From Cystobasidiomycetes sp. EMM_F5 (lineage: Eukaryota): 64,000 bases of DNA. Below, in pieces: positions 1-64,000 of the stretch (position 1 is its first letter; each line of letters starts with the position of its first letter). The notes beneath the pieces are model-generated. The model was not told the origin of the DNA. It worked only from the letters and a program-made list of their open reading frames with translations, and searched no databases. The stretch covers positions 124,001 to 188,000 of the forward strand of contig JBPGPT010000006.1 of assembly GCA_051047955.1 (NCBI GenBank), in the 5' to 3' direction. Both the position numbers and the translations under genes were made by a program.

Positions 1-1963
1 TGCTGATTATCACTCATGCCGGGCCGCTGGCTGGAAACGGTGACAAAGGCGTGCGGTCGATACGGTGAAAGCTTTTCGGTGCTTTGGTGCTGTCACTGGC
101 TGCAGTCGTACGTTCTTGCTGAATCTGCCTAGTCCTTCTTTCCCTCCAGCCTGTTTCGCTGCTGCTCTCAGCTATCTCCAAGCCCTTGCCCAAGGCCTAA
201 GCGGAGGCGGGAAACCTATCCCAGAAAGACACGAGCAGCATTAGCACCACCTACCAGCTGAATCTCCACTGCACACTCACCAAAGCTCGCACAATGTTGA
301 CAGATTTCCAGCTCGTTTGCCCGCTGGCCAATCGCTCGGGGAAGAAAAGAGCTGCTGCTGCGGGGAACGTAGCTGATATTTGTGTACAGCCGTCAACGAG
401 CTGCGATTCCAGCTGATGCGTCGACTGTGATGCTGCGTATGCTCGGCAGTTTCGTACTTGGAATCTTTTCATACAAAACAAACAAGCCTGTCCTCGTTAT
501 GGCATCCTCGCTGCATCGCCCGTCATCGGCAAAGCTTCGAGACCGACCCTTATAAATCACCGCAACACGGCATGTCAAATAACGCACAACTGCAAACTTG
601 TACAGGTACATATGCCAGCACAGCCTGCCACTGATTTCTATGCAGGACTCGCGCCGAGAGTCGCGGTCTTTCGAAAATCCAGCAAGGTATCGGTCATTTC
701 CGTGGCGGCAGTGAAGTCACTTTAAATGAGATAGAATGCTGCAAAGGTGCAGTCGTTTGGTAAGCAGCTAACGACAACAACGTTTATATTGTTCGTCTTT
801 GCAGCTGATGTGGTAGAAGTAAAAGTAGCAAAGTTGCTACGAGATGTCTGAAATGGAAAGGGAATCAAGAAACGGCAACGTGCCATGGCTAGCCTTGATA
901 TCATTGTGATGTATGCCAAGGTCTCCAGTGAAACCGGTACAGTTCGATAAGATGCTTTGCGACGCTGCTTATGAAGATTGCCTCGGTCTCGAGATACGAA
1001 GACGTGAGAGCGTGCGTCCTCCTGGTCATGGCGAGTCAGGATGACTGGTTAGTACGTCCTCCCTGGCGACCTCCAGTTCATCGGAGTCCGCCTCGCGAGG
1101 AGGAAGAGAGCGCATGCGCTCGAATGTCGCCTGTAATCATATGAAATGTAGCGCTTCAGATGATGATAACGCAAACAGCGACTCATGCAAATACCCGGTC
1201 GATAGCTCTCAACGAAGCGCCTGCTGCCTTAAGGCATTGAATGCCATCGGCTATCCTGCCGGCCGCTGCCGTGCATAGTCTGGCGGACGCTGCATCGTTC
1301 GCACTCATCGAGGTCATGTAGAGGGTGTTGGCCGCCTCCAGCGCTCGAATAGATAACTTGGTTGCGATATTCAATGAGGCGCTGGTCTCTAGTACTGGAC
1401 AAGGCTCGGTAGATTTCTTGTTGCTCATCGTCGACCTGTCCGTGATGTAAAGCGTGTACTGTGTTGACTGGCACTGGCTTGTGTGCTGCAAGTTCGAACT
1501 CGTCGTCAGCGTCATAGATGCTCCAATGGATGCAGTGTGACCTACAGAATGTCTGCTGTATCTCCCCGTGTCGCACTACTGGTCAGTGAAAACTGAGGTC
1601 CGACGATTCTGCTCCGAACCAGATGATTGAGTAATGCGTTACATGATTTCCTGTAACACCAGAACAGGATAATGGACGCCTTCGAAGATTTCTTTGCCAA
1701 GAGCGCGTGTTGACACCATGTGGGCAGCGCCATCGCCGCTGAGATTCACACCTCGATGTTTTGGCTACTTTACCAGTAGCAGCTTCGCTTGATGGTAGCC
1801 AGCTTTTGAGGCACTGGTGGTTACTGGGGACTAGCTTGACACAGACAATGCTTTGTCGATTAACAATTATATGGGCTTACTGGCGGACTGCTAGACAGCA
1901 TGGAACCTTCGCGTAGGGCCTTAAGTTGCCCGGAGTCGCAAACAGCGACATCTGCGGTATCGG

Positions 1964-2023
1964 AGTGCTGCGCTGCATGTAATATGAAAAAGATTCGTAT
2001 CATACTGCATGCAGCGCAGCACT
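1964..2023. repeat. Inverted repeat / hairpin with perfect 16-bp arms
   Basis: AGTGCTGCGCTGCATG (1964-1979) is the exact reverse complement of CATGCAGCGCAGCACT (2008-2023). Pairing extends inward by 8 more positions (one G-T, one mismatch) around a 12-nt loop. Confidence 0.85.
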
Positions 2024-2382
2024 GGTTCCAAGGCAAGAGAGACGCCCTCATTCTCGCTTTGAATGCCGTACATCGGCTATTCTTGTTAGACATTTCGTAT
2101 CAGCCTATGCGTGGAGTGTCCGGATCATGCAAAAGATGTCAGACACGCTGTCAGTGCACGCGTGGGGGGCGTAACTTTGTTCGTCAGTGTGCGGGGCGGT
2201 TAATGGTTAGTCTCCATCAGCTCCGCTTATCCCCGGTAATCAGTACATAGCGTAGTGTTTCAGTGTATGCATTATGTGTGCGTCGTTGTATCTGAATGCC
2301 AGTATTCCATTTCGCAAGAAGCAGACCTTTGACACCCGACTGAAGAGCTCCTTGGATCCAATCGACATCTGATAAACCCACT

Positions 2383-4858
2383 ATGGGCCAGGGTGCTTCG
2401 AGCGAGCAGAAGCCTCAGCAGGTCTCTGCGTCTGCACACCATGCTGCGACGACAAAGACGCCCAGCTCAGCCAAGGACTCGCCCCGAAACGATGCATCCA
2501 CCTCGTCATCGTCCAGGCTGAGGTACTCGAGGAGCATTCGAGATGTCGGGCGAAATGTCAGCTCAGCATCACAGGCCAACGCTGCGTCTGGGAGCACGTC
2601 TTCAGGCAAGCCCCGCCGGAAATCACTCGATATGCCCGACATGTCGCTGTCCATGACTGGAACTGGAACAGTGACGGCGACGCCGAGCGCAGCCTCCACG
2701 CCAATGTTACCGTCGCATACGAGCTCCGAGAGGACTAGCCCACTGGCGAACAAGCTGTACAATGGCCTGAGTGCCGCGCAACGAAGTACCGTTCTATCGC
2801 CAAATGAGAGTCAACAGGTCAACGATAACGAAGACGGTCAACTAGGGCTCCCAATGGCCGCAGGACCTGTTGAGAATAGCTCTTCTTCAGCGCAATACAA
2901 GTTAGAGACAGCTTCAGGATTGACCTCCTCGACTGCCAAAGTAGCCAGCTGGGCTCGCAGGAAAGAGAAGGGACCCGAAGGCTTGATAAAGAAAGCCCAA
3001 CCAGTAACCGGATCTGCAGCTGCTCTACACGCCATCGGCCAATCGGCGTCAACAACGCCTTTCTCCTCCTCTTCCGCTGCTACATCTAGACAAAACCTCT
3101 CGCCGCACTCCGCACATACCGCACAACCACGAAACTCGACAGATGGCGAGATTAGTAATGACTTTCCGCCTTCCGCACCCGGCTCCTTGGTCAATTCTGA
3201 TGATCTCACACTTCAAGGCATCACCTCTCCGCACGCTACCGTAGGCACGCACGGTACTGATCCGCACGAGCTCTCCTCACCGACATCTTCCAACATTACC
3301 ATCAGTTCTATTCCACCCTGGCAGCCGTTTCCTAATGCTGTGGAAAGTGAAGGAAGCGCACACCAACAAGGCATATCTGATGGCGGGAATATAGAAAGCG
3401 TTGATCGAGCAGTAGCCATTCCACTCAAGCAACCAACCGAGACCATTCTGGCTCCTGAACTACCGCCAGAAGTCAACATCATCATACCGCCTTTGATCAA
3501 CGCAGACGCAGCTCATGATATTATCGAGCCCGCGACCGCTTTAGCGATAGGTATCCATGAGACTCTGGCAGCGGTAGCTAGTGCAAATGGTCGAGATGGC
3601 AAATTGACAACTTCGTCGGGGGTAGTCTCTCCTGTCCTTGCTTCCTCTCACAGTACGGCGGACGACAGCGCCATGCTCGTCCACAGCGTTATAGCCGGCT
3701 CAGCTCATGCATCAGGTACGACTACGCCTACTGGTTTTGCCTCTCCTTTGTTACCAGGATCTACACCTCCAATAGGTAATCCGCCAAATACGCTACCAGC
3801 AGCCGCACCTATCGCAGCTTTAAACCCGAATCTCTCGCAAGACCCGAAAGCACAGGAAGCAGTACAAGCTGCCACGGTCGACTTGGGCGCAGGTCCCGAT
3901 GGGGTCCCTACATTGCTCACCTGGAAATCCGAGGAAGAGGCGGGCGCAGACCCCTCAAAGCCGAGTGATGGGCCGCATCAGGTATTTGTTACAGGTACAT
4001 TTGCAAAGGGCTGGAATACCAAGATCGAACTAAGGCAGAAAGCGTGAGTTGTTGTCTTTCCTCGTTATTTCCTTACTGACACGCTTGTCTTCCAGTGCTA
4101 CTGCTGATAACCCCAAACAGAATCCAGACTTTACAGCTCTCGTCAAACTTCCGCCAGGACCCCATTCGCTCAAGTTTATCGTCGACAAGCAATGGAAGAC
4201 TTCCAAATATCTACCGAGCGCGACTGACGCGGATGGCAACCTAATCAACTACCTACAAGTACACAAAGCCGATCAGAACGCTCGTTATCCGTCCGTAGGC
4301 GCAGATGCCGCTTATGGCGATGTGTACGACTACGAATCAGAAGAGGATGACGATGTATGGACATCTGACATCCCACCTGTGCTTGTCACGTATGGAGATG
4401 CGACTGAAGCTGCCTTAGATGCCCAAGAAGAAGCTGAACGACTGGCCGCGGAGAAGCAAGCGACCACATCTGGCGCTCGTTCTGCTCCTCCTCCTCTGCT
4501 CCCTCAGTTATCATCGAACTGGTCTCCCTCGCCCCCTTTAGCAGAGTCTGGCAGTATCCCGACGAATCTGCCCCATCCTGCTATTCACGCTCTGTCTCGA
4601 AAGCCCCTCAGTCAGCTGCAAACAGCTCAACCGCCTATCATGCCAGCTCAACTAGAGCGAGGCGTACTGAATATGGCTGTCCTGGTCGCGAAGGGTTCGG
4701 GAGATGATAATTCAATACTGCCAAAGCCGGATCATTCCGTGTTGAATCACCTTGCCGCTTCGCCGATCAAAGGTGGCCTCCTCAGTGTCGGCGTCACAAC
4801 GAGATATCGGAGGAAGTATGTAACGACAGTCTACTACAAGAAGCCTACGCTTGAATGA
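2383..4858 (+). CDS. GAL83: SNF1/AMPK kinase complex beta subunit (Gal83/Sip2 family)
   Basis: N-terminal MGQGAS myristoylation-like start; glycogen-binding domain (VFVTGTFAKGW...LPPGPHSLKFIVDKQW...DGNLINY); C-terminal ASC domain (LPKPDHSVLNHL...TTRYRRKYVTTVYY). Intron 4044-4095 joins the two ORFs in frame. Confidence 0.92.
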
Positions 4859-5073
4859 CAGCTTGAAGCTGCACTGCACGGTTGGTCGCCATCTGGGCCC
4901 AAATGTACAAAATATTGTCTTGCTTTTAGCCGTCTTGCTGTTCTGTATAACTCTCTTTGAAAGCAAGGTTCCCCTCTGCACATGATTCTGGTTCCTAAGC
5001 CAGTCCTCAGCTCGTTACACCTTCAATCCATCGGTTATGCTACATGCTTTTTATAATATAGATAAGCCCCGCA

Positions 5074-6594
5074 CTACGCCCTCCAGCTGACCAACACCTC
5101 GTCTGTCCTGAATCTGTGCAAATGGTATAAGCGCACGTTGTTACGCAACCGCCGCGAACCTACCTTTGTGTGTAAGTGCTGCGTTCAAGCTTTGTCTCAA
5201 AGCCCATTCTGTGACTCAGCAAACCAGCATGAGCAATCATGATTCCGTTATCGATACAAAATCTGCAGGCACTACTTTCAGCGACCGTTATAGCAGAAGC
5301 ATGTGAAGCTACGCACCTCTCGTCAGTTGCAAACACGGCTCCTCCACGTTCTTTCGCCATGACACCCATCATGTGCTGCAGTCGCTCATTACATCCTACC
5401 CCACCGACGATGAGTACTTCTCTACTCCCGATATGCGCCATCGCTCGCTCGGTAATCTCGACTAGCATCGCAAACAAGGTCTCTTGGAGTGAAAAGCAAA
5501 GATCTTCGGGCGTGATGATGTCCTCATCCTTGATGGTAACGGTACCGTTGGCTTTGCTGGTGTGGTGTGCATCGTCAATATCGCCACTCGCAGCCGCTGA
5601 AGCGGCTGCTGCTGCTGCCTTCTTCCTTAACGCTTTGCTCGCTTTGCCAGCCGTTTCAGTTGTACGGAAGCGTGCATCTCTCGTATATGCTTCTGTTTGC
5701 GCTAAGACACCGCCGAGCGTAATGTCCATTCCCTTGGTGGAGTATGGTATGGCCAGAAACTTGTTTCCCCTGGGTAGGTGATGAGACCATGAAGTCAAAA
5801 GCTGCCCGGTGCGGCTGCAAACTCTCACACGTACTTTTTGGCTGCTTGCTCAATGTTGTAGCCAGGACTTGGGTCATTTGGCAAGCCAATCACTCTGGCA
5901 AAACGGTCTAGACAATTTCCAACCGCAATGTCGAGAGTTTCCCCAAAGATACGGTATCGCTGTTGCGAATATGCGATGACTTGAGTGTTACCGCCTGATA
6001 CATACAATACGACGGGATTTGCTGCTCCGGTGATGACGCGACCCATTTCAATATCTGCGAAAGTATTTAGATGAATTTAAGATTGCCTTGAGCGTGATTT
6101 GCCAGAGCTTACGTCCTACACAATGATTCACGCCTACTAACGGTTTCTTGTATAGTAGTGACAACGTCCTCGCTACAACTGCCACCGTTTGCAAAGGTGC
6201 GCCCATACCAGGTCCTGCCGTCAAAGCAATTCAGCCAATTTGAGCTGCATTATCTCGCCTGTTCTACTATACCTTTCGTGTAGCATATACAGTCCAAGTC
6301 ATCTATCGACGCCAGTCCAGACTTTTGCACAGCTTCCTGGACTACCTTTACTGCCCATTCTTTGTGATGCCTTGCCGTGTCGCTAGGCTGGAACCCTTCG
6401 CCCGGGGGAGTAACGTAGGTATGCCGTATGTTGCTGAGAATCTTTACGCTTCCATCTGGCCCGTGCTCTACGACTCCAGCTCCGAGCTTGTTTGCTGACC
6501 CTTCCAGACCCAGTGCCAGCATCGCTCGACTCGGCGGTTTGAGCGGCTCTTCTGCTCGTCGTTTCCTGCGTTTCGCGGGCTCAAGTCCGTTCAT
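5074..6594 (-). CDS. KAE1: tRNA N6-threonylcarbamoyltransferase Kae1 (KEOPS), multi-exon
   Basis: [82 protein letters not shown]; last exon [12 protein letters not shown]. Confidence 0.96.
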
Positions 6595-6849
6595 ATTTCG
6601 AGCCTCTGCACTTGTTGGCTTTCAGTCAAGTCGTCAATAATTTGCGATTGCTAGCTAGCCGTTGAGTGAGGAACTTGAGCTGCAATTGAGGTTGGAAGCT
6701 GCCCATAAGTAACTCCAGCTTACAATTGTCCAGCGAAGCATACAGCCAACTCTCGACAAGGCCGCTGCGACTGCCGCCAACGATAGCCAGTTCTGCCCCT
6801 ACCCAGCGTTCCTGCTCTCCGCTTCAAAGTACAAAAGTTGGCCCATCCG

Positions 6850-8702
6850 ATGCTGCGAATCGCTTCTAGACAGGCATTGCAAGCCTGCACGAGGCCTGCG
6901 TCGTCCTCGCAGTATGGCAGAGGTGCGTACGGCCCAGCTCTCGCCGTGCTCGTAGCGTTATCGCTGGCTGAAATGTTGGGCTTTTTGGATGTAAAGGCCT
7001 GAGGACATCCTCAGCCGCGCAGGCACTGACCAAGTTTGCAATGCCTGCAATGTCGCCGACAATGACAGAGGTGGGCGGAGCACGCTGATACGCTTAGTCT
7101 CAGCCGAACTCATCACAATCTGCAATCAATCCCAGGGCGGTATCGCTTCATGGAAAGTGAAGGAAGGCGATACATTCTCCGTCGGTGATGTCTTGTTGGA
7201 GATTGTGAGTGGACAGTACATTGGAGCATTCGAGAATACGATCACCCTGACCTAACCCAATCTCACAGGAAACCGATAAAGCGACAATGGACGTGGAAGC
7301 TCAGGATGACGGCGTGCTGGCAAAGATTCTGGTACGTAGAAGATTTCAGACAGTAAAGCTATTTGTTCATGTGTCTATCGCCCCCTCAAACAGATACAAG
7401 GAGGAAGCAAGAACGTCGCTGTCGGGTCAGCGATTGCCATCACTGCCGAGGAAGGCGATGATATGAGTGCATCTGCGCTCGATAAAGTAGCAAAAGACGC
7501 AGAGAGCGAGTCTGCGCCGTCGTCAAGCGAGAGCGAGAGCAAGTCGGAGGAGAAGGCTGCTCCTGCCCCACCAAAGGAGGAGACGCCCGAGCCAAAAAAG
7601 GATGAGGGAGTTCAGCCTCGCAAAGGTGGAGACGAGAAGAAGTCACCGCCGAAAGAGAGCGACGGTGCTGCGCCCGAAAAGAGAGATTATATATTCGCAA
7701 GCCCTATCGCCAAACGATTAGCGTTGGACCGTGGCATCCAATTGAGCAAGGTAAAGGGTACCGGACCAAATGGACGCATCATCAAGGTCGACATTGAAAA
7801 CTTCAAGGGTGCTGCTTCCAGCGGGTCTGGCGCATCCGCATCCTCTTCCGGTCCTCCCCCAGCTGGTACCAAACTGCCACCCGGTTCTCCACCCGCCAAA
7901 GACTCGACAGTCCCACAAGCATATACCGATACGCCAGCTTCCTCTATGCGCAAGGTCATCGCCACCCGTCTCTTGGAGTCCAAGCAAAATGTACCGCACT
8001 ACTACCTTACCTCGGAAATCAAGATGGACCGTGTTCTCAAGCTGAGGGAGCTATTCAACAAGGCCTCTGCTTCTGCTGACAAGGCATCCAAGGATGGCGT
8101 CAAGAGCGGTGTCAAGCTCTCCGTCAATGACTTTGTCGTCAAGGCCGCCGCGATTGCACTCTCCGATGTGCCAGAAGCCAACTCTGTCTGGTTGGGCGAT
8201 ACGATTCGTCAATACCACAAGGCGGATATCGCGATTGCGGTAGCGACACCAGCAGGCCTAATTACGCCAATAGTGACAGATGTTGGCGGCAAAGGATTAG
8301 CTACCATCTCTGCGACCGTAAAGTCACTCGCAGCCAAGGCAAAGGACAACAAGCTCCAGCCGCACGAATACCAAGGCGGTACATTTACCATCTCCAACCT
8401 CGGCATGTACGGTATCGATTCCTTCTCTGCCATCATCAACGCGCCACAGTCATGCATCCTCGCGGTCGGTGCGACGGACCAAAAGCTGGTACTCGACGAG
8501 ACTTCCGAAAAGGGCTTCAAGGCTATCAGTGTCATGAAGGTGTCCCTATCTGCAGACCACAGAACTGTTGACGGAGCTGTCGGTGCGAGATGGTGAGTGT
8601 CCTAATATCTGATCGTTACGTGAGTGATGCTGATTGCAAACTGTTGTTAGGCTTGCTGCATTCAAGGAGGCTCTTGAGAATCCCCTGAGCTTCATGCTGT
8701 AG
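6850..8702 (+). CDS. LAT1: Pyruvate dehydrogenase E2, dihydrolipoamide acetyltransferase
   Basis: Lipoyl domain exons (MPAMSPTMTE, ETDKATMDVEAQDDG), E3-binding ASPIAKRLA...GTGPNGRI, catalytic GGTFTISNLGM and SADHRTVDGA; ends NPLSFML*. Confidence 0.96.
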
Positions 8703-8913
8703 GATGTCGGAGCTGGAGTTGGAGACAATCGGTTAAGGAGACAGCGCATATCCCCAATACTCTGTAATAGTTGACGTACGGTATGGGCAAGCAATCTAGA
8801 CTGACGAACGAAAAGGAATCTTGAGCTTCGTGTTGACGCTAGCCTTGCCTTGTAATGCGGTTTCTCTCGCTGCGTAATTTACCACTTGAATCTGAACCAT
8901 TTTCACCCAAGAC

Positions 8914-9679
8914 ATGACTTCAACGCTCGTCCTGCCTGGCCAGCCGCTGCACGTCGCACAGCCTGGGACATCTTCTGCAACGACCGCTGCTGGCCGTGGA
9001 GCATTTATACGGGGCTCGACGGTGTACAGCAGTTCTGTTGGGTTGTTGGAGCGCAATGGCGGACAATTTGGCGTAGCGAGCCTGCAGCAGCGAGCAGACG
9101 ACGAGGCTGTAGCGATGAGCGTCATTCCAGAGATTGGAAATATCGCAAGTTGGATTAGTATCTGACTCCAGGACCCATTGAGCTGAAATGTAAAGACAGA
9201 TCCTGGGCATCGTTACTCGCTTGACGCGCTTGCAAGCAGTTCTCAATATTATCAGCGTCGACGGCAAGCAGTGCCAACAGGATTGGCAGGGGATCATTCG
9301 AACTGCCGATATCCGCCAGACTGGTTAGTGCCGTTGCGTCAAGCAAGAAATTAAGTGTTGACGATTTGTAAGGCAGACAAGGACAAGATGAAGATCTGGG
9401 ACTGCTTCAGACCCGGAGACGTCGTCCGGGCAGTTGTAGTGGGTTGCCTTGCATTGCTGTGTTCACCTACAAAATCTGACTTAACCCTTGCTTGACGTAC
9501 AGATCTCGCTGGGCGACGTTCGCTCGTACTATCTCTCTACAGCAAAGAGCGATCTCGGGGTCGTTTTTGCAAAGCACAGCGAAACTGGGAGCAGGCTAGA
9601 AGCAATCGGATGGAACGAAATGCGAGACCCAACGACTGGCCAAGCGGAGCCGAGGAAAGTGGCTGGTCCAGCAACATAG
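8914..9679 (+). CDS. CSL4: Exosome cap subunit Csl4, multi-exon
   Basis: LVLPGQPL, GRGAFIRG, CFRPGDVVRA, ISLGDVRSYYLSTAKSDLGVVFA, EPRKVA motifs. Confidence 0.9.
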
Positions 9680-10022
9680 CGTGATTCTCAACGATGGACC
9701 CGCAATGCGCTATGGGATTCCTCCAAGATTAGCGACGCAAAGCATGGAGGTTCCAAGCGGCCTACCTCGTTTCTCGCAACGCTCAATTATTTCGGACATT
9801 CCGCACATTCCGTATGACGACGGAGAGCTCAGCACGATGGATCACTATGCGCCTGATTGCGAGGATTTACAAACATCACGTCACATGACTATAGCTACAG
9901 GTCATTTGTATCCGACACGACGGGCTAGTGGCAGTCTGCTCGTTTAGCCTCCAAAGGCTCCTCCCGTCCCCGCTCCCCTGGCTCTACCATCCACATTCTG
10001 TCGCTTGATTTCACAAGCATAA

Positions 10023-10825
10023 TCACTTGGCGAAGACGCCCTTGACGAGCGCAAATGCGAAGATAACGACACATAGCGTCCATAGCGCAGCAATGGCGTA
10101 CCCGCATCTCAATGCCCATCTTCGTTCCTGTAGTCTCCATTCGGATGCGTGCTTGTATCGGTACGTCTCGACATACAGCGGCAAAGGAGTGCTGGAAGCT
10201 CGGAATGGCCTGCATGAAGTCTTGAAATTGCCGGAAAAGAAGGCCTTTCGAGGCGAGCTACTTGCCTTGGCAGAAGAGCTATGCAATTCATATGATGGCG
10301 GAGGAGACGTTGGGGGAGAAGTGGCTTGACTGGGATGGCTCGGCGGTCCCGCAGGCTGCTGAATATTGTGATCGAGCGGAGTTTGCGCAAAGGCTGGCCA
10401 GAAGTGCAAGAAGCCGTAGAACCAGATTGGGAATCTGTGTAGATTGCAATAGACGTCAACTATCATTGCTCTGTGTGTTGCACGTTGTGAGTGACTCAGA
10501 CCCACAATAAAAATCCATACGCAAAGCATAGTTCTGCCCGAGTTTGAAAGGCTCGCTGTTGATACTTTGGCAGACTTTCCGCATCCATCGCAGCGGAAGG
10601 GCTGGTGCAGCCTCATGCTTCTGGAAGGCTCGGTCCGTCCGACCATCTGAGGGCTGACAGTCTCGAGATGGCGAATCGAGCTGGAGGTGGAGGAGACAGG
10701 AGTACCCGCTGCTCGAGCTGGGACGTCTGAGGATAGACGACGAACTGATCTGAAGGGTACGAGGAGGCAGTCGGGTTGACCGTAGTGCGGACCTCAGTTA
10801 ACACGTCAACGTGAATATCCGACAT
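10023..10825 (-). CDS. Hypothetical membrane protein (ends approximate)
   Basis: ORFs 10613-10876 and 10023-10646; hydrophobic segments IWFYGFLHFWP and GYAIAALWTLCVVIFAFALV. Confidence 0.55.
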
Positions 10826-11192
10826 GGTTAGGATGTGGTTAGTCGTCGGAGAGATGTGCAATGGGAGAAAGGCCAATCAGTTTTCGGGAATGTCAGCATT
10901 GCAACAACCCTGAGCAGCCCTGATGTGATGCGGATGCGATGTCTGACTCCTGCAATGTGATTCGGTTGGGATGTCGAGGGGTTCAGAAGGAGCAGGAAGA
11001 CGCGGTAATGACTGAACAGGCGACGCCGGTATCGTTGCAACAGCAGCATGTATAGTACACTGCACCCCAATCACGCGATACAACACGTAAAGACGATACA
11101 ACATGTAAAGGCCCTTCTCTGATAGCCATTCAGAATGCACCCCAGAATCGATCACCCGACAAAAGCCTTCTCCACCTACTCTTAAGCAGACT

Positions 11193-13009
11193 TTAATGCG
11201 GTACAGACAGATGCATCTCGTTCAGACTCTTCTCGAGGACATCAGAGTCCGACGTGAATGAATGTGTTCCAGTCCCGCTGTCGCTTCCTGTTCTCCCCTC
11301 GCTCGACCCACTCGACCCAGACAATTGGTCATACAGATGGTCGAGGTGCTCCAGGCGCTCTTCCAGAACCTCATAAGGCTTGCACCATGTCTTGTCAATC
11401 CCGCCTGGTTTTCTTTCAGGCGACTCGCACAAGGAAGCACACTTGATGTCCTCGACTCGGCATATGAACTTGAGAAGAATGTCATTGACTTCTTCAGGAT
11501 GCGTCATGGCAACCATTGTAGGCGCATCGCCAAGACGATGCGACTCGAAGAAAGGGCAGCTAGTAGACGAGTTCAAGACCTCCTCGAGCTGATCGTGACC
11601 GTGTGCGTGTAGAATGTCTGCGACGGCGCTCAGTACACGTAACTAGATCGTATCCTATGACTTATAATCTGCTCACGATTTGTACCAGAAGCGATGCAGA
11701 TTGGGATCTTGAAGCCTTCACGAGCCTGCTGTTGGGTGATGGGTGCCCGAATAAGGATAGCACTGAGCCATTGGCCTGTAAAATCAACGTCATTCAGCTT
11801 CCTCTCCTGAACATCTTCCGATGTCTCATACCCTCGTAGACTCACCCATCGTCCAGAATTTGTGTTCATCACTCGTGAAGTATGACTGAAGCATCCTGAA
11901 CCATTCGCGACGGTGGTGGACGTCCTGCATGGCCGGAGGACCGAAAAAGAGGCCATAAAACTCTGCAAAAACATCCAGAAGTTCCTCATCGGATAGGTAT
12001 ACGAAAGCACGCCATAGCTCTGCAAACTGTCATCGGTGACATCTCAGCCATTGCCGGTTGAGGATCGCGGATGAGTTGACCAGGACACACTTGGAGCTGA
12101 TTTTCCGGGTCCTGTTGAGAAGGAAGGCGGACAAGAGAGTCGGTCGTCAGTACGTGTCGCTCGATATCCTCTGAATTGGCACATACCTCGTTCAGCGTTG
12201 CGGGAGATAGGAGAGTTGCCGATTTGAAGAGGTCAGAGTGTCTGAAAATGAGCTGGAAGCACATGACTGTTTTGAAGCCTGATAAAAGAGTGTACAGTCA
12301 GTCAGCCTTGATACCACTTTGAGGGCGCTTCATCAGCATCGACTTGCCCAATCCGACTAGATGCAACTTTGGCAGCTGAAGTTTCCTGATGGCTTCCGCA
12401 ATGTCCTGTGAGTTGAATGCATAGAGTCAGTATGAGCATTTGCGGTATGCGGATCTCATTTAGCCAGCACTTGCATCGGCCTGTTCCGTCATGTTTACAA
12501 AAGGCGCGTGATGCGGCAACTCCCCTTCTTCGGGTGGAGGGATGGCTTCTGCGCCTGGTTGCCAGTCTTTCGGATATCTTGTCACTAGGAACGCGGTCAT
12601 ATGTATCACCATGTTAATTGCAAAGACAGCTTTTGCCGGTCGGAATCCGCGCTCACAACCCAAAAAGTGCATATCAAGCACGACGAGGTTGAAGTTGGTA
12701 TTGAGTCGCGAGTCTTCCAACTGATGCTTCCACATCCTCGAGTCTGTTGTGCTGCCATGAATGAAAAGGATGGTAGGTTTGTCGTGGTCGATGGTGGGAT
12801 GTTCCTGCGAGGTCAGCGAGGTGGGGACGGCGTAGAATAGCTCTGCGCCCTGATAAGCGAGCAAGAGGATAAAGTCAGTCCATTCGTCGTTAGGTTTGAA
12901 CTGTTTACATCCGTCCAACTCACCGACTCCACTTTCGCATACGGCATGTTTGTATTGTGGGCGGTAAGCGAGCAGCAGCAGCAGCAGCACCGACTTCAGT
13001 GTCAGCCAT
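11193..13009 (-). CDS. Alpha/beta hydrolase fold protein, multi-exon (start approximate)
   Basis: PTILFIHGSTTDSRMWKHQL...FNLVVLD oxyanion-region motif; C-terminal THPEEVNDILLKFI helix typical of the fold. Confidence 0.75.
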
Positions 13010-13337
13010 GGACAGAGGTATCAGCATCTCGCCGCACTTCATGTTGTGGAAATGTTGGCACGCCCTCTCTGCCCCTCTGCTGACAAACACCGTCAAGGCC
13101 GGGCCCGTCGTCAGGTCAGCCTTATTCGGAGTGCGTGTCTCTGAGCTCCGATTCGGAGTGTGGACGAGGACATTTGTGGAGACACGCAAATGGAAAGGCA
13201 AGCATGACTATGGCATGCATATGGCGTACTGCACACCGTAAAATCCATGGTCATTGTGAACTCGTTGTTGGCACAGACTTGGTTGCTGGGAAATTAAAGT
13301 CGCATACAGCCGCCACTTGCAGAGCCTAGTCTGTGCT

Positions 13338-15472
13338 TCATTTTCCGATACAAAAGCTACGAAACAGCTCATCCAGCACATCCTCTACATGCACTTGACC
13401 CGTGACTTTACCGAGAGCATTGCTCGCATACCGCAACTCCTCTGCAGCCTCGACTAGCTGCGTAGCCACGTCCATATCTGCTTTGCAAAGAATTTCACCG
13501 GCAATCAGCTGAGCAGCCTGCATATTGCATATTGCAAACATGCCTCCACACTGACCTAGGAATGTCGAAAGACACTGTAGACACTCTTCAAGGTGTACGC
13601 GGTGCCGCTCTCGTGTGACGAGTAGCGCTTCGCCATTGTCTCGATCCAGAGCAAATCTGTCAATGTACGTTTCAGTCAGGCCATCTCTTGCCAGACACAC
13701 CGCATCACCCACTCGTCCTGCAAACGCTGCTTTAGCATGTCCGCAACCGAATCTAGATGCATGTCGGTCTTGACGCTCGCTGAGATGTATCGAGTCGGCG
13801 GAGAAATGCCGGTCGCAAGAGTCTTTTCAGTAAGCCAGCGCAGCTCATCGCACAGTCGTCCGAGCAAATCCTCGTCTGCGCGTGATGTCCCAATAGCATC
13901 CACTTTGTTGAGGACAAACAGCGTCCTCTCGTCAACCAATGACCTAGTAAGGTCGTCAACTGCCCTTTCGCCAGCTCGAAGCCTAGCAAAGGCTTCCGAA
14001 AGCGAAATTATGCACAGCTTCACGTCCGCGCTCTCCACTCTGAGCAAAATCAAGCATCAGTTGACGAACCGATCTACCATCGAAACGAAAACTTACGCTC
14101 CGCGGGCCCTTTCAACGCCAATCTGCTCTACCTCGTCCTTTGCATTACGAAGTCCAGCTGTGTCTGCAACAATGACTGGATAGCCATGGTAATCCAGCGA
14201 CACCTCGACGATATCGCGAGTAGTTCCAGGATGAGCAGTGACAATAGAAGCTTCGCGTTGAACTAGATAAGCCGCTTTCGGTTAGCATTCTCATCGTAGA
14301 CACGTTTGCTTCTACTGTTTGCCCACCTAGCCAGTTCAAGAAACTACTTTTGCCAGCATTGGGCGCACCGAATATAGCGAGTCGTATACCGTTGCGCAGT
14401 ATTTCACCCCGCCTAGCACTAGCAAGGTGCTGTGTGATCGAGGCTTGAAGATGTAGAATGCGTTGGCGTGCTGTATTGGCGAGCAAAAGATATTCTCAGA
14501 CGGCACATCGACGAATCGCTTGGTTTGCACGCACCAGGCTCAATATCATCATTGCCGATGCCTTCGTCTTCGCCGAAGTCAATGACAGCTTCCAGAACAG
14601 ACATTGCTGAAATGATGTCTGCGCGCATACTCTCATACGCTCGCCGCATTTGCCCCTGTCAACGAGCTCTGCATGAGTTTGCGGCTAGAATACAAACTGA
14701 TTAAAACGCACGCTAGCTTGCTGCATTGCAACTCTGCGCTGCGTTTCAGTCTCCGCCTCGATGAGGTCTCTGAGACCTTCCACCTCCGTCAAGTCCATCC
14801 TCCCGCTGTCGAAAGCCAGTCGCGTGAACTCTCCAGGTTCTGCAGGGCGTATATCGATGCCATGAGACAGCTTCATGTCGCCTAATGAAGACAGGACGGC
14901 CTTGATGACTGCGGTGCTGCCGTGAAGCTGGAGTTCGAGCGTATCTTGTCCGGTAAGCGAAGTGGCAGCTGTCGAGAACGCCGTACGTCTGAGCTGCAAC
15001 GTTGTATGCACGTAAGTTTGATGCGCACCTGGGAAGTAAACAACGATGCCATCATCGAGTTTATCACCATCAATTGAAGCGATGATTTGCCTGTATAATG
15101 CCTTCCTGGCAGGCGGCGGCCAGGGTATATCTTGTAGTACAGCACTTTGCTGTGCGCCTTGCCGCGTCTTCTTCAAAGTTTGTCGGATCTTGGATGTCCA
15201 GACATCTTGCACGGCAGGACCACTGATGCGAATAATGGCTATAGCGCTCTTGCCAGGCGGAGTAGCGAGTGCATAAATCGTACTACGGTCATGGCTGGTC
15301 GACAGGCTTCTCCACAGCCATGGTTGGCTAATGTTTCCTCCACTGACAAGCCAGTTTGTATGTATTCGCTGGCTGACCTGTGTGCGGCTACGTCCGCATA
15401 ATATGTTCTCTACGATGCGTTGGTCAGATCACTTTCAAGTCCAACATATGTCGCAGCCTACTTGCACGCCAT
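13338..15472 (-). CDS. MSS1: Mitochondrial tRNA modification GTPase Mss1/MnmE (start uncertain)
   Basis: [61 protein letters not shown]-terminal FRSFCIGK. Confidence 0.95.
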
Positions 15473-15945
15473 GATCTTAGCATAAATTGGAGCGACGGCA
15501 AGGGCAAGCGTATGTAGCGATAATTTGCAGGTAACAATTGTGCTCTAGCATTGCAGCACTATCTCTTACATGCATGATAATCCTATTGGCTTGTGCAATA
15601 ACCCGGAACATTCTCCTTCCTATCAGGATTGGTGAACAGCAGACTGACGCATTTCGAAAGTTTACAGGACGCAATGGTTAAAGTGCTTCAGCACGGTGGG
15701 CGAGTATGAAATCTTGGGTATCGATCTTGACGTAAGGATAATGCCTTAACGGAAGATCGTAGTTCTGAGAGCGGTTGGCCGAAGCTGAAGCTGGGGAGTC
15801 CAGTCTATTGAGAGTGGTTCTTGAACAGAATCTTGGCATGACAAGTTCGCGAAAGCTGCTGTCATAGCTGACTGCGGACTTTGCATCTTGCTGCCATGTG
15901 GTGGATAAATGAAGGGGCATTATTGCCCAGTTTCGTAATCGTTCT

Positions 15946-16060
15946 TCAGATGATGTTTTCGTCTGCGACAAAGACCATCTTTCCATGTTTCAAACGCCGA
16001 ACCTTTGTACCCTCGGCACCGTTAGCCGATGTAGGGGTTCAGGATCGTGCTGTTAATGTG
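15946..16060 (-). pseudogene. Relic C-terminal tail of an additional F-box paralog
   Basis: Translates HINS...(1-nt frameshift)...KVRRLKHGKMVFVADENII*, matching the paralog 2 tail HINS...RVRRKKHGKMVFVVDEIPA*. Confidence 0.75.
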
Positions 16061-18466
16061 ACGGAAAGCCCTCGGAGCCGGAGTTGGCTGGAGCATCGTT
16101 CGGGACGAATGTCATCTTGTTGTGTTTCTTGCGGCGACGTTTGGCATCTGCATTGTCGTTGTTGTACGGCTCGTACCAAAATGAATTCACGTGTATCGCA
16201 GCGTCATACCAGTCGAAGCGTTCTCCGCACTGTCCGCAAAGGAAGTGTCCGCAGACGTCAGCAAGGAATGGAGACTTCGATACGATTGTAGGCGAGGGTT
16301 GACCAGCGGCCTCCATGGCGGTGCATAAGATAGAGAATTTGTCGCTGTACGTCTTGTTATTGGTTACAGACTCGAGGGTCAGAGACCTGGGTCTTGTCCC
16401 ATTGGATGTAGCGCAAACCTCGGGATCGAGACTGGTGTAGGTAGACTGTCGGCTGACCTCGCTGTAGCAACGCGAATCGTAAATGAGGCGCTTCGAACTT
16501 GCAATGAATGCCGAATGACCTACCAAAAACAGGAATGGTCCAATACTGTCGGATATTGAAGCGTTGCGCGACAGGATTTACAAGTGAAGATGGTGCTAAA
16601 GTTTGCAAATACTGAGTAGTCGGAGCCTCTGAACCTGGCTTTAGATCCATACATCTGTGAGCGAAGATTCAGCTTTGGTGTTCAAAGCAAATGACCAACA
16701 CTTACTGCCCGCAACAACTGAAGTTGCCCTGGCGCGTGATGTCAGAAAACTCAAGCTACCCCGTGTAGGCGGTGTGCAACTCACACGTCCGAACGAGATT
16801 ATCCATCTCCGTACAGATTTGCGGCCACTTTTCGGTCCAGACTGTCTTCGCGACGTCCGAAGCCGTTTTGTCCGTCACCTCATCCATGAAAACCATTACG
16901 CTTGGTAGCTGACAGATGTCCACCATCCTGTTCTCAAGTTTGCCAAACTTGGCTTCGAGATCTGCCTTGTTTTCACTGGCAAGGAGATGGTCCAGGACTC
17001 GCTTTCGCTTGCCGGCGTGAGCGTCGTAATCTTCGTCGAGAAGACGCTTCTCCTTGTAAGGATCTAGGCGGTGGCGGGCCTTCTCGAAGTGCTTGCGTAC
17101 TTTAGCAAAGGTCAAGTTACGGGACTAATGGAAGGCATGAGAGACATGACCTGTGACGCGGTTCAAAACGTACCTTGACCGCAATCTCGTCCCTAGCATT
17201 GCGTATGTCCGAGATAGAATAGCCGTTGTCGAGAGCGAGACGTTCGAAACTTTCACGTACAGTGTTGGATTAGAACGTAGTATATTCGACCAAAAGCCAG
17301 AAGGCTACTTGCCTCTTCCGATTAATCCGCTCAATGGCATGGATTTGAGCTCGTATAACGGCTTCATAGCCACCCTGCCACACCTTCATCTGCCACACAC
17401 AGTTCTCACGTGCCCGCTCGCGTGCGACTCTGTCATCGAACCAGGCATTTACAGTATTCGGGCTGCTTGTAGCGGAATACGCTATTCGAAAATATTCCTC
17501 CTTCAATCGCTCGCATGAGGACAGATCGATGCACCGAAGCGTCGAACGGCTGGGTCTGCGGCCGCCCTGTTCAGGTAGAATAGTCCAGAATCTGTTATCA
17601 ATGAGGTCCTGTTCTTCCTCCCACAGTCGTTGTATCTCTGAAAATGTGACGAGCCTAGCATAGGCATGTTACATATTTTGAGCTTTAGAAGTAGTGCCAG
17701 CCAGACTCACCTCGGATCATCACAATAGATGCAGTATACAAGGGAGAAATGGGGGTAGTAGCTACTGTCGACAGGCTCGTGGCATGAGAAGCACTGGCTC
17801 TTGAGCCAATCAGTTCCGCGCAGTGAACACTGTGGAAATACGGCTTCCGCCATTTGCTGGGCAGTCGTGTCAGCGTAAAACGTACTGTATCGCCCAGGTG
17901 CCTTAGATCACACACCAGTTCACTCCAGAAAGGTGCTGGATCGGGCAATGATCGATCTAAACCATGGTCTTCATCATTATCGTTATCATCAACTACCGCA
18001 ATATTAGCTGTCGACCTGTCGTCCTGGAGAACAACGGCTCCGGTGTTTCTGGAAGGAGACGGACGTTTGCCTAGACGGATCTTGCCGCCGTGATCTATCC
18101 AATACGACAGCGCCTCCCTCGCAGTCTGCCAAACTGGTTGAGACCGTTTCGACGTTAGATAAGCGCGAATAGTGCGATTAGTGCGAGCGACTGGCGAAGG
18201 ACGCGGAGATTAGTCTGTAGTCGCTCTGCCAGCTGTCGTCACTTACGGTGCAGTAAGGACTTGTAGTGGCACCGCGAGAAGATGTCGACCAGGATATCCA
18301 TTGGGAGTCTCGAAAAGCGGTCTCCGTCACCTATCACAGCTTTTGTATCGTGTGACTTGTCGACTTGCTGGCCTTGTCGCGATTTCCTGGTATTTGTTTT
18401 GGCAGTCTCGATGACGCGCTCTTTTTTGGCTGGCAGACTTCCAGTTGCAGTGCGAGTGGTCACCAT
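16053..18466 (-). CDS. F-box domain protein, paralog 1 (multi-exon)
   Basis: MVTTRTATGSLPAK start; FSRLPMDILVDIFSRCHYKSLLH|LARTNRTIRAYL...VWQTAR F-box motif; C-terminal FLCGQC...H. Confidence 0.8.
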
Positions 18467-19783
18467 GATGGAAAATCGGTCAGAGGGGACGGTATGGAAT
18501 GTAATGAGCTGATTATGTCGACGTTGGGTGGGTGTTTTGTATAGATGGATTGTAATCTCTTCTTAGAGTCCCAGCTGAACTTTGAGGATTGTCAACGAGC
18601 AGGACAGCCGTAGACACACAGCTGACTGGCGTATTGTCCAGCAGCACTCAGCCTGGCGGATTCATTGCGCTGACCGACTGAACATCAGTTGTTCGTGTCG
18701 AGCTGTCCCCAGCGGCCCGGCCGATGGGCAACCGTAGTGGACGCACGGGCCGCCTGATGCCGTCAGGGCACGCCAGGGGGCTGCAAGGCAAAGGAACGAT
18801 TGCATGGATCATGACAGCACATGCATGGCGTGCGTAGATGGCTAGTAGCCAGCAAAGCTAGACATGATTCAAACGATTACAGCACAATTTGCGGAGAAAG
18901 CAATTCATCAAATCTTCCAATCTCGAGCATGCCTCCTTGCCGTATGCAGGGAAGTCAGCCATACTCCTTCTACCCTGATCTACCGATATGAAACGGTGTC
19001 TTAAGCTGGGTTAGCCAAGAATCCGGACAATCGTCCGTAAGGTGATTCGCCCGCATCTTCCAAGACGAGTCTTTAGTAAAATACATGCGAAACTCATCTC
19101 GTCATGCGCTTCGACATTCGCAAGCTGATCTGGACGAATCCATCGTAACGTTTCTCTTGCGGTTTTTGTTTGACGTGATTGCGCTAGGCCGCCAATGGTC
19201 TCTGATGAGGCTGGCGACACAAAGGTACGCGAAAGACAAGTCATGTACCTCATCTTCGCGATCTTCACAACTGAATCTGCCTTTGTTGGCGGAAGTCGTG
19301 GTAGATTCGCCGTCGGTTGGAACAGGAAAACAAGCGGCCTCTAGGATATCGTAAGGATGCGGAATCGGCCAAATGTCTCCTTTGCTTCACACATAAGCAT
19401 TGAAGTCCAGTCTAGCAAGCCTGTTGCCGAGCCATAAAGCGCTGAGAACGTATTACAGAATCCAACGCATTTGCGCCATGACTGTAATTATGACGGATAT
19501 CGAGAACGCGTCCAGGTCGTATAAAATGTCGAGTCAGCATCTGTTTCAGCAAATAGTGCAGCATTTGTACTTACAACTGTCCTGCATACTGCGATGTCAG
19601 CTTCATTACAAATACCGCGCTCTGTAAAGCTTATGACAGCTCACGGTGTTTGCATGCGATCAAAGCGTGAAGATGATGCGCCGGGTTTTCCGGTTGCTCG
19701 AGTGGCCCCCGGTTCTATAAGCGGTTCTTGCGTCGTCGCGGTGCAGTATTGCATTCGATATAATGCTATGTGCGAATATGTGT

Positions 19784-20803
19784 TCAATCCGCAGATAGCA
19801 ACGGCCAACTGCCACCTTTCACACTTTCTGCTATCTTCCTCCTGGCTTCCGAGCTCATCCCGCCAGTCCCGAAACCCCTCGTCTCTTCCATGAAAGCAAC
19901 CTCTTCTGGTGTATCTTCACGGCCCAAAGCACCGTTACGAAAGGGGTATCTCCCGAATCTGGACAGTATCGGTCCATGAGATCTAGTGACCTGACACTGA
20001 AATAGAATCAAAGCTGCATGCCTGCATGCATCCTCTTTGTCTTTACACGATTCCGGTATGCGAGAGGCCGTGAATGAATGGTCTGCGTACCATAACGGAG
20101 GTTTTGGCCCCCGCATTAGCTTCGAAAATGCAGTCGCGCCTTCCCATTTGGTACCCTCGTACTGCTCGATTGCCTGGGCATCCTGGCTGTGCCGAGACGG
20201 GTCTTCGCAACCATAGCGCTCCTCAACGGCGGTTTTGCGTCTTTCGGCATCGTCCTGGGCAATTCGCATAGACACCTTGTCCTCCGCGTGAACGAAAGGA
20301 ATCATTGCGAGCTTGCTCCGACGGACGGCGTCCTCCCATGTCATTGACGGATGGTCTCGCATCCACCGCTCAACATTGCTTAGCTTGAGATGTGCGGGCA
20401 GCTCTTCGTGTTCTTGTGCGATTCGCAGCGCAAGAACATCAAAGAAGCCGTTTGTCCAGTATGTGTCAGTACCGCTCAACAGCCAGCGGGGCGCCTGGTC
20501 CAGTAAGCAGATCAAGCCCAGTGCTAAGACAGGAAAGTCGGAGTCCTCAAGCGAGCAAGGGAGTACCGTCAGAAAGGATTTAGGCATGTCTGACATGGGA
20601 ATGCGGGAGATTGGTATGAGCGCCGGCTTGAGCACAAGTTCGCGCAGTCTAGCTTCCGTATGGGCGGTAGAAACACCATAGCAGCTGTCCCAGAGCTCCG
20701 TACCGCTGAGACCGGGTTCTGGCAGAAGGAGGTCATACACGGCTCGCAAGAGGTGCGGTGTCAGTATCTGCCGCAAGCTCTCAATCACTTCGACTTCGGT
20801 CAT
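19784..20803 (-). CDS. DUF924-like protein, intronless
   Basis: LALGLICLLDQAPR, MIPFVHAED and RFGRYPFRNGALGREDTPEEVAFM resemble DUF924 motifs. Start placed at MTEVEV (20803). Confidence 0.75.
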   Translation of the reverse strand: MTEVEVIESLRQILTPHLLRAVYDLLLPEPGLSGTELWDSCYGVSTAHTEARLRELVLKPALIPISRIPMSDMPKSFLTVLPCSLEDSDFPVLALGLICLLDQAPRWLLSGTDTYWTNGFFDVLALRIAQEHEELPAHLKLSNVERWMRDHPSMTWEDAVRRSKLAMIPFVHAEDKVSMRIAQDDAERRKTAVEERYGCEDPSRHSQDAQAIEQYEGTKWEGATAFSKLMRGPKPPLWYADHSFTASRIPESCKDKEDACRHAALILFQCQVTRSHGPILSRFGRYPFRNGALGREDTPEEVAFMEETRGFGTGGMSSEARRKIAESVKGGSWPLLSAD

Positions 20804-21017
20804 GTTGCCGTGAGGCAATGCATCGACTTTGGCACATGTAGCGCGTACAACGTGGTTACAGTAGTATCTACGAGAAAGGGCTAAAGTGTTTGCAACGCAA
20901 ACCATGCGGAGTTGCCCATGGTATACCAGTCTTTTAGATTTTGCCGGCACCTGCCCCGCATCTTTCTGACGCACCATCTTATTCAGACTACGCCGCACGC
21001 AACACCATCCGTCATGC

Positions 21018-23401
21018 TCAAGCTGGGATCTCGTCAACAACAAAGACCATCTTGCCGTGCTTCTTGCGGCGGACCCTTGCATCGTCGTCATCGGCGGAAG
21101 GTACCGCGATGAAACTGTTGATATGCTCATACGCGCCAGTCCAGTCATACATGTCGTCGTTGGTTGGACAAAGGCTGCATCTGAATCTGCCGCCGAGATC
21201 GGATCTTGAACAACTGATTTCGTTGACTGGTGCAGGCCGCCCAGCCAATTCGAGGGCTTTGCAGAGGCGCCGTATCTTCTCGCTGCCGGCTTTGTTGAAC
21301 TGTAGCTTCTCAAAATTGAGTGGACCAGGCCTCTTCGAGGCTGACCAGCCAGCCATGCTAGCCGGATCTAAGTTGCTATACTTTTTGGTCCTCTCTGTTG
21401 TACTGGACGCATGCACGTCGCGTCAGCACAAGAACCTAGAGGTTGTGTTCCCAACTGTTGAACTTACCTGAAACATCCGTGTCTGAGTAGCGAAGGATAG
21501 CGTAGGCTGTTACTTGCTACTCCAACATAGCAACGTGTACACTGGAAGACACAGCTGATGTGGGAAAGATGAGCGAAGTCCGCTCCCATTCCTTCGCCGT
21601 CTTGGCCTGGCATCTTGAAAGAAATCTCAGCCAACTACGCACAACCATTGTCTCTGTCAACTTACGAGTTTCGCAATCGATGTTTGCCCTGTTGCGTAGT
21701 CAATGACTGTTCGAGAATAGTACGCTACCGGATGAAGCACTCACAACCTGTAACAAGAAGCTCAAGCTCCGTTGCAATCTGGGGCCACGCTTCATTCCAT
21801 AAATGTTGAACCTTGGTAAAAATTGGTTCCTCCTTACGTGCCCGAAGGAAAGCTGCAACATTTGGTACTTGGCCAATATCCGCGATCAGGTCATCAAATC
21901 CTACAAGCCGCTTGACCACAGCCGCAAGGTTCGGAAATTGACTGGAGTCAGGCTCGGCATCGGACGTTACAGACGCGCGAATGAGGTCTTGTAGCTCATC
22001 CTCGTGGTCCGTTATTGCGTCGTACACTTCGTCGCTGATGCGACCCACTTTGAACTTTTCGAGATTAACACGATGTTCTTCAAAGAACTGGCGAATTTCC
22101 TCTTTCGTCATAGGACCTTCCTGCAGGACAATGAACAACCTTCAAGTAGATGTGGTGCTTGTGCAGCAGCATGTACTCACCGAAATGATCACGTACTCCA
22201 GGGTGTTGCGAATGTCGGAAACAGTATACTCTTCCGCAAGTGCAAGATCGATGAAACTTGTAAAAACTTGAGCCAGCCGCATCGTAATCATGAAGACGTT
22301 GACTAACCCGTTACGATTTGCAGACCTAGTCGCTTGCCTTTCTGCACTCCTGATCTCTCGTTGACCGTTTCGCCATGAACTTAGCGTATCCATTCGCTGT
22401 TGACGCACGCTCTCAAACAAGCGCTTTTCCATAAGCCAGGCTCTGAGGTGGGCCGGATTGCCAGATGCCATAGATTCGACTGCATAATACTCCTCTTTCA
22501 ACGCCTCGCAGTCAACAAGACTAAGAAACTCGCGTGAAGTACGACGCGGCTCGCGTCCACCACTTCCTGGAAGTATCGTCCATAGTCGGCTATCGATAAG
22601 ATCGTCTTCGCACGCCCATGTTTTGCGCAGAGTTATGTAGGAGATGTACCTTGCGGATCGTAATCAGTGTAGCACAGAAATGAACCTGAGAATTCGACAT
22701 TACTGACTTTTGGCTTTCGCACGGTCTGCAAAGATTGTATATAAAATTTGGCTGGTGATGGACGGAGAGGAGACAACCACAACCCTCGCAATTGCCGTGA
22801 AGCCAGCTTTCGACTCCATCTCTCGAATCGCAGAAAGCTGCTTCGGCCAGTTGCTTTACGTACGGTCAGTGAAACCTGTTGCACTTCACTGGACAGAGCA
22901 CAGACTTACCATCTCAGACCAGTAGGGGCCAGGCTCTGGCAGCTCGAGCTTTCTAGGGTGTCTGCGATCTTCGTGTGCTTGTTGTGCTTCCTCTTCTGTG
23001 AAAAGCGCTGCAAATTTCCCGTTGAGGTAAACACTCCAGAAAGTTTGACCTTGTCTGGCCATGTGCCATACAGCCTGAGATGTTTCGATGAAAGATAGGC
23101 CCGAATAGTACGATTGGTACGTGCGACTGTAAGCGTTTAGGATTGCAAGATTAGACGCTACACTATGAATGAAATTGAGGCTTGATGACGTACGGTGGAG
23201 AAGTGATTTGGGATGACAGTGACTGAAGATGTCGACGAGAACCTCCAGGGGCAGTCTGGATATCTTGTCATCCTCTCCAACGACAGCCTTGGAGTCATAC
23301 GGGATGCTTGCCTGCTGAGATTTACCGCTTGTTTTGGCAGTGAGAACGCGGCGCTCCGGCCTGGCTGGCAAGCTGCCAGTGGCTGCTCGAGTGGTTACCA
23401 T
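21018..23401 (-). pseudogene. F-box domain protein, paralog 2 (apparent 1-nt frameshift)
   Basis: MVTTRAATGSLPAR start; ISRLPLEVLVDIFSHCHPKSLLH. After intron 23127-23193 it reads TCG AAA CA TCT CAG versus TCG AAA CGG TCT CAA in paralog 1. Confidence 0.65.
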
Positions 23402-23987
23402 TGTGAGGATTCAGTCAGGAAAAGCTGGAAGTATGGATGGTAGTAATGTGAGTGGGATCAGGATATTGCAACTCAGAATGTCGCGAACGCCAGCCAGCTC
23501 CGAGTCGTGCTGTCGGGCTGACGCGAACGCGCACTGTCAGATGACGCGCCGTCACCAATAATGCATGGCAGCGTGCAAAGGATTTCAATCCTTCAAAACA
23601 GTGGTCATTGGTCTAAACAATGGCCGAGCACGGCCCCAGGAGGTCGTGGCTCTCAGACACATTTCGCCACTTTAACTTGGAGCAGAGGAAGTAGAGACAT
23701 ACATGCGCGAAAGCATTGCAAAAGCATTTTATTGGCACAGCATGGTACATTTGAAACCACGTTAACAAAAAGGCTCGCAATTATTTTCCTTTACTAAACT
23801 TGTAGGAACGAAAAACTGCCCAAATCACAGAATTCGTCTGCACGGAGTCCCCTCGATTTGAGCAGCGGTGAGCACCTGCACAGCGTGATATGCTCGCTGA
23901 AATCACTTGCGACTGAACGATTGAGTGTTACAGGAGGTTGGTTTGTCAGACTGCAGAAATCGAGAGCAAAGGTGCGAGAAGCGATAA

Positions 23988-26371
23988 TTAAGATGTTTCT
24001 GGACTTGGCTTGTTTTCATCCGCGATAAAGTCAACTTGGTCATGTTCCGTCCAAATGTGTGCGAGAGCGGTATTCCAAGTGAAGAGATCACGACCTGGCG
24101 GGCACTGTTGACAGCTGAATACACCGCCCAACGCACTTCGACTCAACCGCATATCGGTAGTCGGTGGAGGTTGTCCAGCGTCCTCCATAGCCTTGCACAG
24201 TCGCATGATTCTGTCGCTCTGGCTCTTGTTGTATAGCACTTGAAGATTCACCCTCCAAAGTCTGTCCTGACCAGCGGGCGTAGCAACATTGATCGGCTGG
24301 GCTGTGCCAGAGGCCATCTTCCTCTTCATACTACAAAAGGAGGCATGCGCTTCCTGTCACTATATATTCGCCACGATATGATGCGACTTACCAGAAGCAG
24401 CGGTGATCGAGCAGTGTCGGATATCTCAAGGTCGTCTTATTGCATTGCGCGCACGCAAAAACCGTACTGAAGTGGGTTAATGCGGCGTAGTCGCTCTGTG
24501 ATTTCGTGCTCCGAGCCATGCATCTGCTTAGCGTATCAGGCAAGCGTCCTCCATTGTCTATGAATTGACTCACTGCTCGAATCAGTTCCTTTTGCCCTAT
24601 TTCGAGCCACATTGCATCAGCAGCAGCTCCGAACCTCATGCCTATTGCTCTCACATCTTTGATTAAGCAAGCGTATTTCCTCGGCTATGTCAGGCCAGCT
24701 GTGCGCCCATATCTCTTCCACCTCGTCCAGATCATCAGTCTCGGTCTTTGCAGCCAAGAAGGCCTCGACAGAGGGCAGGAGACAGATATCTACCATGCGA
24801 TTAGCCAGATGACCAATCATAGTCGTAATTGAATCGAATGAAGGCGTTCCCGAAGCAGAACTGGCTATGATTCGTTCTTGGATACGGGTGCGTCGATATG
24901 ACTCCTGAAAGTAAAGTTCATCGGCCTCGCGATGTTGCTTGTACTCGTCAAGCATATCTTGATACTCTTCGTAAAGGTCTTGCGCGGTCGTCTCGCCAAA
25001 CGGAACACTCTGCCGTGCCGCTGCTTAGTCCAAGCTCTCTGCTTTAAATTGTCTGGATCAGTTCTTGAACTCACTGGAATTTTGATATAACGAAGAACAT
25101 TATCAACATCCTCTGCCGCGTAGCCCCGTTCGATGATACTTTCGATGATGCTGTCAATCAGCGTAACAGTAAGCTTCGCTGCGATCTGAAGCAAAAGGCA
25201 CAGGGAAACAAACGTCTGCCTGTTGGCTTGGCGGGCGCCCTCAGCCATGATGGTAAAGACTTTTTCATACGTCTCGGTCCAGAGTGCAAGCACATCAAAT
25301 TTTGCGTTTCGCTCAATCTCCACTTGCGTTTTTTCACTGAACCATTCATCGATCTCGCTTGCGTCACCGTGAACTCTCGCTTCAAAATGAAAAAGCTCGT
25401 CCCTGAGCTCTTCGCACTGTGGCAATTGAATCCGTGCCGTTTGTCCGTGACCGCCCGGTAAGCAGCCTCCAGGGAGGATGTTCCAGAATCTTTCGTCGAT
25501 AGGTTCGCCATCACCTGCCCACAAAGCCCGAACCTTCGTAGCGGTTTAAAGTCCCCTAACGCATCCCTTGTAAGATATTCGCACATATCGTTGCATACAT
25601 CGTAACGTACTGAGCTTTGCAACTTCTGCATAATATGAGACTGATCGTCACTTCGTGATGGTATGGTAGCCATGCTCCGCACCATTGGCAAGCACCTCTG
25701 AGCCAAGCATTGTCAGGGCCTTTGGACCAGCTCAAGAAGGCGACCTCGGCCAATTGCGGCAACGTTTGAAGAGTGAGAGGATGTACAGAGACATGACATG
25801 ATGCGCCATACCAGCTCAGACCAGAATGGCGACGGATCAAGGAGAGTAAGAGGTGCTTTGGAATTCCATTCTTGGGTAAATATTTCATAACCACTTTCAT
25901 AATCATCGTGTTCACCGACGTCGGTGTCATCATCGTCAACGAATGAGTCATACAGGGTGCGTATCACATTCAGTGGCTTTGGACTGTCGCCAAAGCCGGC
26001 CCAGTACTCCATCCCCATTCGCGCTGCTTGCCACACCGGTTTGCTCTTCTTCGACGCCAGGTATGCTCTGATTGTGCGGTTAGTACGAGCGACTGCATGT
26101 AGCATGTTCAGATACGTGATTTGTTCCTGCGTGCGGGACAGCCGAACTCACGATGGAGTAGGGACTTTGGATGACATCGACTGAATATCTCGACCAGTAT
26201 TTCCAGAGGCAGGGTAGAAAACTTGTCGTCTTCACCGACGTTTGCTTTTGGATCGTGAGACTTGTCAATCTGCTTGACACGTCGCGCTTTCTTGGTCTTT
26301 GTTTTTGCGGTTTCGATGACGCGCACGGGCTTCGCTGGCAGACTGCCAGTCGCAGCACGGGTTGTCACCAT
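23988..26371 (-). CDS. F-box domain protein, paralog 3 (multi-exon)
   Basis: MVTTRAATGSLPAK start; FSTLPLEILVEIFSRCHPKSLLH|...ARTNRTIRAYL...VWQAAR; CQWC...CRSC, FACAQC and FSCQQC Cys motifs. Confidence 0.8.
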
Positions 26372-26931
26372 GGCAGAGTACGTATATGGTATCAATCCAT
26401 TGAAAACGCGTAAAGACGAGCCAGCTGCAGACCAAGGCTGCGTGCAGGGAAGGTCAGCAGGCTGCGGTTGCTAACGACTCTGCTCGAGCGATTAATATCC
26501 TCGGCAGCCCGTTAGCGACACCATAGAATGAGTCTACTGTATCGTGTCTGTTGGTGCGCAGCCAGCCCATGTCTAGGACTGCGGTGCGCAGTGCAGCTCC
26601 TGAGACATAATTTGCCACAAGCACAAAGGTCCAAGCGCTACAATTATTTCCCTAAAACGAAACAATCACAATCTACGATACATAGTAGACTTCCAATCTG
26701 CCTCGCTCACCGATGCGTGAGCAAAACGCCAAAAACCGTTCCTCCTAATTGTTGATTAGCCTCACCGCATCATCATCGCCATTGTTTATGCTGCTTATTG
26801 CTGTTTCATCCCTTGCCCACCACTCAGAATCCTACTATCCCCCGTAATCCATTGCACTTTCCAATCACGGCAGCCTTTCTTCCGCAGCAGCAGAGTCTCA
26901 CCTAAAAGTCAACGCCTCATCATCGCACCTG

Positions 26932-28012
26932 CTAGGCCGTCGTTTTGCCGGACTTGCGTCGCACTTCCTTCTTCAGTGCACGCATGTTGGGCATACCCGG
27001 CTTGGAAGAAGTAGAACTACCACTCTTCATGGTCTCGAGGCCTGTGCTTAGAGCACTAGGGACGCCATAGCCCGCCAGGATTGAGATGCCTTCGTTTGCA
27101 GCAGCGATGGAGGCATGATAGCCACCTTCGAAGGCAAATTCATTGCCGACTACCGGTATTGCGTGCCCAAAGACCGCAAGATGGGCCTGTTGCGCCATGT
27201 GGCTCACGCCTTGCACGAAGCCGGTAGTTGCATCTGCACCGAGATGGCCCAAATCAGAAGTTCCATCCGACGGCGTCAACATCGCAACGATGTTCGAACC
27301 ATCTCTGATGATTTGCGTAGACGTAGTGCCTGAAGTGGTGGGCAGGCTGGCCGTCGCATAGCAAGCGGATACATCAAGCGGACCGCTCGGTACGGAGGAA
27401 GCAAGAGTTGAAGTCAGGTGCGAAGAGAGGCCTATATCGTGCAGAGCCAAGCCCACGCAGACCGGAGCGACATTGACCAGGCATGGTATGATTTGATCGA
27501 GGAGGAGGTTGGACGAATGTGGGGTCAATCCTCTGAGTGTCATTTCTTCGAGGACCGCTTCGTGCTTTAGAGCGGCAGCATCCTGTTGATACTCTTTGAT
27601 GACCTTGGAGGCATAGAGTGAGGCAGGAATAAGCAAAAGGACAGGAGGGAATGCCATGCCGAGAGCCGTAGCACCAGCCAAACCTATAGCTGTGCCTGTA
27701 ATGGCAGCCCCGTTCGCAATAGCACCACATGCGTCTAGAGATCGCAGGAATGCTTCAATATAATACCGTCCGAACGACTTTGCATAAAGTATACTCACTT
27801 CCATGCTCATCGCGACGTAGCTGCATCTCGAGTTGAATAAGACTAGCATCTGGCATGAGGTCCTTGTCCCAAATAGCTGCCATCCATGCCTTTCCGGGCT
27901 TCTTGTACGCCTCGATACCGTTGCCCAGCAGTTTGCGATGCCATTTCTCGGAACGTTTCAATCTTGCAGCACTTCGTTCGTTTTCGCTCAATGCTGGATG
28001 GGGATTCATCAC
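26932..28012 (-). CDS. Hypothetical protein with Gly/Ala-rich hydrophobic segment
   Basis: Long ORF 26932-27849 plus likely first exon in ORF 27755-28012; hydrophobic stretch GAAITGTAIGLAGATALGMAFPPVLLLIP. Confidence 0.6.
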
Positions 28013-28630
28013 GCTAGAGGTAGAAGAGGGACCGTGCAGAGTCGCTCTGAGGTGTAGTACGAGCGATACAAGAAGCGCCTGGGGATTGATGACTAGGCTC
28101 GTGGGGTGAGGAAGGAAGAGGGGAAAGCTGCTTCAGGATTTCAACTGATGAGAATCCAGTGCAGGGATCGATTGCTCGGCGCATGACTACCTGCACCTGC
28201 GCCTTCGGTGCTTACGAAGCTTGCGCAGGGATTGAATCGTTGCGGGAGTCTCCAAGAAGGTTAGACTCGCCGAATACGGAGCACGATAGGCCCTCATGGG
28301 AATCCTTCTGTGAACGTGACACGCATGACGGGTAGTACATTGCATAAGACGACTCAGGGATGGCAGGGCTTCGCCAAATCACCATCGAAAACAGTTGGTC
28401 AGCGTCAGGGATCAAGCCGTTAGGTCTTGAACACCGCGGAGGATGGCGTGAGACTCGTCTGCGCGTGAGACTCGTGTAAACTACGCATCGCATGATTCGG
28501 GCGACTCCCTGTACATGTGTATTGTCAGCACATTCGTTGATTTCTCCGCTCATTCGGCCCGAGTTGTCGGTGCTGGCAATTGCACACGTCAGCTCTGCAT
28601 TTCATAGCACCGTCCCAAACAGTAGTATCC

Positions 28631-29541
28631 ATGGCTCCTATCATATTCTATGACCTGGACAGCAAGACGTGAGTCGCGCGTCAGACATTGCGTTGGTCTG
28701 CTTCTAAGCTGCATCACTGACCACATCATTGTTGGCAGCAAACAGATATGGTCACCGTACGGCGAACCACACCATCATGACAGATATACGCTGACGGCAC
28801 TGATGTCGTCTATGTCGTGCACGGTAGAAATCCAATGATGACCAAGTTTGCCCTCAAGTTCAAGGGACTTGAATACGAGACCCGCAACATCAGGTACGTC
28901 TACATCGGGATGACGGAACGTCGCGCTAAGTGTATACGCCCAGCTACCCTGATATCGCTGACTTCCTCAAGGGCAAGGGTGTCGAGCCATGCCCAGGACA
29001 TCCGACCGTCAATTATACGCTCCCCGCTATCGACCATGACGGGAAAACCATTATGGACTCGTTTGCCATTGCTGAATACCTCGAGCAAAAGTACCCAGAC
29101 AAGCCTTCACTATTTCCGCACAACTCGAAACCATTTGCACGCGTCTTACTGGAATATGTAAAGGCATCATTCCATCTCCCAACCTTTCCCCTTATACTGC
29201 CTAAGATTGTCGACAACCTCGACCCGCGCGGTGCAGAGTACTTCAAACGAACGCGTACAGAACTGTATGGTCCAGTCAGCCACGACATTCAGAACGACAC
29301 CAAGCGTACCGACGAGATGTGGGCCAATGCTGCGAAAGGGATCAAAGCTCTCGCGGCGATGCTGCAAGACAACCCCGAAGGACCTTTCTTCCTCGGCAAG
29401 GAACGAAGTTACGTCGATATCGTGTTCTTTTCCAGATTGCACTTCTACAAGGTCGTCTACTCAGACATGCTCAGAAAAGTATACGAAATTGAGCCGTCCA
29501 TCGAGACTTTCTATGACGCTTGCAGGGATTTAGCAGAGTGA
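28631..29541 (+). CDS. Glutathione S-transferase-like protein
   Basis: MAPIIFYDL first exon; WSP; ALKFKGLEY; YTLPAIDHDGKTIMDSFAIAEYLEQKYP; GPFFLGKERSYVD. Confidence 0.85.
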
Positions 29542-29743
29542 CAGAGACGCTTTAGCGTTAACTAGTCTCCATTGTAACCAGTCAGTCAGGCTCTATCGTA
29601 CAGTCTCGGCAGTGGCGGATATGTTTGTGTTGTCGTCTTTCGCCAACCATACAATACTTTGATATTACTGTCTGCACATCGCCATCTGCAAAGACTGCAC
29701 TGCTCATTCTGGCTACAGCATCAACGCGTCCTCGCTGCCCAGC

Positions 29744-31081
29744 ATGCCGTCGAGAACAGCAGAATTCCGGTCGACCGTCGAATCAGCTAGGCTGCGACTG
29801 GCCAACGCTGGCGGGATTCCAGAGCACAAGCAGCGTCTGCTAGCTGGTCAGAGCAGAGATGGCAGGGCAGGCCAGCGCTCCGAGTTTGCGCGCTCGGCCG
29901 CTCAGATAGCAAAGGAGATTCAGACGACAATGGGCAAGCTCGAGAAACTGGCGCAACGTGTGTCTTACGATACAGCCTAGCACCGTACCGAGCTGCTGAC
30001 ATGTGTATTCGTGGATCCAGTCGCGAAACGCAAGACCCTCTTTGATGACCGGCCGGTCGAAATATCAGAACTCACCTACATCATCAAACGCGATATCGCA
30101 TCGCTAAACCAGCAGATTGCAAAGCTCCAGTCTATTGTCCAGGCCGGTCAAGGGTCTGGCAAAGGCAAGCAGGCCGAGGAGCACAGCAATAATGTGATTG
30201 TTATGCTGCAAGGCAAATTGGCGAGCACGAGCATGGGCTTCAAGGACGTGCTTGAATTACGGACGCAGGCGCGTTACGGATGGCTTTGCACTCCACAAAG
30301 CTGCAATCTGACCTCTCTCTTGAATCTGCAGAACATGAAAGCGTCAAAAGCGAGAACCGATCAGTTTGGGTACACGTCGTCGGCAGGCCTGTCGAATGCC
30401 CCTCCTGCAGGTGAGATGAAATCCATGCATCACTTGCTAATGATGTTGACTGATCTCTGCAAGTTCTTCGCTCTCGTCATATCCCACCGCCTTCCTCAGA
30501 CTCGGTACTGTACCAGACTGGACCCGGTCAAGCGAGTACATCTTCCGTAGCTGGACGCTACGATGCGACACGGAGAGGCTCTGCACCAGGAGGCGCAGGT
30601 GCTGCTACTTACGTTAACGGCGGCGACTACAAGGGTAAAGGACGACAGAGCTCTGATCTCAACGGAGGTAACGACTATCTGGCCCTCGATATGGGTAGTA
30701 TGGGTGGAGGCGCGCAGGAGCAGATGCAGATGCAAGTCCAGCAGCAAGACCAATATCTCGGTCAAAGAGCAACAGCTATCGAATCTATCGAGTCTACCAT
30801 CTCTGAATTGGGTCAGATCTTCTCTCAACTCGCAACTATGGTCGCTCAGCAGGGCGAAACTGTCCAGAGGATAGACGCCGATACTTCAGATATAGCCAAG
30901 TAAGCGGAGAATCTAGTGTTATCCTTCCGACAAACTGACGTCTGGCCTCTATAGCAACGTGTCAGGAGCCCAACGAGAACTACTGAAATATTATGCATCC
31001 GTTTCTGGGAATCGGGCGCTCATGCTCAAGATATTTGGTATTCTCATTATCTTCTTCCTCGTATTTACGCTTGTATCATAG
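29744..31081 (+). CDS. SED5: cis-Golgi t-SNARE syntaxin 5 (Sed5)
   Basis: RTAEF, KRKTLFDDRPVEISELTYIIK, IESTISELGQIFSQLATMVAQQGETVQRID, C-terminal transmembrane helix KIFGILIIFFLVFTLVS*. Confidence 0.96.
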
Positions 31082-31753
31082 TGTTTTACCACGAGCAACC
31101 ATCAGGGACGACAGAGCGTAATATACTGACACACGCATGCCATACCCTCATACCACAATCAATGTCTGTGCTCGTCATTGGCTGAGCCGTGCCGTCTGCA
31201 AGAAGATAGCGACAGCGGTACTGACAGATTACAGACGTTTCTGCAGTATGTGGTAGGCAAGACGAACGTCTCCCTTGTCGCGAGCACAACGGAACAAGCA
31301 CTTCAATTAGCTGCAGGACGACCCGAGAACGACCAATCTTCAACTGCCATGGGTGCTGCTTGCAGTACATGTGACAACGAAGAAACAAAGAGTGTGTAGT
31401 CTCAAAACAAAAAACTACAATATATGGCTACGGCAAATCCAAAATAAGATTTGCGAGAAGAAGGCGAAAACCGTTCGTCTATGTTACACTGATGCGTGGT
31501 GTGGTAGAAGGAAAGCAAGGATGAGGGTGTACTACCTGATCTTGTACTGTGTATTACTGATGCGTTGACTGATCGTAGCCGGGGGATGTGCGCGATAGCA
31601 TTGACGCCGTATACGCTCTGCAGGTTCAGCAGGACCAACGCCGCTAAATGCGCCACAACGTGTCCAGCAGGCCGTCTTGCATTTTCGCGATGATGTTCTG
31701 CTACTTGATCCGTTGAGAGGAAGTGGCTGCCTATTCAAGCTGTACCCATGCAA

Positions 31754-33102
31754 TCAGTACCCTCCAGCAGGTCTTCGCACGCTACCGCCATAGTCTAAAG
31801 CGCGTCCGTAATAATCCTGTTCCGCAGCATTGCCGTACACTTGTTGTTGATGAGCATACTGATGATGAAGATCACCATCTACTCCTCCATAAGCATTTCC
31901 GAATGACCGGCTAGATGGCACGGGCGGAGGCAAGGCAGGATATAGATCGTTGCCATACTGGTGCTGATGAGCATTCTCACCCATCGACAGGGCACTCTTG
32001 GCTCCCAGAGAGTCAGCTCTCCCAAGGAGCGTCGCTGCACCTGCAGAGTTCTTGCGATGCAGAGAATCGACCACACTACCGTGTCCTGCGGACGACTGCG
32101 AGTGCGAGCGGTGCAGAGGCCATGCATTTTTCGTATCTGCCATACCCTGCGATTCGTCACTGCGTCGCCGTCCGTGACTATCCATTGAAGCTGCTGCAGC
32201 AAAATTGACTTGCGAAGTAGCATACATGTCGCTATCGCGTCGGTTATTTGTAAAGTCGATTGGAGCCATCTTTCGATCGAAGCGCGAAGAGGGCGATAGT
32301 TTGATTTTGCGTACAATTCTGCACGATTGCGTCAGCGACATTGCGCTCACATGCACGATGAATGTCCAACTCACGTCCATATCGCAATAGCTCCGCCAAC
32401 GCACGAAGCTACTACGATAATGATAATGATTGTGCTCTTGTTGATGCCAGATGATGAGGATGAAGCGTTGGCTGCTGCTGCAGTACTTGAAGGTGTAGTT
32501 GTATTGCTCGAAAGCGTCTCGGACACTGTCTGGGTAAGGACTACTGGTGCCAGCGTTGGGGGTGGACTGGTTGTAGAAGCCGGGATAGTGGATGTCCTGT
32601 CTACAACGACGATCGAAGTCGACGATGAGGAACTCGTAGTCGATACTGACGATGTATTTGACGCGGGCGAAGGAGTGAATGCGACACCTCCATTGAGGGC
32701 ATCGCTAATCCCGCTCTGCAACCCCGAAAGCAGATTTTCGTTTGTCCGGGAAGCGGAGGTTGGCGATGTGAGAACTGCTGCGGATGTTTTAGAATTTGCG
32801 TCTGCGTTGGCATTTGTCGGGCTGGACGTAGCGGGATTGGCAGCGCTCGAGCCTCTTGGATCGGCTGAAGATGGAGTGGTCGCGACTGCGGTGTTGGCGG
32901 AAGCTGATGCCGGACTGACTTGCTGACGGGCCATGTGCAAGTGCATCAACTCGAACCCATCGTGCCGAACTTGGCGTGCCATACGGTTCCCCGGTGCATC
33001 GTGGTAGCTGGCGGCTAAAACACTGTGCGCAGCGAGTGCGCTCAAGAGGCACAGCACTGCAGCTGCGCGCGACAGCCGTGTACTCTGATGATAATCGGGC
33101 AT
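31754..33102 (-). CDS. Ser/Thr-rich single-pass membrane protein (Mid2/Wsc-like architecture)
   Basis: Signal peptide-like N-terminus, S/T-rich ectodomain, TM IIIIIVVASCVGGAIAIW, then a basic cytoplasmic segment after an intron. Confidence 0.75.
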
Positions 33103-33845
33103 CGTCTAGTCCTTTTGTAATTGATATCTTGTTTGGTAGCGAGCGTGTTGTTGGTGACCACCCGCCGCAGACTGAAGCCCAGCGACCAGCGCCTCGCTCC
33201 AGCGGGTGAATAACAAGTTGTGTTTCGAGGTTAAGAGAGTGTGAGGGTGCCAAATCTCTTTGCAATGCCCAGCCCGCAGCCCAGGTCTTCGGTCGTCGTC
33301 GTCGTCGTCAACAGGACCGTGGGAATGTGGGACTTTTGGCGACTTTGACAGCTCTAAAGGCGGTGGACGAGTGGGCGTGATTGCCGTGTTGGCGTGTGGT
33401 GGTCGAGTTGAAAGGCAGCAGGTTTGTATTACTTTTGTGTTGTATTGGTTGTGTTGGATGGGTCTGGCTGGTCTCGACCGTGGCTGGCTGCGGATGGCAT
33501 GGGCATGGCTTTGCCACCTGGAATGCATAGACTGGTCGCCAACATGGTAAAGAAACATCAAGTGAAAGCTTGAACTCGTACGGCAACACGGGCAAACATG
33601 TTTTAAACGAATCAAGACTGAAAGATTCCCGTTCAGACGGCGAAAATCGGATGGATATTAATTATCAGGATCATACTGTATGTAGCTGTACACACTGCTT
33701 GCACGCACAATACTTGCGTGCATGTTGATACCGCGAAAGATGTGACTTGATATTCGGAGCACATCTACGCATCCTCCGCGTCATACTGCACTGTCGCCAG
33801 ACTTTCACTCTCCAGGAACTAACGAGGACCTGTAAAAGGTATTGT

Positions 33846-34047
33846 TCAAGAAACAAGATATGCATCAAAATCGAATGCTCCAGAAGCTGCGCTGTTGGGT
33901 TGTTGTTGTTCTAGAGGTGGTGGTGGTTGTGAAGGTGGAGGTTGGCCACCCTGAGGCGCAAACTGCTGCATCCCGCCCGGATGCTGCATCTGTGGAGGCG
34001 ACATTGCGGGGTTGCTGAAGCCCATTCCACCTGGCCTTGCCTGCTGC

Positions 34048-34079
<32 letters not shown>

Positions 34080-37000
34080 TTGCATCGCTGCAAATTGTTG
34101 GGCAGACATCTGCATTTGCATCTGCGAGGGTGGCCGTCCTTGTTGCTGCACTTGCTGCTGTTGTTGCTGGTACATGGCAAGCGCTTCAGGCGACATTTGC
34201 GCATACGGAAACATGCGGTTCTGCGGCGCCGCTCCTGGCGCTCCGACCTTATTACAACCCTGCTGCTGTTGCTGCTGTAATCCAGGCAACCCCGCTTGCT
34301 GAGCAGCCGGAGTGGGCATCGGAGGCATTTGCCCAAACCCAGGCTGCTGAGCACCAGGGCCAGGGCGTGGCGGACCGGCATTGGCCGCAGGACCACCTGC
34401 CTGCTGTTGAGCTTGCTGCTGAGCTTGCATTTGACCTTGCATCTGACCTTGCTGCTGCTGATGCATGAATGCAGCTTTCATCGCCGCCTGTTGTCGGAGC
34501 GCGATAGCTTGAGCATCAGCACCTTGCTGCGTACCCGTAGCATAGTTGTGCATATTCATGCTCGGTACAAACGGCGCATTCGGATTTTGCTGCGTCTGGA
34601 ACCCTTGCATGGGAGTCCCCATCTGCTGCTGCTGTTGTTGCTGCTGCTGCTGCTGCTGCAATTGCATTTGCATCTGATGTTGCTGCTGCGGTGTCGGATA
34701 TCCCGGCTGGCCAGGCTGCGACATGTTACTCATTTGCCGCATTTGCTGCTGCGGCTGCTGTAGCGTGCCATTCGGTATCTGGCCCGCCTGCCCAGCCTGT
34801 GGTTGGCCCATCGCTCGGCCCTGCGCTTGGGCCGCCTGTGCTTCGTACATCTGTTGTGCTCGGAGTTGAGGGTTTTGTTGTTGCTGCATCATCAGGAATG
34901 CGATTTCTTGCTCGCTCAGCTGCCTCGGCTGGCCCGGCTGTTGCTGTCCAGGAACAGGCGTTCCACCATTGTTGGCTTGCACGACCATTGCCTGCTGCTG
35001 CGCGTTGAACGGTAACTGACCAGGTTGCCCATCTTGCTGTTGCTGTTGCTGGGCCATTATGCGCTGCTGGGCGGCGTACTGCGCAAAGGCTGGATTGGCT
35101 TGCATCTGCGCCTGAGCTTGCGCATCTATTGGCACTGGGCCCTGCCCTGCCTGGGCCTGCATCGGAGGACGGCTAGCTTGTACACCCGGTTGCATGCCTC
35201 CTGGCAGCTGCTGCGATTGTTGCATTTGCTGATGGTGCGCGATTTGAGCTTGTTGTATAGCCATCCGTCGAGCTTGCTGCATCTGAAGTTGCTGCTGGGT
35301 TGTCGGAACACTCCTGCTATCCCGTTGATTGCTTTGCCCTGCAGGGGAACTACCAAATGCAGTACTCGATAGAGCTGGCGAAGCGGCGTTTTCTGGAAGA
35401 CCGACTGTCGAACCGGCCGGACTACTCGCTTGAGCTGGGCCTGGTGTATGGAAGGCAGTAACAGACGGTGCACGGGCGTAGGGGATATACTGCTGAGGAG
35501 TACTTGCATTCATGGCAGGAGAACCGGCCTGCTGAGGCTGCTGCGCCTGAGCTCGCATCACAGACGGTGGACGAGCCGGAGGCGGCATATCGCCATTCAT
35601 CATCTGCTGTTGCTGAGCCTGATGCATGTGCGCCTGTTGGGCAGTCATCGAAGGGGCATCCGGACGACCACCTGATTGCGGAACCTGCCCTTGCATCTGA
35701 TTGTTCAGCTGCGCCTGCCGCTGCATAGCAACCATCCGAGAGTGTTCAGCTTGCTGTTGCTGCTGCTGCTGAAACGCTGCCGCTGTCAAAGAAGTCAGAC
35801 AAAAGTTTAGATCATTAGTCTGGCGACACTAGACCATTGTGTTCAGGCATCACGGACCAGCTTGCGAGTCTTGTCCAAACTGCTGCTGCTGTTGAGCTGG
35901 CGAGGAGAATTGTCGTTGCTGCTGCTGCTGGTGGTGATACACTTGCTGAGCTAGCGAGCCATTCTGCTGCAATGCAGGGAGGCCCGCCTGCTGCCCCTGA
36001 TGTCCATTGTTAAGCTGCGAAACGCTCTGCTGCCGAGTAGGCGGCCTGACGAAGGGCACGACGGGTGATTGCTGCACAGAGTGCATGGATGGGGCCGGAC
36101 TTGGCGCTACGGGCATACTTGGCGGCGAGGCGTTGACTTGTGATAAGGACGATGTACGCATATGTCCTTGCGACATTACAGACGGCGGCCTCTGCGTCTG
36201 TCCTGTTGCACCATTCGGCATTGCAAATCCAGGCTGTTGTTGTTGTAACGGCTGCATCTGTGGCGTATGCGTAGGAAACCCTTGCATTTGACTAGGCTGA
36301 ATAGGGCCACCTTGCTGTTGAAGCAGGCCTGCAACTGGCATTTGTCCTGGTTGTGGCTGATTTGGCTGTTGTCCACTCTGCAGCTGATTTTGAGCGGAAG
36401 CTTGGTGTTGAGCCTGAGATCGCATGTGCAGGTCGTAGATACGCCTCATCTGGTCGAGTTGAGCTTCCTGCGCTCGTATACGCTCGTCGAGCGTCTGTCT
36501 GGCATCTGGCGGCAGCTTGTTGTAAATTTCCTCAGTCGCGCGAGCTGTACGTCCGCTTTGCAGCATATCCTGCAAACGCAGCATGTCATGTACCAAGGCG
36601 TCCAGTGAAGCTGCGCCTGAGCGAGGAATCTGACCCTGCGGAGGGCCGGCACCCATTTGACCCTGTCCTGGCTGCTGCATTGCCTGCCCCTGCTGGTAAG
36701 GCATCGGACCCTGCGAGAAAGCTTGTCCGCCCTGCTGACCATGTGGTTGATAGCCAGGTGGTCCCGGCTGGCCTTGATTTGGTGGGAAGAACTGCGCTTG
36801 ACTGGGCGTACCAGGTGGGAGAGATGCAAACCGTGCTTGTTGAGCTTGCGAGCCAGCTGGGGCCGGAAGCGGAACTTGCGCAGACAGAGGAGAGGGAGCG
36901 ACCGAGCCTGTGTGTGAAGGTGTTGCAAAAGGAGATTGAAGAGAGGAGTTGGATCCAGGTGTACCCGCTGCATTGTTTTGAGCAATAGTTTGAGCTTGCT

Positions 37001-39514
37001 GGATGTGTTGTTGTATGTGAGGAGGGATGGTGGACGCATATTGATTGAGTGGAGGAAATGTGGCGGAGTGAGGAGGTTGGGACGGTGTTCCGTATTGCGG
37101 CAACGGTGTCGTAGGTAAAGGTGTACCGGCCAGCTGAGCTGGTGTTCCTGTCCTGCTGGGCGGTCGTTTCCCCGCCAGACGAGGCGTAGGAGCTCGGGAT
37201 GTCTGCGATCCTGCAGTATCCTGACTTGCCTGATTGACAGTCTTTTTGGGCTGTTTTTGCCCTTTTTGCGATTGTGAGGGTGGTTGTGGGGGCTGAAACG
37301 TTTCTTCACTATTCTTCTGAGCCTTCACCGCTGCCTTGGTCTGACGAGTCTGCTTTTTTGTTGGAGTGGGAGGTACAGCAGCATCCAAGCGTTCTCTTTT
37401 GGCATCGGGTGCTGTGGAATCGATCGCTTGTTCCGAACCAGCGCGATCCCGTTTACCGGTCACCGGCTGTGCTTGTGGTGGAACTGCAGGCAGGCTTGTC
37501 GCAGGCTGAGTAGCGACTTGAGCTTGTAATGGTTGTGCGACCGACGATTCCATCGGGGCTGTTGACGGCGGTGCCGGCACAGGTGGTTGTGCTGTGCCTC
37601 CAGCTGCGAACTGCGTGTCGGCAACAGCAGGAGCATCGTTTCGCTGTGGGCCTGTTTGCTGGCTCAAGATTTCCGGGTTTGGTGAATCTGGCTTTTGCAA
37701 TGTCGAGCCGCTCTTTTGCGCCATCATGAAGAAAGAACGAAGCTGATTGTAAAGTGTCCTCAGCGTGTCGCTTGCTGTAGTCGGCGGCTCTTGTATTGGT
37801 AATGGCAGCACTCCCGGCCCCATCTGCCATGGTGGGCGTCATACGGTCGAAAAAGGTCGGCCATGTGGAAAGCCGAACACGGAGGTGAAGTTTACAGCGG
37901 AGGGCGGACGGTAAAATGCGACGTGAGTGTGGCGGCGTAAAGAATAAAGGTAGACGTAAAGACGTCAGTTCAACTCGTTTCACATAGCCGTCTGTCAGAC
38001 CGTTGCTGAGATGCAAGATACGTACATTACTGGAAGCACTTCCTGTCAAAACTGCCAAATATCCCAAGTTGCTGGTCAAGCGTTTGATGAGTCTATCGTC
38101 GGTGATGGCGAGATCACAATGAACGAGAATTCGTCAGAAAATAGAGTGACGCAGATCACCAATGTAAGGCTCACTCTGTATAATCGTCGCCAAGAGTATA
38201 CTTTTGACCAGCGTATTGCTTTGCGTAAAATTCTTGCAAGGCGAGACAAGCTCGTATCAATTCAGCATTGATGAGTAAGATGTTTGGCACTTGGAGCGCG
38301 TAGATGTGTTTGCGAATCTCTTGAGCTTGCAGATGCTGCCCTATCGCATCTGGCGATTTGCCAATCGGCTTGTCGGTAAGTGGGTTGGAGATGAGAGGCA
38401 TCTGCAACTCCCGGGGACTAGATACTTGCTTTAACGCAGGTGGGATTGAAGCGTCTAGGCTTGTCCCTTGCGCATCAGACGTGTTTACTGGATTACTCGG
38501 ATTATCGGCCCTTTGAACGGTATGCAAGTCTCCTTTACTCGAGGTGCGCTGCATTTGTCCCTCCGCACTAGTAGACTGCGGAGCGCTGTGGGCACTCTCC
38601 TGACCTCCACAGTTATCAACATCCTCTTCCGGTATCTGCGCGAGGGATCCTATCCTCGTCGGCGATACACGTCGCCCCGGAGATGGCGGTCGAGCGGCAT
38701 GCTGACCAGTACCATGTATACTGGAGAACGGGATACTGGCAGAGCTGTTATCGACCAGGCCTTGAGCAGGTTCAGGCGTATCTGCGACATCGGTCGAGCG
38801 AGCTTCTGTGACATCTGCCTGGCTGACCCGCCCGGAATCAATCTGCGTAGACTGTCCAGCTTCTGTACTCGTCTGACGGTCCTTTGAGCTCTCTCTACTG
38901 CTCGTATCACTCCTGCTTGGCGACCCATCAGACTGATCGGGCAGCTTTGAGCTAGTCGCAGTGGTTGAGTTGGGGGTTTTGGCGGTATGTGCATAGTCTA
39001 CGTTTGCATATACATGCTCAAAACGATCTTGCGGATTGCCTTTGGCGTACTTCGACTGGGAGCTCTGCTCATTGTTTCCCTGCGAGCTCATTTCGCCTTG
39101 CATTGACCATGTATGACCGTTGACGCGAGTCGCTGCTTTATCGGGGACGTGATTCGCAGCATTACTGCCAACACTATGCTCGTCGTCGTCGTCGTCGTCG
39201 TCGCCAGCGTCGCTCCCAAACAGGCTGCTGTTATTTTCGCTGAACCCATTCACGAGGCCATCTCTGTGCTGCTGCGACGCTTCTGCACCACTCCCTCTGC
39301 TACTGGGACTGCTGCTGCGACTCTGCCTCTGCTTCTTGCTGGCACTCCCATGGCTGCTGCTCGAGTATCCGCTCTCCTGGCGCTTCTTTGCGTTTGGCGG
39401 ACTGTGCGACGACGACGAAGGAGCTGCGACTACTAGGCCGCCGTGGAGCATCGTGACGCCGTCAGAGAGTGCACCGACAGAGTCCTCGTCCTCGCCGTCG
39501 CTGCTACCGGCCAT
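33846..39514 (-). CDS. Large Gln/Pro-rich protein with SSXT/SNH-like segment (multi-exon)
   Basis: ORFs 38171-39514, 35850-37823 and 33846-35789 separated by intron-sized gaps; ILLINAELIRACLALQ...LIKRLTSNLGYLA; extensive poly-Q. Treating these as one gene is inferred. Confidence 0.7.
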
Positions 39515-39717
39515 GCTTCATTGTTGGCCTGCATGCAGTGGGCGTGAATCAAGGCTGGCTCAAAACAACAACAGCTTTTCTTTAGCGAGGACAGGTCAGT
39601 CTGACTTTTATTGGTGCAAGCAGCTCTGCACGGTGTCGTAGGGAATCATTCAAGTCTCGTTGTCTGTGTTTGCACTGCATTACTCGATGTTTGTTTCTCT
39701 TTACGCGTAAATAAACG

Positions 39718-41038
39718 ATGACTTTGACGATGAAGGCCGTGGTGATAGAAGCCCCGCACACCGTAAAGGTCAAGGATGTGCCAGTACCGACGTTGGTAGA
39801 AGACTCGGATGTGCTCATCAAGGTCAAGCTGTCTGGTTTGTGCGGTGCGGTAGGCGAATTGTGGGTATTACTACCGCGACTGAATTATAAATACAACAGG
39901 CTCAGACCTGCATCCATACCGAGGTCACGACCCTCCTCCGTACAACTATGTACTCGGACACGAAGTGCTTGGGAAGATTGTTGAGACCGGCAACTCGGTC
40001 GAGAAATTCAAAGTCGGCGATATAGTCTTCTCCGCTTTCCACACAAGCTGCGGTATGTCCTCATCACACACCACACATCACCGTCTCCGACTTTCTCTCG
40101 CTCGCCATTGTACTCTGTCTCCTCAGGCCAATGCTTTTACTGCAATCAATCCATGTTTGCAAGATGCGTAAAGGCACAATGTATTGGTTCGTCAGCGCTA
40201 CAAGGCGCTCAAGCAGAGTACTTTCGTGCTCCTCTAGCAGATTCAACCCTCTTCCACGTGCCGTCCGGTATGCCCGAAGACTTGATGGTCCTCATGGCCG
40301 ACATTCTTCCGACGGGATACAGTGTTGCTCACAACGCCCGTACAATGCTCGATAGCGGTATCGCAGGCGTCTCGACCAATACCGGAGGAAAGAATCAAAT
40401 CTGTGTCGTGATTGGATGCGGGCCAGTAAGTGCCCCAAGTCAAGGCCTGCAGGCGTAAGTCCCGCTGACTCGCTACACCTCAGGTCGGACTGTGTGCAAT
40501 ATCGTCCGCCAAGACCATGTTTGGCAAGGTATTCGCAACAGACGTCGCTTTATCGCGGCTGGAAGACGCAAAACGACACGGAGCGATAGCATTACCGCTT
40601 GAAGAGCTCGAGAAGGAGCTTATGGCCGTGACAGACGGACGGGGCGCTGATGCTGTGCTGGAAGTGGTCGGTAATGCACCAGCTCTCAAAGCGGCATGTA
40701 ACCTTGCAAGACCGTATGGTGTCGTCAGCAGTTGCGGGGTGCACACTAGACCCATCGAACTAGATGGGGATCAGCTATACAGCAAAAAGTAGATCTTTGA
40801 GCAACCCTTGTCTGCAAGGGTCCCCCACTGACATGATGCCATCAACAGTTTGAGGTTTCAATTCGGTCGATGCAGCGTTCGGGCCTTCTTTCCCGCTGCA
40901 CTCGAGATCCTGCATCAAAACAAAGACCTCTTTGCCTCTTTCATTCAGCACAAGGTGCCTCTTGCAAAAGCGGCCGAGTATTACGAGCTATTCGAGCAAA
41001 ACAAGATTGGCAAGACTGTATTTACCATGGACAGCTAG
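39718..41038 (+). CDS. Zinc-binding alcohol dehydrogenase family protein
   Basis: GLCGSDLH, LGHE, CGQCFYC...C structural Zn motif, ADILPTGY, VIGCGPVG, GRGADAVLEVVG. Confidence 0.92.
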
Positions 41039-41107
41039 GCGGCTACAAAAGGTACTATGATACAATGGGTACATGAGCCAGTCATGGGACTAAACATAGT
41101 GGAACAA

Positions 41108-44100
41108 TCACCAGTAGTGCATGGTTCGATGCGGCACCATCGCAGGTTCGCCAGCTGCCTTGCGCCGCTTACGCTCAATCATCCATCGCTCAAACCATGT
41201 AGCCATGTTTGAGCGAGATTTAGCAGATCCGACATTGACTGTAGGAATGAAGCGTGCGCAGTCCATAGACACCGCAAAGCAAGTCTGGAACGTAGCCTCG
41301 TAATTAGTAGCACAATAATGGTGAAGACCGTTAATAGTGAGACGCGACTTACCAATTCTGCAAAAGACGAGTGTTCAGAATACGGCACGCCGTACGCCTC
41401 GACCGTCTTTGTCGAGTCTTTTGTCGGCGTCATCCAAGATGGATTATACTTTCTCTGCAATTCTTTTCCGAGCATCTGAATAACACTGGGGTTCTTCAAT
41501 GTCAGAGCAAGGGATCCTTCCGGCTTGAACGTCCATCCAGTAGGCCGCAAGCCAATAATATTGCTGAAGTGGGGCTTGTACTGATCCAGATAGTCTGACA
41601 GAAGATCGACTTTGATCTGACCGAGCCATGTAACGTGGATTTGTGCCTCGAGCGGATTATCAGTCACCATAGACATGAGCTCCGGATCGTCTTGACATTC
41701 GAAAATTTCACGCTTCCGCTGATCGCAAAACACTTTCGCGTTGATAGCTCGAGCTACGCCTGAAATCGTGTCCGGTCATGTCAGCCGTGAGAAGCGATAA
41801 CGTGACGATCAGGAGGCGTTTTACCTTTCACAATACGCTCTTTACCGATAGAATATGTTCCTATGACTACCAATAATCGCTCCTTCGAAGGTTGCGGCTT
41901 CTCATCCCTGCCAACCAGGCTTGAACCCTCACCGTTGTTAGCATTGAGCGCAAGAAATGCTTTTTCCTCATCTTCCTCCTTTTTGGCTTTGTTCAGCCAA
42001 CCTCTCATCATCTCGCCCTGCCTGACGAGCATTGCGCCTCCTCCCGAACCTTTCATCAACGCATCTCTATCGCCACCAACCCGAGCTGCGATCAGCTCGG
42101 CACATGCATCCACAACTTGCTCTTGTGCCGGAAAGCAGTATTTTGGATTGAGATAAGTGGTATCGAGATAGCAGATATCGACCTTCTTGTCCTTCAGAGC
42201 GGGATGTAGTAGATGCGCAGGAGAGGCTCTGAAGTCGCCACAGTGCAGGTAGCGGAAGCGTTTTGAAGGTGTCTTCCGGTAGAGACTGTTTGGAGCTGTA
42301 TGGGGGCCCTCAAAGACAAAAATGCTCGAACCAGGGCAGCTGAAACCACGTCCATCAGAATCGATTTCGCTAATAGAATGCACCATCACTTACTGGTTGG
42401 CATCGATCAGGGTGCACTTGATGCCAGCAACTTCAAAAGGCTCGTCGAAAGGCATCGCATGCACATACTCGTCTTTGACGGCCAGCTTGTACTTGATGAG
42501 ATTGGCAGTACCGATCGAGCAGTATATCGGTCCGTGAGACCAAGACGCGGAGAGGTTTGTGTAGTGATCAGAATGTGCGTGTCTGCAAGGCGGACGGTTT
42601 TAGCTTCATATACATTACAGAGAAATGTTCGACTTACGAGAGAAAGTATGCATCGACATTGGGAATCTTGCCGTACTTGAAGGCATCGACCGCGATAGTC
42701 ATGCCGTCGAGCACTTTGTAAAACGGTGCTGGCCTGATAAAGCCTCGTCGTGACTGCGCAAAGTGAGATTAGCCTATGACAGGGAGCTTTACGTGTGCTA
42801 CTTTGCTCTTACCGCTGCCTTTTCGCTTTCTGCTGCATCAGCCCAGGCCTTGTCGAGATTGTTTCCGAGCATGATGGCGGTGAATGCATTCGGTCTGACG
42901 GTATCGGTCGTGATCTTGGAAGGCCCAGCAGCGGGAGACAGACTCCTTCGAATAGTTGAGAGGGGTTTTAAACCACCTCTATCACTGTCGCTTTCCGAGA
43001 GACGAGGTCTCTTTGGCGATCGCGCCTCTCCACCATCTTCCCTTTCCATGAGTTCAAGAATATCATCGTCTGATCCGCCGCGTTCCTCCCTCTCCGCCAA
43101 AGCTCGGAAAGACTCGTCTTCCTCTCCGTCGCCGTACATGCTCTCCATGTCCTCCATCCCGCCAAGCGATCCGGATCTCCTGCGATCAGCAAAGCGTTCT
43201 GAATCCTCCCAATCGTCATTATTGTCGTCGAATATATCATCGTCGTCGAATGTAATTGGTTCCATCTCGCCAGCTAGCGATGATCGCCGTGAAGGCTGCT
43301 TGAAGGTGTCGCCTGACAGCAGCTCTGCATCGTCCAAGTCGAAAACCTGTCCTGTCGGTGTTTGCCCTGTAGCTCTAGGAAGTGGTGACTGCCGTAACGG
43401 CTGCGTGAATGAATCGTCTTCCTCTAGCTCGTTCTCATCCAGATCAAAGTACATGGGTTCTGTCGAGAGCGCTTTCTTGTTGACAGACTGGTCCACTCTG
43501 GAGATAGGTATAGCTGGAGATGCTCGTTCTTGGGAAGGAGGATTGACAACGACCTGGAGCGGAACGACAGGGGATACGGCGCGAACGGTTTGCTGTCGCT
43601 TCGCTTTGGCCTCTCCTGTAGCAGAGCTGGCGAAGTTCTTGACCGACACACTAGCCTCGTGCTTGACTTTACTGGTGCTTGCCACTGGGAGTTCTTGGAT
43701 ATCATCGTCGGAATCCGACAGGATCTCGATAGTTGTTGTTGATGGTTTTGGAGTCACAGCCTTTGCACTACTTGGCTGCTTCTTGCGCTTGACTGGCGAT
43801 GATGTCGACTTCGCCAATTCCTTCGATGCCGTCTGAGCAGACTTGGCCTTGACGGCGCCATGTTTAGTAGTCTGCTTGGTAGAGCCAGGCGGTGTCGACG
43901 ATGTGCCCAGCGACAGCGACAGAGGCTGCAGCTTCCATCCTGCCTTGAGCTGTGAACCCGGTTTCCTGGCCATTACTACCACTTCGTCTCGCTGCTTCTC
44001 CTTGCCCTTGCCCTTGCCCTTGACATCCTTACTGCTGCCCTTGACGGGACTCTCGCTTCGCCGTTTACTGCTGCCGCTGCTCAGCTTCTGCGCCTTGACG

Positions 44101-44111
44101 GGCGACCTCAT
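41108..44111 (-). CDS. PSO2: DNA cross-link repair nuclease Pso2/SNM1 (metallo-beta-lactamase/beta-CASP)
   Basis: HAHSDHY, DAN|CPGS, YLHCGDFRA, YLDTTY, GTYSIGKE, VPYSEHSSF motifs; long disordered N-terminus. Confidence 0.93.
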
Positions 44112-44839
44112 TGCATGTTTGTTGGTTGGGCACAACGCGTACAGTGTGGCGGTTGTGCAGAAGACTGAACTCGAAAGCCGTCAACTTGTGTGCAAGTGCT
44201 CAATCATGTTTGCAGTCATGTTGGTATAGCATGATGGTCAACAACAAGCTCGTAGTCCGCGAGAGACCCGCTGACAGCCAGGTTGAAGCTGCTGATTTCA
44301 AAGAAGATCCGGCAAGTCATTGATCCGACGACCTCTGCAAAAGCTGGAACGTAGTACACACATTTAGACCACGAATCTGAGGGGACCTTTACATCATCAT
44401 CATCGCCATCATAACGATATCTTCCTGCTAACAAGCACTAACAAGCGCTGACGTGAATGGCTCGCGACCCCGTTAATGCAAATGAAAAGCCAACGTTAGC
44501 TGCGCGCATTACTGACATCCTGACAGCCCCTTGGCCACTAGAAGGAGGCTCAAGGGTCTGCCAGGCGAGCTTCAGTGCGCCTAGCGGTGGCGAAGCGGCC
44601 AGCCTCTCAACGCGAAGTCGACGCGCCGCATGAACAACAAGGAATAACAAACCCGCCATCAAGATTTAGCGCCCCCTGCGCCCAGGTATTTCATGCTGCC
44701 CGCTCTCTGCTCTCTCTCTCTTCTCTTTCTTCATCTCACACAGCAGCCTGAGAGCCAAATCACATTGTCCATCGAGCAATCCTTGCAACACCAATCCTAC
44801 ACTATATCACATCTCCGCACACACTCCGCTTATATTGAA

Positions 44840-45893
44840 ATGGAGTTCATCATGCTCGGATACGGTCTCTATCGCGCCTTCAAGTCTTTTCGGGCATATG
44901 CACGTGTGCCCACTGGCGCCTGCACCCCTATCTACAAGGAGGAGGGAGACTATCGCTATGGCCTACACATCGAGCCCCTGCTCCTGTCCATCAAGCTCCA
45001 CGACCTCGTAGGCAGACGGAGGTCAGCATTTGTGCAAGTTTGCCAACTCACACTAAGCTGACAGGTAATCATCACCAGGCACCAGCGATATATACACACA
45101 GAAGCTGGCTCTGAGACTATCGATACTGAAGAGAATCTTGAAAACGGTCACTACGATGAGGAGCTAGATTGCGGTGGTTGCACAACCGGTTAGTCTTTTT
45201 TTTAGCTTGCGGGACCGGACGGCAGCTAATGTGATTTCATACTCAGCGGATCATCTCTACGTCTTCCCAAACAGGTCCACCGAAAGTATCATCAGCCTGA
45301 GTGCTGAAGATCGCCGTGGTTTCAACGCTTGGGCAAGAAAGAAGGATTGGACACGCTTCGACACCGTGGTACTCGACTTCGGCCCTAAGCTGCCTCCGTC
45401 TGCACCTATCTCAAGCGCTGTCTCTCAGTGTGCCTCCGTTGACACCGATATTTCTCAGCCTAATTGCATCAACACCGCTATCTCTCAATCTGCAGCTCCC
45501 TGCACTCTTATGCATCAGACTGCCAGCCCTATCGAAATACCTCTCAAACTTGTCGACAGCGGTGTTAGTATGCCGGCACTGGTGGAACATGACGAGCCTG
45601 CCGACGATGCCGTCTCCGATGCTGGTTCCGATATTGGCTCTACTGACAATGAATCAATCGGTCCGGATGTGTCCTCTCTGTGCAACAGCCCACCCCGCAG
45701 CCGCGCTCCCTCCGTTGCTAGTGACATTCACCGTCCAGTATCCCCGTTCATGGTCTTTGGAACTATCGCACAGCCACACTCTCGCATTCCTCTGTCGGCA
45801 TTCGAGAAGAAGGAGAAGAGCGGTTTCGTATCCAAGGTCGGCCAGGTATGGGCAAAGACCAAGGAGGCCGCCCGCAAGGTCAAGTTAGCTTAG
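44840..45893 (+). CDS. Hypothetical protein (multi-exon)
   Basis: ORFs 44693-45061 and 45174-45893 with intron-like gaps; no recognised motif. Confidence 0.55.
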
Positions 45894-46083
45894 AGCCTAG
45901 TCCTGTCCTGTCCTGACGCGATACATGTTGTAAGAACTCCAGCCTGATCAGCAATGTAAAGCACTTTACCTATTCAGCATGCTTGCCCTCACTTTCGTGA
46001 ACAAACAATCGCCTACATTCCTGTGATACACAAAGAAGAACAGGCTCATAAAATTCGAGGCATCGCTCGCTAATAATCATAAT

Positions 46084-48111
46084 CTAGATCTGCGAGCACA
46101 GCAGGCGGTAGACGCAGCTCTCTACTGCCATTAAAGTTATTGTATCCATGACCAAGCGGTTCTGTGTGAAACATATGCATGAGTCCAGTATCTCATCAGA
46201 CCAAGGCGGTAGATACTTACCGGGCATCATTCGGAAAGTTGTGCCGTCCCTTTCCGCGACGAAGGTTGTCTCAAGTGTTTTCCTATTGAAGGTCACGACA
46301 TAATTCACATTGACTTCCAGAATATCTGGCGGAATCATTTCTGGTATGAGCTTTTCGATCATGTAGCTCGTCTCGCGCAAACGGCAGGGATATTTACCGT
46401 CATCGCCGACGCCATCTTCTGGCATCTTGAACCACTTCGGTCGCTTTACTTCCTGCCAGTGCAGAAACAATTTCTCTTCTATGCCAAGGTACGTATCTAG
46501 ATTCAGTGTCCGTGGTCGCTGCGAGGCATGCCAATGATCAGTGTCCCGGTCGGACTGAGGGCGTAATACGGAGGATTTGACATACCGACCGTTGATCAAA
46601 GTACTCTAGCAGCTCGCCGTCATATCGCATGACCACTGATATTTACGGAAGCCATACGTCAGAACAGGAGTCATATGCAGTGCGACCAACATGAGCCCGG
46701 AGATACAGGACTCACCGCTCCGATAGTGGTAATACTCTCTAGGTGCTGTGCACCTTGTTTCACGCTGATCACACCATCTGTGAAGTGGTCTTCCGTCTAG
46801 GTAATCGCCGTGTCGCAGCTAGAGATAGAAACTCATCAAGGTCATGTCAAGGATATGGAGATGCAGTAGTATCACCCACCTCTCGGACGGGAACAGCATA
46901 TTCTTTTGGATTGAAGTCGTTGACAGGCGCAAAGAGAGGTTCGCTCTTGATTGCGAATCTTGGGCTGAAGAGCAGAGCGATATCTCTTCTTCTCATATCG
47001 CTGGGGACGTAGTATGCTTTTTTGTTGTGAAAGACCACTTTGTTGCGTCCAAATTTGTCGGCTCCTAGTGCTCGTGGCAGAAGAATCCAATTGAGGTTCT
47101 TGAAGACATTGCTGTACAGTACGGAATACTCGAATTCGTCGGGTACGCCGTGTGGTAGCTTGTGTAGATGTTCTGGCGCGGAGAGTGGTGGGTACGATAA
47201 CCACACATTATCCATCTTGTCTGATAATCTGAAAGCGGTGAATTGACCTCGTAGGTAGATGTTTCCATAATCCCATTCCGAAATGGTTACAAAGTCGAAA
47301 AAGTCGACAGTCTTCCACGGCCATATCGCTCTGAAATCGCCAATGACTTGGTCTGTATCGATCCACGCCCACCATTCTGTGTGGATATGCTCGCGATAGA
47401 TCATACCTCTCCAAGGCTTGAATTCGACGTGAATCTTGTCCTCTCGCCTGGTCAAATGCGCATCGACATGGGCAACTTGCTCTGCCGAACATTCCCACTT
47501 CCCGCAGAAATAGTCACGTATCATTCTTTTATTCTCGTGGTCTGTTATACAGAGAGTGTTGATGTTGGATGCGCCTTCAACGATGCCTGATATGTCGAGA
47601 CATTCCTCGCTGTGTCGGAGTACGTTGATCCATAGTAAATCTACCGCATCTGCGTTATTGCGAGCGGATTTGAGCATGGGTGGCAGGTAAGTTGCCATTC
47701 TGTCGTCGGTCCTGGCGAGTTCATACAAGCTTTAGAGAGGTAGTCACAATGAACGTGAACACAGATCTCTCACCACATCGCAATCAGGGTTATTCGATCC
47801 TTCCGCATATCAAGCTGATTACCTGATGTACTGCTCCATGGCAGTGGACCATAGTTGTTGATCCTATCCTGAACAGCACTCGCCATCGCTTCTGCCGAAG
47901 CTGTCACATCGTCCTTGTATCCTGAAGTTGTGAGTGCCAGAATGAGGAGAACTGTCGACACGCAAATCACTGCAAACGACTTTTTCACGCGGTCCGTCAG
48001 CCTATTGAAGAACGACTGCTGGCCTGAGCGTGTCAGCCTGTCGGAATTTGCAGCCATCCACTGTGGTGAGCTGGAGAGGCTGCTGCTGGCAGAAGCGGAG
48101 AGGAAAGTCAT
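46084..48111 (-). CDS. Type II membrane protein, possible DXD glycosyltransferase-like
   Basis: N-terminal TM (FAVICVSTVLLILAL); WWAWIDTDQVIGDF DXD-type motif; ORFs 47770-48165, 46847-47728 and 46084-46599. Confidence 0.6.
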
Positions 48112-49044
48112 GGAGGTGCAGTCGATGCAGCAGAACAAAACAGACGCAGCCATGGTGCAGGACACTAAATCAACTCCGAGACCTGCGTGCGATATTGCGC
48201 TGAACGGCTTTCGAGTCTCGTCAATTTAGCGAGCGCGGTCATGAAGAGCTTGGAAGAAGTCTTGAAGAGCTTCAAAGGAGTTCTAAATGGACACTGCAGT
48301 CCCATCCATGTGCCCATGTTGCGGTATACTCATTTGAACATGCTTTGGTCATCTGTAAAGAATCTGCAGCACAAAACGCCTCAATCAGGCACCCTTACAT
48401 CGTACGCTGCCGGCTGACATGACTTACCCCAATCATTGCTGAGCGTCAAATTGGCTGGCCCTGAGCCATTATCCAAAGTTGTTTGATCGAAGCCAAATCC
48501 CCATCGACAGGAAGCATACATTTGCTTCGCCCAGTGCGCCTGAGCGGCATCGAGACCAGCAGTATGAGCTTATATTCTAAGGTTGTCCGAGCATGATGCG
48601 AGATACTGTTTGAATGGCTTGGCTTCCTCTGCTCCCAAGGTCTCCCAGTCTGTTTGCATGCAGAATGAATCCCTTTCTAACGTAGCGGCGCCGGTCCGAC
48701 TCTGACACCCAAACTGGGACTGTGCTGGCGCCATGGTCCTCAATTGCAGCACCCGTTCACTTTCGTATCCGTCCACACACCATCGAGGGCACAAAGCATT
48801 ACAGAATCAATCGGCAAGTGTGTCCCACGCAGACAATCCCGTCCACTTCCTCATCGTCTCCGTTTGGACGTCGAGACCCTACAGGCCGCCACTCACATCT
48901 GCACTGTAGCTTTGTGCATACAAACCGCAAAGCATAGTGAGTCATATTCAAATTATCGCATATCTTTTGCGGATCTTTGCTTACTAGTCGTACTAATTTG
49001 CGGCAAAGACTCGCCAAATTGTCATCATCTCGTTTTCAAGAGCT

Positions 49045-49808
49045 ATGGATTCGCAATCTCCGCCTGCAAGCGTCGTATCAAACGCTCGTACCGTCGATGA
49101 TGACAACAGCTTGTGCGGAGACGATACATCAAACGACCAGGAGTGTCAAGCTTGCATAGACGACGACGCACCTTGCGATGGCATCCCCCGCAAAAAGCTG
49201 GCGAATGGCCAAACCAAAGCAAGTCGCTGTAAACGATGTGCCAGAATGAGGTTGCGGTGTGGTCAGTTCTGGTCACTCCAATGCCTTTTAAGAAGCTAAC
49301 AGATCTCTCAGTTGCGCATGTCGAGTCCTCGTCAAGAAAGCGTACGCCCACTCGAGCCAATGGTAACGAAGACATTGCAAAGACGTGGGAAACACAGGAT
49401 GACGAGGATCGCCCTGCACTTCCCGCCGGATTCGTAAAGCAATGGTCAACGCAGGTCGACAATGCAGTCGCGGAGGTGAAGGCTTTGCGCAACATTTCCA
49501 CTACAGGGCTGGCACGACACATTGTCGACTATACAATTGACAGCATGATGAGTGAAGCAAATGCCATCAGCAGAGCCATCACCGACGCCAATGCCAAAGA
49601 CTGGCAGTCTGGCAACGACCGCGTAGCTTCGTTCAACATGCTCCTAAGGAGTCATCAGGACCCAGTGACACTCAACCTCGCTTTGAACCTCAAGATGCAG
49701 CTGATGGAGGCAGAGCTCGACAAGTCGCGGCGTGAAGCGGATATCCGAGACAAGGTCACAATATCGAGTGCGTTGGAGCGGGCGGAGAACAATGGAAGCG
49801 GGCCGTAG
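49045..49808 (+). CDS. Small protein with divergent Zn(II)2Cys6-like cluster (about 237 aa, intron 49262-49311)
   Basis: CQAC-x6-C-x17-CKRC-x6-C; a GT-AG intron with CTAAC branch point joins the two ORFs in frame. Confidence 0.65.
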
Positions 49809-50354
49809 CCCTGTAGTCCTGGCTGTGGTAGTTATTTGTACACGAATGCAAGCTGCTCGATTGCTTTTTGCTTGCAGGTCTGATGACTGACTGATCTGCA
49901 ATAGCGCAGGCCAGCTGGACAATCGCGCAGCCTGCGCTATTAGGAGTTGGTGCAAATGTGTATTTTGGTGCAAAAGTGCGTTTCCTCGACTGCTTCTAGA
50001 TTCAAACCTTCATTCAATGTAAGCTTTAGTTTGAGCAATACTTCTGTCGCCATATCCCTTTGCCTATCTGTTTGCGGTTCCCGTCCGGTATCCGGTGCAG
50101 AGTCGAGACCAGCGTTACGCGACGCTCGCTGTTGGAACAACTCGATGAAGCATGAGGAATGATTGCTGAACGACAGTATGACGCAATGACTATGCACACT
50201 GCTGAACTGGCAAGAGAACTGACTCGCTATGGAGCTTGCTAGCGACTAACCACTGACTGTAATAGTGAGTGCGTATCTCGGCAGAGTAGCCTGCAGTATG
50301 CTGAGTCGGGTGTCTGTATGCTTTGCTTGACAGTACAGTCCATCCCCTCGTCTG

Positions 50355-50630
50355 TCGGCTAGTCGGCTTAGCTGACTTCAAGCCATTCAATCAACCATCT
50401 TCACGAATGACAAGTCATTCAATCAAGGTCAGTACTAACAATCAAAGTCAATTAGCACAATCAATCAATCATGGCTGATACTGTCAATCACTTGACAGAC
50501 TCGATCCTGTCAATCAGTCTGGCAAGCAGAACAGCGGCTGTCAATCAAGATAGGCTTGATTGCTGGTGTCAGTGTGAGTGATGCCTAGGAGTGCAAGCGT
50601 TGAAAACATCGCTGATACTGTTGATTGTGA
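50355..50630 (+). repeat. Diverged repeat, copy 1 (hairpin plus intron-like unit 50428-50498)
   Basis: AGTCGGCTTAGCTGACT hairpin; GTCAGTACTAACAATC...GCTGATACTGTCAATCACTTGACAG; similarity to copy 2 continues downstream. Confidence 0.7.
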
Positions 50631-50949
50631 TGACAGCAATGATGACGGTCTGCAGTGCCGGACAGCCGTGGCATGCGGCAGGCGGTGGCTTTCTAGAAGT
50701 CATGGCAGAAGAGGCTGGATTGGCATTAGATGGGAGCCCGTAAAGCTAAGTAGATGATCTGTCTTGCTCAGAGGGCAGATACTGCTGAAGCACGGTTAAT
50801 CATGCTTCGCTTTGCATTCACAGCTGTCGACCGTCCAGACATGCAGTTGATGTGTCTCGCAGCACTAAGTAGCAGTCAACACTGGAGTCTACACAGCTGC
50901 AGTGGACTCTACTAGCTGCGGCTATGGCAGATGGAGCTCTCGATAGCCT

Positions 50950-51200
50950 GCTGGTAGTCAGCTTAGCTGACTTTCAAGTCAATCGGTCAATCATTCAGAG
51001 TGAGCACTGACAATCAGTCAGGTCAATCACAATCACCAATCAGTCAATGCTAATACTGTCAATTGATCACTCAGATCGACTGCCATCTATCAGTCTAACA
51101 AGCAGGTTGACCCCTGTCGACTACTGCAAGCATGGCTGACGGAAGTAAAGTGAGCGATGATGGACTCGGACGGTTGAATGCTTGTTACTGATGATGAAGT
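50950..51200 (+). repeat. Diverged repeat, copy 2 (hairpin plus intron-like unit 51000-51074)
   Basis: AGTCAGCTTAGCTGACT hairpin with perfect 7-bp arms; GTGAGCACTGACAATC...GCTAATACTGTCAATTGATCACTCAG. Confidence 0.75.
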
Positions 51201-51500
51201 GTGTTCTGGACAGTATACATTCCACTAGGTACTACTCACTTGACGACTAGCTTGTACACAGCTATCAGCAGAAGAAAGGAGCCGCACCGGACAGACAAGC
51301 AAGGGAAGCTGAGTAGACTGGGTCAACACGCTCGTTGAGCAATACTATCCATCAAGGCTGATTATATTTCTGCTCATATTTACAGTGACTTGATCATCAG
51401 CATCACGCCAGGGCATACGGCGCCGCGACAGCGAATCGATAGGATGGGTAGGCATCCTTTTGTAGATTGGCAAGACTGACTGGCTTGCGTGAATGCTAAA

Positions 51501-51608
51501 CGTTTGCAAGTGTTCAACGTTTGCGAATGGATATCGTATGCGAGGGTAGCCGTTTGCGAGGTCTGACCGTTTGCCTATGCTTATATTTGATCTGGCTGAC
51601 TCGTTTGC
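51501..51608. repeat. CGTTTGC heptamer array with about 17-bp period
   Basis: CGTTTGC at 51501, 51518, 51551, 51568 and 51602; CGTATGC at 51535. Confidence 0.8.
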
Positions 51609-52299
51609 ATTCCGTATCAAGGTATAGTCAAGACTGCATCTTAATCGCTTAATGATCCTCGCCTTGGTTGTCTACGATAGTCTGTCGTTTGCCAGCTGCA
51701 AACACCTCTGGTCGACGCACCTCGATGTTATCAGCAGTAAGTCGGGGGATTGCTGAGCAACAAAGCTGGCAGCTGATAACATGCGGGTGTGCAGTTCGCA
51801 TTCTTCAGCTGGCAGCCCTTGGAGAGGTTGGGCAAACGACTTGGAGGAGTAATCATGCTTTATTGTTGCTGAAGAATAATGCACAATGTAAATCTATGCC
51901 ATGTATGCACGACTGTATACGCCAGCTCTGAGGTGGCTCATTGCCTTTGAGTGTTTGAGACGGCTCTGTGCCGGTCTCCATTGCACAGCCGCATGGCACT
52001 TGAAGCTTGGATGCAGTACAACCCGTCACAGCATGACACGATGAATGCTGCAAACGACACGCATGATGAGCATGCCTTACGACAGCATGAATGGAGGGAC
52101 GGTTGGTTGCTGGAGCCTAAGGCGATATGCGCTGGCTTTGTGGGTGCGGTGCAATGCGTCGGTAGTCGATGCCGGTAGCTGGACACTGAGTTGGTTACCC
52201 TTTTGCTCATATACCGATGCAGCTGCCACGCTCTCTCTCCCTCTCGCATCCGCCTGCCTCACTCCGCTTCTTCTGACTGTCTTTGTCGAGTCTCTGGCC

Positions 52300-52410
52300 A
52301 ATGCTAGTCAATCAATCAGTACAGGTGAGCACTGACAATCAACCAAACAAGCAAGGCAGTCAATCAGTCAACGCTAATCCTGTCAATCATTCACACAGCT
52401 CGACTGCCAC
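52300..52410 (+). repeat. Diverged repeat, copy 3 (intron-like unit 52325-52398)
   Basis: GTGAGCACTGACAATC...CAATCAGTCAACGCTAATCCTGTCAATCATTCACACAG|CTCGACTGCCA, closely matching copy 2. Confidence 0.75.
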
Positions 52411-53199
52411 AAGCTGACTGCGACATCTGTCCATGCTAACCAGATCAAGACTGGAGCTGGCATCCATACGCAGCTGACGAGGGCTGTGCAGAAGGAAAGC
52501 TGAGTACAGCGTATAGCTGTCGTGTCGAATGGCTATGCTACCCTCAGCTGACTGTGCTTGGTCTTGTTTTGCAGCAATCTCTGAACGACTTGCTTGGTTG
52601 GTGGAAATGGGGGGCAGATGGGCAGGAGGCAAGCAGGCAAGCAGCAAATAGCAAATAGCCAAGCGGGCAGTAGGGTATGTCGCTTCATACTGCTCTCTGC
52701 ACAACCTCGGCTGACTCTGCTCAGTGTTCAAACAGACAACGTATCGGCAGTGTCGCACTGGTCACTAGCATGGGCTGTGGTGATTAGCCTGGAATGGCAA
52801 GCGAAAGGGATTCTGGGTATGCTGGATCAGTATTGATCCTTGATGGACTTTCGTGATTGCTCGCTGATTGTATAGACAACTTTCTCTCCAGTGCCGCATC
52901 CCGTCTGGTCAAGACAATGGGTCGACCGCAGCAAGAAAGCCTGAAGAGTATCGAATTGCAGAGTAAGCCGATGCAGTATTCAATCTATCTATCCAGTCTG
53001 ACAATCGTTCATTCTCCTGCAGGTCTTCTAGAACGATCAGGCAGCGGTGGTGGATGAACGAGGAAATGGACCAGCAGCTGGCACGGTAACTCTTTCTTGG
53101 TAGCTGGTTGTTGTATCGATTTCACCACGATGCATTCTATCTCGTCTATTGAATGGATTTGCCCGGACTGTCATACACTGCGATCGCTCCCTCCCTGCT

Positions 53200-54970
53200 A
53201 TGGCCAAAGGTCGACAAGGACAATGCTGTATCCGACCAACCATCTGTACGAGCAGTCTGCAATTCCTCCTATCGCTTCGCAGCATCCCTAAACCACGATG
53301 GACACCATCTGTGAGCCGCTGTCGTTACGGCTGCCCTGCTGCTCGCTGCTGGCTTCCAGGCGGTCGCACAGGGCAGCCGTGGATTCAGACAGACAACAGC
53401 TGATGGAGACGGCTTTGCAGGCGGATATTGCAGTCAGGACATTGTCACTGATGAAGACAACAAGCAGCATGGTCAGTTTCCTGATTGCAGACACTTTTGT
53501 GTTTTGTCCATCCTCTGCCCCTATGACGCGACTAGTATTCGGATTTTGAGGAGACTGATGCAAACCCCAGTTGATGATGGAGACAATGCTACTATTGATG
53601 CTGACATTCGTACTATCTACAGACAGTTGTCGCGTTGTTCAAGAAGTTCTACAGCAGTTGGATAAGCTCCGGTAGTTAGTTGCAGGGATTGCAGAGATGC
53701 AGCTGATTATCGACTCCATCACCGCAGACCTCTAGCATCCGATGCGGCATTCAAGGATGCAATTCAAGCAGTTCAAGATCTAGGCCGAGACATGGCGTCT
53801 AAAAAGATGCAAGCGCTAGCGGAGCCTGTATCGGACTCGACTGGCGGCCATGACGAGGAGATTGATACTCTAACGCACAACGCCCTTGCGGGTTTATTAA
53901 ACGGATTGACAATCGCGCTCTCCGATGCTGATCACTTCTCCACCTATTTTGGATTGTCGGATTCTGCAGACGACCAGCCGGCCAAAAAGGCCATCCTATC
54001 AACGATTACTTATATAGTCAGCTCTGCGGTCGTCGCCTGCAGCAGTCCCGTAATCCAGACACCAAACAGCATGGCGACGACTGTGTACCTGTTGCTGGAG
54101 CTCTCGGGTCAACGCAAGGGCCATGTCTTTCGACAGCACGGACTCGTCAGCTTCCAAAAGGCCGTCTTGGCCGAATCTGCTACTCTATACACCGAGCTGG
54201 TGCAGCTGAGCATCAATCGAAACTATTCCCTGGCCGCAAAAATCGATGAGCAGTTTCGCGTGCAGGCGAGCCAGGGCATCTCTGCCGGACAGTACCTAAA
54301 CAGAATCCGCAAAGATATTGTCGGCATCTGCGGCAACGGCAGTGACGTCCACGCTGTTCGTCTCATGTGTGCAGCGCTCAGCAACTACCGCAGCATTCAG
54401 TTGCTCGCATCCGACGAGGAAGAGTATGGCAAGACACTCCTCAAGGTGAAGAAGCCGCGTAAAGCAAAAGCGCAAAAGGTCGAACAGGATGAAGAGGAAC
54501 TGAACGGAGACTCGGCCCAAGTAAGCCAAGACACAAAGGTCAGCGGCAGCAACAAGCCTGCCAAAGGTCAAGGCAAAGGCAGAAGCAAAGGCAAGCGCCG
54601 GGTTTTGCTTGAATGATTCAGCTGCTAATACGTGTGTCTCGTTAGCTCCCGCAAAAGAACCAACAGGCCTCAAGACTATCACAGCTGACGATGCTGCTCT
54701 TGCCGAGCGTACTACCGTCGTCACCACACCTCCTCAGCAAGATGGGGGGGATGAGACCCTGGTCAACCCCGATTCCGTTCCGGAGCCTCAAAAAGGCAAA
54801 CGAAAACGAGATAGTGAAGACGACGGCGAGTTTGTGGCCCCCAAGCATACATCCGCTACTGCAGCGGGTGGGCCTCGTAGAGCTACGCGCGGGTCGAGAT
54901 TAAAGTACAGCGAATGTGAGTGTCGGAATGCTATGGACAGTTGAAAGGAGATTGATCTTCTATCGCAGAA
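53200..54970 (+). CDS. Orphan multi-exon protein with basic/acidic C-terminal tail (5' end uncertain)
   Basis: Main exon contains ORF 53792-54616; a GC-AG intron 54591-54645 joins ORF 54609-54944 in frame; NLS-like KKPRK and KGKRKR. Confidence 0.65.
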
Positions 54971-55865
54971 TCGCTTCTCTGCAGCTTGCGTGCCACGAGC
55001 TATTGCGCTGGCCTCTCTCTCTCTGTCGACTTCGCCCTGCCATCTCCGCTTTTTCCGGGGTATCTGCATTTTTCATCTCAAGCAACACTTTCGAACTTCT
55101 TCCTACCTCTTCAAGCCGGCTTTCGAATGGTGTATATCACGCAGCCGTCCGGGTGAGCCTGTCTGAACGATTAGCCTGCGCCTTTCAATCCAGCTACCTG
55201 TTAGATACGTTCAATCTCTGATGCAATTTATCAGTAGTGCAGAATATGCTGTGCAGCATGTACACTAGTCTGTAGCGATCCTTTGTACCATTATTCAATG
55301 CTGTGCTTCCAAGTCATCGCCTTTACCGACTGTTCTTGACCAGTCTCTTGCTCACACCAACTCGAGCTGTCTGGCAGTCACACTGCTGCGCCAAATCACT
55401 CCACCTGCAAGATACTCTATCACTGCAACATTACAAGCAATCCCTACTCATCGTCTGGTGGTGTAGACTGTTGTTTGCATCTGCGTACGATAACCTGACA
55501 ATATGACGGAGGGTCCAAGCTGACATGTCACACGTTTGTTCCCACTCCACCGCAGCAAATAACAATCTTTACGATTCCATCAAGTCTTCTATATCCCTCC
55601 CCTCCTTCGTCAGACTTGTGGTCACGCTCTCAGCATCACGCAGAGCTGGGCGCAAGTCTGACGAGGAATCACCAAACCACACGCTCTGTCACGGCTGCAC
55701 TCTCTGCATCACGCAGGGTCGGGCGTGATAGAAGCGTCTGTTCTCCTGCGCTCAACGGTTAATGAAGCGACTGGACCTCTACACTCAATCCTGCACATCC
55801 GGCTGCGTAAGTCTCGGTTGCTTGCTGTTGGGTCCGACTGTGCAAGCTGACGCGTATACAACAGA

Positions 55866-58800
55866 ATGGGAGTAGCTGGAGGGGCCAACTACTTGCGCAC
55901 ATGCAGTAGAGCTCGCAGGAATCAAACTGCCGCGGACCGCATCGAAATTCAGACATCCTCACCGACCCTCACCGACTCTATCCGAGCTTGCTGCAGAGCT
56001 TCTCATTCAAACAATGCTGGTATGTCGAGAACGGCTACTGCTTGCATGGATATTGTACTGACATCCTCGCCCACTGCAGACATCCTCATTGATGTTGCTG
56101 GCTCGTTTGGCCATCTATTCCACTCGCTCCCCAAGCAACACGGCATATTTGGCAGCGGAGCATTCTTTGCGCGGACAATCGACAGAAATGCAGAGACTAC
56201 CGAAGAAGATACTCGCAAGCGAATCAATACCCTGTTTACTGAACAAGTGAATGAAGCAGTACTCCAGCTCGCTCAGCAACTGCCACAGTCTCGCATAGTA
56301 TGTAATGTCATGCGCTCCTCTTTACGACTAGTCTAACAATCTCCATCAGTTTCTGTTTGTCGATAACAAGGACTTCGTCGGAAAGGCCAAACTCCAAACT
56401 TACTGCGAGCGACAGCAGCGCAAGGTCAAAGCTCAGCAATTTTATCGGGCTGCATATGCCGAAATCAATCAGCTGCACTTGGCTGCAGGTAAATAGATTC
56501 TATGCCGGTCCTATGTACTCGAGCTGACATGTTGCATCATCATTGTAGAAGCCTACAAGGCTCGAAGGACGGCTGGAGCTCCGATAGCCGAGGATGATTT
56601 CAAGACCGTCTACCGCCGTCATCTTCCCAAAAACAGGCAACGACGGCAGGAGAATCGCCGTAAAAAGATCCGACCACTCTTGCGCAAGCTGTTTGAGAAT
56701 GCTTGGGCGGTGTTTCGTCCACAGCTAGACACCGCACTGCTCACTCAGCAAACAGGGGCGGTTGTCTTGACAGAACATCTTAGCACAGGAAATCAGTCTT
56801 GGCGTACTGCCAACCCCCGCATAGCAGGCGCCGGTCCTCGCATTCGCCTCGTCAACTGCATCAGTGAAGCGGATCTTTCCATTTACAGCTACTGTCAAGC
56901 ATCGACACAAGTTCAGCATCGATTCCGCGTAGTAATCTCCAACGACAGCGACTATGCATATGTATTGAACGCACAGCAGCTTCAATACACCGTCTCATAC
57001 TACCGCTGGTTCCATCAGTCTCGCCGTCAATTGTCAAGCAAGCCATACACCTCCACCAGCCTTCTAGAACTCTCCAGGCAAACATCCTATTGGCCATGGC
57101 AGGATGACGAAGCAAGATGGCTGACGCTTTTGGTTGCTGGCCATGACTACGTGGTCGGAGGGCTGCTTGGCTTGGGTCTAGCAAAGTTAGCCAGTACGCG
57201 CGTCACTTGCACTGTGAGTAACCATTTCAGCAACTTTGTACAATACACTAATGTCTTTGAGTAATCAGGAGGATCTGGACACTATGTATGACCTTCTCAT
57301 CGAGCAAGAGCGACCGCTGTACCGCAGAGCGGCTTACCAGCTACAGCGCTCGTCCGACACTTTTGAAGCAGCTCTGCAAGTATTCCGTACGTTTACGCAT
57401 GTACAAGCAACGGAAGAGGATATCGCTCAAGCAACGGCAGCGCTCGAAGAAAACAAAACAAATAAACAGAAAAAGAAAAAGGGCAGTCCTCATGTCAACA
57501 TCGAGCTTCGCTTCAGGCCTTCGGCCGATGGTCACACCTCTGAGCCTCGTCCTACCCATGCGCAATCTATCCCCTACGCGAGAAGACCGTGCAAGACCGG
57601 CAATCTACATCTAGATCGCAAGCGACACCAAGCTTGGGTGTACAATTTCGAGACACCTGAAACAGATCGTCGCGATCTACTCGGACCAGATGAAGAGCCT
57701 GCATTGCGTGCCGAAGTCGAGTTTGATGACAATAAAACTGCTCGGCCTGAACGTCTCAAGCTGATGGCTGCTGGCAAAGGTTTCAAGCCAAAGGAACGTC
57801 GCGCTCAGACAGCTACTCAGATCGCGCAAGAAGAAGCGAATGCTCTTGCTGCCCTTGCTGCTGAAGATATCGCCGCCAAAGAAGATGCAAAGAATGAAGC
57901 ATCAGCTGGCGGTCGTCAAAATCTGCAAATCGTTGGCACAATCTACCCTATACGCTGCCACCGTCGCTTGCTCGCTTCCTCTCTCCAATCCTTCAGTCAA
58001 GATGGCGTCTTTCAAAAAGACAAGGCATTTCACGATCTTCTGCGCTTCCACTGCTTTTGCGTCCGCTTGGTGATCCGCAATCTCAATGCCCTATTCAAGC
58101 TGTACATGGCACGCTTGACAACTGTCCCTGCCAATGCCTTTCTCGCAACATTCCGCTTCGCGTTTGACACTTCCTCTAATCTTCAAGGCATTTATCGAGG
58201 CTTCATTCATCTACTTCAACTGGAACAGAACGTCAGATACGCCCAGTACACGGACCATCGACCGCTGGCAGAGGTCATCGAAGCGTATGCAGACCGTTGG
58301 GCTGCGATACAGAAACCTAACGCCGGCCAGGAAGCACAGTTACAAGTCAAACATGACTTGATAATGCGGCTCCGCAACATACCGGCAGATTTACTTCACG
58401 CTGCCGATGCAATAAAGTCGGACGTTCAAACAGACATTGTCATGCTTGAAGTCATCCGTGACACGCACGCAAGAGACATCTGCCGCATCTTTCCTGGGCG
58501 CACTGACGTGTTGATCGAAATTGCTCTGAAGAAGGTTCGGACAGCGTGGCTGCGTCAAGCACGTCGAGCTCCGTATATCATTACGCTCGATGGCGTATTC
58601 TACCAGCTGCTCGTCAATGACGATGCCTTCAATCCAACCGAGCTTGCTTTGAGAGATCTGCGAAAGTCTACTGTGGAGCGATTACGAGGCTGCATTCTGG
58701 AATCTGTTCATGGAGACAACGTCGACACCATTGAAAATTTGGACGACATACTAGAACCTCTCTCACCGGCAGCGCAAGTCTCCATCCGCGCCAAGCTTGT

Positions 58801-60956
58801 GCAGATTCTCATCCTGCGCAATCGTTTCGTGCCTGCTGTTCCAGACGCTGCTAGTCCTCCCACTCTCGACAGCATATTATGCGGACGCTGTACCAAACTT
58901 CAGTGTCCTGCCAAATTTGCAGTCCCTCTTTTTGGCGCTATTGGCCATGACTTTACGATAGTAAGCTGGTAAAGCGCAACCTCGGCGTGACTATGGCTGA
59001 TTGACTATACTGGCAGGACTACCAACCCAGCATGATACCATTTGATAGCGAAGCGTTATGGTGGCTTGTCAAATACGCCGCCAATCACATGCAAAACTTG
59101 GTGTCTTGGTTTCAGAAAGACTGGCTCGACTTCTCCTTGCTCTACCCATCTACCGACAATGGCGCATGCCTAAATCTGAGCAATAAATCTACACCTACGC
59201 TGCTGGAGAGCATGAATTGCTTCAATCATACGTCATACAAAGACCTGCACGCCAGCCCTGGTGTCAATCCTTGCCTCGAACTGGATCCTGCTTGGCTTGA
59301 GCGCCTTGCAAAGTGGACAGCAGCCGTAGAGAAAGTTTGGGCTATCAGAGACTCGGACAACATCCGCAGCAGTCGACTTCAGATCTTTGACGCCATCTTT
59401 ATGCACACTCTTCCCTCTGGCGAGATCTGGGCTGGTACGCTCGAGACTGATGGCGAAGAAGTAATCTTTCGGAGCATCGCCGTTACTCAAGGCTACATTG
59501 ACGACAAGCTAGTTGCCAAGATACAGCCAAAGTTACCGCGACCGCTCGAAGAATGCCGTGCCGATAGGGTGCTGGCTGAGATTCTCAAGGTGCCCAATAC
59601 ATTCAGCGACATACGGGACTTTGAGAAGACTACTGTTGTTGGAGTAGGCTATCGTCATTCGCCCAAGAACAGCCATCCTCAGAAGCAGCCTCAAGAAGGA
59701 GATAAGAATCTCTATAAAATCTTCACTACCTTACAATGGCTGTCTGGCAGACAAACGAAGCAAGACAGGAACGCTGCACCCGAGCCTGGCTCCCAATGGC
59801 ATGGACGACGCCCATTCGTCAAGCTTGCAAAGGAACCAAAGGAGGTCTCCACTCACAGAGGCCTTCCCAAGGACCTACCAATCTTGGATGCTCGTTCTGC
59901 CGACACTTTCCGCAAGGATCTCCATGCAGCCATGTTTGGTGCTGACACACCGTATGACGCGACCCTTGCTTGGCTGCCGCAAGTGAGAATGGTGGGGGAC
60001 GATCTCGGCGATGTCGCACCCAATGCTATCGCCATCAACTCACCCGCCCTGCCTCAAGCGGATGACGCCATGGAATGCGACCAGCCTGTCAATGACCTCT
60101 CCATCAACTCGTCACTCACAATGGTGATGAAAGCGAGTGGACTTCAAGAGATGATTCGAAGAGCGACTACGTACAAGCAATCACTGCGCAATCAGCACTA
60201 CATTCGCTTAGATCACCTTCGCCAACACCCTCGCTACCACACTCCTTTCTCACACGAATGGCGAATGCACTCTTTCCACGAAGAGTTGGTGCAATCTTCT
60301 ACAGCTTGGCTTACTCACTCTCACTTACGCAAGAACGAGCGTCGGGCGTATGAAGATCGATTCTATCAGCAGTTCAAGGATCTCGCATTTCCGACTCCCG
60401 AATCCCTGTCTCGTCCTATTCTCTTTGCAGTAGGCGACTCCTGTGGTTTCAATGCCAGAACAAGGAGCGCACCTCGCCATACCGCCGCATTTGCAAATCC
60501 TCTCTTCCGAGCACTCCGCAAGAAATGCATGGATAACAAGCTGCCGGTCATCTTCGTCATTGTCGATGAGGCCTACAGCAGCCAAGTCTGTCCAAATCCT
60601 GACTGTTTCAATGAGGAGCACCCTATATGGCGAGCAGGAGTTGAGTTCGACAAGCGTGGAGAGCGTTGTTTGTCGAAGAAGGGCAGAGACGTGCCGGATG
60701 AAATGGTACGAGTGGCACGGAGCCGGTATGTCATATACATCTAACTGACTCACGACTACAAAACTGATGATACTATCCCTACAGGCTCTTCAAAGCGTAC
60801 TACAAGGGCACACTAGACCAATGTCTGCGAGTTCTCCAGTGCGAGACATGCAAGACGGTCTACCACCGCGATGCTGCTGCCGGCATGAATATAGCATTCA
60901 TCGGCTGGCATATCCTCCGTTTTGGGAGGCACCCATGGCGATACGTAGAGGTATAG
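55866..60956 (+). CDS. Fanzor/TnpB-like RuvC nuclease fused to an N-terminal FEN1/XPG-type (PIN) nuclease domain, about 1602 aa
   Basis: Exons 55866-56297, 56350-56488, 56549-57213, 57269-58960, 59017-60725 and 60785-60956 join in frame through five GT-AG introns. C-terminus: TLETDG, MVGDDLG, FAVGD, VDEAYSSQVCPNPDC, CETC...HRDAAAGMNI. N-terminus: MGVAG, LIDV, FLFVD...K-x6-R, SEAD, NDSD, GHDY...GLLGLG. Confidence 0.88.
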
Positions 60957-61060
60957 CCATAGGGTGAACATGATAAAAGTGACACGCCGAGCCGCACTTG
61001 TGGTGTATAACGCTCGCGCGCAGCCTGTATGGTAGCATTCCTGTTGTAGTGTAAAGAAAG
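60956..61060 (+). ncRNA. Candidate omega-RNA (guide scaffold) of the Fanzor-like gene; 3' end unknown
   Basis: Nested stems directly after the stop codon: CCATA/GGG (60957-60964) with CCT-G-TATGG (61024-61032), and CGCCGAGC (60985-60992) with GCTCG-C-GCG (61012-61020). Position matches where TnpB/Fanzor omega-RNAs lie. Confidence 0.5.
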
Positions 61061-61190
61061 ACATTGCGGATATCTTCGGCAAGTGGGCGATACAAATCAG
61101 GAACAGCGCCATCATGATTCTATCAGCAGCCAGCAGTTCCCCCTCAACCAATTGACGGATTGGCGTACATCACCTTGAAGACTCTGCAAC

Positions 61191-63606
<2,416 letters not shown>

Positions 63607-63700
63607 TCTGTCTAATCATAAGAATGGCAACATATTCAAATAGTCTCTAGGTGAGACAGCGTCAGAACGTCTGTACCTTTGTGACAATGCTGAGATTTGT

Positions 63701-64000
63701 CTAGCACGCCCAGCCGCCACAGTGGGAGGTATTGGTAAATCGAGCACTGTTTGATACGAGGTCCCAGCGCACTGTGCTGTTTGCGCAATATTCTGTGCCC
63801 AGCGGACCGTTACCACCTGTCGTGGAATTAGGTGCTGTCAAGCATACGTTGCCGTTAGCTGCGGCGAGTCCCAGGATAATCTTGCAGCTTTTGGCGAAAA
63901 ACTTATCGTTCGGCCGGCCCTAATGATGGATAGTCAACAAGACATCTTTCAGCTGATGCGTCAAGCTGCGCAAAATACTACTGACCTCGCACTGCAGCGT
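63701..64000 (-). CDS. Possible 3' end of a gene entering from beyond the window
   Basis: After an acceptor-like ATTAG near 63921 an open frame reads ...GNVCLTAPNSTTGGNGPLGTEYCANSTVRW...CGGWAC*; function not recognised. Confidence 0.3.

Follow-up and report, generated by a model that had tools for sequence, protein, structure and literature searches.

A conserved segment behind a fungal Fanzor1 gene as the probable omega-RNA scaffold and right end of a TIR-less element

The window, by which we mean the whole 64,000-nt stretch of DNA that was analysed (G000:C210:124001-188000), belongs to an 18.3-Mb, intron-rich fungal assembly and carries a Fanzor1 gene on the plus strand (55866..60956). Its six exons (55866-56297, 56350-56488, 56549-57213, 57269-58960, 59017-60725, and 60785-60956) are separated by five GT-AG introns and encode 1600-1605 aa, with a probable N-terminal FEN1/XPG-like domain and a C-terminal RuvC domain and zinc finger; every workable splice combination (8/8) yields a single open frame that contains the complete set of motifs. 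The stop codon TAG lies at 60954-60956 and the ATG of the next gene at 61191, so the spacing of 234 bp given in an earlier sequence-only reading of this DNA was correct. The gene on the 3′ side, also on the plus strand (61191..63600, end approximate), is the host P5C dehydrogenase PUT2 (TIGR01236, E 1e-40, one exon).

In its 1602-aa splice model, the protein contains the Fanzor1 motif D-X(125-275)-[TS][TS]-XX-C4 finger-X(5-50)-RD described by Bao and Jurka (PMC3627910), with D1305, SS 1497-1498, C1501/C1506/C1565/C1568, and RD 1574-1575; the zinc finger has a long insert. The RuvC triad (D1305, E1494, D1575) is intact, and G1449 and E1494, by motif the counterparts of SpuFz1 G500 and E536, occupy columns that are invariant in 22/22 aligned relatives. 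The TNB domain is matched (homologs at E 0.0006-8e-7), and the language-model neighbours at 0.96 are TNB/DUF8286 clusters from Mucoromycota, Zoopagomycota, and giant viruses, while a PDB profile search with the protein matched no Fanzor. Outside this genome, one of 69 candidates from a metagenome scan was confirmed as a homolog (L072), and 0/33 from a viral scan. The accessible part of PMC5499597 mentions neither OrfB nor IS605 nor RuvC. Since the Fanzor keeps its triad under purifying selection, a guide RNA is implied somewhere.

The first 400 residues contain, in this order, the motifs MG, ID, DN..K, EAD, DSD, and GxDY..G..G.G, comprising acidic active-site and H3TH motifs. For this reading we assumed motif positions as in FEN1, compared with the host XPG-family genes. 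The same motifs recur in the same order in the paralogs and in the distant metagenome homolog (L072:109-5244), which has the RuvC tail too; one fragment of the C184 family reads DTD for DSD. The N-terminal piece gave no significant match to Pfam and 2.5% in hhalign, and its PDB profile found FEN-1 (1b43) as the second of two matches at a non-significant E of 2.2. Two structure models reached a pLDDT of 35-37, homolog searches returned the paralog alone or nothing, and the ESM Atlas gave XPG_I clusters at 0.88-0.90, with 5/10 agreeing. Based on the motif order, we regard a FEN1-like N-terminus of this Fanzor1 as quite probable. The order is that of FEN1/XPG/EXO1 5′ nucleases, whereas here such a domain would be joined to a Fanzor carried by a mobile element; literature searches combining Fanzor with XPG or flap endonuclease contained no natural FEN1-Fanzor fusion among the matches listed, as judged by title or abstract start.

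The genome holds further Fanzor paralogs on contigs C113 (60% identity) and C184 (41%), plus a remnant on C181. DNA similarity between the window and C113 extends beyond the stop codon and ends at 61051. Contig C215 starts with a C113-type right end and equals C113 up to the boundary base, beyond which the two are unrelated; five ends of the C184 family (C184, C253, C187, C205, and C195) share one common last base in front of five unrelated flanks. In the first 60 nt past the end, the flanks of the window, C113, and C215 agree at 10-12/60 ungapped positions. These eight right ends from three Fanzor families (one in the window, two of the C113 family, and five of the C184 family) all stop sharply, and the scaffold/guide boundary was therefore placed at 61051/61052. 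Comparison of the sister copies thus shows a fixed right end common to them. As in an omega-RNA locus, a conserved non-coding stretch leads from the 3′ end of the gene to the element's right end and is followed by a variable flank. We predict the scaffold at 60957..61051 on the plus strand; its 5′ start may lie slightly upstream, inside the last Fanzor codons. The earlier reading had proposed a folded unit of about 75 nt, whose stems were recovered but whose size has to be enlarged, since the conserved unit measures about 95 nt. An exact-pattern search of the genome for the scaffold matched just the three known ends, and an Rfam search with it found no match at E up to 5.

Between the window and C113, the core 60985-61040 is identical at 47/56 positions and the preceding 60957-60984 at 9/28 in an automatic alignment. 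The adjoining coding sequences have a pS of 0.76, meaning saturated synonymous sites, and a dN of 0.33 over 561 codons. The comparison of these rates shows selection on the non-coding core.

The central helix of the core is stem P1 (60985-60992 with 61012-61020, C61017 bulged), which encloses a small hairpin (60993-61005). All eight P1 pairs are kept in all three families, with no broken pair. Two independent double changes were found: a C-G pair is U-A in C113 and a different C-G pair is A-U in C184, while the bulged base varies among families. Comparison of the families thus shows that P1 covaries. The minimum-energy fold of C184 itself includes P1, and that of C113 lacks it. A second hairpin, P3 (61021..61035; 61023-61025 with 61031-61033, 5-nt loop), appears in the folds of the window and C184; its stem is kept, with 3/5 loop positions changed in C184. 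A candidate pseudoknot would join 61006-61011 to 61043-61048, three bases 5′ of the guide. In a hand-anchored alignment, its pairs are present (6/6) in 3/3 families, with one-sided changes and one G-U swap; in minimum-energy folds, a different long-range stem competes with it. P1 had been named beforehand, and P3 and the pseudoknot were picked after the homologs were seen.

A covariance model built from the window and C113 and run on 38 kb gave three matches, of which the C184 flank was the best (E 0.039, rough calibration), with the same P1 and P3 pairing; it matched neither the 3′ flank of the metagenome homolog L072 nor the flank of the C181 remnant. In the covariation alignment, which was fitted to the structure and includes, among its four rows, one noise hit with gaps in the scored columns, 41/41 cells were paired and two pairs doubly changed, compared with 15-53% paired cells and no double change in slid controls; 47/500 column shuffles reached the observed covariation. 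Under a random-substitution null, the probability that the 17 pairs in P1, P3, and the pseudoknot would all survive was 0.013-0.047 for C113 and 0.0004-0.004 for C184. The structural comparison comprises three distinct scaffolds. Across these three sequences, secondary structure is conserved in that P1 covaries and P3 is kept, at folding energies no better than those of shuffled sequence.

Folding energy, one of the proposed checks, gave no signal. For 60956-61034, 98/200 shuffles folded equally well (z 0.04), as did 181/200 for 60956-61100 (z +1.29), and eight further segments, including those of the paralogs, ranged from z -0.34 to +1.32; none of the 10 folded segments surpassed its shuffles. 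With energies equal to those of shuffles, the finding would fail if judged on energy alone. Another proposed check, a covariance comparison of homologous 3′ flanks, bore out the prediction, with conservation stopping sharply at 61051 and two compensatory changes but no broken pair in P1 among three families.

The sequence-only reading had described the bulged stem with its inner hairpin inside an outer stem (60957-60964 with 61024-61032), and all three are indeed present in the minimum-energy fold of 60956-61034. Were that fold the functional one, the outer stem would close the scaffold and there would be neither P3 nor a pseudoknot. Aligned without gaps, the outer stem keeps 5/6 pairs per family and has one double change from A-U to G-C in C184, but the position of the mismatch differs between families and its 5′ arm falls where conservation is poor (9/28 positions, automatic alignment). 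The outer stem also vanishes once the fold takes in the conserved 17 nt up to 61051, its 3′ arm then forming a local hairpin, P3, with which it competes. We consider an outer-stem scaffold doubtful.

The bases directly past the conserved end lead to the left boundary of the element. Positions 61052-61058 are the right copy of a 7-bp target-site duplication with its left copy at 48356-48362, and the 9-mer made of TG plus these seven bases occurs in the window at 48354 and 61050 and nowhere else. Among 20,000 random trials, the fraction with an equally long match at a fixed junction was <=0.00035. On the left, the duplication is preceded by a candidate TAM (48350-48355) whose last bases, TG, are also those of the element end, so that TAM and duplication together make up the left junction (48350..48362, plus strand). 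Comparison of the two junctions shows that the duplication begins at the first base after the scaffold. It follows from the duplication that the insertion comprises 48363-61051, or 12,689 bp; PUT2 starts 139 bp past its end. Excision would leave about 341 bp between the start of a minus-strand ORF at 48153 and PUT2.

The predicted guide (61052..61071, plus strand) consists of host DNA 5′ of PUT2. The insertion point coincides with the first base of the guide, so the empty allele would carry the matching sequence, and the proposal that the guide is taken from PUT2 upstream DNA and directed at the empty allele of this locus is upheld by the position of the duplication. The guide 17-mer from 61052 has no further genomic match under two mismatches and 49 at <=3 mismatches, compared with 41 for a control pattern; thus, the genome-wide pattern search for trans-targeting found no match better than background. 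The sole perfect target of the guide accompanied by the left-flank motif would be the empty PUT2-upstream allele. Small shares of two sequencing runs yielded short contig pieces with neither a junction nor an empty allele nor RNA ends, and we draw no conclusion from them. The geometry of duplication, TAM, and guide is compatible with TAM-dependent cutting of the empty site.

A clear duplication was present at 2/5 left sides examined, in the window and on C112. The C112 copy is 5′-truncated, and in front of it stand TTGC, 9 nt shared with the right flank of C195, and a short filler; this match amounts to 13 nt in all (9+4), with a null of 0.00025 per comparison over 10 comparisons, and the corresponding match in the window to 7+2 nt. 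At the truncated copy on C135, just ATG is repeated and no TGC motif lies upstream; its left side probably pairs with the right end on C205, via tandem dehydrogenase paralogs. Both left ends on C194, which were compared with the C113 and C215 flanks, offer no more than 6-nt duplication candidates, and searches for additional left junctions in the C184 family were negative.

The left duplication copy directly abuts captured host DNA, all on the plus strand. A first piece of 144 nt (48363-48506) is a 90% copy of G000:C210:188029-188171, 3 kb past the element's right end, and a second of 92 nt (48507-48598) is a 98% copy of C210:267089-267179, 82 kb past that end. Further in lies a non-coding 5′ region shared by sister elements (49900..52410, plus strand), which matches both ends of contig C194, contains the repeat families D1, D2, and D4, and opens with an 11-bp inverted repeat read off the sequence (49900-49910/49931-49941). 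Between the captured pieces and this region, a gene at 49045-49808 has a Zn2Cys6-like cysteine pattern by eye and no Pfam match. The second element gene, ORF A, which accompanies sister elements, has its main exon at 53666..54616 (plus strand) and four other homologous places in the genome, 3/4 of them on small contigs or at a contig end; searches against Pfam and PHROG found no significant match. Contig overlaps join both C194 ends to an ORF A contig and C119 to C113, the other links being gaps. The 5′ ends vary among copies, and beside one left end on C194 lie 759 nt that are a 97% copy of host DNA located 22 kb beyond the end on C113. Lone pieces of ORF A, the 5′ region, and Fanzor among host genes (G000:C176:48769-48984, C210:1983-2303, and C181:139525-140086) are remnants or captured fragments. 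A separate repeat of 93-96% identity with MuDR-type DNA-binding domains (PF03108, E 7e-5) is found at G000:C194:90754-94339 and C2:334104-338588, where it adjoins a JmjC-like ORF and lies upstream of the 5′ region of a sister element. An identical 11-mer lies in direct orientation in the 5′ hairpin region (49924-49934) and in the scaffold (61017-61027); it is possibly an end-recognition motif, or chance. No inverted copy of the right end was found in the window at up to three mismatches, and by its sequence the element appears TIR-less and devoid of a recognisable transposase.

The conserved end could act as DNA alone, as a single-stranded hairpin and recognition site that a transposase of rolling-circle (Helitron2, IS91-like) or unknown type, possibly ORF A, would use. 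Copying would then start at the right end, and duplications and 5′ truncations would result from one-ended transposition; an RNA role can coexist with this. Fixed right ends, variable left ends, and 7-19-bp duplications characterise the Helitron2-type Fanzor elements CRe-1/2/3 (PMC3627910), hairpins are present near both ends here (at 49900-49941 by the shared 5′ region), and the eight unrelated flanks represent new sites reached without guide matching. Both truncation points in the C184 family (L082 on C135, L128 on C112) follow TCTGC in L084 (C7), echoing the TGC of the family's right end, which hints at motif-directed termination as in one-ended rolling-circle transposition; however, C135 reads TTCGC, not TGC, at the C112 truncation point. 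Against a role as DNA alone, the helices tolerate changes of the G-U type, and the adjacent Fanzor keeps its triad under purifying selection. Moreover, no asymmetric TIR was found, and Helitron_like_N (PF14214) had no match in the genome in a search whose positive control was also silent. On balance, we consider this explanation unlikely and favour the omega-RNA reading.

CACTA/EnSpm elements have two TIRs and 3-bp duplications, and Cryptons use a tyrosine recombinase and leave no duplication. The element end in the window begins with CACTA when read on the opposite strand, and Fanzor associations with CMC/EnSpm have been described (PMC10530073), which would make the segment a terminal inverted repeat, but this is very improbable: no matching left repeat exists in the window at up to three mismatches, on the reverse strand the sequences at the sister ends are CATCA and GCAAA, the duplications are 7-9 bp and not 3, and Transposase_21 gave no match (positive control also silent). 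The element therefore falls outside CACTA/EnSpm, as TIRs at both ends and a 3-bp duplication are missing. Assignment to Cryptons was likewise rejected, with duplications present and no match to PF16787 in a search whose positive control was silent. That the segment is an ordinary 3′ UTR or PUT2 promoter with chance stems, as its shuffle-like folding energies would allow, is refuted by its conservation at copies with unrelated neighbours up to one shared base and by covariation next to saturated synonymous sites.

We conclude, with a probability of roughly 0.8, that 60957-61051 is both the right end of a 12.7-kb TIR-less element (48363-61051) and the omega-RNA scaffold of the upstream Fanzor1. 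The omega-RNA proposal of the earlier reading is thus supported at the level of sequence by the sharp end, the covariation of P1, and the geometry of the duplication. Its expression is presumed from the studied Fanzors. By analogy with these, a transcript would read through the element end into PUT2 upstream DNA and would be trimmed, as for SpuFz1 and CrFNuc, to the scaffold plus a guide of about 15-20 nt from 61052. The RNP would recognise a TAM whose last bases are TG (48350-48355) and, directly after it, a guide match, a combination expected exclusively in the insertion-free allele, and would cut this allele, with repair from the filled allele restoring the element.

In our own model, the broken right end would prime copying into the element from that side. 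Early stops or template switches would then yield 5′-truncated, patchwork 5′ ends with captured neighbouring DNA, and duplications would start at guide position 1 and could not exceed the distance at which the nuclease cuts. In the Fanzors studied, cleavage takes place 9-21 nt away from the TAM, in most cases 14-21, in agreement with the 7-19-bp duplications of the CRe elements; the 7-9-bp duplications found here would therefore need extra trimming, a job for the FEN1-like domain, which may trim flaps or ends during repair. Homing cannot explain first arrival at eight unrelated sites, so ORF A, the fused nuclease, or an enzyme in trans would be needed. A broader proposal, which we advance tentatively and consider less probable than not, is that these elements form a new fungal class that lacks a classical transposase and owes its right-end-first copying to a FEN1-Fanzor1 double nuclease together with a pseudoknotted omega-RNA. 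If true, duplications of 7-9 bp at guide position 1, truncations, and captures would be natural scars of eukaryotic Fanzor cut-and-copy, and the puzzling 7-19-bp duplications of the CRe and MCi-2 elements would also be accounted for. Among the matches listed by literature searches, none was a paper on such junction scars.

In position and size, the predicted omega-RNA resembles that of SpuFz1 from the Spizellomyces punctatus element Spu-1 (Saito et al. 2023, PMC10432273), which has a 75-nt scaffold and a 14-15-nt guide downstream of the gene. Spu-1 measures 2.1 kb and has 30-nt TIRs, a 633-aa protein, and, in the accessible account, no pseudoknot, whereas the window element measures 12.7 kb and has no TIRs, a protein of about 1,600 aa with the FEN1-like head, a 95-nt scaffold, and the candidate pseudoknot. 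CRe-1/2/3 of Chlamydomonas (Bao and Jurka 2013, PMC3627910; Jiang et al. 2023, PMC10530073) share an intron-containing Fanzor1 and intact 3′ ends with the window element, and a 3′-end small RNA is described there. Their copies include 5′-truncated ones, with 7-19-bp duplications right after the target motif and extra DNA captured behind the 5′ duplication. The CRe ends match verified Helitrons of the same genome, while none were found in the genome of the window, and the accessible parts of the two papers report no FEN1-like domain or ORF A for them.

MCi-2 of Mucor circinelloides (PMC3627910) resembles the window element as an unclassified Fanzor1 element from a fungus, without TIRs and with a variable 5′ and a constant 3′ region. 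It measures about 10 kb, encodes a 1375-aa protein, and has 11-12-bp duplications in which a fixed motif is combined with variable bases. MCi-2A, unlike the window element, contains a partial Crypton transposase (PMC3627910), and FEN1 motifs are not evident by eye in the roughly 630 N-terminal residues of MCi-2. In the reRNAs of IS200/IS605 and IS607 TnpB and of Fanzor2 (Yoon et al. 2023, PMC10711439), pre-guide bases form a pseudoknot with a scaffold loop as in our candidate, and the scaffold includes, as here, a motif shared with the target. The pseudoknot is said there to be apparently lost in Fanzor1, yet the window protein has Fanzor1 signatures alongside a candidate pseudoknot; all three solved Fanzor1 RNAs have a common 7-bp first stem-loop, and the word 'pseudoknot' does not occur in the accessible text of their description (PMC11423790).

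An omega-RNA behind a Fanzor is in itself expected. Here, a single genome suffices to read off where the scaffold ends and what the guide, candidate TAM, and empty allele are for three diverged families, so the system is testable at once. Judged from sequence, the departures from the studied Fanzor1s would be the fused FEN1-like nuclease, the possible pseudoknot, and TIR-less elements with junctions resembling aborted repair. Should aborted right-end repair hold true, the junctions would be genomic evidence on the native role of Fanzors in their hosts. For editing, a natural RNA-guided nuclease that also processes ends is of interest.

A host gene also adjoins another copy: at G000:C205:71199-71266, one copy stops exactly where a short-chain dehydrogenase gene has its start codon. 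The insertions there and 139 bp from PUT2 may alter host gene expression. Elsewhere in the window, three alike stretches (18127-18467, 23064-23282, and 26146-26372) share 73-78% identity and are probably tandem paralogs.
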